A DNA stretch of 64,000 bases. It comes from Ginglymostoma cirratum (taxonomy: Eukaryota). A model generated the notes under the pieces. The model had not been told where the DNA came from, did not search any database, and was given only the letters and a program-made list of their open reading frames with translations. Positions 1-64,000 of this stretch are shown here, piece by piece. The stretch lies in assembly GCA_024137785.1 (NCBI GenBank), contig JAHRHZ010000274.1:13419811-13483810 (forward strand), read 5' to 3'. The position numbers and the translations under genes are program-made. Positions within the stretch are counted from its first letter, which is position 1, and each line of letters starts with the position of its first letter.

Positions 1-562
1 TATAACTCAAACCCGCCACTCCTGGCAACATTCTGGTAAATCTTCTATGAAAGCTCTCCAGCTTAATAATATCCTTCCTATTACAGGGCAACCAGAACTG
101 AACATAGTACTCCAGAAGAGGCCTCACTAAGTCCTGTACAACCTCAACATGACATTCCAACTCCTATATTCAAAGTCTGAGCAATGAAGGCAAGCATGCT
201 AAATGCCTCCTTTACCACTCTGTCTAGATGTGATGCAAACTTCAAAGAATTATGTACCTGAACCCCTAGGTCTCTCTGTTCTACAACACTACCCAAAGCC
301 CTATTTTTAATTGTATAAGTCCTGCCCTTGTATGTTTTACCAAATGCATACCTTGCATTTATCCAAATTAAACTCCAGCTGCCACTCCTCAGCCCATTCA
401 TCCAAATGATCAAGATTGCTTTGTAATCTTACATAACCTTCTTCATTGCCCACTATACCACCAATTTCGGTGTCATCCACAAACTTACTAATCATGCCTT
501 CCATATTCTCATCTAAAATATAAATGACAAACAAAAGTGGACCCAGCACCGATCCCTGTGGA
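1..562 (-). mobile_element. CR1 LINE ORF2 fragment (RT C-terminal region), frameshifted
   Basis: ORFs 337..549 and 144..413 give LGPLLFVIYI..ISKFVDDTEIGG..WAEEWQLEFNLDKCKV and LGSVVEQRDLGVQVHNSLK, typical CR1 RT motifs. The fragment runs off the window start. Confidence 0.95.
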
Positions 563-1499
563 ACATCACCATTAGGACAAATGCAACAGTGCTAAATGAT
601 TAAATGAAATTTAGCATTCTTGCATTTGTCCTGGTTAGCCAAGGTGATAAGCTTCTGCAACGTGTGCACTACTAATCAAAAACTCATGTACAGTAATAAC
701 ATAGATCTGAAAAACATTATATACTTCATTAACTTCAGCAATGTTGGCATGCTACAAAATCTTATGGCTGCTGTCTCATTGAAATTTCCATTGATATAGT
801 ATGAGCAGTGATTTTGCTGCTAAACCAATAGGAATGATAGGAAATCATATTGGCATCAATCACAAACAGTTGAAACTATAAACCAGAGTTCACATGTAAC
901 TGGTCAGAATGCCATTGCATGAGACTTTGAACAAATAAGATAGACACAAAAATCTAGATATAATTAAGACATATGCTATTGATCATATCTTCCCATAACT
1001 ACTCTGCAGGTTAGTTTGCATCATATCTTTGAGAAAGAACAGTGATTACAGTAATTTTAAAAGGCTATGACTCTAAACATTGAAATTTGCATTCAATGCG
1101 ACCTGGTACACTGGAGAATGTTGTCTAAACTTTAGGGTAAAGAAGACCATTGAAAAAGGTCTTTTCTTCTTATGAAAGCAAGGCGAGTAACCAAAATTCA
1201 TTGTTCAAAACACTAACATGCACTTTTTAAAATTTGTTCATGGGATGTAGGCAATACCAATATTTGTTTCTCATCCCTAGTTGCCCAGTTAAGGCAATAA
1301 GTAAGAGAATACTTAAGAAAGTAGGTTCAAAGTGTCAATTGATTTGAAATTTAGAGGGATAACACAAAATTAAGCTAATTTGCCTTAGCACATTACCACA
1401 GAAAGAATGAAAACAGACCAGCTACACTGAGACTTCAGCAGAATTGTCCCCTCCCTGGAGGTGGCAAGAAGGATGTGAGTATCTCTCCAGTGCTAATTT

Positions 1500-2110
1500 G
1501 CCTAATTATTTGCCCCTCTTGCCACTCGCCCACATTAGGTTTTGGAATGAGAAGGTCCTTTAGGGACTTTTCTACTACCACCAATTAAGACCCTTAAGTG
1601 GCTAATTTATTGCTACTTAAGGGTCTCATCTTGCCACCGCCCCAATTCCATGCCTCAGTGGAAGGCAGGAAAGGCGACCAGCTTCCCAAAGGTGGCCTGC
1701 CTACCAGGTTGGGGAAATGGTCTCCAAATGCCTAAGTCTAGCCAATCAGAGGCTGGGGAGTCAGGGGTTGGCCCCTAAAAATTCGGTTGCCTCCAAATCC
1801 CCTAACACCCACTCCTCACATCCCTTACCCCAACAACAAGAAAATTAAAAGAACACTCACACTAACAGCTTGGTTCCATGCTTGAGGAGTAGGCCTCAAT
1901 CAGCAATCTTTGGGACTCAGAAGCTACAAACCTCTGAGAGCAGTAAGTCACTGAGAAGCTCACCCATGTTTTGCTTGACAACTCTTAATGAGCTTCTTGG
2001 CATTGATAGGATGGGTTATCATGGCAGAGCTGTATGTAGTTGCCACCTTACACTTCTGGCCCCAACAGTTTGAAAAATTTTGGAAAATCATGGTGGTGTC
2101 ATGCTGCTGA
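1500..2110. mobile_element. Degenerate non-autonomous DNA-transposon-like repeat related to 35900-36607, in opposite orientation
   Basis: GC-richer block. ctaccaccaattaagacccttaagtggc resembles the reverse complement of 36425-36460 (ccaccaccaattgaggacattaaatgggc). Confidence 0.5.
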
Positions 2111-3329
2111 CCAGTTCTGGATGGTATCAAAATATTGAGCATTTTATGATGTAAGCGACAATAATGCAGCATCTAAGAATAAAAGAAAGAGACAGAGAGG
2201 AACAGAAAAAGTCTTTTGATTTCTGCATACCTCTGAGAGCAATTTACTAGCTCTAGGAATGAGTCCCTTGTTGGGACTAGGTGCCATTGCAGAAACATCA
2301 ATCTTCTCATTCGAAGGGTTCTTACGTCTTTAAGTAACAGCCCTAAATTTCTCCAGTGAGTTTAATTTAATTGACTGCAGAATTCCTGCAATGTTCCAAT
2401 TTTGTGAAACTAAAGACTGACAGCACAAGCTGTACTGAAATTTGTGGGAATTCACAACTCACAACATATATCTTCAAGTGTTTTAAAAGTGCTGGGAAAA
2501 AATAACAGTGAATTGATTTTAAAAAAAGGGCAATAATGGAATCTGCATTAAGCTTATAATGTAATTAAGAATGCAAGTTCTATGAAAATACAAGGACAGG
2601 AGAATGCTGACAACCACTTTGAATTCTCACGTCAAATTCACTAAATTATGAGTTTGCAATCTCAGCTGCCTGAAGCTAAAATCCCTGAATAAAGAGACGC
2701 ACTGTTTGTACCAGAACTCCTGGCTCTCACTTGAAATCTTTTTGAATCATTTGAACTAGCACTATTGTCACAAGAGTCACTGGGTCAGGAATTCTATTGC
2801 AGTGGGACCCAGACACAGATGAACTAATTTCAGAAACAAAAGCAATGAGGGAAATGTTTTCTTTAAAAGAAGTTTACAGAAATGAAAGAGAATTATTAGC
2901 TGAGTAAATGTAAAGACAATTCAGATTTAAATATTGAATACTGTAATTGATTCTTGAATTGATTTTTATAACTGATTTTTCTGCTAATCAATTACATTGA
3001 GAAGGAGAAATTTTTATATGTGGATGTGTTGCAAAATGTAGTTTGCTTCTGCCGATAGATTTAGCACTCCAAACAGCTTTAAATATGTCATAACATGGGG
3101 AAAAAGAAGGAAATGATCTATTTACCTGATACTAATGAGGTGGGATGATAATACAAAGTTGGACAGAACAGAAAATAGCCTCTGGCTAAGCCATATAACA
3201 CCAGTAAAATAGGCTACTTAACATATCTTTAACAGTGAAATAGAGTACATCAATCTTTCTCCAGTACCTTAAATCACACTACTTTTGTTTTTTGCCAAAT
3301 GCACTGCAGGAAAAAACATTTTCAAATAG

Positions 3330-3601
3330 AAAGTAGCTAGGGTATGCAATGAGATAGTAGGAACTGCAGATGCTGGAGAATCTGAGATAATAAGGTGTAG
3401 AGCTGGATGAACACAATGTACTGCCTGAAAGTGTGGTGGAGGCAGGTAGGTTCAACTGAGGCTTTCAGAAAAGCATTGGATGATTATTGTTTCAATTTTA
3501 ATGTGCAGGGTTTTGGGAGAAAGGCAGGAGATTAATTCTAGTCAAAATGATCAGAGATTCTGTGCAGGCACAATGGCCTGAATGGCCTCCTTCTGCACCA
3601 C
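3330..3601 (+). mobile_element. CR1 3' end fragment interrupted by a Penelope-derived piece
   Basis: gtatg..aatgtactgcctgaaagtgtggtggaggcagg ... ggcctgaatggcctccttctgcacc is the CR1 3' region; 3351-3414 is inserted into it. Confidence 0.8.
3351..3414 (-). mobile_element. Truncated Penelope-derived terminal repeat (no ribozyme core)
   Basis: gagatagtaggaactgcagatgctggagaatctgagataataaggtgtagagctggatgaacac is near-identical to the start of the 58950 element. Confidence 0.85.
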
Positions 3602-4469
3602 AACAGTTATGTCATTTTGTGATTTTTGTATGTGTGATGCAACGTACTTCAGAAATACCATTAAAGGTTGGTTGATAACATTTTGATACTTCTATTAAAA
3701 TGTATTTCTTAGCTGCTTTACTTCAACGGCAATTTGTTTTTGCAAAGTGGTTTTAACTTGTCGGGTGGAGGGTGAAAACACAAGCTTGCTCACTGTTTAA
3801 TGTCAGATTTAAACTGACTAAGTAAGTGATCCAGTCAGGAGAAGGAGAGGTCGACCTTTTACTCTCATCTACTGAAGGGCAGATTGACATTTAATGATTT
3901 GCCAAGCAATGTCCACTTGCACAATGTGCAGTCTTGCATCATTTAATTAGGTGCGTAAAAGGAATTTTGAATCAGATCCTTTATTTATTCATAGGATAAG
4001 GGCATTGCCCTGAACACTATCTGGGCCTCTGGGTTAACAGTCCAGCAATATACCACTAGTCCATCGCCTCCCCTCTATACACCTACGTTAAAACATCCCT
4101 GAAGGACAGAAATAATAGAAAATGGAAAATGAATCAGTCTGGGGAAGGTGTGCTTTCTAGCTGCTGAATCCTGTCTATATGCAATAGAAATGGCAATAGC
4201 ACAATAACTGAAAATAATACTTTAAATTGAGTGGTCCCTATGAATTAGACAGAACTTAGAACTGCTGTTGTCACTCTTTGCTCATTAAGTTGCCCCATAA
4301 GAAAATGTTTGCCCCATTTATCATTGCACAGTTATTCTTTCCCAGCACTTTGGAGCTCCTTCAATCCTTCATTCATTCTACACTGTACTGGTATTTAAGT
4401 ACAATAATTGTCACCTAATTTGATTTACCTCTTTGATGTTGCAAAGTGATAATGTCAAGTCTATCAGCA

Positions 4470-4806
4470 ATCCAAAGGCTCAGCTTAATGCTCTGCAGAT
4501 GTAGCTTCAAATCTCACCTTGGCAGCTGGTGTAACTTGAATTCAAAATCTTAATAATAATTAATTAATATTTATAGAATTGTAGTCCAGTCTCACTAACA
4601 GGTATTCTAAAAAGCCAATGGATTCATTAATTCCCTTTAGGGGAAGGAATCTTCCAATCTTACCCTGTTTGGCCTGCAAGTGACTCCAGACCCAGGTCAA
4701 TGTAATTGACTCTGAACTACCTTCAGAAATGGCCTAGCTAGCCATTTAGTTGTAACAATTAAGGAGAGGCAACAATTGCTGTCTTTGCCAGTGATGCTCA
4801 TATCCA
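4470..4806 (+). mobile_element. tRNA-derived SINE with LINE-type 3' tail
   Basis: B-box-like gcttcaaatctcacc, body ccctttaggggaaggaatct..tgactccagaccc, tail gcaacaattgctgtctttgccagtgatgc. Homologous to 57126-57494. Confidence 0.75.
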
Positions 4807-5399
4807 CTCTGTCAATTCACTCTTAGCATGTCATATTCTGTAGGCCTTCATCTTTCACCTGAGATTCTCAAAGAAAAGAAAATCTGCAGCGGCAGTTTCT
4901 TCATCTCTGGGCCAACAGAGGTGTTCACGTCCCTTCTCAAGATGTGGTATCTACAGAAGCCTTTTGTAACACATCCAAAGAGATTGATTTAAAAGAAAGT
5001 TTTAATCTACTAGTGGTAATTAAAGGATCAATATCTCACTTCTGGACAGTCTCATGCCCTGGAGAGAATTCCCTCCAAGCTCTGCTGCAACACATATAAG
5101 CAATCACCTTTAAACTAAATTGCTCTTTCAGAATTCATGGGTTTAAGTGAAACTCCAGTTTTGCAATGAAGCCAGAGACGTGGGTTTCTTTCATGACAGG
5201 TTAGACAAAATGATCTTCAATGCCTTGTACAATGTAACATTGGAAGACTGTCATATGTACAAGCTTTTATAATAGCATTTTGTCAGTTTTTGTTAATGGC
5301 AGTGCTTCTACTTACAACCTAGAAGGTGCTGAATCTATTGCCTATTTGAGGACTTCAAAAATGTAATATCGGACAATACTTTAATTTTACAGCTGGTGT

Positions 5400-5700
5400 G
5401 CCTCATTGTCAGAGGTACTGCTTTTTCACTGCTACTTTAGAGCTAGGTAACAGCTGCCTTTCAGGACAACAAAAAAGATTCTGAAACATGTTTTCAACGA
5501 AGAGTAGAGGGCAGACCAAGCATCCTGGTTAATCTTCATCCCTATCCCAAACCTTCAAGACAATTTACTTGGTCATTACTTCCATTGCATTTGTTTTGAG
5601 GTCTTGCTGCGAAGGCTGCTGTATTCGCTCACAAAAAAAATTTAATTTGTTGACATAGGATATTGTGAAGACATAAATGGTGAAATTGAAATGCATCTGT
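5400..5700 (+). mobile_element. Degenerate Deu-domain SINE
   Basis: cattgtcagaggtactgcttttt..aaagatt..gaagagtagagg..ggtcattacttccattgc aligns with the 8090-8520 copy. Confidence 0.6.
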
Positions 5701-7271
5701 TGTTATTTTTCTTTTTTTTAAATTAGGGATTAAAACTTTGTTTTAACCAAAAAATACAAGCATAACAACACAATCAGAGCAACATACTTCATTCAAACAT
5801 GCAGTTTCTGAAAATGGACTGGTTCAGTAGGCCATGGATTATGGGGAATGGCATGAAATCTACTATTTACTATTAAGAGGAATCTTGTATCTATCAAAGT
5901 GAAGGTGACATTTTGTGAAGGCTTTGAAGGCTCTTTGATGGGTCTGCTCCTTAGCTTCAGTATGAAACATTTACAGCTCATGTACAACATACCGAAATGT
6001 GGAGCAAACCAGTTTTTTCTTGGAGTTAATCATGGTTTTTAGACCCAACCTCAAAATATTGCTGTCTGTTTCACTAGGATTCAATGTTTCCTTCTTCATT
6101 CCAATCCTTAGTGAGATTGCAAATTTACTACTTGCCATTTGACCACAAGAAACAGGGTTGAGGCTTCCAGCACTTGTGATTTACAAGAACAAGAGGAAAG
6201 AAATTTTTGTCTTAAAATGTCGATGTTTGATTTAAAAAGTTGGAATTTTAGGACCAGCAGTGAAGCCATGCATTCCGTATTGACCTTGAAGAAAGCAATG
6301 CTACCTAGCAATCTATTGGCAAAAAATCTACTTCATTTGATATGCCATTGATTGTAATGAAGTTTAACAGGAATTCCCAGTGTCAAACTGCAGTGATGCC
6401 ATCAAGCTGTCTTTGTAACCAGTTACATCAAAGATTTTGCACAACAAAGCAAGAAATGAGATGCAGTGATAATCATATCATTTGTTAAAAATGCAGACCT
6501 AATATTGGAACATATGACACAATTAAGTCCAACTTTTTTTAAATTGACACCATCAAGTTTAAACGTCTCACAAATAACCTGAATGGAGACATTGAATAAA
6601 ATTTTTGATGGAATTACATTTCAGGGCCAGATCGGTTGTTCAGTAGCAATTAATACCTAGATTACTGTTAAAAATCTATTTGTACCTCATTGATAAAGAC
6701 TTATCGTTTTATGCAAGTACAAACAGCAGTGAGAATGGAAAACGACACCTTCTCAATTGACTTCACTGATTGCTGGATCTGTTGGCTGTTGAGTGCAACC
6801 TGTGGCACAGCAGTTAATGACAGAGCCCCAACTTCAGGATTCACACATTAATCTGCACTTACACTAAATCATGAATCTGCAATCGGATTCAGAGAGGTTA
6901 TGGTGTTGAATGCAAACAGTTCACTGTTCAGGACATTGCAAAATGCCAATATCTGAACCACTGTACCACCTGCATAATCTATAAATATATTTTTCTTTCT
7001 TAGTGAGCACTTAACAAATTATACATGCATTGCATCTTTATTTAGATGATGGTATGTATTTAAGTGATCTACCTAGAAAAAAATGCCACACGGATTCGGC
7101 AGATTGACCATGTGTGATAACTGGAGTATGTAAGGAACTTCAATCTCCAAACACATACGCAGTATACTTCTATTCTTGGTCAACAGGGACATTAAGGGTG
7201 TAAGGGATTGGTATAGGGGAGGCAGATGGAAAACAACAGAAGGAAAAGTCACACCCCATGGACAGTTATAG

Positions 7272-7625
7272 GTTCATAGTCATAGAGATGTACAGCAAAA
7301 AAAAGGGCCCTTCAGTCTAGCATGCCCACGTTGGTCAAATTCAACCACCTAACTATTCTAATTCTATTTTCCAGCACTTGGCCTATAGGTCTATAATGCA
7401 TTGGCATCACAAGTGCCCAACTAAATACTTCTTAAATATTATGAGGATTTCTGCCTCTACAACCCTAACAGGTAGTGAGTTCCAGATTCCCACCACACTC
7501 TGGGAGAAAAGGTTTATTCCTCACAAATCCTGTAAACTTTCTACAGCCTTCGTTTAAATCCATACCTGCCTGGTCATTGATCCTTCAATCAAGGGGTAAA
7601 GTTTCTTCCTGTCCATCCTATCTGT
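7272..7625 (-). mobile_element. CR1 LINE 3' end
   Basis: catagtcatagagatgtacagc..ggcccttcagtc tail and ggtagtgagttccagattcccaccacactctggg, homologous to 42790-43350. Confidence 0.85.
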
Positions 7626-8089
7626 TGGTGAAATATGGTTCTACAGTGTCAAGTCATGCTGCATTTTGACACTGAGAGCTGAACGGACCTGATCAGCCAT
7701 TATGGAGCGTAACATATTGGAAGTTAAATTTGTCCTCTTCCAGTATCCTTGGGTGTGCACTTTCAGCAAAGCTTAATGAGCAGCAATTCCTGGCCTAGGG
7801 ACAGTTGGACTAATGAAAATATTCCAAAGCCTATAAAACAAATTGCAGTGAATATTTTGAAAACAAAAAGAATCATTTTAACCCAAACCCCTAGCAAAAA
7901 ACTGATGAGATCAGATCAGGTGTAAGCCTTCCTGACTTTGATATCAATGGAAGCTGAAATTAGACAAGGTGTAAAGTACATGGAAGACTGAATTCTATCC
8001 ATACTCAAGCAGACAGGTTAGATTACTATTAATATGTAATATATCAAATCATCCTGCCAGTGTTTCTTTTGGAACCTTAGTCCATTTTA

Positions 8090-8520
8090 TGTGTCAGCTG
8101 TTGTTCAATAATAGCATTCTTGCCTTGGAGTTGGAATGTTGTTGGTTTGAGCTGTACTCCACACAAATCAGCACATAATTTAGGCTGAAAAAGTGCTGTA
8201 CTGTTGGTGCTGTCTTTTAGCTGACACTTACCGGCAGGCCTGTCTGCTCTGTCAGTTGGATGTAAAAGATCCCGTGGCTTTATTCCAAGTAGAGCAGGGA
8301 ACTTCTCTATGATGTCCTAGCCAATACTTATCCCTCAGCTAACATCACTAATACAGATTATCTGGTCATTCATCCCATTGCTGTCTGTAGAACATTGCTG
8401 TGCAAAAATTGACTATTGATTTTCTTCTAGCACAGCAATGACTACATTGTGTTAGCTCTTCACAGAATTTAAAGTGCTTTAAGAAGTTGTAAATTCATGG
8501 AAGGTATCATATAAATAAGT
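8090..8520 (+). mobile_element. Deu-domain SINE (SacSINE1/AmnSINE1-type), near full length
   Basis: tRNA-like head followed by gtgctgtactgttggtgctgtcttt..ggatgtaaaagatcccgtggc..agagcagggaacttct..ccaatacttatccctca..cagattatctggtcatt, the recalled Deu-domain consensus. Confidence 0.85.
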
Positions 8521-9409
8521 GCTGTATCTTGTTGTTGATGCTTGACACTTAAAAAAACCTAAATTGAACTATTTTGAAGATTAATTCACTTCTTTACTGG
8601 TTTATAATCCTTGAGGAGTTCATACATAACAATTGAGACTTGCTGAAACTCATACTGAAACCTCCTCATGAACAATTAATTGCTGGGCTCGTTGGAATAT
8701 ATTTACAATTAGGGTTCAAGTCTGGTCAGAAGACCTTGGGGGTGGGGGTAGCTGTATTTGACATGGATCCAAAGGGCTGCCTTGTCCTAATGGCGTGTTA
8801 TGCTATGCCTCTGGTTAATTTTGTGGTGAGCAATGTAAACTATGAAATGCAAAGTTGTTTTTCAATAATGTCCCCTGTCGTGCCAACCTATAAACCCAAG
8901 AAACGAACACAGGATGTGGGAGACACAATTAACACGCAACCAGATCTACATGATTTGTAAGTACAACATCATCTGTGAATGTTGTGAACAATAATCTTAA
9001 CACAGGCAGATTTAATTTATATTAGCTAAGATGACTAAGTGCTACATAGCCTCATAATACCTTCATTGAAGTGTGTGTGTCTTTATGTGCATGTATAAAG
9101 TATTGAAATGTGCAGCTCAGTACTGCAGAAAGTGAAAGTTACCCTGAAAATTACATTTTATTGTGGATTTTTAAGCAGATTAATGAAACTTCTTTCTTTA
9201 AGAAGTGCAAATAGTTTATGGCTCATAGGCTACAATATAAAACAATTATCAAAGCTAATTTCTTTGCAAAACATCAGGAAAGGCTTTGCTTCTAGAAGGT
9301 TTGCACACATTTTTCCTGCCAGTGTAGAAGTATGGCAAATTTATTAAGTAAAAACTAACATTCCAGTAATAATTGCAAATCAAGAGATGAAATAACCACA
9401 ATCACTGTG

Positions 9410-9600
9410 CAACGAGTTCTGTGAAAATTATTAGGACTAAAAGCTAACAATTTCCCAGGTTCTGATGGACTTGATCTTTGAGTCCTAATAGTAGCTGCTG
9501 AGAAAGAAGCTGCAACAGTTCCAATTTTCTGTATTTCTCTGGATTCTAGAAAGGTCCTACATTTTGGAAAGTAGCAAAAGTAACTCTTCTACTTAAAGTA
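9410..9600 (+). mobile_element. CR1 ORF2 internal fragment
   Basis: ggactaaaagctaacaatttcccaggttctgatggac..tggaaagtagcaaaagtaactcttctactt corresponds to a degenerate (K)SPGPDG..WKVANVTPLFKK. Confidence 0.7.
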
Positions 9601-10369
9601 TCTTAAGTTATGCTCACCAATATTGTGCAAGCATATTAATCACATCAGTAGTAAGTAAGACATAGCAAAGTCTTGTCAAAGAAGTCAGAACTCAATCCAA
9701 ATAGAAATTTTACCAACTAACCACTACACCCCCACTGTCCAGCAAAGAAATTTTATTTAGGTTTTATTTATGCTTATGATATGTTAGTTATTGAAAGCAT
9801 CTTTTGAAATAATGCACAGCACACTATTGTGAAGATTGCTAGTAAGTGTTTTCAGAGATATTTATTGTCCTTGTATATAGGTGAAGAGCATGTGCACTCT
9901 ACTAACAGCTAAATGGAAACCATGTAGACAGGTTCCTGCATGGTTTGGCTTGGAGATTTAAGAAACTTGAGCATGTTGTCGGACTCTCAAATTATCAATA
10001 TGAGTGATACGTTTAAACGTTGGCATTTGGCTGATTACTTGACTTTATCTTTAGTGGAAATGAAATTAGACAAAAATATTTAAATACATGCATCTCTTTC
10101 TCTCAAAAAATTCTCATTCACAATAAGATAGCTAGTTACATCCAAAATAAATACCAGAATACTCATAACACTCATCAGTAGTCATGTTTCAACCAAGTAT
10201 GAAATAATAAATCTCTAAAGATTAAATATACAGCAAAACATGTAAATACATTTAATTATACAAAAATATAAATGTTACTATCCCATCCTCAAATACTTCA
10301 AACAACTTGCTCCCACATAGACATCCCTTCACAACAGTATGTCTTCCCGTAACAAGGTTGAATTTACTT

Positions 10370-11135
10370 GATCATCCAGTCTCAAGGCTTTGGCTGACAT
10401 GTGACAAGTACCATTTGTGTCACACAAGTGCCAGGAAATTATTATGTCACATGAGAGAGAATCTAACCATCTCATCTTGATGTTCAATGGCATTACCATT
10501 ACTGAGTCCAGCATTATCAACATCCCTGTGGGTTTACCACTGACTAGCCATTTAAGGGCAATAGCTACTTAAGCAGGCTATAGGTTAGAAATTTTATATT
10601 AAATGTAGCTCCAAGAACACTCAAGAGCTCAACACCATCCAGAACAAAGCAAACTGCTTGATTGGCACCCTACCTAACGTATTCAAGATTCTACTCCCTT
10701 CACCACTGACACACAGTGGCTATAGAGTGCAAGATTCACTGCAGCAACTAACCCAGACTCCTTTGACAACACTTTCCAACCTTTAACCTCTACTTCCTAG
10801 TAGAATGTCTGGTTGGCATGGGCAAGTTGAATCGAAGGGTCTGTTTCCATGCTGTACAACTTGATGGCTCTATGACAAGGGAAAGGATGTGTCAGAATAT
10901 TAGTTGAAAGTTCTCCTTCAGGTGTTATTTCATCCTGATTCAGATCTAATCATTCTTCCTTCATTTTTGCTGGGTCAAAAATCCAGAACTCACTTTCTGA
11001 GAACACATGGGGTGTACCTACACACTAAAAATGGCAGTGGTTCAAGAAGAAAACTTATTGCCATCTTCTCAAGGATAATTAATGATTTGCAATAAAAGTT
11101 GCCTTAGTCCATACTGTCTACATCCCATGACTGAA
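10370..11135 (+). mobile_element. CR1/L2-group LINE 3' portion with a nested CR1 tail (~10805-10875)
   Basis: caaggctttggctgacatgtgacaagtaccatttgtgtcacacaagtgccagg (QAWADKWQVTF..KCQ-like), 3' tail caataaaagttgccttagtcc..catcccatga. Same family as 46665-47800 and 60490-64000. Confidence 0.8.
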
Positions 11136-11779
11136 TAATTAAGAGTGTCCCAGAGCTGACCATGTATTAGCAGGGCCTTTTTCAGGCCACCTGCATAGGA
11201 TGACACATGAATTTCTGTGGATTTCATTGGACACCTGTAATGGGCTTGAGCAACAACTGCCCATTCATATTCTTCTGTTTCTCTGTCCTGTCCACCCTGT
11301 TCCTAACGTAGCAAGCCATTGTGATTCTATCGGGACCTTTCCTATCACTGAGGCTGTATTGTAAGTCTGGAGAGTTGTACCAGTAGCTAAATTATGTAAA
11401 CTTTGACAATTTAAAGAAGAATGTCAATTCATTCCTTATAAATCCACAAGGGCCTCCCAGTCAGCCGCCATCGACTGTCTGGGCCTCCCGCTAATATATA
11501 TTTAAGAGTTACTTTCAAAACATTTTAAACAATTGCACAAAAAGAGTTTCAGAGAATTAAGCTGAACATTGCTCTTCAATTGGCTCCCAGGGCAATAAAA
11601 GTTTTAAAGGACAGCTCTTCATAGCATGCTTAACTGTCGCGCCAATTAAAAAGTTGCTCAGTGTATCTAATTTTCTTTCTATTTACAAATAACTGGTGCC
11701 AGATATTACTGTTTATTCAAGGAATACACAAACATAATTTAACAAGATCTACTTTTTAAGACCTAGAATTTCTTAGAGA

Positions 11780-12460
11780 AGAACAGAAGAAACAGAACTA
11801 AGGGTTGGACATTTGAGCCTGCTCTGCCAATCAATAAGATCATGCCTGCTCTGATTTTGGACTTAATGTCATTTTTCTGCCTTCTTCCAATTACCCTTGA
11901 CTCTCTTGTGGTTCAAATTTTTGCCTCAATCAACCTTGAATATATTCACTGCTCTGTGAGATAGAGAATGCTAAAATTTAACAACCCTCTTAGAGAAGAA
12001 ATTCCTCCTCACCTAGATCTTAAATAGAAGACCAGTTACTTTGAAATTGCAGCCCCAACATCCTCACTCCATTTATCCTAACAAGCCCCTTCAGAATCTT
12101 ATATGTTTCAGTAAGATCATCTCTCATTCTTGTAAAAGCTGTAAAATGTAGACCCAAACAGCTCAACCTTTCATCATAAACAGCCCTTTATCCCAAGAGT
12201 TAACATAGTGAACATTCTCTAAACTGCTCTAGTGCAAATGTATCACCCCTTAAGTAGGGAAACTAGAATTGTAATATATTCCAGGTGAGATCTCACTAAT
12301 GCCCTGTATAATTGTGGTACAACTGCCCTCCCTTAATACTTCACCCTACTTGCAATTGAGTCAACATTTAATTAATCTTCCTTGTTAATTACTATAACTA
12401 TGTTGCTAATGTTTTGTGACTCATGTATGAGTCCAGATCCCATTATAATGCTGTATTGTC
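11780..12460 (-). mobile_element. CR1 LINE 3' part
   Basis: tttgagcctgctctgccaatcaataagatcatg..gagaagaaattcctcctca..ccaggtgagatctcactaatgccctgtata are reverse-strand CR1 3' motifs. Confidence 0.85.
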
Positions 12461-13496
12461 TGATTCACAGCTGTCAGACATACAGAGAATGAAGAAAGCC
12501 CTTTCTCATTTTCTGTAGGTGCAGTGGGACTTGACTGTTAGGATTTCTGGGGTAATTACTCTGGAGCAAAAATGTACCTTGTCATCAATGTCACAAAAGA
12601 GCTTCCTACCGCATTCAGGCAATTTCTTATTCTTTGCAGAGGTACTGTCACTGAATGAGCTTATCAACTTTGCTCTCCAGAGACAAACAATAGTAGAAGA
12701 ATTCAGTAATACCTGGACACAAGAAATACAAGTGTTTGCCCCAAGCCAAAAAATGAAAATTTCCATTCTACCTGAAGTTAATTCATAACTGTTTGTTTTG
12801 TTCACTTGTAAAACTCATTCAATTAAATAAAATCCTGTTGCTGTCCAGGAAGTTTCTCTCCCACACTGTTAAAATAAGTCACTACAGCTACAAAACACTT
12901 ACTCGCATTCCTATGACTCAGTAATTGGAATAGTGCAGCATTATTGTCATCAACCCAAAGTTAATCATCCCAAAATCTTACAAGTTTATCATTAAACTCC
13001 TTCATAGACACAGATCAAACCCACATGCCACGAGTTCAAAATCCAAACGATAAATACATATATCACACACCTCAAATCACAACTGTATTAAGCCCATCAT
13101 GCTGTGAGTATACTATATGCTATGTTTTACATAATTGTCCATTTGCATGCTCCAACATGTACAATGCATCATGGGGAACATTCAGCTTTCTTCCATAGCT
13201 GCCTTTATTTTGAAATTATTGAATTAGTCACTAATTTTAATGAGATCATTTTAAACTTCAGTAAGATTGCAAATTCAACAAACCTGTCATCTTATTGGCA
13301 TGTCCAAATGTCATAAATTTCTAAGAATCCCTTATAAATGGGAGATGTTAAAATCCTGCAGCAAATCTAATGTATGGTTTTGTGTTCAAACCACCATTAT
13401 GGGAGCAACAGAAGTGATTTTGGACATGAAACATTTTGCTACCAGTTTCTAAGTTGGGGTAATTTAATACACAAAAACTGTCCATTTTATAGTCTA

Positions 13497-13603
13497 AGAT
13501 AACAAGCATGGGGCTGGATGAACACAGCAGGTCAAGCAGCATCATAGGAGCAGGAAAACTTGACGTTTCGGGCCTAGACCCTTCATCAGAAAAAACTCTG
13601 ATA
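13497..13603 (-). mobile_element. Penelope-derived short insertion with intact hammerhead core and 15-bp TSD
   Basis: The minus strand reads ctgatgaagggtctaggcccgaaacgtc (13562-13589). Flanks are ccattttatagtcta (13482-13496) and ccattttattgtcta (13604-13618). Confidence 0.85.
13562..13589 (-). ncRNA. Minimal type I hammerhead ribozyme motif
   Basis: CUGAUGA core, an extra A, stem II GGGU-CUAG-GCCC, GAAAC and a GUC cleavage triplet. The palindromic ACGU stem III suggests a dimer-dependent ribozyme. Confidence 0.7.
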
Positions 13604-14577
13604 CCATTTTATTGTCTAGTTCTTTATTGGAGGGCCATTGCTACCACTGTTAAGACTGTGATAAAGGCAATCAGAAAATTAAACATAAATTACCTTTGGG
13701 CTGCCACATTTTCCAGTAAAAATTAATACGGGCTACGGCATTGAAGATGGAGAACTTTCAAAACATTACAGATATGTGCAAAAAGAAAAACCCTTTTCGT
13801 GGATTCCCAAAGTGTAAGCAAAGCTTGCTAAAGTGAAATGTGCTATATTGTTGGATTTGTTCAAGCTTGTCATAGCTCTGTGTAAGACCAAAGTAACTAG
13901 TGTGATGTAAAGCAACAGTCTCTATTAACTACATTTATAACAATCTATTGCACTTAAATTGAATATCAAATAAATTCTATATCAATGCAAACTTTCATAG
14001 AAAAGATATTCAAGAAAGCAAATCTACTCAAAAGTTAGCAACATAGCTATTGCTCATTGAAGCTTCCTTTATCCAACAATTATTAGACTGCTACAACTGT
14101 GCCCTTTCCTCCATGATAAGATCAGTGATACAACTGGTTTCCATAGACCTCAACGTCCAGCTTCATTCACAACTCTTCTAATAATGTTGCAACACAAGTA
14201 AACCAACAGCAGCCTCTAGATAACATCCAGTTTTAGTCTGAAGATTATGCATGTTCATTTTTAAATAAGTTCAAAATAAAGGCAGCCACCGAAGAGAGTT
14301 GAGTGTTCCCTGTGATGCGTTGTATATGTTGGAGCATGTAAATGGGCATTTATGTAAAACAAAGCATATGGTATACCCATAGCCTGATGGGCCTAATACA
14401 GTTGCGATTTAAGGTGTGCGATTTATATATATATAATTTATTTTATTGTTTGGATTTTGAACTCGTGGCATATGGCTTTGGTCTGAGTCTATGAAGGAGT
14501 TTAATGATTAACTTGTAAGATTTTGGGATGATTAACTTTGGGTTGGTGACAATAATGCTGCACTATTCCAATTACTG

Positions 14578-15150
14578 AGTCATAGGAATGCGAGTAGGTC
14601 ATTTAGCCATGCATTGATAACATGATGTAGTTCCATATACTTATGTTTGTTCCATAATCCTTTAACATCTTTAATTAGCAGAATATTAGCAATCTCAGAT
14701 TTTAAACTAACAATCGACCCGGCATCAACTTTGGATTAAGGGAATTCCAAACTTCCATCATTATTAGCATCCAGGAGTATTCCCTGACTTCACTCCTGAA
14801 AGGCTATGTTGATGAGTTTCAGATTTCCAAAACAATAAAAATGGTTTATCTCTACCTTATTAACTCTAAGTAAAATCTTGGAAATGTTGATTAAATCACC
14901 TGTCTCAGTGATTCAAACTTCCTGGGCGTACAGTCTTAATTCATATAGTCCCTTCTTGTAATTTAACCTACAGAGCACAAGCACCTTTCTAGAAAATCTA
15001 TGTTGCACCCCTGCCAAGGTCAATATATTTTCTGTCATGTGAGATGCCGAAACTGCTTCCCGATCCAACCAGACTTTGTAGGGATGTATTATGACATCTA
15101 ACTCCTTATATTCTAGTCCGCTATAAAGACTGTCATTTAATTGCCACACA
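14578..15150 (-). mobile_element. Degenerate CR1 LINE 3' part
   Basis: Tail cataggaatgcgagtaggtcatttagcc; ORF 14913..15158 has YSGLEYK..LAGVQHRFSRKVLVLCRLNYKKGL, CR1 C-terminal-like. Confidence 0.75.
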
Positions 15151-18109
15151 GTTGCCATATAAACAGTTGTTTATAAGAGTAGAACAGAGGTCACAATGAA
15201 TGTCACTTCCCAACCCTACAGAGCCTCTCCTCTGTCTTCTCCTTGAGTCATGATAGAATATTATTGGTTCCCTGATGGTTATTGCAGCTGTTTACATCAA
15301 GTGACTCAATACCACCCAGGACAAAACATTTTACATTGATTAATAGTCCACCCAGTCCAGCACCAGTATGCCATAATTGCTGTATGTGCAACCTACAGAA
15401 TTCACCAGAGCGACTCATGTTACTTCAACTGCACCTCTGTCTCCTGGGAGGTCTTTCACTGGGAAGGAAAAAATCAGTAATGTCATGAAAACATCATTGC
15501 CTGATGATCACAGAAGATCCTGACTTGGACATATAAAACCACTTTTCAACATCACTGGGTCACTATCCTGGCATTTACTATTTAGTATTATTATGGAGCT
15601 AACATCACCAAAACAAGCTTACTATTTGAAATGAAAGGCTGACTTGCTCAGGATAACTAGAGATTTGAAATCAATGCAACATTGCTGCATTTCAGAACAA
15701 AAGAAAGAGTATTATTAATTTTGATATTTCTGTCAGAAAAGTTATAGAGGGGCATGTTTCTAAGTTTGGGAATGAGGTACATAATCAAAGCAATGGACAA
15801 CCTACAGGTAGCATAGTATTCTTTAAAATTTTTGTTGTAAAATTGGATGAAAATAGTACTCCATTCCCCAGCACTAGTGGTTTTCATGTCAACAGACATT
15901 AATAAATAAGGAAAAATGTCTTAAATGGGGCTTTTCACAGTAAAATGAATTATCTAATAAAACTCAAATCAAGCAAGAAGGTGCATTTTCTAAGGCTTCC
16001 AGACAGCTGTCATAATTTATGTTTAGATTTAAGTATATTTTGAAAAAATCCATTTTATATACAGACGATCAGGAAAACTCTGGTTCAGCAATCTGGATGA
16101 AAGAAAGGTGTATTTATAGTGTAGCTAATGGTACCAAATTGCTAGCTCCAGTATCAGCTCCAGACTGCCAATAGCTGGTCAACATTGTCGGGCTCCAATC
16201 GGATGTCACCCATTGAATAAGTTGTGCACATGCTTGCTTACAAACATGTATGGGTCTCCTCCTCTCGTTAAAATTTGAAGCACTCGGGTGAGGATAGCTG
16301 CACTTTCCCAGCTCCTAAAATAGGGTCTGTTTGCTTACACCAATGCATCAATGATGATTGCTGAGTCTGAATGTGCACTGCTGATTATTACCAACTGCAC
16401 ATACATACAATCTTAAACTGACAATTTTAAACAAAAAATTAAAATATAAGTTCTACTTTACTTAACAGTTTACTTTGATGACCTGATACAATTTTAATGA
16501 ACAAATATACCATTAATTGTTTGTTATATCATTTTGTCACTATATTTGTGAGTGATATTGTTGCTAATACGCCTTGTGTCAGCAAGCAATGTTTAAATTA
16601 ACTTTGAGTATGTAAAGGTAGTTCAAGGAACTCACAAAATACATTTTTAAATAAGGTGTGATAGCAAACTGGAACTACATTTAAAGTGGTGTCAAACTCA
16701 GGCTGCATGAAACTATTTCTTTCAAAGGTTGTAATAACTCATCTTTCTGGATATGGGTTAAGATCCTACTCAGGAGTTATACTACAATGCTAATAATGTT
16801 GGAAAATAGAAGCCATTTATCAATGATTCTAAAATTGTAGGACGTTTGTGTGGTAAGAGTTGTTTGATTTTTAACTTGTTAAGAAAAAGCAACATGTCAT
16901 AACAAACTGAATATTTCTTTTGCCACCATCCTCACCATTTCTGCAACCAAATGTCCATGTGACTGAGAAAACAGCTCCTGTTTCACATAGGATAAATTTA
17001 ACTGATAGTTTTGACATTGGTGGAATCAATTTCATCATTTTCCCTGTTGACATTTGAAGAATTTCTTATTGCTCAGTGGTGAAGTAAGATGAACTATCAT
17101 TCCAGAAGGAAAACATTAAAACTTACAAATGACGTGTCCTGCACTGACTAGTTTTGTATTCTAGAATGTTATTGACCAGCTTGAGATCAAATTCAGCGTT
17201 AAGTACTGTACTGGTAGGTTTCTTCCTGCTCATCGAGCCAGGGCCATCAGAGCCACTTTGGGCATTGGGCTGCAGGACTATATGGAGCGAAGTGTGATGA
17301 ATTCCAGTCCCCTCCCTGTTAAAATCTATCCACTTGAGTCTCATTAATTTTTTGAGCTAACTGATGCAGTATCAGGGATGGGCTATGTTGTATAAGGTAA
17401 GGGTTCTAAAGGGGTTAGTGCAGAAGACTGCATTAAACTTCACCTAATCTGATGATGTTGTAAGGATTTAGTTGACAAAATACAGAATAGCTCTGGATCT
17501 CATAGGAGACAGACTTACTGTTCAGGTCTCCTCATAATCTTTGTAATAATATCTACCAATGTAACTTGCATTTGATTGCTATCATGCTATTAACTACTGT
17601 TTGTTTAAGGCAAGAGCTTCTTCTCATTAGGCCACCTTATGGCTTTCCTCTATCAAGCTAGACAAAGCAGGCCATGTAGATTTTAACTGAAAAAGGACAT
17701 GAGGCAGAAAATTTACCTTAGGGTGACCAAGAGTCTGGCTAATTTTATAGAACATTTGGTGGTTGTCTGAAGAATTCGTTGAGCCACAGCATTGCAACAG
17801 TGGAGTGATGTAGATCTTCCTCGTTCAGGTGTCAGGTTAACAAACACCATCACAGAGATTTACTTCCATTCTGAAGTCACAGATTTTCCTCAGGCATTTC
17901 CACAGTGAAAGGTCCTACCCACAGCAGTTATAAAAAGCCAAACATGATGATTTTTTAGTGTCCAATACCACTGAGATACATCTTGTTTACTTAATCAAGG
18001 TTCCTCAATGAGACATTTCTGCCAGGAATTAGCTCATTATGAAGATGAATCTGCCTCCAAATTGTTTAACAAAAATGATATAGGTTAAAGCCTCATTGTA
18101 CCTATTGCC

Positions 18110-18315
18110 GCCTGACTGGCCACAATCCATTAAGAGCCATAAACATCTTTCTTCATTGGAGGAGACTGGGGTCATCTTGTTTGAAAGACACCAATCCATA
18201 TTAAGCATGGAGCAAGGCAAGAAGGCAAGCATCCATGAGCTACCACAGCTGGCATTGAGCCCATGCTATTGTTATCTTTCTGCGCAACACTCCAGGCATC
18301 AATGTTAACCCACCC
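18110..18315 (-). mobile_element. tRNA-headed SINE, same family as 43570-43770
   Basis: Minus strand ..gcatgggctcaatgcc..gccttcttgccttgctcc..ccagtctcctccaatgaagaaagatgtttatggctc resembles the 43570-43770 copy. Confidence 0.55.
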
Positions 18316-18559
18316 TCTCATTGTCTGTCGCTACCACAATTTTAACTTGTAGTTTCTCCTGATTCCCACAAATGGACTGTTTCTTCAATTTCATACTTAG
18401 GAATTTTGACTGATAAAGCAGAATGGTTTAGACCCATGCCCCATGCACCTAACGTGGGATTCGGCTATCATTGAAGAGAGGTGAGAAAAATCAAAGACTC
18501 CTTCTTACCTCAAAGTTACTAAATTGAATATTGTTGTAAGTTAGATTCTGAGAATAGGA

Positions 18560-18785
18560 CAGGGGAACAACACAGAGAATGCTTGAGAAGTTCAGCAGCC
18601 CGAGAAGCATCTGTGGAGAGAGAAACAGAGTTAACATTTTGAATCCAGTATGACTCCTTGTCAGTCTTATGGACTCGAAATGTTAACTCTGTTTGTCTCT
18701 CCACAGATGCTGTCAGACCTACAGAGTTCCTCCAGCATCCTCTTAGTTTGCTTCAGATTTGCATCATCCACAATATCTTGCTTTT
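18560..18785. mobile_element. Penelope-derived fold-back (hairpin) element, older subfamily
   Basis: gcatctgtggagagagaaacagagttaacattt (left) pairs with aaatgttaactctgtttgtctctccacagatgc (right). Degenerate flanking duplication taggacagggga / caggacaaaggga. Confidence 0.8.
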
Positions 18786-18794
18786 ACAGGACAA

Positions 18795-19060
18795 AGGGAG
18801 GCAAGTTCAAACTAATAAGTGATATCAGAAGGTTTTCCCTCATCTAAAACAATTGACGCTTGGTCTGGACTTCTGGGGAAAATGGTCAAAGTGAAAAACC
18901 TGAATGCATTTAAGGAAAATTTAGATGTTACATTGGTAGAACTGTATGAGATAGCTGAACTGCTACATACTGAATATTTAATGTAGGTCAGCCGTGATCT
19001 AATTGAATGGTGACATAGGGCCATAGATCAGATTGGCCTATTCCTGTTCCTAATGTTCTG
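18795..19060 (+). mobile_element. Degenerate CR1 3' end
   Basis: ggacaaagggaggcaagttcaaacta..gcatttaaggaaaatttagatg..gattggcctattcctgttcctaatgttctg. Confidence 0.7.
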
Positions 19061-19254
19061 ATACTTTTCTTACCTGTAATTACATTGTAACAGTATTCTG
19101 ACTACAATTGCAAATCAGGAGCCTTTAGTTCTTAACATGTTTGAAGAACTACGTATAACCTTTATTGTATAAGTGAATAGTTCGGAAAGACATGTTAAAG
19201 TTGCATGACACTTCATACAGTTTTTGGATGAAGAATCAGGCAATTTTGCACAAG

Positions 19255-19400
19255 CAACAGACAAAACCAAAAATTGCTGGAGAAACTCAGCAGGTCTGGC
19301 CACGTCTGTGGAGAGAAAACACTATTAATGTTTCAAGTTCAGTGACCCTCCTTCAGAACTGTTTCAGATCTCTAGCATCTGCAATTCTTTGTTTTAGTTT
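19255..19400. mobile_element. Penelope-derived terminal-repeat element
   Basis: aaattgctggagaaactcagcaggtctggc..gtgaccctccttcagaact followed by inverted tail cagatctctagcatctgcaattctttg. Flanks ttttgcacaa / ttttgtacaa. Confidence 0.75.
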
Positions 19401-21371
19401 AGTTTTGTACAAATCCTGAGGAGGTCAGAATTGATGTTCCTGGCTCCAGACGTCTTAGGTAATTATGTCTAATTAGTCAATGTAACTTGTCCTTACCGAT
19501 ATTCTGCAATCAACAATGTAATGCAAGTGCATCTTCTTGATAAGACTCACCAGATGTCTATTGTCTAGCATCGATAGTTAAACAATCCTTTAGATTTAGC
19601 ATTGAAAGGAGGATTGGTGACTGCACTCTGCCCTAACTGCCCTAACCCCAACAAGACAGTCGTCTTAGTATCATCTGACAACTACCTTCGAGGTTCATGC
19701 TCGAAATCATGCGCTTGAAAGTAGTAGGAGTGGACGTCAGATTAAGTATTATTTTTAGTTCTGATACTTTTTGTTGGGATCATACTTATGCACATAGAGA
19801 AGGTACAGCAAGAAAAACAGGACGTGGTGGCAAAATGCAGTGTTCGTTATTTGCTGAACTCAGCTAACATCGCTGTCAATCTCAGTTCTACCACTTGAAT
19901 TGTTAAGGGATATGGGTGTGGTGAACAATGCAGTTAGAAGGTCAAAAATCCTGATCAGATTGAATCAGTTACATTGTGACCCAATGTTGCTGCAAGAAGC
20001 TTTCCTAGCAACTATTAAGGATACTCTGTAGCATGGATAGATGAAACAAATCCTACACTCGCGTAGTGTGCCTGTGAGTAGAGAAGTCAGAATACTGTTC
20101 CCATTGCACTTTAACATCTGGAACTGGAAGCAGCTTCTCTTGGTGAAAACAATAGAGAAATCTACAAAAAGAGTTGCACCAGTTGGAAATATTCAACCTT
20201 TGAATTGAAGAACATAAGTTAATCTTTTAGGCACTTCTTTAGAAGATGCTCTGGCAAAAGGGCTCCACCTGAAGCATTCGTCTATCTTTTCTCTGATACA
20301 GATTTCCATGTTGTTTCTTCCAGCTCCTCTCTTTACTTAAATCTGTGAAGAAAGTCTGATGTTTTTACATCGTGGATCTTCATTTAGCAACAATTGTGCA
20401 GGCAAACAAATGGAAAACAAATATTTCACAACAAAATATTGTAGAAGGTTCTACTAAATAAAAATACAGGACAAACTACAAGTAGGATGTTGCAGCGGAA
20501 TTGCAATATATTTGTAATCAGGCTGCATAATGACTTCTATTTTTCTGATTTTTTTATAGCTATGACAAACCTAGACAGCAGAAGCAATTAGAAAATACTA
20601 TCTACGCTTAAAAGGATTTTAAAAAATGTTTCTTGATCTGTTTTAGAATTATATGAAAACCTTTGGAAATTGGTGTTAGCACATGACTATAGGGTGTGTT
20701 GGGCACAGGGTATTACACATAATCCCAGATTTCTGCCACATCAGAGAGCACAATGCATCTCAGTACAGAAGCCCCCATTCTGTTTAACAACAAAGCACAT
20801 GCCTCACTTCACAGACCCAAGTTCTGGTCCATTTTCTTTCAGCTTCAGTCTCTCAATAATGAGACTGCCCTGTAATTTGTGCAAATAGTATAATTGGAGA
20901 CCTTTGACTCTTTTCTATGGACACACTCCTTTTATCTGCTTTATATCAGTAATTGCCTAATTAAATGTTTCCTTCTTGTGAACAGATCTGTTTTATGTTG
21001 TAGTCATATTTAATAACAGGTATGTCAAATGAAAATTAGAGATAGGCTCAAGTGAAAATAAATGGAGGATTTTATTGTCTGTATATAATACAAGGGAAGA
21101 AGTGCCTTACGCTCAATCGTTCAGAGATTATTACAGAATTTCCAGTTTTGTTTTGCAATACTGTGTAAGAAATGTACAAGGAATTGGAATGCTAACTTCT
21201 GTGTTTCTCCATTTAATCATAGGATACATGCCAGATTGCATTCTTAACTTTATTTGAAGAATAACATTGCAAAAGTAAACTTGATTTATATGGCCATAGG
21301 GACATTAACAAATTGAGACTGTTTTTATGCAGATATATAAATAAAAGCACCGAGGCAAAATAATTGTATCA

Positions 21372-21465
21372 GAGATAAAAGGTACTGCAGATGCTGGAGA
21401 ATCCGAGATAACAAGCATGGGGCTGGATGAACACAGCAGGTCAAGCAGCATCATAGGAGCAGGAA
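21372..21465 (-). mobile_element. Young Penelope-derived fragment truncated before the ribozyme core
   Basis: gagataaaaggtactgcagatgctggagaatccgagataacaagcatggggctggatgaacacagc..; 60 bp identical to 13497-13556. Confidence 0.85.
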
Positions 21466-22319
21466 TTCATATTAGATTCCTCTGTCTGCCTTTTTCAGGC
21501 AGACACTGTTTTAAGTAGATTATCATCACAATTAAAATTGGTCTGTATAATCATAAGTGTTCATTTGCCGTGAAGTATTACCAGTTGATAACAAAAACTT
21601 GGGTTGTTGACAGAGAATTCAGTGGTGACTGTGGTCTAGTGCTAAATCATTTAGTTTTCCACCATAGATGTTTTTGCTTTGTTGGCAATAAGGAATATCA
21701 TATTGAAAATATAATGCTGCCTGTATTTTGATATTTTATGATCTCAACAAGGTATAGAGCTAATGATACCAGCAAATCTGAATTTTACACGCAGAAGTAA
21801 ACATCAAGCATTATGTATGACCTATTCCACTGGCCTAATTTTTATCATCTTTCCCTACTTGCCTATAATTTTGTTTTTACTTTCCAATGATACATTCACT
21901 TCACCTTTGAAAGCTATTTGGATGATACCTCCACCACCATCATTCATGATAAGACCTTCTATGTCATAAAAAAAATCTGTACAAAGAAAATTCTCCTAAC
22001 CCCTCTCCTCTTTCTTAATTTCACATTTATTCTCTCTGGTTACAAACTCACCGATGAGTGTGATCAGTTACTTTTCCCTGAAGAACGAGAAGGGTTATTA
22101 TTTCTGATAAGATATTCTTTAAGTTTAAATGAACACGTTGTGAAACTGCAGAACCACAGTTCTGCTTCAGTGAGAACACATCAGCTGGAACACACTTTAG
22201 GAAAAAAATGAAAGTAAAATGTCTTGTCTTTAAATTCAAAATGATAGAAATTGTGTTCAGGATTGGTAATTCTCTTTATTCTTCCTCATACTGTTGTCTG
22301 TGTGTATGAAACAGCCAAG

Positions 22320-22535
22320 GCACAGTTTGAGTCCTGGATTTAAGTCCTATTCCAGTGACTTGAGCACAAAATCTAGCAATGCTGAGAGAGTGCTGCACAG
22401 TTGGAAGTGCTATTTTTCAAGTGATATGTTAAACCTGAGGTCACGTCTGTCTTCTAAAGTTCACTAAAAATCTCATCAACTCACTTATGAAGAAAGGCAG
22501 CAGAGTGCCCAGTGTCTTGCTTAATATACATCCTT
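22320..22535 (+). mobile_element. Deu-domain SINE
   Basis: tgagagagtgctgcacagttggaagtgctatttttcaagtgatatgttaaacctgagg..gaagaaaggcagcagagtgcccagtgtcttgcttaatatacatccttcaactaacatcact. Confidence 0.75.
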
Positions 22536-23339
22536 CAACTAACATCACTTCAAAAAAATCATTTCAGCAAGTCATCACTGTTTACTGTGCATGACCTGAA
22601 TATTGAGTACTTAAAGAACTCATGCCTGATTTGGGATGGACTTGTGATCAGTTAATATATCACCATTAGCATCAGTTGTACAGAAAATCTCTCAAGCCAG
22701 TTATTTTAACATGTTTTTAAATAGACTTTGGGATAATAATGAAAGAGGAAACTAAGAAAATTGTTTCCAGGAATTAGAAAACAAAATCTCCGTGACAACT
22801 GATCCCCGTTTGCAGCCCTTAATGAAACTGAGCAATGGTTGTTTGCAGCTACTGTGTGTGGGCAAAGTTCAAGGTGCTCTTAAAGTCTCATAGTCCATTC
22901 TCCAAATTTGTTGTTTTGTCTGTATATGAATGATGATACAGTAGCTGAACTAGTAATGGTTACATGCATCTACTCAGAAATTGCATTTCGAAAAATTAAT
23001 CGCAAGAATTTTTATAGGCCAGCTTTCTAACTTTTCAGCTGGCTGTGTGCAATCTGAAAATTGGCTCTGATGTCTTTATAGAAAATATATTTTACAGTCT
23101 ATATCCTGTGCCAATAATGCCGAGAAGAAGCTCATTATACTCTTCTATGCCAACATTTCCTCCCTTCTCACACAGTTTTAGATGGAGCCAAAAAAATATG
23201 TTGTCTACTAAGTAAGTATTCACATACCACTTGACCTCCAACCATTCTTTCTCTGTTTTGACCTTAACTCTTGCTTTACTGTACTATATTGTTTGCTTAT
23301 TTCAATTTCTGTCCAACTTTGAAACGTGGTTGTTTCCTG

Positions 23340-23590
23340 CCTTATTTTGACTATTCACCCATCGCTTAAATTAACACAACTGGGGCACTTGAGAAGGTGC
23401 TGCACAAAATGTTAATATACAAGGTAAGAATAGTGGTAATTAGTGGTAATTTATTAGCTTAAATGGAGGATTGGCTAACAAACAGAAAGCAGAGAGCTGG
23501 GTTAAATGCATCTTTTACTGATTGGTAAGTTGCAACTTGTGGGGTGACACAGGGTTTGATCCTCGAGCCCCAACAATTTACAATTTAATC
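23340..23590 (+). mobile_element. CR1 RT fragment
   Basis: gaggattggctaacaaacagaaagcagagagctgggttaaatg (WLTNRKQR) and gtggggtgacacagggtttgatcctcgagcccc (GVPQGS-like). Confidence 0.8.
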
Positions 23591-26500
23591 AACAGTTTAT
23601 GCTGAACTAAACAGTCAGGATTTGGTCCACACTGCCAAGATAGTACTGACTTCTGGACCCTGCTTTATGGGTTACATATGCCTCTTCTAAGGCCAGTCCC
23701 TGTAACACCTTAGGTCAACTCAAAAGGCAATAGCATGCTACTGCCAACCATTGCCATAGATTATGTCATATGATTCCTTACCAAAATGACATTTGTGACA
23801 AATAGATTTTCGGGACCATTAAATAGCTCCATGGTCACTTTTACTGCCTTCAACTTTTATTAATTCGTTTTGAAAATGTTTTTAAAACAGAATTTAAATT
23901 TTCAAATTGACATGATGATATTCCTCAAAAGTAGTTTATAGACTTGGGGCCAGATTACATGGGGAGAAAGGAAGGAGCTTTAGCAAAGCATAGATGTGCC
24001 AGGGTCCACTGGAAAACCTCAGAGACCAGGCATAATAGAGAGAGGAAGTGAAATGTTGCCATTGTTCAGGTTATACAGACTGCATTATAAGGTATCAGTC
24101 TTCTGTCTGCACTTTTAGGATGCAAATACTGACAAGGGGAAGTGCTAGCAGGACAGGCACTTAATCTGAAAGTACCTGAGCCATCTGCTCAGTCATGTCC
24201 TGGCATAGCACTGGACAGTAATATACTGAACAAAATGAGACATACTGCTCTTCAGATAATGGAACTGGACCCAATCAGGAAAAAAAAGGAGAGGAATTAA
24301 CCTAGATTTCTGGACGCAGCATCATTTAATTCAACTGACATACAGAATAGCTGGTGGGCAAGCTTCCAAATCTGACCAAGCACTGGGTTATGTTGGCAGT
24401 TGGAGGGATACATATTGGAAACAATGTGTATGTCCATGTTATGATTTCAGCTGACAGCAATACTGGACAAGTCACATGCCAAAGTGAAATCTTGTTTGAT
24501 GGGTTAGTTTTTTTTTCTTTTTTGGAGTTTGGCTTCTGTCATATTGAAACACGGAACATATTCACAAGAGATTGTCAATCTACTTGTAACAAAAGAACAT
24601 CAATGCTTGTTACGTAAAAGCAGAAAAACACAAATTATTTCACCTGATACAACAATTAATTGAAACAATTTTTATTACAAATATCAGAAACAACGATTCA
24701 ACCCTTTTACCTTCATCAACATCCTTATAGATACTTAAAGCTTAGTGAAGAATTCACAGTTTCCACTTTAATGTTCCTTGTTCAATTGGTATAACTGTAC
24801 TTGGTTTTGTTCTGGTGAGTGTCTGCATTCACTTGATGATACATTCTCCTTTCGTTAATGTTTCTCCCTGAAGCCTTAAATGAATTGCTAACACTTATTT
24901 CTTAGATTCCTTAGATTCTTCCATAGCTATCTGATTTTGGAACTTTTGCTTACTGACATTAAACCACTCAGGATTTCTATTCAACTGAGCTGCTTTGGAG
25001 ACTGCTACGCCAAAAGCACTTTTGCTACCATAAACTGACTGAAACCTACACATTGCTCACTCACTAATCTTCTGGGTGATTCTCTTTTCAAATATGAAAG
25101 TGGTTCTGACTCTGTTTCCCTCTTGTGACAGAACACATTGATACTGACAGTAGATTCTTTTTTACCTCTTCTACTCTTGTTTTTATTGAAGCATTGACTA
25201 CCTCATTTTCTTTTAATAAAGAAAGCTCCTTTAAATGCATGTAAACACATTTCCATACACCCTGGTACAATTCACAGAACTCAGAAATGTAATTAAGTCC
25301 ATCCCTTCTTAACCAACATAATGTAGAAATACAAATCAAACTTAAACATGTACATAGTTCTGTCTATGTTAGAATCTAAGTTTCCAAATAATACTAATAC
25401 CAATTATAATATCATAATAACATATCAAGAAACTTCATCACAGCCCCCATGCACATCAGACGCTTTTCTTCATTACTCAGCAGATCTCTTTGGGGTCAAT
25501 GCTGGAAGCAACAATATTAGCAGAATCATGACCCATGAATTTTGGGGACCTTGAATAGAAGTTGTCAACTCCTCCAATCCAGTTTTCCTCTGACCTTTGC
25601 CGCAATCCCCTTACAATTTCTTTGAAAGAAAGAGCGAAAAAATGTTCAGATCCATTTTATTAACTGTTAAGTAAGCATTTTCCAAATGTCATCAACATTA
25701 ATTTTTGATAATAGTTCTGGGTCTCACAGTAAGTGTCAGTTGGGGACCGCATGGATTTAAGTTCACATGTGTAAAGTTGAACATAATCCAAGCAGGAATT
25801 GGTTTTAACTAGATAATGTCACTGATAAACCATGAGGATAAATGGTGCAGGAAAGGGGTGCATTCAACTACTGGGGATGATTTTCTAGGGTTTGATCAAT
25901 TGCCTTGTTATATCCTTGTTATGTCTAATATTGCTTAGGATTGCCTGATTTGGTCAGTTATTGTCTTTCTTAGTATTAACATTTCTCAGTTTGTCGAGTC
26001 CAAGACTCAATCACACCACAGAAGAACAGACACATGTGTTAAGGCTGTACATAAAGTAGTTAACCTAGCAACAGTGTACTAATCATTCTGCCAACTGGTA
26101 CTAAATTAGTAGAAGTTTTAAAGCAACTAAATTTTCATTTTGCTAAAGATTGAGATCCTTTCTCCTCTTTTGATAAGTGCAGATACAATTTTTTAACCTA
26201 AACTGGTCTGAAAAAAAATAATATAAAATTTGTGCATTCTATTATCTGTGCATTCTACAGATGACAGAAGTTAACACGTCAAAATAATATAAAAGCAAGG
26301 ATATTAATATTTACAATAATAGCGTGTGGACCTCTCACTATATGCTGTTTCTCTAATCACAGAAATTTATCTATTTAGAACGAAAATCTTTGTGAAAATG
26401 ACAGAAGGATTTTGAACAAAAGCATGAATATCATAAGTCAATGTGGTAAATAAGAACTTGGTAATTGTTCAAGGACCAATTGTTCAGAGAGAGAGATATT

Positions 26501-27199
26501 TTTGTATTTTGTTTATGTTCTGCAAGCAATTTAAATCTATAACAAATAATTTCTGTGGATTAGTTTGTAAAGAATGATACCAAGGTTACATCATTCAAAT
26601 GCTCATTTTTAATATCTTCAAATAACAATATAACTGAACTAAGTACATAGCAACAATAATGCTGCTTACAGTGGATGTAATAGGAAATGGTTGTAATTCT
26701 ATACACTTAATCTAATTACAAGTATCTCAAGTTTAAGCTTCAGTGAAATCTTTTGCATTATTAAACCAGGAGGTTAGAATATTGAATGAGACAAGCCACA
26801 GAGTGATCAATCTCAAAGAGCATCTCTATTATTTCCTATTTCTCATGCAGCACATAATAATACTAATGTAATTATGTCTAAAGCCAATGTTTCTGTGGAC
26901 AAACATCCTCATGCTTATTGAATAGTTATGTTTATGTATTTACATGTAGGCTAGTTTGCAAAAGAGAATGTTTTGGTTAAACAAAGGGCAAATTCCAGGC
27001 ACACTATTGATATATTAAGGCTCCCTATTATGTGTTGAGTTTCTTTCTGGTGAATACCAGATACCAAATGAGAGCTCTGAATGGATTAGCTTAGCTCTAA
27101 ATAAGCTTCATCCTACGTATTAAGTCAATCATGCACACGTCAAGTAAAGGTGGTCTGAAAAACAATTATTGACCTAGTTAGAAAACTGGCTGAATGCAG

Positions 27200-28190
27200 A
27201 AAACAAAATGTAGGGATAATGGGGAGGAATTGTCATCACTATAATATAAGTAGTGGTCTCCCAGAAATATCTGTGTCAGAACCTCGACTATTAACCATAC
27301 CAACCTGGATGATGGGATAGAAAGCTGCATGATCAAATACACCAATGATGAATTATGGATGCCATTATAAGACAATGTAAATGAAGGCGATGTAATAAAA
27401 AGACATTGGTGGTTTAGTTGACTTTGCAAAACAGTGATAAGTGGATTTCAGCGTAGGCAAATATGAGGTCATCCACTTTGGACCTAAGAAGGATGGAACA
27501 CGGAATTTTCTAAATGGTGGAAAGCTACAAATAGTAATTTCTTAAAAGGGACCAGTTATGTGGATGATTAAACTGTCACAAAATAATCAAAAAGGCTAAT
27601 GAGAAACTGGTGTTTTTAAATAAATGACTGGAATGCTAGGGGACAGATTTCATGCTTCACCAGTACAAAACCCTGTTTAGAGCACAGCAGAAGTATTATG
27701 AACAATTCTGGGTGCCACACTGAAGAAGTACATATTAGCCTTGAAGCGAAAAAGGCATTGAATGATATCTGAACTCTAAAGGTTAAATTACAAGGAGCAG
27801 TTGTACAAATGATAGTCGTACTCACCAGAAATTAGAAGTTTAGCGTGTGATTTGATCCAAATTTTCAAGATAAAAAGTATGACAAATGGAATATGTAAAA
27901 GCAAACTTTTTGTACTTGTTAGAATGTCTAGGACAAGGAGGGCACAACCTAAGCAGTAAACTAGCACTTACAGCAGTGAAATTAGAAAATATTTCTATAC
28001 ACAAAGGAAACACTTCTACATGCACAGAGTGGTAGCATTTGGAACTTTCTTCCAGAAATGGCGACTGACGCTAGATCATTTTTTAGTTTTAAAACTAAGA
28101 TTGATAGATAGTTGTCACAGATCAGATATGATCTCAATGATTTCAGAACAGGCACAAGGGACAACATGACTTCTTCTGTTCCTATCTTTC
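27200..28190 (+). mobile_element. Old CR1 LINE, RT region to 3' end, heavily decayed
   Basis: gtggtctcccagaaatatctgtg.., aaatatgaggtcatccactttggacctaagaa (KCEVIHFG-like), caattctgggtgccacac (QFW.P), tail cttcttctgttcctat. Confidence 0.75.
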
Positions 28191-30764
28191 TAGGGTAAGG
28201 GGATAAGTAATTTTGCTAGTTGTATAGATTAACATTGTTCCTTACTTGGCAGGCAGCTCCTGGTCAACAATACCCATAGTAATGGCCAAGAGCATGCTCA
28301 GCACAATCTGTTTCGAAGGGTTTTAACATCAGTATTAAAAAATGCAGTGCTAACAGTATTTACCTGTTCTACAGAGACAGGATATTTATAAATTCCGTCA
28401 AATTAAATTCTAAAACATTTGTGAAATTTGACAATTCTGACGTTTAGTCTACTGTAGCAGTCTGCTATGCTACTTTATGCACTCAAGTATACAACCTTTG
28501 TAAGTGTCACTTGTTTTTAAACCAGAATGTTTCCCTGATGGTTACCATGGCAATGTGTTCTTTCAAGTGTTTAGTCTTGCGGTCCATGCCCCCATTCTCC
28601 CTTTGTAAGTAAAAAATTGCTTTAATCATTCATCTAGCAGAGTCTAGCCAATGCAACCATTGTACTTGGACTCGATGCTGCAAATGTATTACAATAATTA
28701 TTTTGCAAAGCTATTTGATTTTGTAGTACATGAACTTTTCTTGATTCTGTAGCTCTGAAAACATATGTCAAGCAATTACAGTTAGCAGGAGTGTACTGTT
28801 GAATAGTGCACAAGAAGCATGGGAAATGTGTTCACTTTACCTTGTTAGGACTCAGTGATATTGTCATATTTATGGACTGTTTAGTACATTGACAACCCCA
28901 GTTTTTGTGTCAAAATGTAAGCATCTCTAGTTGCTTTGCAAATCATGAATCACTTTTCAACATTATGTTCTGGCATTTAGGGTATAATTATATATAGCTA
29001 TTGTATGGCACAAGCTCAGAATATGTAAATGCAACAAAAGCACACCCAAATCACGCTATATTGCTCTTTGGCCTGGAATTATATCAAAATGCCAGTTTCT
29101 ACAGTTAACAATGATCCGAAAAGACCGTTATCTGTCTGCTTGTGTTAAAGAAGTGAAATGAAATGTTAGGTTTTCATCTTTGTGACACAAAACACGTATT
29201 AGGAATTCACACCATATCCAAAAATGTTCATTGACTGAATATAGTGGAGAGGAATTTAGCAGTGAATTCTGAAGTATATTTCTGGGTGTGAAACGCTAAA
29301 TTGAGAGTTCTGGAGATGGAAATTTAACCCCTAGCTTAAAGCAATCCCAATGGACTGTTTGAAGTGTGGTTGGCACTGTTGCTGTATAGTCTGAAGCTTA
29401 ACTATCCTTCACCTTCATATTTCTAATTGAAGGCAGGGACTTGGAGATTATTTGGAAAACACATGCAAATATTTTTTATTAGAGTTAGGAAAATGAGATG
29501 GGCGATGAATCCACTGGAACAGAGATTGAAAACTGTGCTATGGGTTTTGCTCTGAACTCCACAATAGCCAACCAGTCAACTGAGCTAACCAAGCCCCCAC
29601 TCCAATGTAACTTTTTAACTGGCTGCACGTATGATTCATCCAAAAATGTGGCAAAAATTGTGGCTCTAAATATGTGCAGGATATAGGAAACAGTATTGAT
29701 AATATTAATATTACCTGGATAAAATCATCAACTTTATTAACCTTCTTTTTCAAACTGAACCTTTTCTTTAAATTCCATAACATGTCCCCTTGGTTTGTAT
29801 CCAGTTGTACTACAAAGTCTTACAGATCAAGGTTGGTCTTGAAGAAATCCGTTGTTTCACATAATCTTATTGATTTATATCTAGTCCCAGCACTTTACCC
29901 TATAATCAGGGCGTGAAGCCTACAGTGTCGGATAAGGTAGAACAGGCCTTTTTACACTGGCGGCTCATATTGCAACAATTTCATGAGGCTGCTCAAAGAG
30001 TGAAGTTCCTGATTCTATCAAGGTGTTGTTTGAATGTAGGAAACTGAGAAAACTATTGAATGGCTCAAGCCCATCATTCTTATTTTACCCAACTAACCAT
30101 GAGCTTCAAATTAAAACTCGGGAAAATTAGACACAAACAAATTATACGTTTGAGTGAATTGCTTTGTCGACTATTTGAGAAGTTAAAACAGAATGTAGAT
30201 AAATTTACTTTGAAAGTTCCTATAAATGTGTAAGTTAAATTAAGAATGTAATATAGAATAATTTAAAAGATAACTTTTAAGAAGTCTTTTTATTGTCAAT
30301 CAAACCTAGAGCAGCAGGATGTGAGTACATCCGATGAGATGAACGTAGAGAGATTGATGGGTACAGGAGGGAAAGTGAGAAAGCTAGAGCTATGAACCAG
30401 AAAGGAGTCAATGAAGGTTTCAAAGAGCTCACACAGCAGGCAGCAGAGTAGATGGCAAAAATAATTGATGCAATGCATAAGAAAAAAAGAGACGCACAAT
30501 AATGCAAGAAGCCAAGACAGTTGATAGAAAAGGGCAATGTCATTGATATATGGACAAGGCACAAGGGATTCATCCACTTGCCTTTCAATACTTGAAATTT
30601 GTTGCATTTTTTTTTCAGGACACTATGGCAAACAAGGCCCTGTTAATACAAATGTGTTGGGAAACAAATCAAACATCACAGTATGAGATAGTAGGAACTT
30701 TTCTATTGGTCGTACCTAACTATGGAGATATCATCCTTTGCATATCTGCTTAGAGATGTTATCA

Positions 30765-30846
30765 CACGCATCTGGAGCAGGTGGGACTTGAACTTGGGCC
30801 TCCTGGCTCAGAGATAAGGACTCTACCACTGACCCACAAGACCCCT
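30765..30846 (-). mobile_element. tRNA-derived SINE head (Pol III A and B boxes) with 8-bp TSD
   Basis: Minus strand ggggtcttgtgggtcagtggtagagtcc..caagttcaagtcccacctgctccaga has A-box-like TGGGTCAGTGG and B-box-like GTTCAAGTCC. It is flanked by tgttatca at 30757-30764 and 30847-30854. Confidence 0.8.
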
Positions 30847-32084
30847 TGTTATCAACTTTTATAATTAGCTGACACATGAATGCCTGATTTGAATGAACTG
30901 CTTAAAACTTTTAGAAGTCTGAAATCTTAGGCAGACTTTGCCAAATACCTGAAAAAGGCCTGGTCAAGAGAGATAAATTTACATTTTCGCAATGTGTTGG
31001 CAGACTGCAAGTTTTGGCATCGAATGCATCATCCAGTAATTCGACGTGTGCTCCACTATCATTCACCAAATGATCATACTTCTTGTTCGTTATCTCAAAA
31101 ACAAAAAGGGCTCCTTCCTTTGCAGTTGTCTTCCAAAGGATTTTTATCTGTCCATCTAATCCTGCCTCCCTAGAAATGGGTTTGCCACTGGTCCCCAGCA
31201 CCAAACCAGAAAGAGAATGGAATAGCGATGACTTAAATCCTGAACTTTGATTGAATGTTAATACGCTAAAAAAAGTCAACTTAAATAACTGAATCTGCAT
31301 AGTAAGAAATCCAGATGCCATTGAAATGTTCGAGTGCAGGTTACTGCCATCAGGTGTGAAAACAGTTTACTCAATTTAATGTTTCTTCTCAACCAGTTAG
31401 GACTGATAAAATTCAATTTTAAAGAACAAGGTATAAATATGTACGTACAAAGCCAAGCTCTAATTAAACATCAGCTACAAAAATTGATAAACAATTATTG
31501 TAATCAAGAGAAATAGCAGATACTGACTGATGCTTCAATTGTGTGTTTTACTTATTATGTTCTTATTTACATTAACAGGACCCCGTCCTGAAAAGCGTGT
31601 GTGGAAGCTTCAGGTCTTTTGAATGGCAAGGGGCTCAATCCCTTGCAGCTTGTTCATAGAATGACAATTGTATCAGTGCAACTGCTCTTTTCTGTCAATT
31701 GCATTAGCTTCTTTAGTTATTTGCCATACGGATTTTTTATTGCATCCAATGTCTTTGCCATCAACATCCACTCTCCTGCCTACTGTATGTACTCCTTTGT
31801 GACTCTCGTATTGACTTATTTCTGTTTCTTTGTTGGCCCTCATTTAAACACACAGCAGCTTGCCATTTCCTCACTGGCATCCCAAGAACTTCAGATGACT
31901 TTAAATGCATTAACTGCTGTGTAGACAAAAGCTAGAATCATACTAGCTGACAAATGGCTATAAATTGAATTATTAATAAATTATTCCTGCCCTGTTGGTT
32001 AAGGGAATAATACAATAAACAACTAATGAATTATCCCAGACCACATAAAAAGTTCAAAACAATAATGTAGGAGTTTTCTTTTCC

Positions 32085-32690
32085 CTTTATGTTCTCATGG
32101 GATGTGGCTGCCACTGCCAAGTCCAGCGTTTGATGCCCATCCCTATTTGCCCTTTAGAATATTTGGTCAGCTGCCTTGGTCACTGTACTCCATATGGTGT
32201 AGGTACACCCACAGTGCTGATAGAACTTCATGCAGTTTTAGTGAAGAAATGATGAAAGAGTTTCAAATGAGGGTAGTGTCTGACTTGGTGGTGTTCCTGT
32301 CTATCTGCTATGCTTGTCCTTCTAGGTGTTAGAAGTCACAGGGTCGCAAAGATGCTGCCAAAGGAGATTTAATGATTTGCTGCAGTGGATCTTGTAGATG
32401 GTATACACTGCTGCTACAGTGCGCCTGCAGTGCAAAGAGTGATTGTTTTAAGTACGGACAGGATGCTGATAAAACAATAGGGCTGCTTTGTCCTGGATAA
32501 TGGAAACTTCTTGAGTGTAGTTGGCGTTAGATTTGTCCAGACACACCCAACTTATACATCATTGATGGTGGACAGGCTCTGGGGACCTAGGAGGTGGGTT
32601 ACTGCAGAATTCCCAGTCTCTGACCTGCTCTTGTAGATACAGTATTTTTGTGATTGGATCAGTAAAACATCTGTCCACAGTCTTAACTGG
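32085..32690 (-). mobile_element. CR1/L2-group LINE 3' part
   Basis: ctcatgggatgtggctgccactgcc..gatgcccatccctatttgccc tail and gcagtggatcttgtagatggtatacactgctgctac, the reverse of the 63690-63720 motif. Confidence 0.85.
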
Positions 32691-32974
32691 AGAATGAGAT
32701 ACACCATTGGGCTGAGATGCAGGGGGTGGGGGAAAATCAACTTGACATAGTTAGTAGCATTAGTTACTTTGCATCCTATACCATGGCCTAATCTATATTA
32801 ATACTCCATTGCAAAGGTCCCTTGTCCCTGTGATTCAGTTAATGTTAAATTTGAAGAGAATAACATTTTCCCAGTGAAGATTTGGCACCCAACATGTACA
32901 CTGTATACTTTACAGCAATTTTAAATTCATTGCATTTGAAACATTTTGAAATGCTTCTGAACAAGTCTATCTTA

Positions 32975-33350
32975 TGAAAAAGAAATACTGCAGATGCTGA
33001 AAATCTGATAAAAACAGAAAATACAGCTAATGTAAAAGGTCAGGAAACACCTGTAGAGAAAGAAAGAGTTAACATTTATGGTTGATAACTAACCTTTTTT
33101 TCAGAACTAGAAAAAATCTAGAGAAAGAAATGGTTTTAATCAAGAAGAGGGGAGGGTGGAAAAACTCTAAAGAGAATATCTGTGGAAGGGAGAAGGCAAG
33201 AGAGATTAAATTAAATGAGGGATGATGGTACAAGACAGAAATGGGTGAACGGGATATTAGAAGAATCAAAAGATGGGTCTGAGGGAGTAGAAATGACCAA
33301 AGCAGAATTCGACCAAGCAGCTGTCTGAAAAATTGGGAACAATAATTATG
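32975..33350 (-). mobile_element. Penelope-like element 3' region (terminal repeat plus purine-rich adjacent body)
   Basis: gaaatactgcagatgctgaaaatctgataaaaacagaaaat..ctgtagagaaagaaagagttaacattt..ttcagaact followed by a purine-rich tract. Confidence 0.65.
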
Positions 33351-35899
33351 GTCTACTTTTGTTATAAATCTCTAACTGTAAGCTTTTCTTCTTTTGAAAA
33401 AATTGCAGGCAGGTACTTTAGCAAAATGTGTACCCTTTTCTTTTCATGAACTTGTACTTCTTGTGGGCATTCTTGTGTTTAAGGAGTGGATAAGACTCAT
33501 TGTTGGTAATGAGCACATAGCCTTATGGCGTATGAAGCAATACAATGCGAAGGACTGAGTTAAGCTTCTGTTTAATAGCTAACTTAAAATGAAAGTTATA
33601 ATTGAGCAAAGTTCACTGTCTTAGTTTGGAAAATCATTTAAGTTGAATGCCATGCAGCTCACTATTAGATATCTGTTGTTCAGATATGCTTCCAAGAAAG
33701 TTTGAGTGGAGTTAAACCATTTACTTCATTAACAACAACTTTTATTTTCTACTCTTTGATATTTGCAAGAATATGCTCTAAATCTAATAGCCTAATGCAA
33801 ATAAAGCTACTGTGCTGTCTGATAATTTATTAATAGCAACATCCTTCATGTAAACAGACAAATCACAATTTTTATAAGCAAAGAACACTAAAAATCTCCG
33901 AATATTTAATAATAAAACTTAATTTAAAAACTCTAAGAGTCAACATCTGGAAGCAAAATTGCTTCTGAAAGGCAGCTTAGTGTTTTCAATAGCAGGGACT
34001 CTCAATTGGGCTTCATTTTAGGTTCCTTAACTTGTCCTCTAATTGAACACTCTTCTACAATGTATGGGTATAGAAAACTCTCGAAAGACCGCGTCAGCGA
34101 ATAATGCTTGATGATAGTAGCAAGCACTGCATGTCGAGGATAAAGACTAGCAAGGAGGCCCAACACCACTACAGAGACATGCACGTCTCGTCGGCTGATC
34201 AGAGAGTGGCATTGACAATGACCATGGTCTCTGGCGGTCTATCCTCCTGACTGAAGAGGAAGCTTGGCAGTGGGTGGCAGCGATAGGAATCTGTTGGGGG
34301 TTGGGAGATGGACTATTGGTTAGAGGAGGGGGGGAAAGTGTCCAAGCAGAAAGTCGGCTTGAGGAAATCAGATGTGTTACTTCTCCTTTGATCATATCAC
34401 TCACCCCAGTGGCCTGACGCAGAGCAGGGTCTGTCAGACTGTGTTGCCGAAAACTGACAAGAACAAGATCAGACCAGCATGACATCTAGACACATAAACT
34501 GTCAGTCACACTAGAGTGAATTGCCTGCTAATTATTCCTTTGATAATGCATTGCATATGTTTAAGCAAGGATGGTGTGACCGAGGGCGCATGGCAACCAC
34601 TACTAAGCTGATCATTTTCATCTATCACAGAATTTATCCCACACCTCCAGTGGTTTAGACTGCTCACTGGTCTAGTAGCTTTGACCCTTTCCACTGCATG
34701 ATTGCCTAAATAACCTTCTCACACTACTCTTAAACAGAACGAGTCACGCTATTGAGGAAATCGGATACTTCTAATTCACTTAATAGCCGGAGAACATCCT
34801 AGCTAATTCCCTTAAGTACACGCTGAATAGCTACATTTCAGAAGCAAGTGATTTTTATCTAGTCATTTGCAGTGAGGGAAAAAAATTAAGAATACAAATT
34901 TCTTTTGAACTTCCCACTTAGATCAAGCACAATTTAAACTAAAACAAAAGCAGCTGTTGGAAAATTGTCACTACTGAGTCTGCTCTGGTTACCAGCTTTT
35001 TCTTCCAAATGTGGTAATGACACATGGTGGTTACTTAAAGCTTCATATAATTTTTCTCTGAAGGTGTAATTACCTTGCCATTAGAAATTTATTGAAGAAA
35101 CCTTTTCACAGGAAAATTATCCCAAGTGTAGGCACACGGATGATGCAATTCTGAACTTCACTACTTTATTGCCCTGATGTAAAGATTCACTCATTCTGGA
35201 GGGCTATTACAGGCTGGCAGAACATTTTCCCTTTCATAAGGTTTCTCATGCTTCTTTTTCTACCCTGCTGACTGTTGTCCAAGGTCTAAATTCCTTCCAT
35301 GTAAGATTACTGTATTTGTGGTCTGTTAAATTGAGAGACTTTTATGCACTCTATTTCTCCTTTTCTCCTGTTTTAGCTCAGCACGTTAAAGGACTTAAAT
35401 TATAAAGAAGGCTCATTGATATAGGTCCACTCAGCAATGGAATTGGTTGAAAGAGGACCAGCTAGCTTTCCAGGGTCTGTTTTTGCAACTTTGCAACATC
35501 AACTACAAAGAACATAAAAATGATTCACATGTGAAAAAATTATTTCAATTAAATATTTTGTTGATTACCTTTTTCTTTCAGCCAGGATATAAAATGTACA
35601 AAATTTGTACTCTGAAATGCAGTATAGAAAGGGATTCCAAAATTGGTAATCTCGTTTCACGATTATGATAAATTTATGCATACATACACTCAAGTCTTCG
35701 GAGTATTTCTCTAAATCTATAAAATAATGCACAATTTTGAAAATGAGTGCAAATAATTTTTATTTGGATGTAGAATAGAACAGTCTGTATAAATTATCTC
35801 AAATGGGTCAACAGTAGATGTTCTCTACAACTTAATGTTCCATTGTAAGGCAGGAGATACAAAGTCAAGACAAGGAGCTTTTTCTCGTGGTCACACCAT

Positions 35900-36607
35900 G
35901 GGCAGATTTTAAGTAGACAATGAGAGCCTAGGATGTTCCCAGGCTTTTAGGGTGCATCATTGTGGGGAAGATATGCTATATTAATTATCAATTAGGCAGA
36001 GGCAGACCTACCCCAGGATCAAGGATGCTGGGAATGAAAGTCCCATCTGCCAAGAACTGCCAGGCAATGAGAGACCAGTAGCTGGGCATTGAAAGTCAGT
36101 GCCACTGGGGTGATGCCTCCTTTTGGTAATGCACCAACCTGAGGTCCAGGATCACCAAGACACCCAGGGGAGGGGTGAGTGGTGGCACAAGTGGAATTGA
36201 GAATTGGAGAGGTTGAGGAGGAGCTATGGTGTTGGAGGTGGGGGAGGTGTCAGAGATAATGACAGGGGTCACCTCTCAGTGGATGATCAATCTGACCCTT
36301 GACTGCAGAAAACCTCCAGGAAGCCTGAGAAGAACTCAACTGGTTTACTCTTTGGCCTTCCTGGAAAGCAAGCTCTCTGTCCACAACTGAATGAATAGCA
36401 GTGGAGGCAGGGTGAGAGTGGGCTATTGTTGCCCATTTAATGTCCTCAATTGGTGGTGGAGCAAGCAGACCATCCATGAGCCTTCCACTCATAGACTTGC
36501 ATAGAGCAGAGGTGAAAAGGCAATAGGATCATGTTCCGCCTCTCTCCTGTCTGATTAAATGTCTCCACTGCCAAACCCACCACTGCAAAGGGCATTAAAT
36601 TCTGCCC
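35900..36607. mobile_element. Non-autonomous DNA transposon (PIF/Harbinger-like MITE) with 12-bp TIRs
   Basis: gggcagatttta (35900-35911) and taaattctgccc (36596-36607) are 11/12 inverted matches; the 3-bp flanks are cat and cag. GGG-starting TIRs with a 3-bp TSD fit Harbinger (inference). Confidence 0.6.
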
Positions 36608-38030
36608 CAGACATGAATAAGACCAACATGGCAATCAAAAGCCTCATGCATGACACCAATCAATGTTCAAGCTGACACGATGGCAACTCCAAGCAACACA
36701 CTAATGCTGAAACTACTGACCAAGCAATAGCTAGCATGGCTCAGGAGGAGAAGGTTGCGATGAAAAGACAACAGGAAGATACACGTTGATATAGCATCTC
36801 ATCATGTCCCTCTGAAACAACTCAAAACATCAGTATTCACTGTTGGATAGTGCTGATGACATCTTCATGTTTTACTAAGATTTATAGCATGAAGGAAGTG
36901 AACAGCTAACTATGCATGATCTAAAAGTTTCTGGTGTGCTATAGCAAGATGCTAATTGCAGGAGACCTGAAATCCTCTACACCATTCCTCACAACAATTA
37001 AGAGTACTATTGAAAGAGGTTATGTTACTGGACCGATAAGGTCTAGACTAATGATCTGGAGGCAACTGTTCAAATATTATTATTGGAGCTGAGGAAGTAA
37101 CTCAAAGATTTTATGCACAAATTACACAATCAGTAATCACTATGATAGATTGGGCTGGATTAAATTTGTCATTTGACACTATTTACCAGCACGGTGTTTT
37201 GGAATAATCATGTAGGTGTACAAACTTGTAAAACTCTTGCATAAACAGATTGAGGAATGTAACAGTTAATTTTGGGGAAGGCTGCAATCTTGATATGTGA
37301 AAATCCATGCGTATGTCAGCACATGTGGAAGCCTATCTGTATACTGAGACCTTTCAACACCACTGCCGCAGCTTTTTTGTTTATTTACGCAGTTTCACAA
37401 ATAATTTATTCTGTTTTTTTTACTGTTGCTGCCCCCACCAAACTCTGGCCACTCTTGACGACTATTTAGTTTCCTCATGGTTGCACTAGCCTTGTCATAC
37501 TGGTAATTTCCCACCATGTCACCTAAAATTAGGCATTCTTACCAATGTTCCACTAAGCTGTGCAATCGTACAACAACCCAGAAGTTCCAAAGCAGTCTGC
37601 GTACAGGTTGGCACATCTAAATAAGATTAAAGGTGCTATAGACTTAAAAAAAAGCTCCAAAAACATATTAAAGGTACATTGCTCCCAGCTGATGTCCCAG
37701 CACTGAAAAAAAGTGCGCTCAATTCTCCACACAATTCAGAACCCTTCAATATCTACTTGTATCAAATACATATTATACCTGAAATAAGCAGCTTTGCAAA
37801 CAGTGATCACTCTTGCAGGTGAAGGAGAAAATAAACATCCCGTGATCTGTGGGGATAATCACAATGATCCTGAAATTATTGTGTTGTGAAATGATAACTT
37901 ATGATGCTGCAACATTTGACTAAAATTTCTGCCTCCACTGAGTAGGTGAAGGCACTGAATTAAATAGTTTAAACTAGATTAAATAGGTTGCTTTGTTAAA
38001 GTAAAGAAAGGCGAATTTCAGTTCATACAT

Positions 38031-38269
38031 AAAAACTCAAAGAACTGTGGATGCTGTAAATCAGAAACAAAAAAAACACAGAAATTGCTGGAAAGGCTCA
38101 GCAGGTCTGGCAACACCTGTGGAGAGAAATCAGAGTTAATTTTTCATGTCCAGGGACCCTTCTTCACATCTCTGAGGAAGGGTCATTGAACCCAAAACGT
38201 TAACTCTGATTTCTCTCCACTGATGCTGCCGGACCTGCTGAGCCTTTCCAGCAATTTCCGTTTTTGTTC
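38031..38269. mobile_element. Penelope-derived fold-back element with decayed hammerhead cores and ~12-bp TSD
   Basis: Arms gaaattgctggaaaggctcagcaggtc.. / ..gacctgctgagcctttccagcaatttc. Plus-strand core ctgaggaagggtcattgaacccaaaacgtt (38172). TSD cagttcatacat (38019-38030) / cagatgatacat (38270-38281). Confidence 0.85.
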
Positions 38270-38789
38270 CAGATGATACATGTTACTGTGACCCACCGAC
38301 ATTTTTGTATTTATTAGTGAGTGAAAATCAGAAGCATTCTTCTGATAGTGAAACCAAACATGTGGAAAATGTTTTAGAATGCACAACTTCCACAGTGAAA
38401 TGATGCCACTGCTCTAGAATACAAAGCACTCAGCTCCACATTTCAACATCTATTTGTTGAATAAAGTCAGGCAGTAAACAATAGTGATTTTATTTTCATC
38501 TGAAACCTGGTAATACCGTAGGTCATAGGTCACAAGCTCCATCACTCTTGAAGCCAGATGTCATGTGTCCAATCAATGACATTCAGATCCCTGAAAAATG
38601 TATATTCCTCCCATGGCCAATTGTTCAGTTGTGGCAGAAATTAATGTGCATGCTGTATTATGAATAACACTCAGTATCTCAGTACATTTCATTGGTACTC
38701 CAGTTTCAAGGTTCAGAATAGTTTAAATTTTACTCTCATAGTAGCAAAACTTCAGTTGAATTATTATTACTTTGATTTTCATTCACGAA

Positions 38790-39110
38790 GACAGAGCAAA
38801 TTCTCAGTTCAATTTGTTGTCTGTGTACTGAGTTTGCAGATCTTACCTAGGGTGACAACTGATGTACTACAATTGGCTTCAACAGAATTTGACCAGGCGA
38901 ATGAAAATCAGCCAATGTTTCCAATGTTTCTCTTCCCTGCAGAAAAGTGCTGATGTGTGGACATCTGTAGATTACAGGATCGAAAATACTATTGATCCTG
39001 GACCCTCAGAAAGCAAAATCTGTATTTAGCTGAAATACAAGAGGATGCTGATACCTGTAGCATCGTAGTTGGGAAATGTTAATCTGGAAAGAGGAGAAAA
39101 TTGGAATGAT
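38790..39110 (+). mobile_element. AmnSINE2-like SINE
   Basis: tactacaattggcttc..gaaaatcagccaatgtttcc..cctgcagaaaagtgctgatgtgtggacatc..gaggagaaaattgg resembles the recalled AmnSINE2 body. Paralogs lie at 53760-54095 and 56720-57090. Confidence 0.6.
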
Positions 39111-39989
39111 AAGTTAGATACCCTTTTCTGATACTTTATGACAAATGATTTCATTAAGTCAAAGAACAATTTCAATCAAGTGTTCAATCAATCTGCATGC
39201 TTTAACAGTCACTGTCAGACAATTATTGGATTTCAGGCAAGTTACACAATACCATGTGAAAAGGAATTGTTTTTGAACTTATTTAATCTTGTTGAGTATT
39301 TCATGCAAAATTTAAGGTAAATCTTTCTACAATAATGGCAGGTCCTTTTGGTGAAACATGATGTGCAGAACACAGGTGTTTTACATTATATTTACAAAAT
39401 AGTAATGTTACCTGTTTTTGTGTATGAAATATTCCACTGAAGGATGTTTCTGTCCTGTGCAAATGATTATGCTTGAGACTGAGTTCTAATGGTGGAAGAT
39501 GGTGATGGAGAGGGGGAAAAGGGTGCAAATGCATTAATAAAATTGCAAGCTTTGAATTAGGATTTTAAACATGTGAATGTCAAGCCAGGACTTTACTTGT
39601 AAACAGATAATTCAACCCCCAAAAAATGCAGTATTGTAAAAAGCAGCCACGTACCACTTAAGGCTGAATAAGACAGTTGAAAAAAGATTTTTTTTTTCTA
39701 ATAATTTGTAAAAAGTATGTTACAAAACATTTCAGCTTGAAAATTACAGAAGGTGCAAGAAAATTCAACTTGTCCCCACAAAGCATGTTCCAGTGTTGTG
39801 TATCTCAATATGATTGCAGTACTTATGATATTCATTCTTTGTCCGGCATGCAGCCCAAGGGCAAAACATTTCAAACTGTAAATTACAGAAAGTGCAATAG
39901 AAATATTTTTTTCTGCGTGCCTTCCTCTGTTTGAAGTGTTTCAATCGAATTTCAGTACTCCTGATGTTCATATATTCCTTGTCAGGCAA

Positions 39990-40110
39990 AAAGCCCAAGG
40001 TGAAGGTTTTCATCTCGAAATGTTGACTTTCCTGCTCCTTGGATGCTGCCTGACCAGCTGTGCTTTTCCAGCTCCACAATTATTGAGTTTAGCTTCCAAT
40101 ATCTGCAGGA
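39990..40110 (+). mobile_element. Penelope-derived terminal-repeat fragment
   Basis: tgaaggttttcatctcgaaatgttgactttcctgctccttggatgctgcctgaccagctgtgcttttccagctcc..atatctgcag. Confidence 0.75.
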
Positions 40111-40484
40111 GGGTGAGCTAGTGAGAAATATGGTAGGAAATAAAAACAAGCAGACTAGTACAGAAATAGCGAAGACCATTAATCTGGCTACATTTCAGGA
40201 TTACTGTAGAGTGAACTCCTGGTTGCTGGACTAGAAAGAAAGTAGTTCAATATAGGAAGCATCCAACACATCCTCAAGGTGTCCCTGTGCCTTTTACAAC
40301 AAATGAATTACTTTTGAAATGTAGTCCATCCTGTAATGCAGACAAATACAACAGGCTATTCACATGTTTCTAGATTCTATAAAGAGCGACAAGAGGAAAT
40401 AGCTGGTTAAACTGAATGTCAGTTGATGCATTGACTAATACACCAAAACAATTACTTCTTCAAGGTAAATGGTCCTCAGTACAC

Positions 40485-40885
40485 CTTTTATTCATTAACT
40501 CATGGGACGTAGGCATCGTTAGCTAGCCAGCATTTCTTGCCTATCCCTAGTTGCCCTGGAGAAGGTGGTGGTGAGTTGCTTTCTTGAACCGCTGCAGTCC
40601 ATGTGCTGTTGGTAGACTCACAATGCCCTTAGGGAGAGAATTCCAAGATTTTGAACCAGCAAACAGCTGGGCCTTTCATTTACCATTTCACATAAAAGGC
40701 AGAACCTCTGACCGTGTAGACCATAAAATATAGGAGCTATTCAACCCATTGAATCTGGTCTGCATTTGATCATGGCTGATATATTTCTCAACCCCGTTTT
40801 CCTGCCTTCTTCCTGTAGCTTTCATCCCTTGACTAATCAAGATCCTATCTCTCTGTCTTAAATTTACTTAATGACTTGGCCTCCA
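40485..40885 (-). mobile_element. Adjacent LINE 3' ends (L2-group tail 40485-40660; CR1 tail 40715-40885)
   Basis: catgggacgtaggcatcgttagctagccagcatttcttgcctatccctagttgccc, then accataaaatataggagctattcaacccattgaatctgg. Confidence 0.8.
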
Positions 40886-42789
40886 TCTGTACCAGAAACC
40901 AAGAGGTTATGAATTCAAAACACACTATGGCAACCAAACTCAACGCGTGTGGAATTGTGTGAGCCACACCAGACCACACATCCAAATTATTTTGCAATGT
41001 TCTTCAGGAGAATGTAACATGCCTTGACTCTACATTATTGTATCTTAGAGGATCTGAATCAAAGCAGCAAATCATTCAAGGAAACATATCTTTTTCTGTG
41101 TGAATTGGCTCAGTTGAACGTACTCACACCTTTGTGTCAGAAGGTTTGAGTCTAATTGTAGACTTGAGAGCTAAATGTAAACTGGTGTGGGAGTGAAGAT
41201 GAATGGAGTAAGGACAGGAACTAATCATGCTGCCCCAGGTGTCACAAGTATAGGACGGGTATGATGGATCATCTATCTTTTCACACCCATCATTTTTGCA
41301 TGTATTTTACAAATAACGCCCATAATTGTTTTGTAATTATGTGAGATAATGGAAAGGTGAGTTCTGGTCTCAGTTTTGAGACAGCAACATTTGTTGGAAC
41401 TCTCCAGGAAATCATTGGCAAGTGAAAATATGAATAGTGCACAGTTCAAATAGTGCTTCAGAGTAAATTGCAATTATAAGATGCAGTAGAACAAATGGGT
41501 ATATTAATATCCAAGATTCAATGATCTGGACTAATAAGTATAAAAACTTGAATTCAGTTTAAAGAATCTGGAAAATTAAAAACTAGAATTAATATTTGTG
41601 ACCATGATGCTGTTGGCACTTGATCAGAGCTCTTAACCCAATCTATTCAGGCCTCCAATCAACATCAACTGCCCTTTAAAGAGGCCTTGTAAGCTATACA
41701 GTAGTTACAAACTGCACCTGCAGGCCCACCAATCCATCCAGCACATTTAGGGATAGGGGATCGATGTTAGTGGTGCCCATATCCTAAGGTGGATTTTCCT
41801 TAAATCGGGAAATTCTTTGCTTAATATATCAGTAAGTAAATCAGATACAGGGCTTCACCAGTAAGATGTTATAATGCAAGAAGTGCAAACAATGAAGAAC
41901 TAAAATTGACTAGAAGTGATGTGTAACTGTTAATTGAGAATATTTTTATGACCTGATGTATTAAACCTCATACATGGAAACCGAAAAGTAACAAAAAAGC
42001 TATCAGTTCAAATCCAGATTCGTCTTATGACATACCATTGATTTTCACTGCATTTCACCGAAGAGATCTTCCAATGTTATAACTCCTTTTGAATCTTAGA
42101 CCTTCATATGCTGTTCCCACATCACTGAAGTCTCTGAGGATATCTCTGCGGGCTGATTTGCCTGATTAGACATTCTAACTGTTTTCTTATTAGCCCAGGG
42201 TAAAACATTTTGTGTTCCCATTGCGTGATAACTTTAATTATTACTGAGCCATTGATAATGGGCCAGCAGTAAAATTGATTCTACCCAATTGGAGATATCC
42301 CTTATCAGTCAAAGATGCCAGATGAAAGCATTTATCAGATCTACCAGCTCACTAAGTATGTGTATTATTGTCAACAATTACTCCGAGCTGCTAGTCTACT
42401 TTACACTCAGATGTTTTTATAAATTTAATCAGTGGTTGGATACTCTGGTTATGACAATGAAAGAAATCTCACATTGTGTTTAGTCTGTCCATGGGGGCCT
42501 ATTATGGTTTGTTTTGGAATTCCAGGATGGATTGCCTGACTGCTTTTAACTCCATTCCTTTGGACGTCACCTCAAGATAAGTAGATGAAGCACTCCCTGA
42601 TTTAACAATTGGATTGCTTCCAGACAATTTTGTTTTCAATTCAGAAATGTTTCAGTGGCATAACTATAGACCATTAAATGTCATCACTTTTGCATTAGCA
42701 TTTTAAGTACATGTGGCTGTTCAAATTGATCCTGATATTGTAACTTGGCTATAGTTAAGACTTTGTATCATGTAATTATAGTCACTCAT

Positions 42790-43350
42790 GGAGTCATAGA
42801 GTCACAGAGATATACAGCACAAAAACAGACCCTTCAGTCCAACTCATCCATGCTGACCAGATATCCTACATAAATCTAGTCCCATTTGCCAGCATTTAGC
42901 CCATATCCCTCTAAACCCTTCCTATTCATATATCCATCCAGATGCATTTTAAATGTTATATCAGCTTCCACCACTTCTAGCAGCTCATTCCATACACGCA
43001 CCACTGCCTGTGTGAAAAAGTTGCCCCTTTTATATCTTTCCCCTCTCACCTTAAACCTATGCCCTCTGGTTGTGGACTCCCCCACCCCCGGGGAAAAGAC
43101 CTTGCCTATTTACCCTACCCATGCCCGTAATGATTTTATAAATCTCTATAAGGTCATCCCTCAGCCTCTGGCACACATGACAAAATAGGCCCAGCCTAAT
43201 CAGCCTCTCACTATAACCCTCAAACCCTCCAACACTGGCAACATCTTTGCAAATCTTTTCTGAACCCTTTCTAATTTGACAACATCCTTCCTATAGGAGA
43301 GAGATCAGAATTTCACACAATACTCCAAAAGTGGCCGAACCAATGTCCTA
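42790..43350 (-). mobile_element. Relatively young CR1 LINE 3' end
   Basis: ORF 42876..43085 GESTTRGHRFKVRGERYKRGNFFTQAVVRVWNELLEVVEA; tail gagtcatagagtcacagaga. Confidence 0.92.
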
Positions 43351-43569
43351 TTTGGCTTATTTTCTACTAATTCTGTCCTCAATGTACTGTGTATACATTG
43401 ATGTCATTTGGTAGCACTCCTCCTTGCTGCCTTCCATTTTGCAGAGATGAAACAACAATCGATCAGTCGTCAGTGATCTGCCTACATGAGCATCATTCTC
43501 AAACTTTAAAATGGAAACAGAATTTATTCTTGGCCAGTTGAATTATTAACAAGTTACACACACTGGTTA

Positions 43570-43770
43570 TTTGAAACAGTTGATAGTTGATGGCTGGATT
43601 GCTCTGCAGAGTGACACCAACAGTGGAGTTGAATTCTTTAACCAGCTGAGTTTTCCATGAAGGACTTTCATTCTCAACCGATCCCCTCACCTGACCCTCA
43701 AGTTAAACCACAACCAGCTCTCTCTGATGTGAGAGCAGCTCTATGGCCTGGTAGGATTATGATGACTTTT
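43570..43770 (+). mobile_element. tRNA-headed SINE (MamSINE1-like, tentative name)
   Basis: ttcattctcaaccgatcccctcacctgaccctcaagttaaaccacaaccagctctctctgatgtgagagcagctctatgg. Confidence 0.6.
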
Positions 43771-44016
43771 AGTTAAATTAAATATTTTTGTTCAAGTTGC
43801 ACAAATGTTTGCATAAGACTTACAAAAGTATTGCTCAAAGACTAATAATGTTCTCACACTGTTCACACAACTGATATGTATATTGATTGAAGGAAAAATC
43901 TTTCTATTGCAGAATTGTTTGGCACATAAAGATCACTGTGACCAATTAGCTAAAGAAAACAGTTAAAGAGTGATGATCTAAACTTTCAAAAAAGAAAAAG
44001 ACCAAGAATCATATTT

Positions 44017-44165
44017 GGGGATAGCAAGAACTACAGGAGTTGGAGCCAGAGATAACACCGTGTAGAGCTGGAGGAACACAGCAGGCCAGGCAGCATCAGA
44101 GGAGCAGGAAAGTTGACATTTTGGGTCGGGACCCTTCTTCATTTCTGAAGAAGGGTCCCAACCCA
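44017..44165. mobile_element. Penelope-derived element with partial fold-back and perfect 13-bp TSD
   Basis: TSD aagaatcatattt at 44004-44016 and 44166-44178. Centre gggtcgggacccttcttca-tt-tctgaagaagggtcccaaccc. Confidence 0.9.
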
Positions 44166-46664
44166 AAGAATCATATTTCCCTGATGAAATGACAAAGATC
44201 ATCTGCAGGAGGGGGTTGACCTTCCAAGTACGTCTGTAACTCAAAGTACAAAACAGGAATTTCCTACTTTCTCGTTCCTCAAAATTGACAAAATGGGCAT
44301 CAAAGCATGCAGGGGAAATAAATTCAACTTGTTTCATCCAATCAATCATATTTTGTTTCTCTGATCTACAAATGTTGGCTGACCTCTTGTGCTATCCTGC
44401 ACTTAGTTGACTTGTTGGCAACTATTTATAACCTTTCTCCCGCAATGGTTTTGTTGGAAAAGTGCAGATGATAGTATCTTGGGGACTCCATGAGAAATCA
44501 GGACAGCAATGTCATGGACATCAGAACAAACAGCTGGATTGGGTAAATCAGAAATTCCTATGTTGTACTCTGTGTTGCAAACTACTTGAAAGATCAACTC
44601 ATCCTGCAGGTGATCTCTGTCATTAACTGGGGAAAGATGATTCTTGGCCCCTTTCCTTTTTGAAAATCTAGGTCATCAATCATTAACTGTTATCTTCAGC
44701 TAATCATTCATTATGATTGTAAAGTTCTGAATATTTCTGCAACAGACAGGTGTTTTTCTCAATTAATATATATTTCAGTTGTGTGACCAGTGTGACAGCA
44801 CTATTAGTCTTTGTGTAAGATTTTTGTAAATATTCTGTACACTTTTCATTTTCAGTCTGCAAGGCTTGATTGTGTTGTTTGATGAGTAACAGCTGCACTT
44901 TTAGTTTTGTGATTTCACTCAGACCGTAGTACGTACCAATTCTTGTGGAGTTTTAATCTGTACATGCTCAACTTTAAGTTTTGACAAGGTATTCCAGTTC
45001 TCTGGAAGCTCAATAGTTTGATCTTGTAGGCTTTGCCCAAAGAGTTATTATGTCTCGCTCATGGGTTTCCCAGTCTTCAACTGCCATCTCTGTTGATTGA
45101 CAACTTCTGCACCTTGAATATTGGCATGATTCAATTTGAACTGAGGGATCACTTTTCTTTTCTCGATAATATTTAACCAGCCATTTGGAGGAGTTGTACC
45201 TGTTCTTAATAGACTATTTACAAGGATCGGAATTATTCTCGAAACGTGTCAAGTTGGCATCAAGCTGTGCATGATCTCAAGGTGAACGGTCATCTACTCT
45301 GCCTGAAGCTTTAATGATCCTGAATCTGTTTTGAAATTCTGAGACCAATTTCCTGTATCTCTGTTCTAACCGCATAATCCCAGAAATCTCAGATTCTGTG
45401 ATTACTTTACTACCTGTAGAAATTTTGAAACTACATTTGGAAGTGAACTAGTGCAAGATTTTGATCTTGCTTCCGAGCAATCATCTAATCTTTTACTCTG
45501 GGAGGAAATTTTTTATGTACATGTGAGTGCAGTACTGTAAAATAAGGAGACAGCTTTACTTTTTCTTCCCCTTCATCAAAACTGATTATCCTGAAATGAC
45601 TGACGCACCTCAAAAGAGTTAACAGAGTTCTCAGAAATGGGGCATCTGAAATCAAAGGTATAGGAAGTTCTAAGTCTCAGACGCCAGTAAATTAATAAAT
45701 TAAGGGATGGTTTCCTTCTTTGTGACTATATGCTGAAGGAATAAAATATGGGCCAGAATGTATCTGTTTGTTGGTCCCCTTCTTCTTTGGTTTCATTCTT
45801 TTCCTGCCATTTTCAGTTTCAGTTTCAGTTTTGAGAAAAATGAGAGGTCTGCATTCCCATCTTATAATGCTAGTGTTGGAGTGTTCATACTGAACAGTGA
45901 CCTTGGTGAACTAAGTCAAAGTCATAGTCATCAGTGCTTTGCTAGAAAATTTTAAGCTTAATAAATCTCTACATTTTATAAAAAACCATATAGATTAGGT
46001 ATGACATATGTGTAATCACCCTTCCATTGTAGTGAAATGTAGCATCCATTTAGCTTTTGACACTGAGTTTATACTTCCAAAGCCCTAAAGCTGAATGGAA
46101 GACACTCTGAGGATTCTTGACCTCAACTATGGCATAGCATCTGAAAAGACCAAAAAATCCTCCCCAGCATCCAATTTAATACTAGTTATTCTGCCATTTA
46201 ATATAATCTCTTCCTACCTGAAATTGTTCTACAGAAGAATGAAAATTTTGCTGTGTGTCTGTAACATCCCTGAGGAAGAGTTCATCCTGCCCCTTTGCAT
46301 CCCTTACTTCCAGGGCTAGCACAGACCTCGGTATCCTGGATTTATTACTCGATGTTCCCACTTTAGCTGTACCCTGGACACTCTCTTTGCAGTCCCAAAT
46401 ATTCTATCTTGATGTGGTCCATGCCTCTCCGCAATATCTTATTTACTGTAGCTGCATTTTCCACATACTCTGCTGCGGACTTTCTCCCACACTTTTAGAT
46501 CTTGTACGTAGTTTGTTGCCTAGATAAGCCTTGAAGTCCATCACTCACTGCTCCCTTCCATCAACAAGCTTCACTTTAAGTATTTCTCCACATCTTGGTT
46601 TGAATCAGTGCATGAGCCTCGTGATATTTTCCCATATCGTATGGTGTCTCCGCATTTCCTTTTG

Positions 46665-47800
46665 GTTCTTATAACCCCTTGTCATTACATCACCAAAGTA
46701 ATGGAGAGAATCATCAGCAGTGCAGCATTTGCAAAACAAATAACCTGATCACTGATACTCAGTTTGGTTTCCACCAGAACTGACACATCTCCTGACCCCA
46801 ATTCAGCTTTGGTTTAAACATGGATAAAGGAGCTGAAGTGCAGAAGTCAGCTGAAGAGTTACTGTCCTTGACATCAAGACAGCATTTGAGTGCTTATGGC
46901 AGCAAGAAACCTGAGCAAATTTGGCGTCAATGGGAATTATTGGGCAAAGTATTCATTGGTTAGAGTCATACCTTGCATGAAGGAAGATTACAGCAGTTGT
47001 TGGAAGGCATTTATACTAGCTCCAGGACATCAGGACAGGCATTCTTCTGAGTTATCTCCAAGGTGCAACTGTCTTTAGCTGCTTCATCAATGACCTTCCC
47101 TCTATCACCAATTCAGAGAGTTGCTGATGATTGCACAGAATTTGGCACTATTTGCAACTCCTCAGATACTGAAGCAGTCCATGTCCATTTGCAGCAAGAC
47201 CTGGACAATATAGGCTTGGCCTGACAAGTGGCAAGTAACACACATGCCACACATAAGAGCCAAACAAGAGAGAATCTAACCATTGACTTTTGACATTGAA
47301 TGGCAATACCATCACTGAATCCCCCAATATTAACATCCTAGGGTGATAACTGATCAGAACGTGAACTGGATCAGCTGTCAGAGGCTAAGAATTCTGCAGC
47401 AGTTATCTCAACTGTCTCCCCAATGCCTTTTCAGCATTCACAAAGTACAAGTCAGGAGTTTATCGGAATAAACTATGCTTGCCTGGATGTGTGCAGCTTC
47501 AACAACATTCAGGACAAAGCAATCCGGTTGTCAATACATCTACAAACAGTCACTCTGGTAAACACTAGATACTCAGTAGCAGCAATATGCACCATCTACA
47601 AGATGCACTTCGGTAACTCACCAAGAATCCTTTGATAATATTTTACAAACCCATAAGCTCTACCACCTAGAAGGACCAGGAATGGAGATGTATCGGAATA
47701 TCAGCATTTGCAAGTTCCCCTCCAAGGTCATACCATTCTGACTGAGTCAAAATCTTGGAACTCACTCCCCAACAGCATCATGTGTCTACCTACAGCAAAT
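46665..47800 (+). mobile_element. CR1/L2-group LINE, RT region to near the 3' end, decayed
   Basis: cagtttggtttccaccag (QFGF), ccttgacatcaagacagcatttga (LDIKxAFD), gcttcatcaatgaccttccc (FINDLP), gctgatgattgcac (ADD), ggcctgacaagtggcaagtaac. Confidence 0.85.
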
Positions 47801-48414
47801 GTATTCCCCACAAAGTTCTATTTTTCCTTAAGTTGTAAAATAAAAGCTACTAATTCAAAAGCTGAGTATATATTTCCAAATAAATATCTGTAGTCCTTAC
47901 TAAACAAATCGAAAAACATTGTTGCAAAGTCAATGCAATGAAATACATTGAAACTTTTCACCCTTCACCATAAGATGACCAAGCAAAAAAAAATTCCTTT
48001 GAGAGTTATTGAGAAACTGCCATATAACAGTTAATGATTTAATCATAAAGTATTAAAGGCTGTGGCAAAGAAAATTGATGATGCCCAGATAAGTATTGAA
48101 TATAGGAATTGTAAAAAGAACCTGGAGAAAGTCAAATGAAATGCCAATTTCTAAAATGAGACAGAAGGATGCCCAAGGAAATTATCAGTGAAATACAAAT
48201 CATGCTGCAGAAAATGATCTTAATAATATAGTGAGACATCAGTATACGAATGCCTTAATAATAAGGAAAAGTGGAACTGAGTGGTATTCTGTTGATACTT
48301 ATGTGAGACATTCTGGCACTGGGGATCTTTGGAATAAAAGTAACTGTTCAGCAACATCTATGAATTAGTTATTAAAAGAAGGGCAAGGACCGCAGATATA
48401 TCGAAACAAAACCA

Positions 48415-48930
48415 TTTGCTGTTTCCCCTCTAAGCCACACATCATCCTGACTTGAAACTCTATTTCCATTCCTTCTGTGTTGCTGGGTTAAAACCTTGGA
48501 ATTCACTCCCCCATAGTACTGTGGGTCTACAAATTCAGTTAGAAATCATGAGGGACATGAATAGAGTGAATAGCCAAGGTCTTTTTCTCAGGGTAGGGGA
48601 GTCCAGAACTGGAGGGCGTAGGTTTAAGGTGAGAGGCGAAAGACCCAAGGGGTAACTTTTTCATGCAGAGGATGGTGTGTGTATGAAATGAGCTTCCAGA
48701 GGAAGTGGTGGAGGCTGGTACAATTACAACATTTAAAGGCATCTGGATGGGTACATGTATAGGAAGGGTTTACAGGGATATGGGCCAAAGGCTGACAAAT
48801 GGGACTAGATTGATTTAGAATATCTGGTCAGCATGGATGGGTTGGGCCATAGGGTTTCTTTGCATGCTGTGCAACTCTATGACTCTACCTGAGCACTCAC
48901 AACACCAGATTAGGAGAAAATCACCCGCAA
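48415..48930 (+). mobile_element. L2-group LINE 3' tail with a young CR1 3' end inserted at ~48540-48888
   Basis: Host aaaccttggaattcactccccca..gtgggtctac is broken by aaatcatgaggg..ggtttaaggtgagaggcg..ctatgactcta and resumes at cactcacaacaccagattaggag. Confidence 0.8.
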
Positions 48931-49029
48931 TCCTGTGGGAACTGCTTACGAAGAAGAAAATCTCATTGGATGAAAGAATAAATAAAACAAAAATCGTGGA
49001 GACAAAATCGTATTTAGAAATTGGCAAAG

Positions 49030-49520
49030 ACATGGAGCTGAGTGTTGTCAGTTAATCCCATTTCTGCAGAAGATGCTGGATCAGGACTGCTTTGAGCTGA
49101 GTACGATAAGCCAAGGATGGATCCCCAAATGAATTCTTAGAAAGAGAAACCATTGCTAAAGAAATGATATGTAAATACTGAATGAAAATAATGTTTTTAA
49201 ACTGCGTACATGATTGGAAAGGAAAGAACGCATGTAAGTAAGGTTACCATCAAACTGGTCACAGGAGGAGAGATTTTGTTGTAAAACAATTGTATAAAAA
49301 GTATTTAATACTGTAGAAAGTTTGAAGGGAATGAACAGAGATAGTAAAAAAATGGTCAGAATCACTGGCTTTCGTCTGTGATCTCAGTTTGGGTTGTTTC
49401 AGAACAGTGGCAGAGGCTGCAAATCCATTTGTGAGAGTCAAACAGGGAGCTGCTGAAATGATAGACACAGATTTGAAGGGCAACAACATAAACTCTTGGA
49501 GAGGAAAGGTGGATGAAAGG
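49030..49520 (-). mobile_element. Old L2 LINE RT fragment
   Basis: tggagctgagtgttgtcag, ccaaggatggatcccc and gtggcagaggctgcaa..gagagtcaa are reverse-strand L2 RT motifs (ADDTQL, GSILG, LDLSAAFD-like). Confidence 0.55.
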
Positions 49521-52500
49521 TTTTAAAGCACAGTGGACGGCAGGTCAGAGAGGGGAGGAGTTAAAAGTGATAGTGTGTACAATAAAAATTCCTCTAAATC
49601 ACTGTGGGCACTAATTATGCTCATTAGCAGCACAGCGTAGGAGAAAATGGGACCTCTGTACAAATACATTGATCAATGTTGTTTAAATCATTGTCTTTTA
49701 GATCAAATGTGACTTATGAATCTAGACAGTCTAGCTCATGATGCCCATGTAAATTCAATTCTGTTTGCCTTTAAGTTTCATGCTGTTTAAATTTCATGTT
49801 TATAAAGTTTGGGAAAGGTATTTCTCAGTGCTGTTTTCTCATTGGCAGATGAATTCTAAATTAAAACATCAAAATCTCTTCTTGTCTGTTATCTGAAATA
49901 TATTCCAATATTGGGTAGATATCAATTTTATAGATGGCTCCCATGTAGTTTAATCATGATGATAAATGCTTGGATATTCCAAAAATAGATGGACATTAAA
50001 TGCCATTTTCACTACATCATTCACCATTCCCTAAGCGTGAAAATGATTGCATTTTCAAGAAAAGCTTCCAGTGCATTTTTTGCCTTTACAACAGAGTTTA
50101 AAGTGTCCTGTATTTGCCAGAATATCCACAATGATAAGCATCTGGCATAAAGCCATATTAACATATTAAAAAAAACAAGTACATAGGAATGAGGTTAGAT
50201 CTGTAACCACATGTCTGGTTCAGCTGATTCTGGTAAGTGACTTCAGTTTAATTTCTCAGCTAACGATACCATCTGTAACAAATCTATCCCCGCAATCTTC
50301 TTCAGGTTCCTTCCTCAAACTGAGTGCTGGATGAACTGTTGCACCAGTCTCTTACTGTATGCAACAGCAGTTTTGTGACTAGGTTTCACTGCTAACTATG
50401 AGATGAAATTTGGTCAGGCTCCAATCTCCACCAATAGGATACCTGCATTAAATTTACAAAAACCTAAATTCCAATGCTGTGAAAAAGAGTTACTCAAAAT
50501 TTATGATCTTCCTAAGACTAAAACTGGAGGAAATCTGCATATAGGCATTTACAATATCAATACGCTTAATAATTAAGATAATTCTTTCACTAGTTAGTTC
50601 ACAACAGTGACCTCCCAGGTAGGCAATATGAAACAAAGATACACCACTTCCACAGCACCACCCCTTGGCACATGCCAGAGGTATAAAACTGTGAAATTCA
50701 GCTCCTGGTTTCTCAACACATGGAAGTTTATAGACTAGGATCACGCATTTTGCAATGATATATCTTTGGCATATGCCAGGAGCAGGCACAACGAAGTACT
50801 TACTCAAAGTAACCCTTGTAGATATGTAACTAATTGTTCTTTGGTGCCTGATTTTCTAAAAAAAAGCGCAAATCACTATGTAATACCATGGACTTGGTGA
50901 GGCAGTCAGAGTGATATATCACAACATGTCTTAGAATTAAAGGCAAGGCTTTTCAAAGCACTGAATGCTTAGTGCTGACACTAAGGACTGAAACCTAAAT
51001 GATAAAAGCAACATCTGCGGAAGAGATCACGGGAAGGGGGCAGTATCCATTTGTTCTTTGGTCTGGATATTGCACCTCAAAATAGCTTCAGAACTGGTAA
51101 TAAAAGCAGCTGCAGATTCTTATTCAACTCTGTGTTATGTAAGTAAATTGGTACAATTTTAAAGTGCTGTTGTTTCCCACATTATGTTCAAACACATTTT
51201 AAAAGACTGCAGTGGCATTATCCACTTTGCTATACTGCGAAGGTTTAATGAAATCAAGATTAATGTCATTCTTGTGCGCCAAAATGTGAAACTTGAGTTC
51301 CATTTGATGATCACTAGTGTAAAGTAGTTAGGAAATTTTTTTCTGCTAGAATTGCTTACTTTATCTTCCAAAGGGCGGGCTAGTGCAGAAAGGGTTACAA
51401 AGTTAGGTTTGCTGTAGCAGACAGCTTCTTCTCCCCACGCTGCTCACCTCCCCAACCCCCCAACCCAACCCAAAGAAAAATCCAAGGGGTGAAGAGAAGC
51501 TTTTGTTCACATTTAACTGTGACAGATCACCACTACAGGGCTAGAATGAGAAAGGCGTGTTGAAATGGGAAGGTAGACCTTAAGCCTACACAAGTGCAGC
51601 CAGCATGGGGCACAGAGTCTCAGATCAAAGGTGCTAGTCACGGTCATTAGCTGCAAATGCAAAGTCAACATGAAAAGATGTCTTAGAAGCAGGCCCTCTC
51701 CATTTATAACTGAGCAAACTGTGAAATAATTGAAAAGGTATGTCAATCAGAGGAAGGCCATGGTGGGATTTGATGAGTTCCCATGCAGTATTGTACTAGC
51801 TGGGCTGTGGTGATGGGGCCGGCACAGGAAAAGCTTACTAAAGCCTTAGAAGACTTTGGGTCTGCCCTTTAATCTGTACAATTAATAAGCCTTTTACTCT
51901 TTTTTGTACACTCATTGAATATAACTGGGAGCTATTGTTGAAGCCACTCTCAGGTGAGCACTTTGGGGTCAAAAAGGAGCCTTGTCAGAGCTTTATTCTA
52001 TAGACCACACAGTATTTTAAAGCTGACAAAAGGCCCTGTCAGGCCATCAGGTCAGAGATGGTTGATTGATCTTATACCCAGTCTTTTTTTTCCACAAGGC
52101 CTGTTTCCTTTTGGTTGAAGCGGAGTCACTCTTATGTTTCGAACATGTTACAGCTTTTATTTCAAAGCCCAGAACATTTAACTAGTTTCTTCTCTGCATA
52201 CACAAGCCTAAATGCATCCTGACAAAGTGTCCTAAAGTGTCTTTGTATTCCATCGTTAAACAGCTGAAGAGCATCAGAGAGAAATGGAGTTGAAAGACTT
52301 AAATATTCCGCATATACAGTAACTAGAAGACAAGGTTTCAAATATTTTGAACATTTTATTTTAAGACTAAATACAGTTTAGAATTTAATTTAAATTATAC
52401 AGGAGTGAGATAGCTATTTCTGAACAAAGCTTTAAAATTTGGAAAATCTCTGAACAAAATGTGGCTGATAGCTCTACTTAATTAGATTATTACTAATCAC

Positions 52501-53759
52501 AATCACTGATCCATCAGAAAAGGATCATGGTGTACAATTGCAAGGACATCAGGAAAAAGCTCCACAGTCTATCATAACACAAACAGAATTTGACTTATTT
52601 TCAGCTGCTGTAAATGGTTGAGCGTAATTACAGACGGACAGAATCACAAAATGTGATCCCTGAAACCACAAGATGAAATCCTGGAATCCCAGGCAATAAA
52701 ATGGAATTAAACCTATTCATTTGTGGTCAGAGAGTGGCCCTGGCAATAATGGAAGTGTAACATGCACCAGAGACAGCTGGCTGGCAGCAATTAAGTTACT
52801 GTACAGACTTCTTTATTGCAGAAGGATTTCCTCTAGTTCCTTTGCGTTATCAATATCAAAAAACACAGCAAGTATAATTGCTCTGATCGTTATTTCTAAT
52901 GGGATTGTAAACATGTTCTTTCAGATTGCTATCATGAGTTTGGGTGGAAATGAGGTGCAGAGGAAATTTACCCGCTATGTTTATGGTACTAAAATAGAGT
53001 GACAGGAGGAAATCCTTTTTACTTTTATTTATATTAGGTGATAGAGCTATGGAGTTTGGTGGAAACAGTGCTTATAGGCAAAAGAAAGATAATGATCAGA
53101 ATGCAAATGCTAAACTGTTATGAATATACCAGGCTGTTATCCGAAATTACGTTATGGATTGCGCGCAATAATATTATCAAGGTCATCTTACTTTGTAGCC
53201 AAAATCATTAATTTACAATGCATTGTTTGTTGCTATGCAACAATGAGTTCTGAGGCTAGAGTGAATTATACATTAGAATAGGATTGACAAAAACAATTAA
53301 TGAAGGAACAAGGTAAGAGCAGGGGCCTTCACCTCACCTCTATGTCCCCTGTGTTTGCACAAGACATGTTAAATTTCACTGCAGTCATGCAGTTGCAGAT
53401 GAAATATAGAACTGATTTCCAACCATAAGTGGCATTTGTGGGGAAGTCATGGGCTTGCAGCACCCCTTTTGGCAACTATTCACTAAAATAGTTTGAAAAT
53501 CAGTCACTGAAGACTTATAATTATCCAAACAAAGCCTCCAGTGGACACTGCTGAGCATCGAAACTACACCAACTGGGCAATCTGCCCTAACGAACATTCA
53601 CGGAACAATTTTTGTTCTACTCCTCTCTGTGGGCAGTTGGTGCCTGGTAATTATTCTTAGAATGTGAACAAAACTGGAAGCTCAAGAGCAAGTCTGTTAA
53701 CACAATTTCTTTACTCCAGCATAAAATGTGTTGGAAAGACATAAATAAGCCACCCAGAC

Positions 53760-54095
53760 TGGATAACTCAAGGCTCTATTCCTAGTCTGGGTTCCATTTG
53801 CAGATCCCACTGGATAATATAATAACGTGGAAAGTAAACCAATTTTCCTATTGCTGATTGCTAAGTAGCAATGCTTGCTGGAAAGTATTCATATGTGGCT
53901 GCATATGTACGTTACAGGAGGGCAAATTAAACATGGCTGGAACATCCTTAACAAATCTACAGCATCTGAATAGCCTCTAACAATTGTCATCTAAGAAGAA
54001 TAACTACTTGGCCATGACATCAATTGATACCAACTTCTAATAAATCTTCCGGAACAAGCAATGCTTCCAGATGGCAAAGAGAGAGGGAAAAAAAA
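53760..54095 (+). mobile_element. AmnSINE2-like SINE
   Basis: aaaccaattttcctattgctgattgctaag..cttgctggaaagtattcatatgtgg..gaatagcc..gaagaataactacttggcc..gagagggaaaaaaaa. Confidence 0.55.
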
Positions 54096-54400
54096 TGATA
54101 AAAATAGTTAAAAGCTGGTGTATCATCACTCTTACTTCAACTACACTCATTGAACCCAGGCCTTTCCTTTAATCGCTGAGACAAAATATATTAGTTCATG
54201 AATTGAAATTCTATCCTTCCAGTAATGAGTAATGTAAATCAATGATGAAATTTTTCAATGATTCTTCTGAGAAACAGTAACAGATACTGGAGAGGAATAT
54301 TAAAATTACCTAGAGTCCTGGCTTCATCAATCACAATCTTTTTTTGCATCCATTTACACAATTATTACTGTATCAGTGTGGCAAGAACTGTTCTATCACA

Positions 54401-54990
54401 GATAATAGGTACTGCAGATGCTGGAGAATCCGAGATAACAAGGTGTGGGGCTGGATGAACACAGCAAGCCAAGCAGCATCATAGGAGCAGGAAAGCTTGA
54501 CGTTTCGGGCCTAGACCCTTCATCAGAAATTTTCTGATGAAGGGNNNNNNNNNNNNNNNNNNNNNNNNNNNNNNNNNNNNNNNNNNNNNNNNNNNNNNNN
54601 NNNNNNNNNNNNNNNNNNNNNNNNNNNNNNNNNNNNNNNNNNNNNNNNNNNNNNNNNNNNNNNNNNNNNNNNNNNNNNNNNNNNNNNNNNNNNNNNNNNN
54701 NNNNNNNNNNNNNNNNNNNNNNNNNNNNNNNNNNNNNNNNNNNNNNNNNNNNNNNNNNNNNNNNNNNNNNNNNNNNNNNNNNNNNNNNNNNNNNNNNNNN
54801 NNNNNNNNNNNNNNNNNNNNNNNNNNNNNNNNNNNNNNNNNNNNNNNNNNNNNNNNNNNNNNNNNNNNNNNNNNNNNNNNNNNNNNNNNNNNNNNNNNNN
54901 NNNNNNNNNNNNNNNNNNNNNNNNNNNNNNNNNNNNNNNNNNNNCCTCTGATGCTGCCTGGGCTGCCGTGTTCCTCCAGCTCCACACTTT
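54401..54990. mobile_element. Penelope-derived fold-back element(s) spanning an assembly gap; intact minus-strand hammerhead core at 54499-54526
   Basis: Left arm ..gacgtttcgggcctagacccttcatcagaaattttctgatgaaggg then Ns; an inverted arm follows the gap. Confidence 0.85.
54545..54944. other. Assembly gap (400 N)
   Basis: Run of N. The ORFs 54479-55049 are artefacts of it. Confidence 1.
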
Positions 54991-56719
54991 GTTACATCTG
55001 CTTAAAATCAATGGTCATTTGCCTCATTTGTGAACTGATCAAAACTTGAAATTTTCAAATCTTTTCATGTTGGATCTATTCAATGTGTGAAGGTAGCTTT
55101 TATTAATATATTGCCACCCTGAGATTCCTGGCTTCTCCTTAACATTACACATTAACCCTGGCGCTAACCCTATTGCTGTAAATTTATACTCCCAATGCAA
55201 TGAGAGCAAACAATCTTTCTCCTGGTAATATAGATGGGAGCACCTAGCTTCTCAAAACTTTCCTGAAAACTTTGTTTCAAGCTATGATCTATGAGCACCC
55301 AGTCTCACATTGCTGCAAAATGGTTAAATTTAGTATGAGTTATATTCAGAGTAAAATTCTTCCACACCTGTCTGAGAAGTACCATGAACCCCAATCTCGG
55401 TTACAGAGTGTCTGATTTTACACTTTAAAGATCTTGGTTCAAGTTATATTATCGGAATTCATTGGAGATGAAGAGTGATGAATAATGTCCCAGCCTGACA
55501 CGCGAACCTTTTCAGATTTGATTGCTTTAGGAAGGTGCCATATAAAATAGCATCGTCTAGCCTGTGGCAACAAGATTGTAGATACCAAAAGACTCAACAC
55601 ATTGACAGTTGCAGGGAGATACAACTTAAAAATGCATAACAAGGTGATGATAGGTCATCAGATTATGCAAGTGGCATGTCTTCACCCCCAGTTCGTTTTG
55701 GAAACCAAGTTTGTTTTGATGCTGGTTCTATTATATGACAAACTGTCAATTATTTTGTACATAAATATATGTAACTTCCTCTTGAGTTACTTCCATGGGT
55801 GTAGCAACTTAAGCTCCTGCAGCCCTCATGTTTTCAATAGTAAGATATCAGCTGGTAGATAATTGTCCTTTACAGCTAAGATAAAATGTTCTGACGATTT
55901 TTTTCACTTAATGACACATTGAAATTATCAAATACTTCTTCTTGCAAATCGATTGCGCTCTTTGTAAAAGTGATTATCTGATTTTAACATTTCACATTGA
56001 GTCTGACACCATCCTGACTGGTGCAACCATAGCAACTGATGCCTCTGATCATCTTTGCTATGGTTGTGCATTGCAGTTGTTTAAATCCAAAAAAAAACTT
56101 CAATCATGTGAATTCTGACTTTGAATCCGAGGTGGCTATTGAACCACTGGACTGGAGGTTTGCTTTGGTTAGAAGATGGGCAGCTGGGAAAATTCATGCA
56201 GCAGTGTTGCCTGACATGTTACCTCAGTGGGATGTTTCTGGAGGTCAATTCTCAGTGAGGATGGTTTCCTGCCCAGTGGTGCTAGGCAGGCCATTTGGGG
56301 ACAGGCTAAGGAGGTTGCCTAGATTTTCATGACCAATAGCTATTCTGCTGGGGTACCAGTAAGTGGTTGACATCAATCACAACAATTAAGACCAGTAGAT
56401 CATCAAGGAGCCCATGTAAACTGCAACTACAGGCTGCCCTATCGTGGTGCTCCAAAATATCAGACACCAACCACTTCCTTTCCCCATGAATGAGCTGCAT
56501 AAATGCAAATGTTGGAGCCTAATCCACTCAATCCTTCATTCTGGGAAACTTCCATCAGTACCTTTGCATACCCTACTTGCTACTGTCATGGTGTTTGGAT
56601 CAAATGATCTGTTTCTGTTGCTCTACTGTATAATCCAATGATATTTCACATGTAAAAACTGTAGTTTCTCTCAGTAGCTCAGAAATATCAGACAGAGCAT
56701 GTGTGGCAGCTTTAAGGAG

Positions 56720-57090
56720 CAGAAACTTTCTGGTGTTAGCCCTTGATCTGTATTGAGCTCCTCCATCTCAACAGGTAACTGTAAGGTAGCTACAACTGTC
56801 CTCCTCATTGCTGGATTATACAGGACAAGATCAGCTAAGGTTGTATTTCTAATCTAGAGGCCTCTGCTGGGAGTGCAATATATGGATGCCTGGTGAAGTC
56901 GGATTTGTGTGGGCTGCTCCTGTCATCAAATAGGCTGTCAGCATTCACGATCAATGTTTCCACATGCCTAATGTCCATTCAGCCCAGGCAACAGTGGCTG
57001 GCTGATATCCATCGTAACCACAGTGAGCTGTGCTTCATCAAGGAGTCATTGTTAACTGCCACTAGGGTGGCCAGTGATGGAGAATGAAAT
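56720..57090 (+). mobile_element. AmnSINE2-like SINE
   Basis: gatcagctaaggttg..cctctgctgggagtgcaatatatggatgcctggtgaagtcggattt..aaataggctgtcagcattcac. Confidence 0.6.
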
Positions 57091-57125
57091 ATCAAATACC
57101 AATCACATCCTTGTCCATCTACTAG

Positions 57126-57494
57126 AGGGAGATGGGGGCATAGCAGTAATACCACAGGACTAGCAATTGGGAAATTCAGACTAACATTCTGTGGACATGG
57201 GCTAAAGCCCTACCATGCCATTTAAATTCAATAAATAAAATCTGAAATTAAAAGCTTGTCTCAGTAATGGTGACCATTAAACTGTCATTGATTAATGTAG
57301 TAACCTACGTGATTCACTAATGCCTTTTTAGAAAAAGAAATCTATTGCTTTTACCTAGTGTGGCTGACATAGATACCTTCAAATCCAAAGCAATGTTGTT
57401 CACTCTTCATTGTTCTCTGAAATTGCCTGGGAAGCCATTCAATTTAAGGGCAATTAGAGATGAACAATCAATGTTGGCCTTGCCAGCAATGCCA
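57126..57494 (+). mobile_element. tRNA-derived SINE with LINE-type tail, near full length
   Basis: gggagatgggggcatagcagtaataccacaggactag head; tail agggcaattagagatgaacaatcaatgttggccttgccagc. Homologous to 4470-4806. Confidence 0.8.
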
Positions 57495-58949
57495 GAAAAC
57501 AAAAGTGAAACTTGGAAATAATGGTGTTGGTCGAAACTAAACATCCACATTAAGGGATGCAAGATAACGTCAAATCAATTCTGTAATTTCTACATTACAG
57601 TGGCTTTTCCAAAAGAATAAGTCATTTTTTTAAAGCTTCCACCTATGCGCACATGCAAAAAAATAGCTACGAGGCCAACGTCGAATTACTTTCCCTGGGC
57701 ACCCACTAACCTGGAAATGAATTGAAATAAATAACTAATACAAAAACAGGAGCTGGGAATCTGAAATAAGAACAATAAAAAAAAAGACTCAGCAGGTCAG
57801 ACAGTGTCAGTGACTTTTTACCTGATGTTTGCCCAGAAAGAGAAAACAATAAAATCAGAAAATGACACATATTAGTCCGACTCATCTTGTCTATTTCAAG
57901 AGGAGGTGCAGTTCATCTAATATTTTCCTTCCCAAATATTAATATCTTTTTACTGGTATTTCCCACTGTATTGCGTAATATTCTTGTTCTTGTTGTATTG
58001 CCAAAGAATGTTTACAGAATCTGCTGAGGAATGAAGGAAACGTTAACTTTATTTCAGAAATATCTTACTGTGGATTCATCTTGCCACAGGGATGCAAGAG
58101 AGAGTGAAATCATATGATATTGCATTGCTTCCTAAGGTGATGTATTCCATGTCTCCTTTTATAATACAATTGGACTTAACCCCTCAAACTATAATTTGGA
58201 GTGATTTTACAGAATAGGAACAATTTGTTAAGTTTGCAATGTTTGCTTTGGAGCCACTGTTGATGCCGAGGCAAGATCCTGGTTGTTTTTAGGAAATGTG
58301 TTCTGTGATTTTGGTCACAATTCTCAGAGGACTGGATAGTCACATGTTTATCCCTGCAGACTTTATAATGGATAACAGGATTTGTTATTAATAATATATG
58401 TTTCACCCAATGATTTTTTTTTTCCTTTTTTACATGGAACATTGTGTCACTCCTGGTGATATTTTAGGATATCAACTACTTGGATACTTTAAAGCTGAGA
58501 ATTGTTGTAACATCAAATTAAATTGCAACTACTGTCTGATTCAGCGTTAACCAGAACAATATCATAGGCTAAACTTATGCTGAAAGCTTCACAGACACGT
58601 CCATCTACTAACGGCCAAGAACCATTTTCCATACTACATGAAAAATGGTGTGCTGGATCTCACAGCTGCCATCTTTCAGTCATTAAATTTGAAACAATTT
58701 GATTGAAGAGGCAAATTTATCTTTTTGGAAATAATTGCCTGAGAGGTTATAGTAGAAACAAATTCACTTCCATTCAATGAGATTTAACCCCCACCACATG
58801 CTCCTGTGCAAGGTGGGAATGGTGCAGTTGAGAATGAGGAGGGAATGAAGGGTGAGAGTGAGTTGAGAGTGAGTAGGGAATTTTGCACCATTCCTACAGT
58901 GTTCCAGAGACACCATTTTAACCTATCTAAGAGAACTGTATACTCTGCA

Positions 58950-59168
58950 GAGATAGTAGGAACTGCAGATGCTGGAGAGTCTGAGATAACAACGTGTAGA
59001 GCTGGATGAACACCACAGGCCAAGCAGCATCAGAGAAGCAGGAAAGCTGACGTTTTGGGCCTAGACCCTTCTAATGAAGAAGGGTCTTGGCCCGAAATGT
59101 CAGCTTTCCTGCTCCTCTGATGCTGCTTGGCCTGCTGTGTTCATCCAGCTCTATATCTTGTTATCTCT
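58950..59168. mobile_element. Penelope-derived fold-back element with perfect 13-bp TSD
   Basis: About 90-bp inverted arms around cccttc-taatgaa-gaaggg. TSD tgtatactctgca at 58937-58949 and 59169-59181. Confidence 0.92.
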
Positions 59169-60250
59169 TGTATACTCTGCAATTTGGTTTTACTTTACAT
59201 GGAAATGATAGTATTGTAATGTCTGAAGTTCTGGGGCACACCAGTGGCTGAACCCTGGCAAAGTCATGGAGTGGCCAGTCGAGGTCAAGGTATGTTTAAA
59301 AAAGTAATTTGCAGAATTATTCTGAGCTAGGAAGAGCAGGGATGCTTCCCAGGGCTTCACAATGAGCCTATGAACATTTCAGCCCACCTTGCCTCTACTC
59401 TGTGTTAAAGTTAACTGCCAAATGCCCTTTGCAGCATTAACAATAAACATGCAGAGATCATTTCCATCCATTCTTACAGGTTCTCAACACTCAACCAAAG
59501 ATATCACTTTGGTTTAAATTTTGTTTGCAGGTTCCTATTGAATTCCTAGGAGGAGAAAAGAACAGTACAACTTCGAAATAATCAAAGTGTTCTTCCTTGA
59601 CTTGTATACCCATAAAGGGAGCTCCAGTTTGGACCAGTACACACACTTCTGAGCTAGTTTTCTTTCATGCATTTTCAATTAGCCTTAAATCTTTGTTAAA
59701 ATGGGAAACAATCTTTCAATACAGAGCCTAGGTTATTCAAATCAAGATAGAATATTTAGTTTTTCTGTAGCTAACAATGCACATCTGAAAACAGACTCAG
59801 AATCTGTGGTACCAAACATGCAGGTGATCTATAGAACAAAAGCTTGGGATGCCAGTCAAAAAGTATGAAAGCAAGGTTTCTGTCTTCCCTTTTAGTCAGA
59901 GAATTAAGGTTTAAATTTGCAGATTTTTCTGAACAGGCAATGTTTGGATTAATTGGACCCTGAAAACTGACAGAATAACGTGTGCAAAGTTAGAGAAAGG
60001 ACAATCTCAGTGCAGTGTGGCATGTTTAAGAGCAACTGGCAAAGCCCACATTGTGACTTCACTGTGTAAAGTATGGAATTAGGAAACACTGTAAATTATA
60101 TAAGAAATGAAGAAAATGCAACACATACTGTTGCAAAATTGTTTTGATCATGAATGTAAAAGTACATAGAATCATCACCACGCAACAATATGAGATTATC
60201 AGATGTGGGGAGAAAAAAATAATACAACGCATTTTCTCTTGCATTTGCAG

Positions 60251-60354
60251 GTATAATGGAAATCAGGTCAGTTAATGTTGGAGTAGTCGCAATCAAAGCG
60301 GTCAACACTGGCTTTTATTTAGCCATGAACAAGAAGGGAAAGCTATACGGCACG
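60251..60354 (+). CDS. fgf22: Internal (second coding) exon of an FGF7-subfamily fibroblast growth factor, most likely FGF22
   Basis: Acceptor cattttctcttgcatttgcag| and donor ACG|gtaagg bound exactly 104 bp (phase 1 to phase 0), the canonical size of the middle FGF exon. It translates to (x)[43 protein letters not shown] and TGFY match FGF22 better than FGF10 (EITSVEIG, SNYY) or FGF7 (EIRTVAVGIV, SEFY). The exon call is very secure; the paralog assignment is about 0.75. Confidence 0.93.
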
Positions 60355-61339
60355 GTAAGGTTATACATTTAATACAATTTCACATCTTATTTAAAAGGCT
60401 AAATCCTACAATTTCTCTTTAGAAACATCAGATTTAACATAACAGCTACTTAGGCCCAACCACTGAGTAGTGAGCTGGTGGTGATCCTGCCAAGGGCACT
60501 TCTAACAGATCTGATGTGATTTAAATTGTAATTTGGCAATCTGTTGCCTGGTGTCGGGTTCACAAAGCTTTCAAGAAAATCGTCCCATCCCTGAGAACTT
60601 CCGGTCAATCAGCGATGGGCAGCTCTTCAGACCCAGCAGCACCACCAGGAACAGAGGACACTGTTGATACTGCAGTATACTCCAGGTGGAGGAACATCAT
60701 TGAAGTTTCTAGAGCTTGAATAAATGAAGGACTTTTGTTCAGGGTCAGACTGGCAATCCAATGCTCAATGGTGGCATTGTGGTATGCAGTTGGGAGAGAA
60801 TTGGTTTGGAAGTCCACTGCATTGATTCCAAACTCCTTGAAATTTCATGGCATCATTTCAAGCATGTACAATGAAACCTCCTGTCAACTACCACCCAATG
60901 ATGAATCAGTGCTCCTCCATATTGAACACCGGTTTTTGTTTGGCAGAACCCCCACTGTTAGAAATGGCTAAGTCTTCAAGGACATATTTGGAAATCTAGG
61001 TGTTTGGCAGGTGGTGGGACAACCACCAAGAAACATAAAACCTACCCAAATACAGCCTCACCAATCTGTCACAGATTCACCCATTCAAGACAGCATCAGT
61101 AGGAATGACCACTGCACAGTCAATGTGGAAACACTGAGAATATCCTCCATTGTGTTGCATGGCACAACCACCAAGCTAAATAGGATAGATCTCAAACAAA
61201 TCTAGCAGCCAAATCAAACTGGACATCAATAAGGCACTGTAGATTTTCAGCAGCATCAGAATTGTACTCAAGCACAATGTATAAATACATGGCCCGGCAT
61301 AACCCCTTACTAAACAATTAACATCAAGCCAGGAGATCA

Positions 61340-61415
61340 AAAATAAAACAGAAATTGCTAGAAAAACTCAGCAGGTCTGGCATCTCTGGAGAGGAAGCAG
61401 AGTTAACACTTGGGG
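61340..61415 (-). mobile_element. Penelope-derived terminal-repeat fragment nested in the LINE
   Basis: aaacagaaattgctagaaaaactcagcaggtctggcatctctggagaggaagcagagttaacac; same family as 38031 and 19255. Confidence 0.75.
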
Positions 61416-61629
61416 TCTAGTGACATTTCTTTGGAACCGGCGGGTAAATCTTGGTTCAAGGAAGGCATTCCCGGAACAGCAGCAGGCATACCTAAAATTG
61501 AGGTGTATCAACCCGGTGAAGCTACAGCACCTGGCATCTTGCATACCAAACTACATAATTAACATGCAATATAGAGGACAAAGTGATCCCATAACCACCA
61601 GATTGCAGCTCTGTGATCCTGCCACATTG

Positions 61630-62445
61630 AAAAATGGCAGATGAAGTTCAATCTGGATAAATGGGAGGTATTGCATTTTGGTGCAACAAACAAGGTTAGG
61701 ACTTACACAATTAATGGTAGGGTCTTGGGTAGTGTTGTAGAACAGAGGGACCTTGAGGTGTATGTACATAATTCTTTGGAGTTTGCATCATGTATAGACA
61801 GAGTGGTTAAAAAGATGTTCGGCACCCTTGCCTTCATTGCTCAGTCCTTTGAGTATAGGAGTTGGGAAGTCATGTTGAGGTTGTACAGGCCATTGGCGAG
61901 GCCTCTTCTGGAAAACTGTGTCCAGTTCTGGTCTCCCAGTTATAGGAAGGATATTATCAAGCTAGAGAGGGTTCAGAAGAGATTTACCAGGATGTTGCCG
62001 GGTACAGAATGTTTGAGTTATAAAGAAACGCTGGATATGCTGGGACTTTTTCCACTGGAGCCTAGGAGGTTAAGAGGCAAACTGATAGAAATTTATAAAA
62101 TAATGAAAGGTATAGATAGAGGTAATGGTAGTTGTCTTTTCCCTAAGATGAAGGATTTCAAGACTAGGGGTCACATTTTTAAGGTGAGAGGAGAGAGACT
62201 GAAAAAAGACATAAGAGGTAAATTTTTTACACAGAGGGTGGTTTGTGTGTGGAATGAGATTCCTGATGAAGTGATGGATGCGGGTACAATTACTACAAAG
62301 ACATTTGAAAAAGTACATGAATAGGAAATGTTTACAGGGATATGGGCCAGGAGCAGGCTAGTGGGACTAGTTTAGTTTGGGATTATGTTCTGCATGGTCT
62401 GGTGGGACTGAAGGGTCAGTTTCTGTGCTATATGACTCTATGAGT
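61630..62445 (+). mobile_element. Young 5'-truncated CR1 LINE with an open ORF2 C-terminus (227 aa, 61641..62324)
   Basis: MKFNLDKWEVLHFG..EQRDLEV..CVQFWSPSYRKDIIKLERVQKRFTRMLPG..RGHIFKVRGE..FFTQRVVCVWNEIP; tail tatgactctatgagtc. The host LINE reads ..ctgccacat | ctaatcatgaatgg across it. Confidence 0.95.
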
Positions 62446-64000
62446 CAATGATTCCATCTAATCATGAATGGTGTTGGATAATTAAATAATTAATAGGACA
62501 CCTCCTCCAATACTCCCATTTTGGGATCACTCAACAATGGGGAGTACAGTACATCAGGGTGAGACATTTTCGTCCATCTTCAGACAGATATACTGATTGT
62601 ATCATCTGTCACAGTTCTACAGCTGCCATTTCTCAGCTAATTTTGGTTCACTCCATGGGATATCAAAAGCAGCTGAACACAACACTTCAGCCACAGTAAT
62701 GAAGGCTGTGCTCCAGAATTAACCCCATTTTTATCCAGGAAGTTCCAGTGCAGTTACCGCACTGGCAATAGTATTTAAAATTCCCCAGGTATGCCTTGTG
62801 CACAAAGAATAGGACAAATCAAACTAAGACAATTGTTGCTTTCGCAGACTTCTATTAATCATCAGCAAAGTGGCAGAAGTGGTCATCGATAGTGCTCTCA
62901 AGTGTTACTTGTTTAGCAATAACCTGCTCACTTTCAGTTGGGTTTCACCAGGACCCCCTCAGCTGTGGACTCCTATCATAGTCTTCATCCAAACATGGAC
63001 AAAATATTTGATCTCCTGAGATGAGGGGAGAATAATTGCCCTTGACATCGAGGCAGCTTTTGGATGAGCCTGACATCTAGGAGCTCTAGCATTACTGGAG
63101 CCAATGAGAATCAGGGCGATAGCTCTCCATTGATTGGAGTATTACCTGACACAAATGAAGGTAGTTGGAGTAGTTGAACGTCCAACATCTCAGCTCCAGG
63201 ACATTATTGCAGGAACTCCTCAGCGTAGTATCCTTGGCTAACCCATCTCTTGCTGATTCATTAATGAACTTCTTTTCAACATAAGGTCAGGAGAGGATGT
63301 TCACTCTTGATTGAACGATGTTCAGCAACATCTGTGAGTTCTCAGGTACTGACTCTAACCATTAACCCTTACAAGCAATTAGATTTCTATTGCTGAATTC
63401 CCCACTATCGATATCCTGGGTTACTACTGACCAGAGACTGAATTGGGCCAGCGATATAAATACTTTGTCTACAACAGTTGATCAGCGGCTAAGAATTCTG
63501 TGGTGACTATCCCTCCAATGCCTGTCTACAAGACACAAATCAGAACGCTTTGGAATACACACTCCAATGAGTGGATGGTACCATTCCAACAACACTTCAC
63601 AAGGTCAAGACTATCCAGTACTACTCAACCTGCTTGATTGTCATCCCATCCACCACCTTCAACATTCAGTCCCTTCACCACCAATGCTCGATAGCAGCAG
63701 TGTGTACCATCTACAAGATGCAATGCAGCATCTCACTAAGGCTCCTCTGACAGCACCTTGCAAACTCCCAACCTCTACCACCTAGACAGACAAGGGCAGC
63801 AGATATATGGGAACACTGTGAGCTGCAGGTTCCCCTGCAAACGACACATCGTCCTGACTATAACTACATCATCATTTCTTCACTGGTGCTGGGTGAAAAT
63901 CCCAAAACTCCCTTCCTAACAGTATTGTGAGTGAACCTATACCTCATGGGGTGCAGCAGTTCAAGAAGGCAACTCATTGCCACCTTCTCCAGGGCACTTA

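Follow-up and report, generated by a model that had tools for sequence, protein, structure and literature searches.

A hairpin insertion in Ginglymostoma cirratum DNA that resembles paired, truncated ends of a Penelope-like element

Background

Insertions of endonuclease-bearing (EN+) Penelope-like elements (PLEs) display head-to-head inverted pLTRs, TSDs of 8-10 bp and a 31-bp tail on one arm, the first 22 codons being located within the pLTR plus the tail (PMC3846280). Similarly, an inverted, 5'-truncated PLE copy was described with a tail of 30-40 bp at one end, and the origin of the inverted repeats and of the one-sided tail was called undefined (PMC8557442). The minimal type I hammerheads of metazoan PLEs have one additional base ahead of G10.1, their 15.2-16.2 pair is palindromic, and hammerhead pairs on opposite strands were noted (PMC4209133). 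A purified PLE protein, PAc (Poseidon, Anolis carolinensis), cuts the two strands of the target and extends them; it initiates at two internal RNA sites that bound the tail, uses uncleaved RNA and is predicted to be a dimer (PMC11167929). Non-LTR retrozymes, which are likewise non-coding, hammerhead-bearing and PLE-derived with long TSDs, form head-to-tail arrays with circular RNA (PMC7229834; bioRxiv 10.64898/2026.07.22.740005).

The locus described here is a shark insertion of PLE-like anatomy. A search of the open-access literature yielded no description of PLE hairpins in sharks, nor of an accumulation of 5' ends at the hammerhead. The insertion anatomy of PLEs is already known, and the coupled start sites and the 5' limit reported below are modest additions to it.

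Methods

All positions are those of the window, i.e. the entire 64,000-nt stretch of DNA that was analysed. Within the arms, C3 of the CUGANGA box is numbered +1. The copies present in the window were collected by blastn, using arms cut from the window as the query, which resulted in 16 loci; a further 15-nt tail piece is located at 30685. The arm count leaves out 12446, whose alignment is weak and inconsistent, and 54945, whose 5' end falls in an N gap and whose subfamily is unlike that of 54400.

The public runs best sharing sampled words, at 0.25 of the words, were regarded as originating from relatives. Contigs of four runs (two from organism A, one each from organisms B and C) were aligned on 58460-59659 at 80% likeness, with a flank-crossing threshold of 31 letters.

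Results and discussion

Anatomy of the focal insertion

The focal insert of 219 bp is enclosed by a 13-nt direct repeat (58937-58949 and 59169-59181) that is 100% identical (13/13). This 13-mer occurs twice within the window and nowhere else in it, which bears out the perfect TSD of the initial annotation. When the same search was applied to random position pairs, a score of 13 was reached in 0/296 and a score of 12 in 1/296. The palindrome of about 220 bp with unequal arms was also correctly described: the arms 58983-59072 and 59078-59167 are complementary at 81 of 90 positions (9 differences), the fold has a z of -21.5 and none of 200 shuffles is equally stable. The left arm alone displays 33 extra nt at its outer end (58950-58982), and the annotation had missed that this extension corresponds to the known PLE tail. 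The sequence specific to the right arm amounts to 3 nt (TGA). Table 1 lists the features of this locus and of its relatives in the window.

Table 1. Coordinates of the focal insertion and of related inserts in the window
Feature	Positions	Strand	Remarks
Related insert	13482-13618	.	TSD of 15 bp with 1 mismatch; core intact in the short-end arm, which extends to -3; the other arm consists only of the final 8 tail nt
Hairpin, second family	18551-18785	.	One arm to +1; tailed arm begins inside stem II (+11 to +16); TSD not significant
Insert, second family	19253-19400	.	Short-end arm to -3/-5; opposite arm of tail region only (+99 to +135)
Hairpin, second family	38031-38274	.	Tailed arm to +2, short arm from +1; TSD not significant
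Related insert	44004-44178	.	Perfect 13-bp TSD; tailed arm to +2; opposite arm only from -3/-5 to about +23, short of the GUC site
Related insert	54391-54544	.	Core intact in the tailed arm, which reaches -4; the other arm begins at -3 and shows 14 nt ahead of the N gap
Left TSD copy, 13 bp	58937-58949	.	Last two bases (CA) also fit the long end of the family; contigs of relatives align out to 58948
PLE tail, 33 nt, left arm only	58950-58982	-	Ends in TATCTC (sense), like the short end
27 open codons, from ATG downstream of hammerhead to tail end	58950-59030	-	Possible beginning of the parental ORF
Left arm, pLTR end, from hammerhead box +5 to short end	58983-59072	-	
Broken minimal hammerhead, left arm	59049-59072	-	CUGANGA absent, G12 changed; cleavage position between 59049 and 59048
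Head-to-head junction, 2 bases (AA)	59073-59074	.	Match neither arm; family contigs of relatives read T,C
Right arm, pLTR end, from box +2 to short end, without tail	59075-59168	+	
Broken minimal hammerhead, right arm	59075-59101	+	C3 missing; cleavage position between 59101 and 59102
Right TSD copy, 13 bp	59169-59181	.	

The inversion point had been placed at or just 5' of the CUGANGA box. The axis of the focal copy is in fact located inside the box, the left arm starting at +5 and the right arm at +2 with AA between them, and CUGANGA is therefore intact in neither arm. Comparison with Rfam gave 5 matches at E ≤ 1, all of them miRNA models far below the gathering score, and no hammerhead.

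The hexamer TATCTC (sense) closes both putative RT start sites, 33 nt apart (58950-58955, 58983-58988 and 59162-59167). The termini of the insert, GAGATA...TATCTC, constitute a 6-bp inverted repeat with no longer terminal match. The shared hexamer gives the insert a false 6-bp TIR and may act as a start-site signal.

Assignment to Penelope-like elements

From its sequence, the focal hairpin would represent the head-to-head, 5'-truncated pLTR ends of an EN+ PLE, a known kind of insertion. It shares with the described EN+ PLEs the head-to-head truncation, the tail at one end, a variable TSD and the presence of the first codons within the pLTR plus tail (PMC3846280, PMC8557442); it differs from them in that the shark inserts have no ORF between the arms and in TSDs of 13-15 rather than 8-10 bp. 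A minimal hammerhead in the pLTR, a one-end tail, an inverted truncated copy and a TSD that is variable and not universal are all found in the shark family. Membership is assigned on this anatomy because no RT or endonuclease partner was found: the insert contains no RT or GIY-YIG ORF, and none of the 4 candidates of an arm-peptide search was an RT-bearing protein. No full-length copy, in which direct partial-tandem pLTRs would flank an ORF, is present in the window, though a decayed PLE ORF may be. The single match of a further arm-peptide search, a 211-aa predicted protein of Rhincodon typus (XP_048472946.1), has no RT domain. Its first 27 residues match the arm peptide at 85%; this protein is an exonised copy, whose gene model takes its start codon from the element.

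The intact shark cores share with the hammerheads of metazoan PLEs (Fig. S3 consensus of PMC4209133) the CUGANGAH motif, G10.1-C11.1, GAAA, the palindromic C/G and UH. They differ by a helix I of only 2-3 bp, both focal cores are broken, and the alignment in the available part of that work includes no shark. A full core is present in 2 of the 14 scored arms (13491L and 54400L), and stem II pairing is kept across the families. Since helix I is so short, hammerhead activity of this shark family appears doubtful.

MITEs and fold-back DNA transposons are short, palindromic and present in high copy number. The shark copies differ from these in their unequal arms, centre-side truncation, long and variable TSDs and the existence of one-armed copies. 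The arms of the focal insert differ by 33 nt, only 6 bp match at the termini and the significant TSDs of the window measure 13, 13 and 15 bp. Fixed termini with equal TIRs and a fixed short TSD are thus not found, and the preference of the initial annotation for retrotransposition over a classical MITE stands.

Related inserts and arms in the window

The copies of the window can be sorted into at least two families with subfamilies. Seven inserts are two-armed (13497, 18551, 19253, 38031, 44017, 54400 and the focal copy) and their junctions are all different. Of the 22 arms counted, 8 begin further in. The other 14 reach the box; 13 of these stop between -5 and +6, and the remaining one (32975) probably continues upstream. 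The binomial probability of this clustering, 2e-9, is a rough value based on a hand count, a uniform null and paired arms taken as independent. No arm starts at the cleavage site (0/22, the nearest being at +34).

The claim of a single axis position in 38031, 44017 and 54400 holds for a common 10-nt zone but not for the exact points, which are +2/+1, +2/-3 to -5 and -4/-3, respectively. The stereotyped axis was also drawn without 13497-13603, 18551-18785 and 19253-19400, each of which has one arm that does not reach the box. The focal arms do extend to both sides of the GUC site, as had been stated, but the right arm of 44017 stops before it.

The primed (3') arm ends coincide with the borders of the 33-nt tail, which lie at about +94 and +127-130 relative to C3. 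Exactly one tail is present in 6/6 complete two-armed inserts, with a probability of 0.016 if each arm chose freely, and the other arm is at the short end in 5/6, the short end of arm 18551L being uncertain. In all complete two-armed inserts each arm holds bases that its partner lacks, and in 13497 and 19253 this applies to whole arms. For the 8-nt arm of 13497, which matches the end of the tail, the chance probability at any one place is 2e-5.

Significant TSDs were detected in 3 of the 14 loci searched, the others remaining within the chance range; these include the 10-bp repeat with 1 mismatch of the 19253 insert. A significant TSD is missing from 3/6 complete two-armed inserts and from 8/8 one-armed pieces.

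The sole N gap of the window (400 N, 54545-54944) opens 14 nt into a hairpin arm, and the arm beyond it (54945-55000) belongs to another subfamily. As the arms flanking the gap differ in subfamily, the assembly may have been interrupted at, or between, hairpins of this kind.

Proposed insertion mechanism

The insertion was most probably made in trans by an endonuclease-bearing PLE through two primings, the cDNAs being joined head to head; the probability of this reading is estimated at roughly 0.7. Two primings at the tail ends are favored over a fold-back because each arm has private bases and because exactly one tail is found in every complete two-armed insert. The process can be summarized as follows. 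A PLE protein would first nick both target strands 13 nt apart, the distance being that of the observed TSD. Each 3' end would then prime RT on uncleaved pLTR RNA, one at the long (tail) site and the other at the short site 33 nt upstream; the end positions are those observed, and priming is proposed after the biochemistry of the anole PLE. Both cDNAs would proceed towards the RNA 5' end and halt either early or at the observed limit, about 3-5 nt upstream of C3. Their 3' ends would finally be trimmed and joined head to head with the few shared or untemplated bases seen at the junctions, presumably by a repair route. A tailed cDNA halting near the short site would produce an L1-type twin-priming inversion (13497, 19253), and one running on would produce a full hairpin (focal copy, 38031). 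The ribozyme edge would thereby be the place where cDNAs stop and join, and the primings would occur at the tail ends. In this scheme we infer the enzyme, the priming, the use of one RNA or two and the joining route.

Twin priming of L1, reportedly introduced by Ostertag and Kazazian in 2001, is said to involve two target ends that prime on the RNA and cDNAs that are joined to leave an inversion inside the TSD. The shark inserts differ in that both start sites are fixed and internal and in that the arms can overlap over 90 nt. The closest counterpart, likened here by anatomy, is PAc, where a hammerhead is likewise located about 95-130 nt upstream of two tail-bounding starts, the template is uncleaved and both strands are primed; the available account derives neither the inverted arm from two primings nor the 5' limit at the hammerhead (PMC11167929). 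The initial annotation had proposed a template switch or twin priming at the ribozyme. Twin priming is the better of these options, with priming relocated to the tail ends. Three points speak against it: the right arm of 44017, whose end at +23 coincides with neither start site, would require a third, internal priming; some inserts have no significant TSD; and self-priming on an antisense template was proposed by the authors who described the EN+ PLE insertions (PMC3846280).

This last proposal belongs to an alternative in which the second arm is a copy of the first, either because a single cDNA folds back or switches template at the hammerhead or because antisense RNA self-primes at the palindrome (PMC3846280). 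The junctions of both arms do cluster at the box in 4/7 two-armed inserts, the right arm of 44017 (-3 to +23) resembles a short copy-back, and self-priming has the weight of a published proposal. On the other hand, 13497 and 19253 each have one arm of tail sequence absent from the partner, and private bases are found in each arm of 18551, 38031, 44017 and the focal copy. A snap-back copy cannot yield arms that each hold bases the other lacks, and such an origin is for this reason judged unlikely. In addition, self-annealing is poor for cDNA ends at -4 to +2 (-2.5 to -4.5 kcal/mol, compared to -8.8 at +100 to +109), and it was rejected as the cause of the axis given this weak pairing at the box.

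The presence of sequence from both sides of the GUC site had been attributed to an RNA that was either uncleaved or re-ligated into a circle. A self-cleaved, re-ligated and retrozyme-like circle would indeed explain arms spanning the cleavage site; a circular form has been suggested for PLEs (PMC4209133), from which retrozymes are derived (bioRxiv 10.64898/2026.07.22.740005). Uncleaved RNA is nevertheless sufficient in vitro (PMC11167929), the circle is not needed and no evidence of it was found. A circle has no 5' limit, yet nearly all box-reaching arms stop at the box; helix I is of 2-3 bp and no arm starts at the cleavage site. Retrozymes are arranged head to tail, whereas the shark copies are dispersed, all of those in the window being single or head-to-head with no head-to-tail unit or array. 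The circular template is consequently regarded as very unlikely.

The 5' limit at the hammerhead edge

The twin-priming reading leaves the sharp 5' limit to be accounted for. Our best guess is that the limit at the box corresponds to the template's 5' end, i.e. to a transcription start. The start site was guessed from the motif YYANWYY, with A at -4 in both families, read against the initiator consensus. With a frequency of 0.013 per position the initiator motif is common, and its A is also able to form a pair within helix I.

The same PLE twin priming could also operate with a limit set by an RT stall or an RNA processing site within a longer transcript, a possibility that we hold to be clearly short of even. 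A longer parent exists, since the loose-end consensus of one run goes on upstream into a pyrimidine tract, and arm 32975 probably extends upstream as well. In the available text, transcription of the D. virilis element starts well upstream, and the 5' edge of helix I, 5 nt before C3, is where its intron terminates. Splicing does not fit the shark copies, and a splice junction was rejected as the cause of the limit: arms 19256L, 32975 and 61338 still contain the acceptor-side G of the AG-like site, and family A lacks an AG at this position. Moreover, an RT would presumably have already unwound the hammerhead on reaching the limit. In D. virilis the inverted repeats are of variable size (PMC2377424), in contrast to the accumulation of shark 5' ends at the hammerhead edge.

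At 32975-33260 (-), a second-family arm follows a pyrimidine-rich stretch of about 170 nt, which closes with an acceptor-like AG located 2 nt upstream of the box. This segment is probably the longer parent pLTR, seen in one copy.

As a tentative proposal, to which we give less than even chances, the template would be a very abundant, non-autonomous shark PLE RNA, about 135 nt long, with its start at the 5' edge of the hammerhead; a PLE dimer would prime each molecule twice, once at either tail end. If this is true, a single event would account for both the inverted pLTR and the one-sided tail in all PLEs, and natural junctions deciding between twin priming and antisense self-priming would be present by the many thousands in shark genomes. 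The ORF-less stubs present PLE insertion as bare ends, whose junctions lend themselves to bulk counting. The coupling of a long with a short start in each insert, together with a sharp 5' limit, makes direct predictions for the in vitro PLE system. Such hairpins may also be mis-filed as MITEs or miRNA precursors.

The family in related organisms

Between 18,201 and 148,764 family contigs were placed per run, contigs not being equal to copies. Among the best 24 of 1178 loose-end rows, the ends are located at the long end (58948), near the short end (59151 and 59166-59167) and at the box (59072 and 59075); those at the box read CATTTC and fade into mixed sequence 5-8 nt upstream of it, and a similar fading is seen at the long end and near the short end. 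Among 15 of the 525 joints, several link an arm ending at 59070-59072 to an arm starting at 59110-59132, and others have both arms shortened. Contig joints labeled 'goes back' or 'opposite strands' were not accepted as tandem units, the intervening letters not being readable.

These data bear on a further alternative, in which the palindrome itself transposes, as a MITE-like DNA element or as a retro-copied hairpin master, and the junctions are inherited. The 6-bp inverted repeat shared by both ends, the size of the family and the contigs that agree on the two bases at 59073-59074 (46, 63, 17 and 103 across the four runs) could be taken in its favor. Either arm predicts those two bases, and the shared axis bases therefore say little on a hairpin master. 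All 7 junctions of the window differ from each other, and the axis is bridged, with at least 31 letters per side, by 10 of the 32 listed contig pieces, which are 0-9 nt shorter than the focal copy. With TSDs of 13-15 bp and arms cut from the centre rather than from the ends, a transposing palindrome is considered highly improbable.

Unique flank is continued into the arms by 4 contigs, with 22 and 9 letters in organism A (flanks 4-6.5% different) and 28 and 24 in organism C (7-10%), none of which reaches the flank-crossing threshold. Empty orthologous sites, proposed as a check in related sharks, were not seen in organisms A and C, organism B having no flank cover; the insert instead looks present up to 10% divergence. 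As judged from these sequences, the focal insertion is likely, though not proved, to be old and common to relatives up to 10% diverged. The notion that a perfect TSD denotes a young insertion was rejected, as the arms are 10% different and the insert is shared by relatives. The focal insertion is probably an old, dead and broken copy that has become fixed and is devoid of function.

In the loose-end consensuses of all four runs, every element end is A-rich before and T-rich behind, which possibly denotes a symmetric target preference or a consensus artefact. Scans of metagenome, prokaryote and viral contigs with the family pattern gave 0 matches.

Genomic surroundings

A 104-nt exon with AG/GT borders at 60251-60354 (+) encodes part of an FGF domain (Pfam PF00167, E 2e-11); no other exon of this gene was found by a motif scan of the window. 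The paralogue is presumably FGF10/22-like. The focal hairpin is probably located in the preceding intron, about 1.1 kb upstream of the exon, and the pre-mRNA would then carry a 90-bp duplex. Two similar ORF remnants at 61617-62324 (+) and 144-428 (-) have no Pfam match and are taken by us to be the C-terminal end of a CR1/L2-type LINE. At 58813-58897, 40 nt upstream of the TSD, a purine-rich stretch is enclosed by a distinct inverted repeat of 14 nt.
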